A stretch of DNA of 52,383 nucleotides, filler included, from Bipalium vagum (Eukaryota): NCBI GenBank assembly GCA_037834085.1. It is 2 parts of 2 records of this genome, joined end to end, with 100 filler letters (N's around TTAATTAATTAA, not from the genome) between each part and the next. Parts side by side here need not be neighbours in the genome. Positions count along the whole stretch, not along the records: positions 20,858 to 52,383 come from JBBMKC010248075.1; 1 more part is not named here. The stretch is one strand, 5' to 3'. The translations under genes were made by a program, and so were the position numbers. The notes under the pieces are model-generated. The model saw only the letters and a list, made by a program, of their open reading frames with translations. It did no database searches and had not been told where the DNA came from. Positions within the stretch are counted from its first letter, which is position 1; every line of letters starts with the position of its first letter. Of this stretch, positions 1 through 52,383 are shown piece after piece.

Positions 1-787
1 TTTTCAGGAGGAAGAATTTTTGTTTTTTCATAGAGTTTTTCATTAGCGAGAGTCTTTGACTCTCTTGGTAAACCTAATCCTAAAGATATTGGAGGATATA
101 ATCCTTCTAAGCCGAAGGAGACCTTTACTTTCATTATTAATTTTCAAGTTTTTCTCTTAGTGAAGGATTTTGAATATTTTTCATTTCATGAATCATTTCA
201 ACATCTTCAACATGTCTATCTTTTAAATCTGTCAACATATATTTTACATCATGTGTCATTGCTGCTTGATCAACTCGATTTATTGGAATTGAATCTGGTT
301 TTGAAATTGGGAGAATTGATAAATCTTGATTTTCATTATAATTTTCTACTATTTCATTATAGTTTTCTAAACGTTTATCAACATGAGTTCCAGTTCCTGT
401 AAAATTTGTTTATTCAATATTCAAAAATTCAATATTCTTTATCTTCCTTTTCCTTTGTTTCTTAGATTCTATGTTACTCGTTGTCAGGATCTCTTCTTCT
501 TCTACCAATGATATTTCGTCCCGATAGTCCAATTCATTTTGGTTCCACCATTTTCTTTTCCGTGTTGTCTGTTTTCTGGTCATCTTCTTCCGACAATATT
601 TTTTTAACCTGCTTTGCAATGTTACTCATTCTATCTTCGAGAGCTCTGTTCACTATCATTTCAATTCTTTCATCCAAATTTATTGTAGGGTTTCTGTGTA
701 TCTCAGATTCCACGCGGTGCGTTGGTATTTCTGTCTCCTTAATTCTTTTCATTGATCCTAATTGTGAGATAAATTGAAAATTAGTCA

Positions 788-858
788 AGGGATGTAACTC
801 AGCGGCCAGAGCAGTGCATGCGCATGTGAAGGTCCCAGGTTCGAATCCCGGTATCTCT
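788..858 (+). ncRNA. tRNA-Ala-like sequence within the element (probably not a decoding tRNA)
   Basis: AGGGATG/TATCTCT acceptor stem, A-box-like TAACTCAGCGG, B box GGTTCGAATCCC. The anticodon arm is the palindrome CATGCGCATG with no canonical 7-nt loop. Confidence 0.7.
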
Positions 859-1150
859 GTTAACTGCTCGGTCAATCAGTCCAATGACCTTCATTCCTAC
901 CGAATGAAGTTAGTTCAATAGTCAATCAATTCTACGACTGCTCAGTTGCCGGAGGACCAAAAAATCAGCTGCCCTTCAGTCTGTGATATCCCCAACGGAC
1001 GACCTCTTTCTGCGATGACAGCCGGAGCACGATCAATCAGAGTATATTTGCGCGACGCCGATGACCAGGAGGACTAGTCTAGGATCCATGCAGATCCAAA
1101 TATTATCCCTGTACAAAACTTATAAACTTGTTTTTTGAAATAAATCGTTA
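858..1150 (+). mobile_element. Probable solo LTR nested in the 3' end of the tRNA-like core
   Basis: Begins TGTTAAC and ends ...AATAAATCGTTA, a partial match to the expected GTTAACA. Flanked by duplicated (TA)TCTC at 852-857 and 1149-1154. Absent from the other two copies. Confidence 0.55.
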
Positions 1151-1177
1151 TCTCCGATTAATTTTCACTAACACTAA

Positions 1178-2708
1178 TCATGATGTTTTAGGAGATAATG
1201 ATAGTTTTCTTTCTCCCGCTATCTTTCTTCTTGGTTTGTCAACATCTGTGTTTTCACTTGTACTGCTTGCTTCCCAGTTCCAATTTTCGGTCAACTTTGA
1301 TGTTGTTTGCTGTTGTTCGGATGTTGTGTCTATGTCTAGCGTTAGCACGACTGATATTCTTGGTATTTTCATTGTTTCTGTTCGCTTTCCGTCTTCCTGA
1401 TCTTTTTGTTCCTTTTTTTCCTTGTGATAAGGATTTATGATTATTCTTGCTAAATTTTCTAAGCCCGTGGCGATTTCTCTTTCTTGTATAATGGTCTTTG
1501 TTGGAGTACCTTCCTTGGGTCTTTCCAATAAATCTGGTTTCCTTTTCTCTTCCTTCTCTTCTTCCTCATACCATCTGTCCCTAGCATAGACCCATATTCT
1601 TTTAATAATATAAGCATCGGCTGTTGGGATAAATTTGTCTTGCCATTGAGTATTGTCCATACTCTTGTGCTATGGCAGACAGTGGAAATGCTCCATTACT
1701 TCTGTGGGTGATCCGTTTATCTAACCTGGCCAAGGGAATCGTTGCCAGATAGCGGACACCTCTGATCCATGATCGATGTATGGCGAGGTCATCCAGCATA
1801 TCTGGTACGTCGTACCCAACTACTATTTTTCCTTCCAAGTAGTTTTGGACGAGAGTTCTGTTCTGGTACTCGTCCAATTGGCCAAAAACTTTGTTCTCGT
1901 CACTTCCGTGCTCTGATCGATAATTCGATACTAGAGCTCTGGGAGTAATTATAGCTTGGTGGACTAGGCTACCTCCTGGCGTAACTATTGTCACCACCAA
2001 AGGTGCCCTTCGATTAGAGAACCTGGTGATTCCAGTTCTAATGTTTAAAATTAAAACTTTCCTTTCTTGTTCGAGTTGGAAGAGGCTTGGATCCACATAC
2101 GCCTCTTTCTTCTCCCAGGCTCCTAATGGGATTATGGGCCAATTCGGATTTGGATGTTCCCTCGGTTCCCAATCTTCATCGGATTCCCTTATTATATCAA
2201 TAAGCAGATTTCCCGCTGCTATAATGATAACCTCTGGGATAAGAGATCCGGGTAGAACCACTTCAGCATAGCTACTTCCGAGGACCATCAGTCCAACAGT
2301 GATACCTGCTCCTTTCTCAATTATTTAGGCCTGGCTCATGCAGGTAATCTGTAATTTCACTGCGGATCCACAATATTGAGCTAACTTTGTTAGGCTCAAC
2401 CCTAAAATTCCTTTCCTAGTACATACCAGGTGCCTATCTTCTATCCTAGCATGTTTTAATCTATTGGGAATTACTGTTACTCCTTGAAAGTACTTGATTC
2501 TCGTCTTCAGCTGGTTGGTATAATCCAACTTTGCTTTAATATCTTTTTCTTCGGCTTTGCTGATGTTTACCATACAAAGTAATGGTAAATTCAGCTCCAC
2601 CTTCTCTTTAATCCTCAATATTTCCTGTTCGTTCATCAATACGAATGCCGGTAGGGTAATTGTTGCCGGCGGAAGATTTTTTCTGATAATTTCCATAGCT
2701 TTGATCAA
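1178..2708 (-). pseudogene. Extra ORF with a REX4/ISG20-like DEDDh exonuclease fold, catalytic residues degenerate
   Basis: ORFs 2325-2708 and 1602-2288 are in frame across one stop; a frameshift near 1650 leads into 1178-1660. Motif order matches REX4-like proteins: VLILNIRTG (ExoI), VTIVTPGGSLVHQAIITP..VSNYRS..G, YLEGKIVVGYDVPDMLDDL (ExoII), PLSAIAQEYG, PTADAYII (ExoIII). Confidence 0.6.
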
Positions 2709-2955
2709 CTAAAAATAAAAATTAAACGATCATTACTATTTCAAAAATTAGTTTTAAGATCAACCATTTTTTTCATACAAACGCAACCAGCATCTACTGA
2801 TGTTAAACATCTGATAGAATATTACCAAACAATCATTATATAAAATTTGATTTTATCATCATACTTTCATCAACTCCATTATTATTTATTTTTATTTTTA
2901 AAAAATACATTAATTATGAATTATCTATAATTTGACACTAGCTGTAAGGTTATAC

Positions 2956-4286
2956 TTATGCTAGACAACAATGTTCTTCTTCATGTTCCCTGAAGCTGCT
3001 TACATTATAAAAACTTTCTCCTCTTGTCAACTGGTGTCCCAACGGTTCTAATTCTATGCTAACCGGTTGGATATCCTTTGGTAATCTGTTTCTCCATCTT
3101 AAATATTGCTTTCTCTGTCTGCATATCCGGATTTGACAGAACAGGGCTCCTGTTAATCCGCTTACAATTATGATTCCTGTTGTGCCCGTTATTATTACCC
3201 AATTTGATGAATCTTCTTTAATCTGCTGTTTCGTTTTTGATTTCTTTGGTTTCATTGATTTGAGGTCTGGGCGAAATTTATTTTGTTTTTGTTTTCGTTC
3301 TATCTGTTTTATTGTTTCCCTCTGATTCGTGGACGTCCTATTTTCTGTACTTGTCCTTTGTGTCTTGAGCGAAGTTGATGTTGGGTTTCTTGTTGTTGTT
3401 TGGTTCTTGAATATTTGACAACTTGTTTGATTGTTAATAATCGTTGTTCAGTTCTCTTCATTTTCCCAAGTAATTCTCTTTTCCACCGTACTTGCGCTTA
3501 TGAATTCTCCTTTGATTTTATTTTTTGTTACCACTATCACCTTTCTCGTACTTCTTTCATTTCTTTTTGTAGTAACTTCTCTTGTACTTGTTAACGTCTG
3601 TAACCTTTCAGTGCGAATCATAGTCTTTACTGTACTAGTTCTTGGTTTCACGGTACTAGTCGTCAATATTTTTATGGGTGTTTCGTCATAATAGACATAT
3701 CGACATAGATTCGTTTGTTTCTTGCTGACTTCTTTGCATCTATCTCCGAGTGCCTCCACTGTGAATTTTCCACAACAACTGGAATCCATTGGTCCTCCAT
3801 TACCCAATAAACTATGCCAATTTTTTATGGGCAAGTCACCAATTGCACGACTATATTCACTACTCGGCCGATGTAAAATCTGTATTTTCTGCCGATATAA
3901 AATACATATTTGGTTGTTCTTACATATTGTATTAATAGTTGTGCTACATCTGAGCTCTCAGAGCTACTTCTTATTCTTATTATTTGATCTTCTTTGGTGC
4001 TAAATGATGTTTTACACATGTTAGTTCCTGGACTTTTTGCAATAAAACTAGGTTGTACGTTTTTGCATTTGATATATATTCTCCGATCACTACTTGATAT
4101 TGCAATCTTCTTATTTCGAACTCTGACCCCAATTATTTGTCCGTCAACTGTTATAATCATTAATAGAAATAGTGGTAGCCAAAACCATTTGTTCAATTTT
4201 GGCTTTGACACTGCTGCCACTGCTGGTTGTTCCTTAACTGGTTGTCTTGATCGCAATGGATATCTAGAGCCCATTTCTTCTATCAC
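2956..4286 (-). pseudogene. env-like type I membrane protein ORF (frameshifted)
   Basis: Fragments 3825-4286, 3448-3834 and 2956-3255 give, in order: signal-like KWFWLPLFLLMIITVDG, a Cys-containing segment (SSCCGKF..RC..LC), a Thr/Ser-rich stalk, TM helix WVIITGTTGIIIVSGLTGALFC, basic RICRQRK and a short tail. Confidence 0.6.
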
Positions 4287-4289
4287 TTT

Positions 4290-4964
4290 TTAGCATCGGT
4301 TCACGTGAACTATAATTGAGGACTTTCCCCCTCTTTTGGTTTTTAGTTGTAAATTCGTCGGAGTAATTTTTTCGACTATATATGGTCCTCTGAAAGTTCT
4401 TTGAAGCTTCGGTGATTTTCCTTTTTGTGGGTCTGGCGTATCAACCATTACTTTATCTCCGACTTCTATTGAATGAGGTTTCGCACGTTTGTCGTAATGA
4501 CCTTTGTATTTCTCTTGGTTATATTTTATATTCAATCCTGCTCTCTGCCATGCCTTCTGCACTCTCTCGTGCATTATCATTTTATAATCTTCTTCTAAAT
4601 ATTGCGATGCTGGATTAATATATTCCAGATCTACTGGCATGTTATTATCTCTTAGATACATTAGATAAAACTGTGTGGATGGATGTACAGCATTTCTATA
4701 AACAAATAAACACGGCGCTATATGTACATCCCAGTCAGTTTGTCCTTTATTAGTATGCGTTAACAACATCTTTAATAAAGTGCCATTAAACTTTCCTACT
4801 AAGCCATCTGTTTGTGGTCGAAAAGGTGATGTCTTTAATTTTAATATCGCGAACATGAAGCATATTTCTTTTATAACCTCATTCATAAAATTAGTGCCAC
4901 TATCTGTCAGCAACTTTCGTGCTGCTCCGTATCTAAATACTATTTCTTCGACAAATATTTTGGC
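4290..4964 (-). pseudogene. Retroviral-type (Ty3/gypsy) integrase, catalytic core C-terminal half plus GPY/F module, inactivated
   Basis: Reads ...FRYGAARKLLTDSGTNF...KTSPFRPQTDGLVGKFN...WDVHIAPCLFVYRNAVHPST...YDKRAK...VGDKVMV...FRGPYIVEK...VHVNRC. The position of the D-35-E catalytic Glu is Gly (GLVGKFN instead of GLVERFN). Confidence 0.9.
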
Positions 4965-5764
4965 TTATAAATCCTTTCATTATATATCATTAGAATCTGA
5001 TTCTTCAAAATGTCATTAATATTATTTTTATTATTATCAAATTTATCTTCATATGGATATGAAGATTTTCTTTACAATTTAACTTTTTATTAAAATAAAT
5101 ATTACGATCAAAGAATAAATAAATAAGGGTATATATTAAAGATCATTACTTCGATGGTATCATCAACTCTAAATTTTCTAATGATAATGATATTAATGTT
5201 GTTTCTTAGAAAGATTGACATAGGTGAATCCCATAACTTATACTTGTAAAGCATTAAAACTGATTACTTCAAACACTATCAAATATTGTTTCAATAAGAG
5301 ATTTAATTTTGACTGCCAGAAAAGTGAACAACAATCGAGGCTGAAAAGCAAATGTTAATAGAAGTTGATAACAAACTATATGAAGATAATGAATCTACTG
5401 AAACTGAGGAAAATTAATGTTTGGAACTAGAGAAATTTGATGACAAAGAACCATTGAATATATTTTAAAAATGTAATGAATAATCTCAATTTGTATCCGG
5501 TTCAATTAAAGAATTTAACGAATTAAACAGAAATAACAATTGAAGTGAAAGAAGCAATTTGACTGTAATATAACTAATTATTTAATCTATATTTTTGTTC
5601 TTTTGAGCGTATATTAAATTTCTTTGGGCGCAAAAAATTGTGTGCCGATGTCAAGGTTGTACTATATATCAAATAGAAAAAACTAATTTCATCAAAAAAT
5701 TTTAAATAAATGGAGTAAATAATTTTACTTATTTTACCATAAGATGTCTTATTAATTCTGTATA

Positions 5765-6267
5765 CCGTAGATACTCGAATATAAGTCGACCTCGTTTATA
5801 AATAGAGGGGGAGAATGGGAAATTCTGTGAAAAACAGTATGAATCTTATATAAGTCCAGGTAAAAATATATGTCTGTGTAGTTTCCTCTTTCGTACATTT
5901 GGAAAAAATGTCAATCTTTTGATACTTTATTGCAAAATATTCGTGATAATATTTATATTTATATTTACATTTCATTATTGTGTGAGGTGACATGGGCTAT
6001 ATATAAGCGAGTTGTGTGTGACGTGCTAAAAAAAGCTGTGAGAAATTTGAAATAAATTTATCATGCGTAGCACTGTGATGCTGAGAAAAACTGGAAAAAT
6101 ACGAAACATAAATGATAACCAGTATTCAATTATGAACACAAAGTGATACATTGCATAAATACAGCCATTACATTGGTTAAAACTGCTATGACTCTTATAT
6201 AAGTCGACCCTTTTTTTTCATCAAATTTTATAGAAAAAAAACTCGACCTATATTCGAGTATCTACGG
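5765..6267. mobile_element. pogo/Tigger-like MITE
   Basis: TIRs CCGTAGATACTCGAATATAAGTCGA / TCGACCTATATTCGAGTATCTACGG, TA on both sides, internal CTTATATAAGTC repeats near 5845 and 6193, no transposase. Confidence 0.85.
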
Positions 6268-6777
6268 TATATAATAATCGACAAAAGATATTAATCATTA
6301 AATTCATTGATTTCACTCAAAGAAAAACAGAATAAAAAACAAAATTCTCCTGTCCAATGTTTGAAATAAGTTAATTTTATTTCACCTTATCTCTCAATAT
6401 GATAAGTATAATGAGTATTAAAAATGTTTACTCAGTTACTGTGAATTTTTTATCTTATGAACAATAGTATAACAAAGACAAACCAATCCTGTTAGGATAT
6501 TATCATAATCATGTTTATAATTGATAAGAACATCTTAAATATATATTAAATTATCACAAAATACAAATAGATAAATTGAAATAAAAGAAATATAAAAATT
6601 GCGAACAGAAACTACAGTTGTCCAGTTGAAATGATAAAGAAAAATAATAATATCGAAGAAAAGAAACAAATCATTTATTAAAAATAAGTACAAAATATAA
6701 AGATTTAGTACTACAAAAGCTACATAATATTGAAATTTTAATTGATGGTCCCGATAAATCTAATTGATTTTGAAGTG

Positions 6778-9700
6778 CTACATGTCATCAAACTGGAAAT
6801 AAAATGATTTTCAATATTTACTAAATAATATAAAATTAAAAATTATGGATTAAAATTATAGTACTATTTATAAAAGATAAATAATCTAAGAATATTATAT
6901 TTTATAGTATTCTGTAATGTAATTAAAATAAAAGTTCTATTTTTACTTTCAATAATTGAATTCTATCAAAGAAAATAATATTAAAAATTGAAATCGATGT
7001 AGTCGACTTCATTTTAACAAATGTAATTATATTAATAATTTTATTTATCAAAATAAACAGAGTCCAAATTTAAGAAAAAATTAACCGGTTTTAAAATTTT
7101 CATTTATAAAAAAATCCATATCTATAATTAATTTTTGATAATAAATTTAATCAATGTAAATATGCCTATGACGTCTTTAGATAACATACCAAAGCGCTCA
7201 TTTCGTCATCTGAAATCGTTTCCTTGCAACCAGCGATATCGTCTCCATCAAATTCCAAAAGAAATGAATCGATTTCTGATCGAACGGAACTAAATTTTGA
7301 TTCTGTCTCAGATATCAAGTTAATATTGCCTGTTAGTAAAATATGACGTTAAATTCAGTTATTATTATTAATAATGACCTTGAACAATAAACTTCCAAAA
7401 GTCATTTTTGGAACCCATTGATTTAATATCGGTTTTCATTCTCCTCAAATAGGCATTGAAAACTGACACAAAATTATGTTGATCGTTTGAACGTTCGATA
7501 CACTGTTTCCGTAACTCGTACAAGCACAGTACAGCTTTCTCGTAAAACGTATCCTTATACGAATCTCTTATTAACTGCCAAATCCTATCTTCCATAAGTG
7601 ATATGACAGTTTCTGTAGCCGGGTTTTGTTCGAGAAGGGTACGAAAATCGCCAATAGGGTCCAACAATCCGAAGTCTGCTTTTTTATCCAATAATACGCC
7701 GAAATTCAACGAGTCTACGTCTTTTTCTAAGATTTTTTGTCGCTTGCAAGCCCTAAGATAGACAAATAAAAAATTAGATATGAGAAATAGTCCCCAATGT
7801 CTCGATCAAATAGAATTAAATATGTGTAACAAAGCAAAGTCTAAAGTAACCTATAATTCACTTTGGTATAACCTTGAAAGTCTTCAATTTTTTTTAATTG
7901 TCTTATTCTACTTAAAAATATTTAATGGGTGTAAAACGAGAAGCCATCACTAGAATCCCATATCAACTGTAAATTCGGTAGATGATCGACGGTATTTACT
8001 TGGGCTTAAAGCAAAATTTTAGCCGTTTTGACATGGTCTCTTGTTGTGATGTGAAAACCAGCCACTTGTCGAAGATAATAATTCAATTCAATTTTTGCAA
8101 ACGTCATACAGTCATTAAATCAGCACTACTAAACATCAGCTCTACTGTATATATTTCATATGGATCTTGTGTTCAATCATTTTTAATTTTTTAGGATCGA
8201 CTTGTGGCACATTTATCGATTTCAATTTTTGTACCTTTTGATCATGCGACTTAAGATAATACAGAGTTTTCTCGATGACTATTGAGGTAAAGATCACGTT
8301 GATAAAAAGATTTATTTCTGCATTTCGATGTCATATATCACAAAGGAAAAGCAATAAAGTAACTCAACGTATGGGAAAACAGATTCGACACGAAAAATCA
8401 AGAATACACGATTTAAGAAATACATTTCCTACTCTTCTTTTTGAAGTTTCTGTCTTGCCATTCTATTTATTTATAGTTCAATTTTTTGTAAAAATATTTT
8501 TAATACATTAAAACCGTAAAATCGAAGGAAACTCTGAACTTTTTTCATGGAAATCTTTACTTTTGGTTTCGGAAGTTTGTGACTGAAAGGATTGAAATTT
8601 TTCCTCTCAATCTTACTGATAATACATCTGATTCAAAGTTTTAAATTCAAGATTCTTCGACATACGTATGAAACAAGTCAGCAATTCTCTGAACACAACT
8701 AGCTTCAACACAACACCCCAATGCCAAATCATCATGTAACTTTTGGAGATTATTATTTTTTTGAATTCTCATGTTAAATATTTTAAAGTCATTTTCTTAT
8801 AATAAGTGATCGATTTTATCAATATTTCCAACAGTTTTCGATATCGACATTGTTTCTGGCTTTAAGACATCACAGGCTTATTTTTAGCGTATCAGAACGT
8901 TTGTTGCGTTTTAAACAGTAAAATTAGTAAAAATCTTCATTCAATAATTCTTATGCATTAATAAAGTTATATAAGCAATTGAGTTAAAAAAACGAGTACA
9001 AAAGTTTGAAAGAAAATAAATTCCATGTGTAGAAAGATTGCGGCAACACATGGTAAAAGTTGAACATCAAGTATAAATTTTTATTGGTGTTGGTATTTCT
9101 TGATGATAATTATCCAAAAACAAAATTAAATTATTGATTATTTTGTTCCAATAAATTATAATTTTCTAAATTATTCTGTCAAATGCTGGAAAATATAAAA
9201 ATGAAAATTAACGGCGAAGAGAGATTGGAAAACATTCACAAAGAATTATAAAACAGTCTTACGTAGTGTCTGGGGAAAAAATTTCAGCTGCAGTTTTCTT
9301 TTTACCAGAATCTGATTTTGCCTTCAATGCAAATTGTTTGTTAATCTCATCTATAAGAGGTTGAATTGAATCGATTTTATCTTTCGGTGGTTTCAACTGA
9401 GATAACAAAGTTTCACTGCATTCTGGTAAACTGATACCTGGATTCAAACATCGAAATTGAGCACACTGGTAAAAATATTGAATGACAGGATTTCTCATTT
9501 TGGTGGTCTTGTACAATTCTTTTTTGTCCTCGTTATTATCTGAAGGTCTAAAGAGAGAACAACGAACGAATTACCATAGGATTTCTTTCTCATGTACTTC
9601 TTATTAAATATTTATCATTCCAAAATCTATTAGACGTTTTCATTAAATTTACGACTATTAGTGGAAAATAGTCCGTTTAATATGAAGTAGAATGATTGAA

Positions 9701-12700
9701 ACAAATCTCAAAAATATTGATTTCTTTCAAACAAATAAAACATAAGTTATACAAAGAATGAACAAAAATTGACATGGTATTTGGAACGAGATTTGTTCGA
9801 TAATACGGAATTTTATTTTCAATAACAAAAATAAAAGTAACCCAACCCTCATAAGTTACAAAATTTACGTCGCTAATAAAAATCTCAATCGATATCAATC
9901 ACAGTAAGTATTTAAATCAAAGACTAAAAAACATCATTTATGGCCCATTTCAGTTATTCTATGAAGCCTTTGTTGAAAAATCAATGTAAATATAAAAACA
10001 GGAGTACCGATATAATAATTATCAATTTCATAAGTTTTAAGCCATTATAAAAAGCATTTTATTGATCTTTCTCTTTTTACAAACCCTCTCTGTGAAATAG
10101 ATAATAATATTCCGAAAAAACTACCGGGAATTTTTATCTTTTAAATTCTATAAAAGATGGACATCAAAAATCAATATAATGTAACATTACTGACATTCCC
10201 ATTTTTCATTTCAAGCTTTCTGTTTGCATCAAAATTTATCGGGAAATTTCAATCTGATATTTGTAAAATACATTTTTTGGAAAATTCTCCAGAAGACCTT
10301 GTAAAAGTCAGCTATGTCAAAAAAAATTAAAGATTTTTGAGAAACAAAAAAATCTAATAAATTTGAACACAGAAGACCTCCGAATAACTGACGACCATTA
10401 TTATATTATGATTTCAATCAGCAGTTTTATTTTTACATCGGAAAATATTTCTTGTTCATATTGTGAAGTAATTAAGAATTTTTACTGATTTATCATTTAG
10501 TTTCATTAATCATAACAATAGAAATGTTATTTAAATCGAAATCAAAACTAGATTGATAAATAAATTGTATTAAAGTAAAAATAATTTCAGAATTTAAAAT
10601 AATTATAAATATAAAATCTAAATTAAAATATAATTTTAATCAATAAAATAATATTCTAGCAATCGAGTATTTTATTTCTGTATTTCATTGGTCAGCATTA
10701 AGTTGTCTTGTTAATCAATATTAAAGTAGGAGATTGGTGGTTCCGGGTTTTTATTTATATCTTCTTATGATAAAAAAAGATTGAAACAGAAAAAACCGGC
10801 TATTAGAATTTGCAAAATTGAGTGGTTTTTGATTGATTTTAAATTGAATACACGTCTAGAACCATTACTTCCATGATATTTAAATAAAAGTTGAGTCCAG
10901 AGCTGATGTTAAATAATTGGCACTCAATTCTGATAAAGTATGTCACCTGTGTTCAAGTGTTCTTTATCTTCTTGCATCAACCTACGAAAAGACTCTATTA
11001 GGAATCATTCATTTAGGTTACATGAAGGTTTTAATTTCTCGCTTTAAATAAAACTAAGTACATTTTAAGGCTTAAATTTTATTATGCAAACATTGTATTA
11101 CGTAAATTGTGATGTATCACAATCATTTCGTTTAGGTAATTGTATTTCTGTAAATCTCAGCATACGGACATCCAATGTAAAATTTTTGAAAATATTGTAA
11201 AAACGAAAATTGTATCTACAATCAATGATCTTTGGGTGGATTAGTTTCTATTTGAGAGAATAAATGACAAAATATTGAATGATTATATGATATTTTCATC
11301 ACAATCAACAACACAATAACATACTCAATTAGCATTAAATGGTCGATTAAACTGTCAACGGCCTTGATTTGAGAATCTCGCAAATTGTGGTCATCTGACA
11401 ACAAATTTGGAAAACAGTAAGTTCGAATATCCTCTCCAAAAGCAATTTCACAGTAGACCAACGACACGTGATCACTCTTAATCCTGTGTAACAACAATTT
11501 TTTTATTACAATTAAAATAAGGCTTTAGACATTTTCACCTTGGGATGAGGAGTCCTAATCTTGGCGACGATGCTTTACTGTAAACACGTCTAACAATAGC
11601 CACCATCTGACATGCATACATTGCATATACCAATGATGAAAAAGCATTAGAGTGCTCATCTTTATCCACAACGAAAAACATCGAGCTGTCTCCCACGAAC
11701 AGATAACGGGGAACCTAAGCATATTTATATCGATTTATAGAAAACAAAAAATGAAATCAAACATGTTCCTGTTCTGTAAACCCAATCAATTTCATGCTTT
11801 TTTTTACTTCCAGTTTCATACTTTTGATATCTTCATCAGTACATGGAATAATCGATTTACCATATTTAAATCCTGAAACAAAATTCATTACATAATGTGG
11901 CAATATCTACATCAATGTGACCTACCTTTAATTATATCATCTGACTCGATTGGTGTCTGTTCTCCATTGTCCAGATGAAAATTTTCCTTCGTCTCGATGC
12001 AGGCATCCGGATCTCCCCCATAAATCATTTTCAAAGATGGTGGTTTCACCTGTTTCACCTATTGAATAAGCTAGAATCCAAGAAAATCTCAGAAAATACT
12101 TTTGTATAACCAATAAGGGACAGCGTGAACACATCACTAACTTCCAAATCGACTTTCCATCCTCTCTGGGCTGTTTCTTTCATTTGGAACATATTTAGAT
12201 CAGTAAGAGAATCTCTATAAATGAACGACATTGAGAAAACTATTTCCACAATGAAAATACCAACTGAAAAGTAAAACAATTTCCTTGGGTCTCATCAGAT
12301 AACGCTTTTATTTCGTTCTCATTTTCAAGACGAAGTTGAGACGTTTTATCGTCACTGTTAACGAAGACAACATCTACGTGTATCACTTCTTCATTTAGAA
12401 TTTGTTTGATGTGATCCATTGAAGACATATCTATTTTGGTATTAAAATTAGAAAACAAGATTATTCGTTTTCGTCCTATTTTCTTTTGATTACTGTTAGG
12501 AATGTCAAGACTATTAAGAGAAAGAAAACAAAATAACTTTAACTTTTCTACCAAACATTTAGCAGCCACATAAACAGCTTCCAGTACTATAATATAAATA
12601 ATATAATATCAAGTTGTTACAAGAACATTACAATCAGCTTGCCCATTTTCACATTTGACACTTTCATCCTTCAATAGCTTCAATAAATCCCAACTAGATT

Positions 12701-15401
12701 TATTCAGTTCAAAAACTACAGAAATATGTTGAAATGATTCTGCACCACTTTTATATAAAGAATTTTTTGTATTTGAAGTTCCACAAAACACCAACGCAAG
12801 CTCATCTTTACTCTCCGAAAATAACTATACATTCTATTAATCACATTTGTAGTAAGAAGTTGTTAACCTTCTTTTGAATGAGGGACTCAATTGCTAACAC
12901 CGCAGAATTGTTCCCCATATGCTCTCCAACATCAAGAACTATGGATATGTGTTCCTGGAAATTATGTAACAAATTAAAAATAAAGTAAAATTAAATTAAA
13001 GTATTAAATACAAATAAGCAAGAAAAATGAATAAATTAATCAAATGAAAAATTCAAATTTAAAAATTATAAATATTATATAATAAAACAATTGAATAATA
13101 ATTGAAACTTTCAAATTTGATATTATTTATTATAAGTTAAAAATAAACAATATTAATATAGTTAAAAGTTGTCTAAATTTTATTTGTAATAAATTTAAGA
13201 TTTTTGTTTTTTATTTTAATTTTTTAGTAATTAATAATTAAATTTTATAAGTTTTAATTATTTTTATTTTTCTAATAAAATTAATAAACATTGAGAATAC
13301 TCTTAAATTTATTTTTGGAAATAATTTAATTATGATAAACCATTATTATTTTTATCTAATCATACTAATTAGTGTAATTATTATATTGGTTAATCAGCAT
13401 TTTTAATGGCAAAAGAAACAATATTGTCATGTAGTAATTTTTTAGCAGCTTTAGTTTATGTTATTGTGATACTTACGTTTCCATTTTCCATGTTTTTTTG
13501 CTTAAAAGTAACAATGGAATATGAAAGAGCTGTTATATTTCGACTAGGAAGAACTAAATCCAAAACGAAACCAGAAGGCCCAGGATTAATTTTCATTTTG
13601 CCATGCCTTGAAGAAATAAAAATTGTTGATATGAGAACTTTGACATTTAACATACCTCCACAAGAAATACTAACAAAAGATTCAGTAACTATTAGTGTGG
13701 ATGCCGTTGTTTATTATCGTATCTTTAACGCAATATTATCAGTAACTAATGTAGAAGATGTGGACAGATCAACCAGAATTTTAGCTCAAACGACATTACG
13801 CAATGCACTTGGAACAAAGAATTTAGCAGATATTTTGTTGGATCGAGATGAGTTGTCTCACATAATGCAATCCACCTTAGATGAAGCTACAAATGTTTGG
13901 GGCGTTGCTGTAGAAAGAGTTGAGATAAAAGACGTAAGACTTCCACAACAATTACAAAGAGCTATGGCTGCTGAAGCTGAAGCTACAAGAGAAGCTAAGG
14001 CTAAATTTATTGCTGCTGAAGGTGAAAAGATGTCATCATATGCTTTAAAAGATGCCGCTGATCAATTGATGAAAAGTCCAATAGCAATGAAACTAAGATA
14101 TATTCAAAGTCTTGCTTCAATTTCTGGAGAAAAGAATTCAATGATATTATTTCCAGTTTCATTAGATTTTTATAATATTGATTAACTTATTAAAAAAATA
14201 TTTAATACACCATTATTTTTCATTTGCATGAAATTTATATTATTCATAACATGTTTTATTACTTTGTTATTTTATAAATAAAGAATTTTATTTGTGAAAT
14301 TTGGCTTGTATTATTAATTTAATATAAAGCCGTACTCAAAATTGCATTGAATAATTTATTAATTTTAATTAAATTAACATTCACAAAAAATTAATGTTAT
14401 TTTGTAAAATTGTAATTTTAAAACAAATTTGAAATCCTATTTCACTCTTAAAAGTCTATTAAATACTAAAAAATAAAATATATGGTAATATTTTATTTAA
14501 TTTTGAGATTTCAGAAAATTAAAAATTTAAGTGATAGACGAAAATTGAGTAATTTAAATAAATACAGTAATTTTTACTTAGAATTATGAAACAAGAATTT
14601 AACAAAATCTTGACTCAATTAGTAAAACAAAAATATTAACATAAAACTCTTAAGAAAGTACCAATGATAATAATATATTTGAAATATAAATTATATTTAT
14701 TATTAGAAAAATTAAAGGAAAAGTATATATATAAATAGGAAACCAGGAATAATTTGTCAAGTCCTTTCACAAATATCTTAACATAATAATTTTCATTCGT
14801 TCAGAACAGTGTTTAAAGTTAAATAGTTTGGATAAATAATTTTAAAAAATATTAAAATAATATATAAAGAGATCCTTTAAAAATTCATTTAACGCTCACT
14901 TATACATTTATAAATTATAAAAAATTTAGATAAAGATAAAGATTCTCTTATTTATACTATTTAAGATGTTCCTTTTTGTTAAGTGCTTTAATGAAAATTT
15001 ATTAAAAATTATACCATGCATTTAGACAACATTATTAATATCCACGCAAAAGTGAAATACTTAGATTTTCTTGAAAAATGTGCTTATTTTTCTTTTAATT
15101 TTTAAAAATCCATGTATTAAGCAGCTTTGTAAAATAAAAAGCATTAAAAATGTGGATAATAGAGAAAATATATCATAAGGCTATTATATGTAAAAATTTT
15201 ATGATCATTCTTAATACTATATGAATTCCTGGTTCATTCGATTTGGAGGTATCAGTAAACTCATTCGCTCCAAATAATAGATGATTAGAAATTTACTTTT
15301 AACGAGTGGTCGGAAAGTTGTAGCACAAAAATAAACAGATTCTACTAAGTCACTTCTTTAATATTTATTTTAATATTTTTTACCTTTGTTGTGTAATACA
15401 T
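6778..15401 (-). CDS. XRCC5: Ku80 (X-ray repair cross-complementing protein 5), multi-exon
   Basis: GT-AG spliced model: MYYTTK (15384-15401) | EHISIVLDVG..IQKK (12868-12954) | LFSESKDELALVFCGT.. | ..GRKRIILFSNF.. | ..DIIKG|FKYGKSIIP.. | ..MVAIVRRVYSKASSPRLGLLIP.. | ..LVYCEIAFGEDIRTYCFPNL..AVDSLIDHLML | ..NPVIQYFYQC.. (about 9260-9548) | ..DPIGDFRTLL..FYEKAVLCLYELRKQCI..FWKFIV | ..DDEMSAL | FDDM* (6778-6792). This covers the vWA, core and C-terminal domains. The first 18-nt exon is the least certain part. Confidence 0.93.
7921..8700 (-). mobile_element. Highly decayed mariner remnant in a Ku80 intron
   Basis: Minus-strand WFSHHNKRPC resembles mariner LHHDNARPH; many stops; boundaries approximate. 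Confidence 0.35.
13406..14185 (+). CDS. Stomatin / band 7 (SPFH) family protein, intronless, 259 aa
   Basis: Hydrophobic hairpin ILTFPFSMFFCLK, then EYERAVIFRLGR, GPGLIFILPC, PPQEILTKDSVTISVDAVVYYRI, AQTTLRNALG, WGVAVERVEIKDVRLPQQLQRAMAAEAEATREAKAK, LRYIQSL. AATAAA near 14277. Confidence 0.95.
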   Translation: MAKETILSCSNFLAALVYVIVILTFPFSMFFCLKVTMEYERAVIFRLGRTKSKTKPEGPGLIFILPCLEEIKIVDMRTLTFNIPPQEILTKDSVTISVDAVVYYRIFNAILSVTNVEDVDRSTRILAQTTLRNALGTKNLADILLDRDELSHIMQSTLDEATNVWGVAVERVEIKDVRLPQQLQRAMAAEAEATREAKAKFIAAEGEKMSSYALKDAADQLMKSPIAMKLRYIQSLASISGEKNSMILFPVSLDFYNID

Positions 15402-15757
15402 TTTTAATAGTTTGTAACTGACATTTATATTTAAATCATTTTTGTTGCTCTAACTGCTGTGTCACATTTACCTTATAATATTTCGGATAACACGTCTTAT
15501 CAACTTCAGACATTTTTATTTTTTCGATCTCAGTTCTTAGATTGGTTTAAATTATTTTTCTTGATGATGTTAAGAGCTGCAAATGGACTTGTACATACTC
15601 ACTTGAAATTTGACGATACGAATATTCAATTTGTAATTTAATTTGTAATTCAATTTGTAATTGGAAAATAATATTATTGACAAATTCGGGTGGTGTCAGT
15701 TTCATTTTTGTCTAAAATTTGTAATTTAACGTTAATTATTAAAAAGATTAAAATTAT

Positions 15758-16320
15758 AGTGTGTATCAAAAGAAGTAGTGCAACTTTGAACAGTAATAAT
15801 TTTAAAACCTTAAATAGTATTTCAAATATTTTTATTTTATACAAAAAATGAAGAAAAGATGTACAAACTGATAAAAACTATACATGATAAACACCTTTAT
15901 TATAAATCTGGCTTAGTTTCTTTGTCAAATTGTTAAATAATGATTTTACCTGATTTTGAGCCACTCTCTCGGATATTCTAGACCAATTGGTTTTGAAAAT
16001 TTTAAGATTATATTGTTTCAAGCCCCAAAAATTTTCGATAGGACGCGATTGAGGTAGGTCAGGAGGATTTTTTTGTTTCGGTAATCATTTGATATTATTT
16101 TTCTCTAATTCCTCCAATACATCTTTTGTATAATGCATGGTGGCCAAATCTGGCCAAAAAGAGACATTTTCGGCATCAATAGATATCAAAAAGGTAACTA
16201 ATCTTTTCCTAATACATTCTTTTAAATAAATATTGCTTCTCATTGCACTAAATGTAAGACAGGCTTATTTTTCTCGAGGAAGAAATTGCTTGCCAAACTA
16301 AAAATGTTTTATAATATTTT
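15758..16320 (-). mobile_element. Tc1/mariner-superfamily transposase 3' remnant
   Basis: Minus-strand VWQAISS, FWPDLATMHYTKDVLEEL and NPPDLPQSRPIENFWG; TIR-like TAGTGTGTATCAAAAGAAGTAGTGCAAC near 15757. Confidence 0.65.
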
Positions 16321-17736
16321 TCTTTTTTAATAACCTTTTGTTAAGTCTCATTCGATAGATCTGGATATCTATTGCATCCTCACGGATTTTGAATTTGACT
16401 TTCCTGATGGCCACATCAGTGTTCAGTTCAGTACTCAAAACGCTTTCAGACCCTTTCGTCACAGATACGGCATACTTATTATCATCTAGTTTCTGTATGC
16501 TAACGTCCATGTCAGCGATGTCGAGTGTTTTCATTAATCCTACTACATGAAGTGTAATAGATTGACAGTAATCTGTGTTCATTTTATCTTTAAAATATTG
16601 ATTAAATATAATTTGTTACATTTCTTACAAAAATTAGACATCGAAAAGGTTGTATGAGTAAAATGCCTTACCAAATACTTGGTTTGAATCTTCTGGTACA
16701 TAAAGGGAAATGTTTTTATATTTATTAACTTAAATATTCACTTGATTAATTTGTAACTTTGAGTAAATATATATCTGCCAAAAAAGCTGGTTATGATAAT
16801 CTTGAACATTTAATTTTAAAAATATTAAATAAATTTAGAAATGAAATAATACATAAAATGAATAACATTCACAATCCAACACCAAGTGAAAAAAATGAAA
16901 TAGATTTAGTAAAATTAATTATGAGAGTTATAATATCACTTAATTAAGGTTTACCAAGAATTTCAAAATCTATAAAAGCAGAAAAATTTTAAAGATTCAA
17001 AAATTCTTCTTTGTGAAAACAGAAAAATCACCAAATGAACTCCACAAAGAATTTAGAAAACATAAAAATATCTTAAAGGATAAAGATTATAATAAGGATG
17101 TATTTTGGTCGACAGATTTAACCTGTGTACCAGAAAAAAGGGCATATAAAATAATTCTAAAAATTATGGAGTTATGCTTCTGGTGTTCCTTTAAAAAATA
17201 AAACCGCAAAAAATCTATAAAATCTATAATTGGAGACTGCCAAAGAAAATCTAAAACTTTTGTTTGATAAAGGATATTGAATTTTATAATAAAAAATTTG
17301 AGGTTTTTGTGATGATAATGAAATAAAAATTTATCCAACTGAAAGTAAAGGATTATGTATTTTAACAGACTCTGTCAAAAAAGATACCTGATGGAAACGA
17401 TTGGTGAAAAATGATACTCGAAAAACAAGCACAAATATTGAAAAATAAACACAAATAATATTCTATTTACAAATTTTTAAAATAAAAAATTAATTTCTTA
17501 ATTAATTAATTGAATATTTTGTCGCCATATCCATTCATATCGATATAATTCCTAAGACGCCTTTCATTGACACGATCTTAGTCTTCAGTTCCCCCGAATC
17601 CATTCAATTCTTTTAGTGTAAATATCTTTAGACTGTTTGAAATAGGCTCTCCATTTCGTGTAGCAACGGCATGAAACATAACCGGTGTTTATTTTTGAAG
17701 TGCAAGTAAACCGAAAATGGTTACATATTTTACCTA

Positions 17737-18542
17737 CATGGTGCGACACAAAAATAATGAGACTGATGTTGGAAGTTTTATTTTATCACAAAGTATGTAC
17801 AACTATTTATTGTCTCCTTCAAAATATGATTCATCCCAATTCACAAACATCTGCAAGTGCTCTTTCCACCGTTCAAAACAATGCTGCAGGTCGCCAATCC
17901 TGAGATTGTGTAATAGCTCTGGCGTCCTAGTCTGTACTTTTTCAATACTTGCAAAATGCACACCTTTAAGAGCCGATTTTATTTTTGGGAATAGAAAAAA
18001 ATCACAAGGTGCTAAATCAGGAGAGTATGGAAGATGTTCAAGTTCAGTTATATTTTTGCTGCTCAAATAAAGCTTGACTGATAACGCTTTGTGGGGTGGA
18101 GCGTTGTCATGGTTCAAAATCAACCAGTTTTTTCACAACACAGGACGCTTCCTACTGACATTGTCTCGCAATCCTTTCAAAACTTCTTTATAATAATGTT
18201 GGTTAACGGTCTGACCACTGGGAACCCATTCGGTCATAATGATACCTTGGATATCAAAGAAAATAATAAGCATTATCTTGAACGTGGAATGAGTCATGCT
18301 GCTTTTTTCATTTTTGGCAATGATGGTGATTTACAATGCATGAATTGACGTTTAGTTTCTGGATCATACTGAAATATCCACGTCTCATCACCCGTAATAA
18401 TGTTATTTAAAAAACTATTATCTTCATCAATTCGTTCCAAGATATGAGAACAAACATTGGCTCTGTTTTGTCTTTGTTCGTATGACAAGACATTAGGAAC
18501 AAATTTTGCACAAACTTTCTTCATGCCTAAGGAATGCGTCAT
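17737..18542 (-). mobile_element. mariner (DD34D) transposon, 5'-truncated pseudogene
   Basis: KKVCAKFVP, IITGDETWIFQYDPETKRQ, HDNAPPH, LPYSPDLAPCDFFLFPKIK, YFEGD. One TIR (TA|CATGGTGCGACACAAAAATAATGAGACT) at 17735. Confidence 0.92.
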
Positions 18543-19344
18543 AGAGGTAAGACTAAGAGTATTGAAAACCCTGGTTTTTATAAATTAATTTGTAAAATGT
18601 TCATTTATATTAGTAATATCATATTTATATTTGATATATATCATCTAATATATTTATTTCATAATTATACTGTGGAGTATTTGGGCATATTTGAATTTAA
18701 AATTTTTCTAAAGTGTTTAAAATCTAATATTTATTTTAAATGTTATGGCTTAAAATTTTTACGTGTTTAAAAATTTTCTGGCATTATATTGGTTTGTTAG
18801 AAAACTGAATTTTTAAAAATATATTATTATGTTTAAAAACATTACTAAATTTTAAATCATATCAGTTTACTGCTATTAAAAATATTATTAAAATGATTAA
18901 AAAACGATCAACGTTTTTTTATTTCATTTTAACTAAATTTTATTTCAGCAAAAAACATTGAAAATTTTAATTAGATTATTGATAGGTTAATATAGTTTAC
19001 AAATCAGAAAAGCTTGCTGGAAAAGTGAGCATAATGTTTTTAAAAACAAACACTCACGGTTAAGTAGTTTCCGGTTCTTTCGACTTCTTAATAAGGGGCT
19101 TAACAACGTATCAGTTTTTCCAAGATTAAAATGTTTTTCAATCGTACTGTTACCGTAAATATTCTACCACCGCCTCTTTCAAAACCACAAAAATTTCAAC
19201 TTCTTTCAATATAATGACTATGGTGATATTCCTGTTTTTAGAATTTGGAATTGTCAATTCCCACAATTTTTCTTTTTCTGCCTTGCTTTTCCAATTATAT
19301 AAAAATCGAAAAAATGTCATTTCATCTAAAGTAAATATTTTCCG

Positions 19345-19925
19345 AATGAACAAATTATCAATAAACCAGCGAATAGATATTTATATAAAAATATTAATAT
19401 AAAAAATCATTATGCGAATGAATCATATAAAGTGGCATCTGTTCGAAAATTTAATTCTATTTTTGGTCACCTCAATGCTTCTTCTCGCAATACGGTTGTA
19501 AATTTATTACAAAAATTTAAGCTATATGGGACAGTTGAAGACCAAAAATCCCCAGGTCGTACCTGCACCACTGGATCGAATAAAGTCACAGTCAATTTTT
19601 TCCAAAAATTCTTCAACCTCAATTCATCTTTGGAATCAATAAATCAAAATTTCAAGACATCTTATTAATGAGTGTTGGCAAAATTTATGCATTTGCTTGC
19701 ATATAAAGTTCCAATCATTAAAACCAGTAGATCATGTAAACAAAAGGGCTTTCGAGCCTGGGTTTTGGAATAAGGGAAAAGGTGATTAAATTTCGAAAAA
19801 AGTATTTTTTGTGACGAAGCACATTTCAATCTTAATGGTTAAGTCAACAAACAAAAATGTCGAATTTTGGGATCGGAAAACCCAATGTTTGTGCATGAGC
19901 ATACGATGTATTCTGATCGGGTATT
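19345..19925 (+). mobile_element. maT/DD37D-like Tc1/mariner transposase 5' remnant
   Basis: VRKFNSIFG..SRNTVVNLLQKFKLYGTVED..SPGR, then FCDEAHFNLNG*VNKQKCRILGSENP. Confidence 0.7.
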
Positions 19926-20030
19926 TTTTTAATAATCATTTTGCTTTTTCTTTATACTAATTTTATTTTTTATTAAGTTAATAATGTTTGGACATTTTTG
20001 TGTTTGAGAACAAACACAGTTAAAGATTGT

Positions 20031-20080
20031 AATAATAATAACAATAATAATAAATAATAATTATAATAATAATTATAATA
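20031..20080. repeat. Imperfect (AAT)n microsatellite
   Basis: aataataataacaataataataaataataattataataataattataata. Confidence 0.8.
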
Positions 20081-20757
20081 ACGTATATAAATAATAAAAT
20101 ACATATTACGAATAATAGTTATAAACATAAATATTGATAAGAATCAATCTCTCCGACTTGAGATCTGATTTCCAAATGGCTAATCTCAATTATAAAATCA
20201 GTTCTCAGCTCTACAGATAAAAAATTATTGAAATAAAGCAAAGTTAATAACGTGTATAACAAAAATTTGGATAAAAATATGCGCTCATTTTTAAACACTT
20301 TTGGTCATGTTTTAATATATCGGTATTTATTTTATTAATAGATAAGTTTCTGTTAGCTCATTATTTGATATGACTTCAAAATTAGAATTAAGAAAAGGTT
20401 TATATCAGTTTGCTGGAAGCATGCTAAAACGCTAATTGTTGAGATATATAAGAACAGAAATATTTCAACAGCAAATATGTCGCGCAATTTATGATTGCGA
20501 AAATATTGTTCCAGTCGAAAGAAGAAAAGTGGTAAGCCTCATGCCTTGAACTTGTTAAGATCCTAAGTTGATGGATAAAAAGATGTTAAAGGTCGGAGCG
20601 TAAATGTGCCTTAGGTCTTAACGGTTGAAGGTTGCTTAGGTTGCGTTCGGTTAATTAAACAAACTAAGAAAACGATTTTTGGTTTAATACTTTTATTTAA
20701 ACTTAATATCAAAATTATTATTATAATTACAATGAGTGATAACAATTCTGACCGATT

Positions 20758-20857
20758 NNNNNNNNNNNNNNNNNNNNNNNNNNNNNNNNNNNNNNNNNNN
20801 NTTAATTAATTAANNNNNNNNNNNNNNNNNNNNNNNNNNNNNNNNNNNNNNNNNNNN
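20758..20857. other. Assembly linker: 44 N + TTAATTAATTAA (20802-20813) + 44 N
   Basis: Exactly 100 nt, symmetric, with a 12-mer that places stops in all six frames. Confidence 0.95.
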
Positions 20858-23800
20858 GACAGGAATCCATTAGCCTGATCAAAAAAATAATCCCCACGGC
20901 GGGATTTTGTCATTATACTAATGACACAAAAAAAATTTTATCCTTAGAAAAATTATTTTAAAATATTCTTATTAATATTATTTTAAAATTATTTTTTTTA
21001 TAAACCCCAACACATCTAATCATAACCATTTTTTCTAGAATAGTCTTGGTTGAAAATAGTAATTATATATATATAATCTTAATTTTTGGTAACCTTTTTT
21101 ATTTTCGGTTCTCAAACTGTCTTTTAATCCTCCCTGATTCCAATGATTTTCTTATGGTCCGTTTGCTATGATGGAAAAATAAAATGAGAAAAATATTGAA
21201 AAACTTTGACAAATTTTATTCAATAACCATTCAAGGAAAATAAAGTAACTTTGATCCGACCATTTCTTCTTTCCAGTTTGCTCATTTCACCTCAGAATTC
21301 TATTATATTTTTTCTTCCATTTTACTACAATTTCTATTTATAATGTCGATTGACTCTCGAGATTCTTCTACTCCATTATATAGGAGTCAGAGTTTCTTCC
21401 CCAGCCAATGAATATTAAACTTTTCTATCACTTAATGGATAAACCAGGAGCTTTCAATTATTCAACTCAGCTCGAAAGTATTGGACTGAGATGAATAGTT
21501 AATTCTACGGCTGTCTTAAAACCAGCAATCTTTCCTTTTCTAATAGTCAATGAAATATCCTGGAGTTTTTAATTATTCAGCTCCCTGAACGAATTCGTCT
21601 CAGTTGAATAATTAATTATCCTTTAAGTCTCATAAATGAAAAAGCTTTAAAAATGTACGTTTATTTAATTTAGAAAAAGAATAATTAAATTTTTTAGGAA
21701 TTTTGAAGTATTATTAAATATTATCACTTTTTATTATCAATTACGAAGATTACCATTGTCATCATCAATTATGATTATTATTATTCTGGAATTCAAATTC
21801 TCTTAAAAAAGAAATATAAATATTTTCCGATTGACTTTAGCTTAAAGAAAAAAAATCGTTCTAATTATAATTTTGAAATGAGGTATTCTTCGGTCATGTT
21901 TTTTTCAATGATTTACCAATTTTTACCTCAGCACGATTCTGTCGAATCTTTTCGATTGTAATGTCTTTTTCATTGTAGTACTTGTTTTCTGTGGACTTTC
22001 TTTCTTTTTCAATGTCATTTAATGTAGAATTCATTATTATTAGTGGTTGCGATGATAGAGATTGCGTCTGTTAGAGATTAGAGTGCTGAGGCTGGGAAGG
22101 GTTGTGGTGAGAGTAGTTCTGGTGGTTGACATTAATACTTTGTTTATGTTTATTGAGCAGCAAAAGTTATTTTCTTCTACCCTATCATTAAACTTCACTG
22201 ACAATTCATACACACCGAGGTTGTTTAACCTTAATATCTTTAATTAGTCATTACGGACGTTTGACTCTGGGTGCCCACGTGGTTCACTTGTGAGTTCAAA
22301 ATTATCTATACAAAATTGATATTGTCTGCTGTGTATTACAATGGAGCCAAACACTATTAATGTTTAGAGCGGTCTGCAATGCAGCGGTTCCTGGTGAAAA
22401 CTCATAATTCTTTCAAAAATGATTATTATACTGTAATGATCAGCAAGTGTTCAAATTCTCTAAAATGTATCTTTAACATAACCTGTTCATTTGGATGGAA
22501 TTTTATTTGTATAACACAGAAATTTTTTCTCTTTTTTGTAGAAAAAATCGTGCAATAGTTATCTGAGATCTTGTTTTTTACTCTATTTTCTGTGCTTGTA
22601 AATAATTTTCCAAGTAATGAGGAATAAATCAGTAGGAGCCAAAAATAAATTATGAATATCAGAAGTATAATAAGTGATTGTGGTAAAATTCAATCATTCT
22701 TTTTTTCGGCTAAATCTTGAAATTCTCCCGGATTTTTCCAAACACAAATTTTAATTCATTACCTTTTTTAGTAATTTATTCATACATTTACAAACTCAAT
22801 TGATTTATAAAAATATTATGTATTTAAATAAATACAATTACAGAAATAAAAACACCTACAAATGTCATTTTGATTCATTATTGAATGAATTTATTAAAAA
22901 CTTGATTTTTAATTTAATCTTGTCTCTAATGAAATAGAATAAATGTTCAATATTATAGAAATACTTTACTCTTCATTACAGTGGTATAAATTTATTCAAA
23001 AAAAATTTTTCTTCATCAAGTTAATTCTAATAAAAGGGTGCAGTCAATATTGTGCGAATTTTTTTTAGTACTAATGATTAAAAGATTTACTTAAAACAAA
23101 AGAATACCAAAGATATCCAAACTAAGAGCAACTACCAAAGTGAAAATTTTCTAATCGTTTCAATATATCTTATAATAACAATTCATAGACTTCAAATTCT
23201 CCTATTTGAATACAGAAAGTATTAAGCAGATTTATTTTCTTAATATAATTTTAACAACAATAATACTCTTTAACTATAACAGTAATACATACTAAACTAT
23301 TAGTAACTTAATAAGCTCTTAATACTTAGAAATACTAAAATAGCTCTAAATTAATAAAAATTTGGATCGATTTGAAATTTCAATTTGCTATAGAAAATTA
23401 AGTGAAAGTAGTAAAGGAATCTTACTGTGAATTACTTCAGTCAAAAATTAAGAAAAATTCGATTTTAAAAATTAAAGTTAGATTTCGAACATAATATTTC
23501 GAGTCATTATGATATAAACTCGGAACTCCACTGATATCTCATGTTTAATAAGCTTCTACATTAAACTTTATTCAAGTACTTTATAAATTCACATGCTTAC
23601 ACAAAAATTAATATTAAGAATGAGGGCCAATTATTGGTTAAAACAAAATTTCCTCAAATCGCATTACACCCTCCTCCAAATGATTTCAAGGTTCATTTAA
23701 ACATTTTAAATTTTCAATCGATTAACGAAAAACATATTTTCAAGTTGTATTTGAAATATTAAAAAAAGAAGTCCAAAACGCTGAAAATCAATCTCTTCAT

Positions 23801-24188
23801 TAAAAATTCTACGCTGTAATTTCATTCCAAAATCGATCTAATCAACTAGGAAAAAACGAAAATCACAAACCGAAAGTCAAATATATATTGCGCAACTTTC
23901 CTCAAAATGATTTTTTTCTATGAAACAAATGCAAAACTAAAAAAATAAATCTCACCAACACAGAACAACTACCACACGGAAACCCGGTGTCATTGAGATT
24001 TGGAGTCGTCATCTCAATTGGAGATAAGAACGCAACGTCGACGTCAAACATACAATGACGACAACAAAAATCGATAAATCAATAAAGCCTCAACACTCAA
24101 AAATCACTGGATTTGTTTCGATATATTTACACAAACTTACAAAAAAGAACTGAAAATCAATAAACATAAAACCATCATAATCTGGTGA

Positions 24189-24951
24189 TCACAACGTGTA
24201 CTCGTTCTTTCCCATGAAGTTGGCCCAATCCCCCGTGCTCTGAAGTCGTTTGATTTTCGCTCTCACCGACTCAGGTGTACGAGACAAACAAACGGATTCA
24301 CTCTGGATGACGCGTCGCACCTCAGTGATGCTTGGAAGCGTGCCCTGCTTGAAATGGTGACAGAAGAGTTGGACTATTAGCTGGGTTTCGTTGGAGGTGA
24401 ACAGTTTTTTGCTCTGACGATTGTCGTTGAGAATTTCTGAATTGCTGATATTGGTGCTGCCGTTCAACGGCTTCGTGTACTCATCTGACTTGATAGTGAG
24501 GGAATTACTACGGGAACTATTATCACAAATATCCCAAGACGAATCCACTGGAATACTATTGACCCATTCCTGGAGAATTTTCATTTTCTCTTTCATGTTC
24601 AGCGATGGAGGCAGAATCGGAGCTTTGTCATTGTTTTCAATGATTGGTATGTTTTCAGAAACGATCTGAAAATAAAGAGAAAAATTATTAATTTTTTATC
24701 ATTTGAAGTTCGCGATCATCTTATCTACTTGGCAATCATTAGATGATGATTCGTTTTCCTTCTTAAAAATGAAATAATGTTGAAACTTATTCAAGAAAAA
24801 TAAGATTAAAATTACCTTGTATTTATTTTTAAAATCTGAATCAGTCAAAATATTATTATTAACCTGTCAAATATTCTACTGATCATTAGATAATAAAATT
24901 AAGCATTATATTTACTCGTTTCAAAGGATTTATAAGCATTGATATATCCAT
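24189..24951 (-). CDS. Small 4-exon protein (~197 aa) with a C-terminal Myb/SANT-like helical domain
   Basis: Exons 24916-24951 (MDISMLINPLKR), 24816-24863, 24729-24761 and 24189-24665, all phase 0 with GT-AG introns of 52-63 nt. C-terminus KKLFTSNETQLIVQLF..GTLPSITEVRRVI..LSRTPESVRAKIKRL. Confidence 0.65.
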
Positions 24952-26386
24952 CAATAGAAATTTAAATTTCAAAAATTAATGGGCTTAAATTAAACAAAGT
25001 TAAATTTTATAATATTTATTAAAAATTGAATTACTCTATTGTAATAAGTTAAATTAACAAAATTTTATTGAAAATATATTACGTCTGCTTTCACAATTTT
25101 TTAGAAAGTCTTGGTTAATTGTAAAACTATATTCAAATACAGTTTTATAATATATTCTTAATCAGTAAAGACAAGAAAAATAAACGTATAAGCATAACAT
25201 AAGTTTCATAATTAATTCAATTTTCGTCCATATCTTAGAAATCTAAAAAAAAATATTGTTTTTTTAAAATTATAATATAACATTTATTTTTACGGTATAT
25301 TACCACGTGTAAGCATTGTATACTTTATTTATAAGATCTCTTAAATAATAAGACATTTTATTATTGACACTTAGTACCATCTTGAAATTACAGATTACTT
25401 TTGATTTTTCTCTTTTTCAAGACAAACTGGTTAAATTTTAAAACTATATAAATTCTTAATGATGAACAGAATTACTCAAAATGAAACCTAAGTTTGATAC
25501 AAAAATAAATGTCATTAATTAATTCATTTTGATGAATAATTAATAAACCAAATAATTAATATTGTGTTCCATAGTTTTAAAAAATAAAAAAATTAACATA
25601 CAGAATACCATGTGCAATCTACACATGTACGTGTACAATATTTCCTATATACCAATTAAATAATGATGCCTAGTCTTTAGAAAGCAAAAATCTGAACATT
25701 TTTAAGTACTTAATTAAACTAAAAGGTCTAAGCTAAAGATCTCTAAATATCTTAAATATTTTTGTGGAATACGTAAATTTAAGAATTATGTATTGAAAAA
25801 GAGACGTTCTTTAGTATGACAGAATATTTGATTTGAAATTTATAAGAGATCACGAAAATAATTAATTTACACAATTAAGCCTAATTAGTTATAAAGAGGG
25901 TAATAAAGCTGGATATTTTTGGCTTTCTCTTTGGAATGTTTCCTTTCAAAACAACATCGGGAGTTTTGCTCAGTTATTTAACCAATTATTGCGGTGATAA
26001 TTCGATACATTATGAAAAAAATACAATGCCTTTCACAAATCATTATCTAATATATACTATACTATTAATATTTTCATTTTCTTTGAAATCGTGTATTGAT
26101 TATGACTAGAGTCACCAATTCACCATAATTAAGATGGTCTGAGTTAATTTTAAGTACTTTCTTCTTGAGACTCGTCTTGATACTGATACTCTTTCTTTTC
26201 TTCGATGAAAGATTTTTGAAAAACTTTCTCCATAACATATAGAAATCAATTTTACAGAATCAATCTAAAATAGAATGGAATTTCAGAAGATCATTGGAAT
26301 AATTTATAAAATTTAAAAAAGAGAAATTAAAAAAACAGTGATTTATTTCAAATCAAAGATATGGTTGTCATTGACACGGGATGTTT

Positions 26387-27190
26387 TTAAATGTTTGTCT
26401 CTGCTCTGGCTATGAATTTTTTCCAGATAATATGGGTATTAATGATCGTCCTGGCTGCACATTTTTCCATAATTGAATTAATTTCTGCTATTTTAAATCC
26501 AAATGCTCCGAGTGTTTGGTAATTTGATGGGATCCACAATCCCCAGGCTCCGATTACAAATGTTCTGATATCATAGTACCATGTTCTTCCGAGCTCTGAT
26601 TGAGCTTCGTCCAACAAAGTCTGATATTTTTGCTTGTTTGCTTCGTCATTGTCCCTGATAGAAATCTCTGATTCAAAGGGGACTTTGACGTCTATAATTA
26701 GTTATCTTTTAAGCCTCTGATTCACTAATTGTATATCAGGAATTAAGTTTTTTTCCTGAAAATATTCCTTTCTTTTCAACGTGTATTTCCCATTCCTTTT
26801 TAAGTGTGGACAACAAATCAACTAAGATATCGCGTACATCATTGTGACTTTTTCGTACCATAGGCATTATGTAGATGCAGCTGTATAAGGCGTGTGAGGC
26901 AGTTTCTTCTTTCCCATAGCAATTTCTACAGTTGCCGGCCTTTTCAATTTTTTATTGGTTGACTAAATCATTAGTCCGATACTTCTGAATAAAGTACCAT
27001 TCATCTGTACTGTGCAGGTGCCCGTTCATCAGTTTTTTGTTTAGGCGACCATTTAACACAATTGTTTTTGACAGTATTCCTGCGCTGCACAAGTTAGCCC
27101 AATTCTCAAACATCTTTTCCTCGATTTCCTCATTTAAGAACGGACATAGCAGATGAGTTGCGAATTTGTCAATTTTACTTTAGAAACTTT
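26387..27190 (-). mobile_element. Non-LTR retrotransposon 3' fragment with restriction-like endonuclease (R2/NeSL-group type)
   Basis: CCHC knuckle CRNCYGKEETASHALYSC, then SHNDV, the PD-(D/E)xK motif PDIQL..IIDVKVPFE, KQKYQ and FVIGAWGLW; contains a stop and a frameshift; no RT visible. Confidence 0.85.
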
Positions 27191-27563
27191 TTAAATAACT
27201 TTACTTAACATAAAATATGAAACAAAACCAACAAAATATATTATTGTTATTACATCTTTTATAAGACCTATGCTTAAACAAACACCATGTTCTCCTATTT
27301 GTATAAATCCTGTACAAACAAAATATTTCTGAACTATTAATTATGATATATGGCTCTGACTTCTTGTCAATGTGAGTTGAAAATCTCATTTCTCAATTTG
27401 GAAATCAATTTCATGAAAATAAAAAGTTTCGAAGGCTACCCTCATTTCATATCTACAGATAATAATCAAACTGATAATCACAATAAATAAAGATACGATA
27501 AATAACATCTCGAAACTAATCTAAACAATAAAAAGAAAAAAAATTTAGTTCCACAATAAGTAT

Positions 27564-30500
27564 TCATTCAACAGGCAATATTAAAGAGTCGTTTTCACTG
27601 GGATAAAATCCATTCAAGGAGGAAAAATCATGCCAGTCTCCAATTTCATTGGCAACAGCTGTGGCATGGTCTAATTTTCCTGGGTGCAAATTGGTTAGCA
27701 ATGAGGAAATTGCTGTGTTCTTTTGGCGCTTAGATGGTACGTGATAAAATCGATTTTCATTGTTTTGTTTCGATGACAGAAGCAAGTTCTCAGGGTACAA
27801 AGAGAGGCTTGGTGGAACAGGGGGTGGTGTGGAATTTCCTATCTGACCATATAGAGAATGATCGAGGGTCTTTTGATGTCTTAGCTTTACTGTATGTCTG
27901 GCAGCATTCTGATCAGCTCCCGCTGTAGAATGGCTTTTAGCATACAACTTCCTTTTAGATTTCATGAGATTGGTTTCATCAGGATTATCGTTCTGATCAT
28001 TACCATTTGTCTTTGAAGGTTTAACAAACTGCTTTTCCAAATATCGACGTTTTTGGGATGTAGCTTGAAAGATTTCATTCATGAGAGCTTGACATAATTC
28101 ATGTGAACTGGGTGAAGAAAGAGTATTAATTTTATTAGGACCATTGAGATTAGAATCAACATTAAATTTTAGCTCAACATCATGCCAGACTCTTTCAATC
28201 TGCTTCATTGTACAATATTGACGTTCTTCAGGGAACAATTCAGCTTTCCCTGTAAAATTGATTTCAACAGCACTACAACTAATGTTATCCATGGAACAGG
28301 AACATAGACATTTTCCGTTTATCTGTTCACAGCCTTTTGTACAATGATCTATATAAGGAAATACATTGCAAACGGGTACTGCAATTTTATTGACTACTGG
28401 ATCAAAATTATCCGTAACTCCATCGGTACTAAGAAGTAAAATGTCGCCTGGATCACAAAATGTTAAGGAAAATGTCAAATTATTCAGTTCAGGGCTATTA
28501 TCAGTATATACTTTCCCCAATGCACCACCAGTATCTCTCAAGTCTCTAGCCACAGATAGATTATGACTTCCAATGGTAATTTCTCTGATTCCAAACTGTT
28601 TACTCAACAAAAAAGCCAAGGAGTCACCAAGATTGACAGTACAAATGGCGTAATGATTAGACTTTTGTCGACCAATATCATCAGATGCTAAGGGTACGAC
28701 CACAGCTGCACATAGAGTTGTCAGCCCAGGAGTTTCCGACAAAATAATCATGGACTGAGCAGCTTCAAAAGATTCCAAAATCCATTTGAATATATCCTGA
28801 AATATGAAACGAATATACAATATGATCACGTCACCTGAGAAAAATAATTCTGATGACATCTAATGGTTTATTAATATATTATTTATCAAAGAAGTTTCGG
28901 GTGTTAATCAGTACTTCCAAACAATAATTTTTAGCTTCATAAATCATAAACATGAGAGGAGGGTTCAATGGAAAAAAAAATTCAATGTAATTGGGTTAGT
29001 GGATCTGTGTTGAACATTTTCATTTTCATTTCAAAGCCATTAATAAAAAAATAATTCGGACTTTTTTATTTAACCATAAATTAATTTAGAGGGCACTTTT
29101 CAACAGTAACCTCAAATTTCACTCTCTTATTATGAAGACAATTTTTTAAAATTAAAGTATTTAAAAATATTAAAATTGAAGATTTCTAAGAAAAATAAGA
29201 AAAATGAAGCTCGAACAAATATGAACTTTTGATGAAAAAAAATATAGCCATAAAAGAATAGGAAGTGGAATTCTTTAAGATCGAAGATTAAGATCAAAGT
29301 AAGTAAGTAACATTTATTAAGTAACATTTCAAAATTTATTAAAATGGCTAAAGCATTTTATAATACCATTTTAATGAATTTAAAGACATTTTTTTTATAA
29401 TTGAAACAGTTTGAGCGAAAAATATTATCTCCGAACTTGAAAGAACGTCAAGTTTCTCCGTAACAAAAATGTGGTAGATATAGAAGTTAAAGGTATTTCA
29501 TAAAATATTAACAGGAAGGACTGAATAAATATACCAAGCATTTTGTTTTAAAGTATTTATCAAAACAGCGCTGAATTCAAATCATTCAAATCAATCGTCT
29601 TTAAGTTTAAATTTTAGTTCAAACTAAATCAAAACTGGAACAAAACGAATTTTCCGAAATTGATTGCTTACGTTCATTTAATTGCTGCAGAATATGTTTA
29701 AAATGTCATAAAAGTTTGTTTTATTTAACTGGTTTAGGGTGAAAAATATTTTCCATTTTAAAATCAAATTATACGATCTCGCCTTTTACGCTGATCTGAA
29801 AGTCGTTAATTAACCTTCAATTACAGCCTGTTTCCAAAGTCTAGACAATTCAAGAATTCACAAAAATACAAAAAAATAGTTTTTATGAAATAAACCAGTA
29901 CTAAAAATTATGAAAAGTTTGACGTGGTTCTTTTTATCTAAGCACTCTTAAAATATTGTTGAGATAATTACTAACGAAAAATCCCAATGTATTTCCTGGC
30001 TTATCAAAACAGAATCTGAAATTTAAATTTATTGTAAGTATAAAACTATAAATGATAAAGAATATCCAGGTCGTCAATCGATTGGCAATTGGTATAAGTA
30101 ATTGTGTAGATAATACTGAACAAAAGAAAGATTGAAAGTTCAACTATCTAGGACATTAAAAGTATACGAGATACTTTCTCTCATAATCTGACAAAATCAC
30201 TTTATCGCTTCTATTTAACTGAAAATACTTAAACCATTCAAAATGCCGTGCACAATATTTTGAAACTTTATCCATATGGAATTCAAATTATTCAAATACT
30301 AAAATCGGATGAAAATAACAAGTAAAAGGACATTGGGATTAAAATTATGCAAAATGAGGAAATATAAAGTAAAATCCAGAATACTTAAACACAACTACTT
30401 ATGCTAGTGTGTTTATAGTGCAAACGTTTTATTATTATCATTATTTATTACGGTTATCACAAATCGGTATTTTAAAATCAATTTTCCTTAACAAATCATA

Positions 30501-33361
30501 GGAATTCAATATTTGTAAATTATTTTATATTTAAATTCTAAATTTTCGAAAAAGTTAAATTCCATTAACAGACATACTTTATTATATTATTATATAATAC
30601 TTATCTTGATTACTTTTTAAATATGTAGTACCATTTCTGAAATTGTTAAGATTATTTAAAATTTTATATTAAGCCTTTACATTATTAATAATTACTGCTA
30701 CGTTATCAACGGTTTCTGAATTCATAAAGTGAGAATTTGGTAACATGTTTAATCGAAAATAATTGAATAGCTGAATAAGTGTTGTGTTTTTATTATTTAC
30801 TTAATTAAATTAATTAATAAATAACATCTTTATTAATATTAATTTAATTGATTAATTTTTAAAAGAAACATTTAAATTTATTATAATTATTAAAAAAATT
30901 TATTTTACATTAACGGTTAAATTTTAATATATTACTTTAAAATTTATTTTAAAAATATTTATAAATTATTTTTTTTATTTAATATTAATTAAAATTTAAT
31001 CCTTACAATTAAAATTAAAATTATAATGCTTTAAAATTAAAAATTCCATGGTCTGATTACACTTCTAATCACAGTTAACATTCATTGAAACATTTATTCA
31101 ACTGAATAATTATCAATGTGTAATTTTAACCAATACGAAACTTTGAAATGGCAAAAATAATATAATGAATAAATAATTGTGAAAATGATCTTGCAGTTCA
31201 GATTCAGAATTTTTGTAGAAAAGAATGATTTTTCATAAAATACCAAAAAGCTTCATAAATGATCCAGTAATAATTTAAAATTATCACAAAAAAACTCAAT
31301 GTGATTTAATGAATCTTAAATATATTTATATTTTAATTGATTTTAAAGATTTAAACAAATTTCACGAATAATTTTTTTCAACATTTTTTTGAAAGTCGAT
31401 GATTGATTTTGGTTTATTTTGTGTCAAAAAATTAATAATGAAATTTTAATTAATATTTACAGAAATGTTAGACAGGTTGTAAGATCCACCTGGAACAGGA
31501 TTATCATATAATTGAACTGTCTTCAAAACTTGTATTATTAAATCTCTGACCACTTTTGATCAATAATTTTTGAGAATTTTAATATATCAATCAAATCCAG
31601 CAAAAAGCCATCATCACAATGACAGAAAGTCCTAATTTTATAAAAAACAAATAAATTATAATTTTTAAAAATATAACCATATCATTTTTCTTCTATAAAA
31701 TTTTACAGAAGAAACGAAAGGTAAATATTATAGAATTTTAATGATGATCCATTTTCTATTCTGAGTTCTAACAGATGGTGTCTGCTTATTTGATAGTTCA
31801 TATTATTTTTCTCATTACCATGTCGTGGTTAATTAAAGAAATCTAATCCCTCTTGGGGGGGGTACATGTTGAACACAATAAAATATTACTATTGAAAGAA
31901 TCTGCGTGTGTCAAATCGATCTATTTGTGAATAAGTAAAAGAATTTTGGTATAAAGTTTTAAACAAAAAATATATTTTCAAAATTTTCATTTGCAGTTTA
32001 TTGAAAGAAAAAATTCCGTTTTAAAATAACTCAACCGCTAATCAGCGAAAAATTAATCTTTTGTGTTTTTGATCTGAGATGATCATAGAAAAATTATTGA
32101 TGCTTAACATTGAACTGCGTCAGTTCTAAAAAGATATAAAAAAAAATAAAATATATCGATATTCGAAGATGAACGTTATCTTTACTTGTGAGTGTTTTAA
32201 TTTACATTTAAAAGGCTCATTGAAATTTTTTACAATATTCAAACAAGGTTCGGAGATCATGTCACACCAGCCTTTTTCAAAGTTTTTACCAAAGAGTAGG
32301 AAAAAGCTATCATCCACACCATTCCCCTTTAATTCCATTGCTGTCCTTCTTAAGAATCTTCAATTTGATAAAAATAAAATTTTTCGGAAAATAAAATTTT
32401 TCGGAAAAATTTTAATAAAAAAAATCAATTTTAAATTATCTCATCGATTGAAATTTTCAATTTCTCTTTATTTCTTCGCACATCATTTATTTATTTATAT
32501 TTTTAAAAATTACATTAAATAACTGTTTTTGTTTCGTTTTAACACATTTTCATCATTATTCTGGAAAAAAAATTTACGTTAATTTTTCGAAATTTTAATT
32601 TTCAAATATTTTCTGAAAAGTTTTTATTAAATTTTAGAATTATGAAAAATAAACTATCTTTGTGAAATTTAGACATTCAAAATACTTAATCATGTGTATA
32701 ATTTATTGATTAATTTTTTCTTATATTTTCTATCAATTACCTTAGTAATGGCGCACATTTTTATAAAATAAAAATGTACCATTAATAATTAACAAAAATC
32801 AATAGAAATTTGATATAGTAATTAAATATAAACATAAAATGAGATATTTTGTAAAGTATCTTTACAAAATATGAAATATTAAAATATTTAATTTAATTAC
32901 AAATTGGGAAAGATATTTTGATATGCACAATAAAAAATATATTAACAAATAATATTTAAACATTTTTAAAATAATGTGATTTTTGTGATTGTAATTGTTT
33001 AAATGCATCAACATATTTCTGACTAAAGGCTCAATATTAAATTGGGATTTATTTCGACCGGAGATACGAGTTCTTCCGGTATCTTTACACTTTAAAAAGA
33101 AATGGATATTTGGTCAAGATGTTATTTGAAAATAGAACTTCAATATAAAAATCATAATTACTGCAGTTGTAAAACTTTGGTCAAGACAAGGGTCTTGTCG
33201 GAACTGTTGAAAAAGCCTTTTTTCCAAATGACGATAGCAAGCGTATACAGCGCATCTGCTTGCAAGTTTGGCTTGTCTTCCCCAATTGACTCCGTCAGCA
33301 ACGATGAGAACGGAATTATTTCCCCGGGAACATACCAAATAACTATCAGCAATAGGCTCTC
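27564..33361 (-). CDS. PP2C-like domain-containing protein (CG9801-like), last two exons 33162-33361 and 27564-28796; 5' exons not located
   Basis: GEPIADSY..VLIVADGVNWGRQAKLASRCAV | DIF..TTLCAAVV..VNLGDSLAF..REITIGSH..RDLRDTGGALG..PELNNLT..GDILLLSTDGVTDNFDP..GKLDHATAVA; GT-AG junction in phase 0. Confidence 0.85.
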
Positions 33362-33849
33362 CTGACAAAAATAAGCTATTGGGATTTCATCTTTAATAAG
33401 AAAGACAAATAATTTTAGGGTAGGGAGAAAATTCCAATTACATATACAATTCCATAAATATATAACTCCATTTTTTAAATAACAAAATGATTAAAATTAG
33501 CCAGTTAACATTGATTGGTTAACCTAATCTTGTGGACAGATCAGCTGGATCAGGATCCTTTCCGTTAACATAAGTGGTTTGTTATAATTTTTCAAATTTA
33601 ATAATATAAAAAAATTAATAGTTTCTGTTTTAAACAGTTTTAAAAAAAAATTTGTAAAAAAAACGATTTGAGAGGATTCCGCAAAATCTCATCTCAAACA
33701 TTTGAGGTTAAAAGTAATAAGTATTATACAGTAATTTTTGTCACCCAGCTATCAGAGGCAAAGAATAATAAATTGAAAAGTTTTTAACTCTTACAACTGA
33801 AGATTAGCACAATTTATAGAAATATTATATTATGTGTGTGAATTAATTG

Positions 33850-34175
33850 GTAGATCTTGTTTGGGATGTTTTACCTCACCAGTCGTATTCACCGGATATT
33901 TTCCCGAATGATTATTATTTATTAATATTTCGATTGATGGCACACGGTATTTCAGGGCAGTACTTCAACAATTATGAAGAAATAGAAAAATGGCTTGATG
34001 AATGGATCACTTTGTAAGACGAGTCATTTTACCGCAAAGGATTCCAACAAGTACCAGTCAGATGAAATAGCAGAAAGAGATGGAAAATATTTCTTTTTAG
34101 TGTTCATGTACGTGTTTTTCGTAATAAAGTGTATTTTTTATATAAAAAACTGACGAATTAATTTACATAACTAAT
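33850..34175 (+). mobile_element. mariner 3' fragment
   Basis: LPHQSYSPDIFPNDYYL..FNNYEEIEKWLDEW..FYRKG..DGKYF followed by a TIR-like end. Confidence 0.75.
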
Positions 34176-34185
34176 ACTTATCTAA

Positions 34186-35387
34186 TTAAGGGTACTGATA
34201 AGTAATGTCGCTTTTATCTAAAGATATAAAAATGAATATAAATTTAGTATCATCAACATTTAATCTACAAAGTTGTCACCGTCAAATTCTATGACCTTTC
34301 TCCATCTGGTTGTCAAATTTTCTATTTCAGTTTAAATATAAATTTGGTTTCTGGAGTTAAAGTACTCAAGCAGGTACTCAAGTACATCCCTAAAAGACCT
34401 TAAAAATTTTCCATTTAGAAATTGCTATTATGAACTGAAGAGGTGAAAATCAGACGGAGAAAGATCAAACAAGTATGCCAGATGAGTGAAAATCTCTCAT
34501 CCAACCTGCTTATTATTTTCTAGTTATCCTTGAAACACGAGATCTGGTATTGTCATGAAGGAGAATAATATTTTTCTATCGAGAAGAACTTGATGTTTTT
34601 TCGATCTGTCAAGCTGATCACAAAAATATTGTGCAGTGATGGTTTCCTCGGCTTCAAGTATTTCAAAGTTAACCACATCAGAGATTTTTGGCTTATAAAT
34701 TTTCTGGATTCTTCTCCAGTGGAAAACCATTGTTTTCTCGACTGTGTTGTTATGCATAATCTAATTTTTGTCCACATTTATGATGTAGTTAAAATGGTTC
34801 TTTATGGAAACTTAAGTGTATTCTGCATATCAGATACCTTAGAGATTTGTTCGAATCACTGATATTATAAGGCATCCATCTACCAGAATGCAGAAACTTC
34901 CCAATGGATTTCATGTGCCATTGAACTGTTGTCCATAAGATATTCATCCTTTGTGAAATCTACTATATTGTTTTAATAGGATCTTCCTCAACATCTCTCA
35001 TTTCATCTTCATCAACTTGAACAGGCCGACCACTTTTCGGGGCATTTTGAATGTCTAAAATTTGCCCGAAATCTGATCAACGATCGATGACACTTACGAA
35101 TGTCTAAGGAATCTGGATAGATTTCATTGTTATTTGCAGCTGATGTTCTTGCGTTATGACCACAATTATACTGGAATATACAATGCCTAATGTGATCCTC
35201 TTCAATTTTATATTTATCATCTACCATTTCCCTATTTTTTCTACTATTCAAATTCCACAAAATAACGAATTAATGAATTATATTTGATTAAAACACCGAA
35301 TTATCAGTAATATTTATTTTAAAGCTAGTAAATCCTGCTAATGTTGCACCTTCTGATAAAAACTTCATTACTTATAAGTACCACTAA
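34186..35387 (-). mobile_element. Full-span decayed mariner
   Basis: TIR cores GGTACTGATAAGTAATG / CATTACTTATAAGTACC about 1.2 kb apart; HTH remnant HIRHCIFQYNCGHNARTSAANNNEIY. Confidence 0.75.
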
Positions 35388-36497
35388 TATAAACATTAAC
35401 GGGAAAAGTTTTAAAAAATCATCACCATAAATAATTTCAGTTGTGTTCTTATTAAAGTCATGAAGATGTTCTCATTTCAAATTGAGAAAGTTCAGGTTAT
35501 AATTATTCTTTGAAAGTGAACTTCTTAAATATTCTCTTGGAACAACCCAGAAACCTTGTTAAGAACATTATGTAAATTTGGAACTGACAACAAATCTTAA
35601 ACTTGGGTGCTATATGATTTTAAAAAGGAAAGTTAAAGTAAAATATATAATCTGTAACATGTCCTTAATTTTTGAGATAAAAACGGAATGAACTTTCGTA
35701 TTAATTCAATATTTACAAATGTGAACATCAAATATTTTAGTGATTAATAAATTGATTTTCTCATGTCACAAATCTGATCTAAAATATTATATAAAAAATA
35801 GATCCAAAATATGCCAAATATTGAAAGAAGATTGGAATAATTATTTTTCAAAATGACAAATAGAAATAATTTTAATAATAAAAATAAATAATTTATATAA
35901 ATAAAAATCTTAAACAGAGTAAAAAAAAAAACAGATAAATTACAAAAAATATTTTTAATGGTGAATTTCACATAATTATTTTGGCATAACTTCAAGAAAA
36001 CTTTAATTATATTTTTTATTCTGAAAATATCTTCAAAAATGAACACCTGGTTCGTCAAATTTCTATTTTACACTGGTTTTGGAACGATCATATGTGTGAA
36101 AAATATTCATTTATCTATTTGTGAAACCCTCTAACGAGGGATATATTTTTTATTTTTTCTGAATATACAGTATATTATTACATAACCAAAAATTCTGTCC
36201 CTTAAAAATATTTTTTGTAATAAAGTATATTTGAACCTTCAAATTTCCTTATCTTTTTAGCTTAGGCTTAAAAAATACTCCTATTAAACCCACCCCGTTG
36301 TTTTTTCATATATTTATTCAACACAATTTCGTTCTTTACAAAAAACTTAAAACAACAAAAACAAAAAAGCACATGTGTATTAATTAAATACATATGTAAA
36401 ATTATTTTCTACAACGTTAGACCATTTACAAGGTAATTTCATGATGCCATCTACATAACAATTTAATGAATGAATCGAAAAATTATTGGATGGCAAT

Positions 36498-36611
36498 TGT
36501 GAGATAAATTGAAAATTAATCGGGGGATGTAGCTCAGTGGTCAGAGCAGTCCATGCGCATGTGAAGGTTCCGGTTCGAATTCCGGTATCTCACATTAATT
36601 TTCAACTAACA
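36498..36611 (+). mobile_element. tRNA-containing mini-LTR-like element, copy 2 (uninterrupted, 114 bp)
   Basis: TGTGAG...CTAACA with perfect TSD GCAAT (36493-36497, 36612-36616). A box TAGCTCAGTGG, B box GGTTCGAATTCC. TTGAAAATTAAT/ATTAATTTTCAA inverted repeat encloses the tRNA-like core (about 36523-36592). Confidence 0.9.
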
Positions 36612-37259
36612 GCAATATTTACAGATTCATAAGAAACAAACTTTGTACCGACGAAGAAATGTTGCATTATCGGCAACAATAACTAAAAATTCTAAGTCTA
36701 AATCGGTAATCTTCTGGACTATCTTCTTTTAGGAATACAGTTGTGCACTACCCTGATGAATAATAACTCCATTTCTGTTTGCCAAAGCTGTTCTGGAGAA
36801 AACAGTAGATATTGGATATTTTCCAATTCGAATTCTATAAGCCTTACGTGTTATGCGGTGTTATCAAGAATGAGTAAAACAGTGGTTATTTTATAAGTTT
36901 CTCTTGTACGATTCATACTAGCTTCAATTGATCTTCCTATACTTTCCCAAAATTTCAAATTTTTATGATAACCTTCACTTTCTTTTGATATTAAATTTTC
37001 TTTTAATTTTTATGGAATGAATTAAATAGTATCAACTTTTAATATTTCAAAGTTACTAGAAAAAAATAATCACCGAATATAGTCTAAAACCAAGATCACG
37101 AAAAATTGATGATGGTCTTCAAATAACGTTCAGCGGTGAGGTCGGCACCAGCAAGAATGGGCAGCTGTTTTAGGCAATTCCTAAAATGCCATATCCAAAT
37201 ATCTCAACTAGTCTTCATTGACAAACAAAATGAAAATAATACATGATATATTATTTTTC

Positions 37260-37800
37260 TTTACAGGTAAACAACTGAAAGAACATTCTGAAGAGAGATT
37301 GATAATTTTTCAACTATTTTAAGAAACTCCAATTCTTGAGTTCACATAACAGAATGATGCTGGGGCAAGGATAATTTGTCAGCGGACATTCAGATTTTCA
37401 TCTGAAACATTTCCCAACACAACCCATTCCGATGTCTGGAAAGCCCTGGGGGAGTGATATGCATGTATGAAATGGAACATCTTTTCTCAGTTAAAAACAA
37501 TTGTAAAATTTTCTCAAATATTGCTGATAGAAGTGAAAAATTTAAATTTCTTGTCCACGGTCATTCTAAATGGTATACAAAAAATTTTCATGGTTATACC
37601 TGGATGCTGAGACACATGTTTCGGTATGTATATAAAGATAGATTTATTCCACGCCTACTTCTATCACATTTCTGTGAGAAAAAAGTTAAAAATAAATTTT
37701 CTGTTGGTAAAAGAATGACTATAATTCGAGTCAAGAAGAGAGATATTAATCTCTCAAAGACTTTATTGATGTCCACTTTAACACGGATAATACCATGAAG
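37260..37800 (+). mobile_element. Possible decayed piggyBac-like transposase remnant
   Basis: ADRSEK..HSKWYTKNFHG weakly resembles piggyBac VDxxDQ..RSKKWYxxLF; heavily degraded. Confidence 0.3.
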
Positions 37801-38469
37801 GGCTTCAAAGCAGGTGACATTTCTGAACTGATGATGGACAAAACCGAAAAAGTTATTAAAACTGATTAGTTCAAATATTTATCAAACGAAAACAGCGAAA
37901 TATTATATAAAAAGCTCGTTATTCACATCGGTAGCAGTCAGATATAAAATTTGTTTACTCTTGAGCCATAATATAAACAGCGGTTGCCAACAATGTATTA
38001 AGATAACATGGTAATATTGTCAATAGTAATAGGGGTTATTTTATGTCTTCTGGATTCAACATCAAGATTTGATGTTGAAATTCCCACAGAATTCAACTTT
38101 ATACATAGACAGAATGCTCAGAAAAGTGGGGGAACATTTTGCTAGAGATCAACAAAAAAAGAAGGCCTTCCAACAAAAGTTACAATAAATTTTAAAGAAA
38201 TGAAAATAAAAATATCTACTTTTCGAGATGACTTGTTGTTATGAATATTATATTATATTTTATTAATAATAATATCAGACTGATTCTCGACATTGGATTA
38301 CAAAGTCAACAGTCATTGTACCAAAGAAACCAAGTGTCAAAGATTGCATTGTTTCAATATAAACTGTGAAAGAAAGAAAGCGAATTAATTAAATTTTTAA
38401 TAACTTAAAAAATGTTATAATAATTCTTATAATAATTTTAATAATAAAAGAAAAATTGATCAAGTGATA

Positions 38470-51870: not shown

Positions 51871-52383
51871 GTATATGTGAATGCTAGCTTGGCAAATTAA
51901 AACAATTATAAGTAAAAAGTACATTATTTTATATATATTATTGATGATTCAACAGGAGAATGTGTCAAGATTGAGAAAAAAAATAATATTACAAATTGTG
52001 AAAAAAATTATAAACTCAGATAAATGAATATAATATCTGAAAGAGATTTTTGTACCCAACCCAATAGAGATTTATGTATTATACATAATATATAATTATA
52101 GATAATTAAAGATATCCTCAAACATGAAGATCTGAGTTTTTTTAATAATGAAAAAATTTGTACTAAGAATTAATTAAGATTAATTTTATTTGAATAATTT
52201 CTAAAAATTAAATTTAAATATTAAAAAGAAGAAAAAGGTTTCATAAAGAATTTAATTATGAAAAATAAGAAATACAAATTAGTCTATTAAAACAAAACCA
52301 AATATTTTATTTTGTTTCTGATTTAAATGTTGAAAAAAATATCAAGCAGCAAATGTAAAGTAACAATATTTAGATGATAATTG

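Follow-up and report, generated by a model that had tools for sequence, protein, structure and literature searches.

How does a unit of only 114 bp, with a tRNA relic set between TG...CA ends, come to be dispersed through the genome of the flatworm Bipalium vagum (assembly GCA_037834085.1)? The window (the whole stretch of DNA that was analysed, 52,383 nucleotides with a GC content of 28%) holds three copies, all on the + strand, each opening with TGTGAGAT and closing with ACTAACA:

763..1173, + strand: copy 1, 411 bp, flanked by CTAAT/CTAAT, within a degraded Gypsy-like element (sequence, BLASTN)
36498..36611, + strand: copy 2, the 114-bp unit, TGT...ACA, a putative solo LTR (sequence, BLASTN, sharp contig junctions at both ends)
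51096..51570, + strand: copy 3, 475 bp, flanked by GAAAT/GACAT (sequence, BLASTN)

The first 70-95 bases and the last 18-39 bases are common to all three. Compared with copy 2, copy 1 is identical at 66/74 and 19/20 positions, and copy 3 at 55/66 positions in its 5' part and 35/39 in its 3' part, with BLASTN E values of 1e-24 for copy 1 and of 5e-12 and 7e-8 for the two halves of copy 3. No fourth copy was found in the window, either by BLASTN or by mismatch scans with the 5' end, the A-box arm, the B box and the 3' end; the mismatch scan of the window returned a lone B-box-like match at 9434. A sequence-only reading of this stretch had described dispersed copies with TGT at the start and ACA at the end, and all three were confirmed at these positions. 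Its description of a 114-bp family holds for copy 2, whereas copies 1 and 3 are longer by about 297 and 363 bp, respectively.

A search of public sequencing runs for the element returned one matching run, X1, and no RNA run among the matches listed. This run is possibly from the same sample as the window, and adds copies rather than independent support. Among its 1,835,864 contigs, 2,903 match the 231-base stretch around copy 2 (window positions 36440-36670) with at least 80% likeness. The unique left flank has a summed depth of 27, the element itself reaches 285,638 and the repeated right flank lies at 135-500; this measure was rejected as a copy number because it does not give one. Loose contig ends lie before 36498 (n=190), 36497 (n=67) and 36496 (n=77) and behind 36611 (n=122), as counted from 6 of 137 rows, among the rows listed. 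Since the left flanks of all three copies end in AAT, the 5' edge is not fixed by the window alone; it was set by the contigs. The three 5' rows listed comprise 334 junction contigs, and 190 of these diverge right before 36498; a boundary that includes the shared upstream AAT is ruled out by these counts. Beyond the junctions, the diverging flanks (median length 255) agree at only 0.43-0.45 and are unrelated, which also disposes of the shared extended flanks that would have marked a segmental duplication. The junctions certainly represent hundreds of insertion sites, and thousands of copies of the 114-bp unit are likely. The unit is therefore a high-copy family with sharp ends and unrelated flanks, neither a SINE nor a segmental duplication. 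Pattern scans of metagenome contigs with the 5' part and with the 3' part gave 0 loci each, as did a scan of viral contigs with the 5' part.

Each copy is flanked by a direct repeat at a length of five bases (CTAAT/CTAAT, 5/5; GCAAT/GCAAT, 5/5; GAAAT/GACAT, 4/5), and nothing comparable was seen at any other target-site duplication (TSD) length from 2 to 12. By the window's own 5-mers, a 5/5 match has an empirical chance of 0.0030 and a match of at least 4/5 one of 0.034, and the joint chance is about 1e-6. The 5-bp TSD proposed earlier for each copy is thereby upheld, and at copy 2 it is backed by an empty paralog:

36493..36497, + strand: left TSD GCAAT of copy 2 (flank test, empty paralog, contig skipping 119 bases)
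36612..36616, + strand: right TSD GCAAT of copy 2 (flank test, empty paralog)
39734..39810, no strand assigned: empty paralogous site, a mariner relic with homology to the left and right flanks of copy 2 and without exactly 119 bases

Copy 2 inserted into a mariner relic that is paralogous to the empty one. The two flanks map to the empty paralog at offsets of 3262 (left) and 3143 (right), and the difference of 119 equals 114 + 5. With a TSD of 5 assumed, 14/21 positions of the left flank match the empty paralog, as against 3-8 for the ten other lengths from 0 to 10, and the 11-mer that anchors the alignment occurs in the window only at those two places. The 5-bp length at copy 2 is in this way confirmed independently of the flanking 5-mers. 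The relic at 39734-39810, which has QDNARPH and PYSSDITPPDYHL motifs in its frame, is presumably mariner on the strength of these motifs. Mariner relics lie on the minus strand at 17803-18584 and 39600-40200 as well as in the flanks of 36498-36611, and those at 39600-40200 and beside copy 2 are the paralogs used for the empty-site test. One X1 contig joins 36492 to 36612 and skips the same 119 bases, with a short side of 21 letters and only 3 letters that fit both sides; because its cover starts where the mariner homology starts, this contig most likely represents a further paralog of that mariner repeat and not an empty allele. The pile-up of junctions at 36496 (77/144, versus 26% expected) hints at a preference for AT at the final two target positions, which agrees with the AAT ending of all three TSDs in the window, although end effects of the aligner are also possible.

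Blunt TG...CA ends with a constant 5-bp TSD are the footprint of an integrase or transposase, and target-primed insertion is excluded, as the sequence-only reading had maintained. This bears on the view that the copies are a tRNA-derived SINE, processed tRNA pseudogenes or segmental duplications, a view to which a tRNA relic that lies near the 5' end and carries A and B boxes lends some appeal. Such elements are nevertheless hard to reconcile with ends that are blunt and fixed in hundreds of contigs with unrelated flanks, with the lack of a tail (noted earlier and borne out by the blunt 3' end in X1 contigs), with the constancy of the TSD, and with a 25-nt leader upstream of the tRNA that is predicted to be partly absent from a Pol III transcript. 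This explanation is largely refuted and highly improbable.

The interior of copy 2 runs from TG through the 25-nt leader, the tRNA relic and an 18-nt trailer with a T4 run to CA. The parts of this copy and of the other two are as follows:

36523..36593, + strand: tRNA relic with an Ala-type acceptor stem containing G3.U70 and a degenerate anticodon arm (Rfam RF00005, 23.6 bits, E 0.0088)
36530..36540, + strand: predicted Pol III A box, TAGCTCAGTGG (sequence; Helenus box A motif)
36572..36583, + strand: predicted Pol III B box, GGTTCGAATTCC (sequence; Helenus box B motif)
36509..36520, + strand: 5' arm of a subterminal inverted repeat, 12/12 pairs with 36594-36605
36594..36605, + strand: 3' arm of the repeat, including the T4 run at 36599-36602 (pairing)
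788-859: tRNA relic of copy 1 (Rfam)
51107-51119 / 51552-51564: inverted repeat of copy 3, 13/13 pairs

The tRNA model of Rfam, with a cut-off of 29, scores copy 1 at 29.4 bits and copy 2 at 23.6 bits and leaves the anticodon arm of both unmatched, while ARAGORN reports 0 tRNA genes. A functional tRNA-Ala gene is ruled out by these two results. The alanine identity pair of tRNA, G3.U70, is kept in the acceptor stems of copies 1 and 2. The tRNA-Ala-like core with A and B boxes described earlier thus stands as far as the boxes and the Ala-type acceptor stem are concerned, but it is a relic and not a gene. The T4 run is, judging from sequence, a predicted Pol III terminator.

Both this run and the subterminal inverted repeat of 12-13 bp are features beyond the earlier description. 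The element ends (TGTGA and TGTTA) form 5/6 terminal pairs, followed by a 4-base offset and then the 12-13 pairs. In the predicted fold of copy 2, the inverted repeat stacks on the acceptor stem, with a folding z-score of -2.4 (2/200 shuffles as good) that could be explained by the tRNA core alone. In copy 3 one A-T pair has changed to G-C on both arms, and a G.T pair is present in copy 1; with only three copies, a two-sided stem change cannot be taken as selection. Position 36519 is G in 208,077/215,766 of the X1 depth, with no listed change at its partner, T at 36595, which suggests that the G.T pair of copy 1 is the common form across the family.

With these termini, the TSD length, the dispersal, the A and B boxes, the degenerate anticodon arm and the T4 run all observed, the layout matches that of the shortest Helenus LTRs, and the best reading therefore takes the 114-bp unit as the solo LTR of a Pol III-promoter TRIM of Helenus type, to which we assign a probability of roughly 70%. 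Under this model, a short two-LTR parent (LTR, PBS, spacer, PPT, LTR) would be transcribed by Pol III from the tRNA boxes, and packaging and reverse transcription of its RNA would fall to an autonomous LTR retrotransposon with an integrase of 5-bp stagger. Integrases with this stagger occur in BEL and in some Gypsy lineages. Recombination between the LTRs would then leave one LTR with the TSD kept. For a single unit, Pol III transcription is predicted to begin within the leader and to terminate at the T4 run, so that the RNA would be missing both termini and a lone unit could not copy itself via RNA; a two-LTR parent would solve this problem, as in Cassandra.

The earlier proposal of a solo LTR from a Pol III TRIM is thus retained as the best reading on layout and TSD, but the search did not turn up the defining form, in which two LTRs come with a PBS and a PPT. 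None of the three window copies has a second LTR, a PBS or a PPT beside it, as expected for solo LTRs. Among the 7 joints listed for the 2,903 contigs, 0 connect the 3' end back to the 5' end; the X1 contigs are filtered and may break within a spacer, and this count is modest evidence against a common intact two-LTR form.

Some of the same observations fit a MITE equally well, namely the inverted repeat of 12-13 bp and single contigs that have lost the core but retain both ends (36514 joined to 36594, and 36518 to 36572). The unit might accordingly move alone as DNA, its imperfect 18-bp inverted ends recognised by a DDE integrase-type transposase (Ginger2/TDD-like or of another TGT...ACA family) and its tRNA relic being captured cargo. 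The ends fit the Ginger motif TGTNR on both strands, the A-T to G-C change in copy 3 affects both arms, the internal length varies (114, 411, 475), and no two-LTR form appears in the window or among the listed contig joints; TDD-4 and TDD-5 give 5-bp TSDs, and a 252-bp non-autonomous Ginger2 exists (PMC2836005). However, Ginger TIRs are 40-297 bp long and animal Ginger TSDs are 4 bp (PMC2836005), whereas the terminal match here extends over only 5/6 bases before the 4-base offset. Given G at 36519 with no listed change at T 36595, the DNA repeat of the common form is moreover imperfect. In LTRs, short inverted ends are usual (PMC3601003), no transposase with the same ends occurs in the window, and conserved A and B boxes would be needless for a DNA element. 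Movement of the unit alone, as DNA, is possible, if unlikely. A distinctly unlikely variant holds that there is no two-LTR parent at all, and that an LTR-sized hairpin with a tRNA promoter is mobilised by an integrase-type enzyme with a 5-bp stagger; it would link Pol III TRIMs to MITEs through thousands of flatworm copies, and the lack of any such parent would amount to a new mode of mobility.

The two longer copies raise a separate point, as each carries an extra segment:

864..1145, + strand: extra GC-richer segment of copy 1, between two 16-nt family stretches
51169..51531, + strand: extra segment of copy 3, 363 bases, which splits the tRNA relic between the A and B boxes

On the solo-LTR reading, other DNA would have entered copies 1 and 3 after these had become solo LTRs. 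The extra segment of copy 1 (about 297 bases, GC 44%) is bordered at 849-863 and 1146-1161 by the 16-nt family stretch, 13/16 identical, a similarity that 74/2,994 random windows score as well. An AATAAA lies about 30 bases before the end of copy 1. Either a LINE-type insertion nested in copy 1 or a long LTR form that yields the short form by deletion would be compatible with the segment. Under the latter, the copies would be solo LTRs left by a longer LTR retrotransposon, either autonomous or non-autonomous, with the tRNA relic in its LTR; copy 1 (411 bp) would represent the long LTR, from which deletion between the 16-nt repeats would yield the 114-bp form. In agreement with this, the stretch 858-1173 starts with TGTTA, ends with TAACA and includes the AATAAA, X1 depth is about 5x higher in the 5' half than at the 3' end, and junction contigs number 334 (5') versus 122 (3') among the rows listed. 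The asymmetry is possibly technical, however, as a 1-base deletion and mismatches in copy 2 leave a short alignable 3' piece; the 16-nt border repeat with its A-rich end fits a nested LINE-type insertion as well, and the segment of copy 1 has no second copy in the window. We regard a longer LTR parent as improbable. At the borders of the copy 3 segment, a candidate TSD was rejected, with 580/3000 random windows scoring as well.

The degraded Gypsy-like element that hosts copy 1 occupies 1-4990 of the window on the minus strand. It includes a Gypsy-type integrase with a GPY motif (4290-4964), which belongs to this relic, and nothing ties it to the 114-bp family. The relic also contains an env-like set of frames at 2956-4289 with a signal-like stretch, a Cys-rich part, a Thr-rich part and a transmembrane-like segment, a frame at 1602-2324 with no Pfam match, which we take to be exonuclease-like, and a parvovirus-type PLA2-like piece at 137-409 (PF08398, E 9.6e-5, just under the cut-off). 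This env/exonuclease/PLA2-like cargo is unusual for a Gypsy element.

Other repeats in the window include an AT-rich element at 48563-49564 (219-bp inverted repeats, 95% complementary and 564 bp apart), at which no obvious TSD was seen, and two MITE-like units at 5761-6271 and 49855-50082 with inverted ends of 29 bp and 34 bp. A minus-strand frame at 26387-26701 has no Pfam support and, as we presume, resembles the terminal, restriction-like endonuclease part of a site-specific non-LTR element. Among host genes, Ku80, stomatin and a PP2C-like protein are present. In a tree of 36 of the 120 listed matches, the PP2C-like protein has a long branch but falls with Macrostomum and trematodes (98/90 support), which makes a flatworm host probable; a tree for stomatin (38 of 120 listed matches, the named taxa plus the nearest unnamed ones) was uninformative. 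The stomatin-like open frame (13394-14185, + strand) runs for 263 codons without a stop; its nearest match is 84% and the named ones are at most about 67%, among the matches listed. It is possibly a retrocopy or a lineage-specific paralog.

If the solo-LTR reading is true, tRNA-promoter TRIMs reach a seventh animal phylum, and the helper integrase, with its 5-bp stagger, differs from the Gypsy helpers proposed for animal Helenus; such a difference would support repeated independent origins or helper switching. The family also supplies this genome with tRNA look-alikes and Pol III promoter boxes in large numbers, and tRNA annotation can be confused by these.

Of the described systems, Helenus is the closest in layout. 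These elements are TRIMs (TRIMp3) with tRNA-derived LTRs (Kojima 2024, PMC10886601), 104-323 bp long according to Table S1, and some families are known only as solo LTRs. Like the 114-bp unit, they combine TG...CA ends with a tRNA relic that is conserved at boxes A (TRGCY..YGG) and B (GGTTC), a degenerate anticodon and a T run before the end, as well as a fixed short TSD and common solo LTRs; the same order of TG, short leader, tRNA relic, T run and CA is visible by eye in the available sequences of Helenus-9_PSt (112 bp), Helenus-4_PiIm (117 bp) and Helenus-2_TeGr (104 bp). Pol III transcription is unvalidated for Helenus too (PMC10886601). TSDs of Helenus are 4 bp in six animal phyla and 5 bp in fungi and a plant (PMC10886601), as the sequence-only reading had correctly stated for animals. 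In Table S1 the value is 4 or n.d. for all animal families and 5 for fungi and the plant; 4 bp, as against 5 bp here, describes the animal branch and does not define the group. The paper names Copia as a helper with a 5-bp stagger and proposes Gypsy helpers for animal Helenus (PMC10886601), while the available text of the Sinbad paper gives no TSD length for BEL (PMC554778). No flatworm appears in a term search of the main text of Kojima 2024 or in Table S1. In the Helenus data file, 4/6 of the 5' motifs of the element have 0 matches and the other 2 occur only at 3 unrelated fungal places. Of the 6 papers found to use the term TRIMp3, Kojima 2024 alone deals with elements, judging by the listing, and no tRNA-bearing LTR-like family of flatworms was found among the titles listed in the literature searched, a scope that lies outside Repbase, Dfam and subscription papers. 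On the best reading, the element works like a Helenus LTR; membership awaits a two-LTR form, which is absent from the window.

The termini agree with this placement, as the 3' end CTAACA fits the LTR integrase motif YNYAACA in 6/7 letters and the Sire motif CYAACA (PMC3601003), and a curation guide files short unknown repeats with a TGT start and a 4-6-bp TSD as solo LTRs, with the end printed there as CAC (PMC8969392). Ginger1 and Ginger2/TDD (Bao 2010, PMC2836005) share TGTNR termini (here TGTGA and TGTTA), an integrase-type footprint and short non-autonomous derivatives with the unit, but they have TIRs of 40-297 bp, and no tRNA core is mentioned in the available text. Animal Ginger TSDs are 4 bp (CCGG/CCGT, or within RTATAY), and only Dictyostelium TDD has 5 bp (PMC2836005). 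Both counts speak against Ginger membership, neither TIRs of about 40 bp or more nor a 4-bp animal TSD being present, and the suggestion of a Ginger-type element is accordingly weak.

For a 5-bp TSD in an animal TRIM, precedent is provided by Ajax and by ta-TRIM of Taenia. Ajax, with 5-bp TSDs in an animal, and Cassandra both place a small-RNA Pol III promoter inside a short LTR (PMC10886601), but their promoters derive from 5S rRNA and not from tRNA, and their hosts are nemerteans and plants, respectively. The ta-TRIMs of taeniid cestodes (Koziol 2015, PMC4558846) are flatworm TRIMs with many TSD-flanked solo LTRs, the TSD being 5 bp in Taenia solium (8/8) and 4 bp in Echinococcus multilocularis (52/57); the likeness is by description only, and the available text has no mention of polymerase III. 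The candidate new family proposed earlier is therefore new in its host phylum and a differing variant, whereas its kind is already known and its TSD length has these animal precedents. From the Helenus elements described so far it differs in the new phylum, in a TSD of 5 bp instead of the 4 bp of animals, and in its subterminal inverted repeat of 12-13 bp, which extends the acceptor stem.
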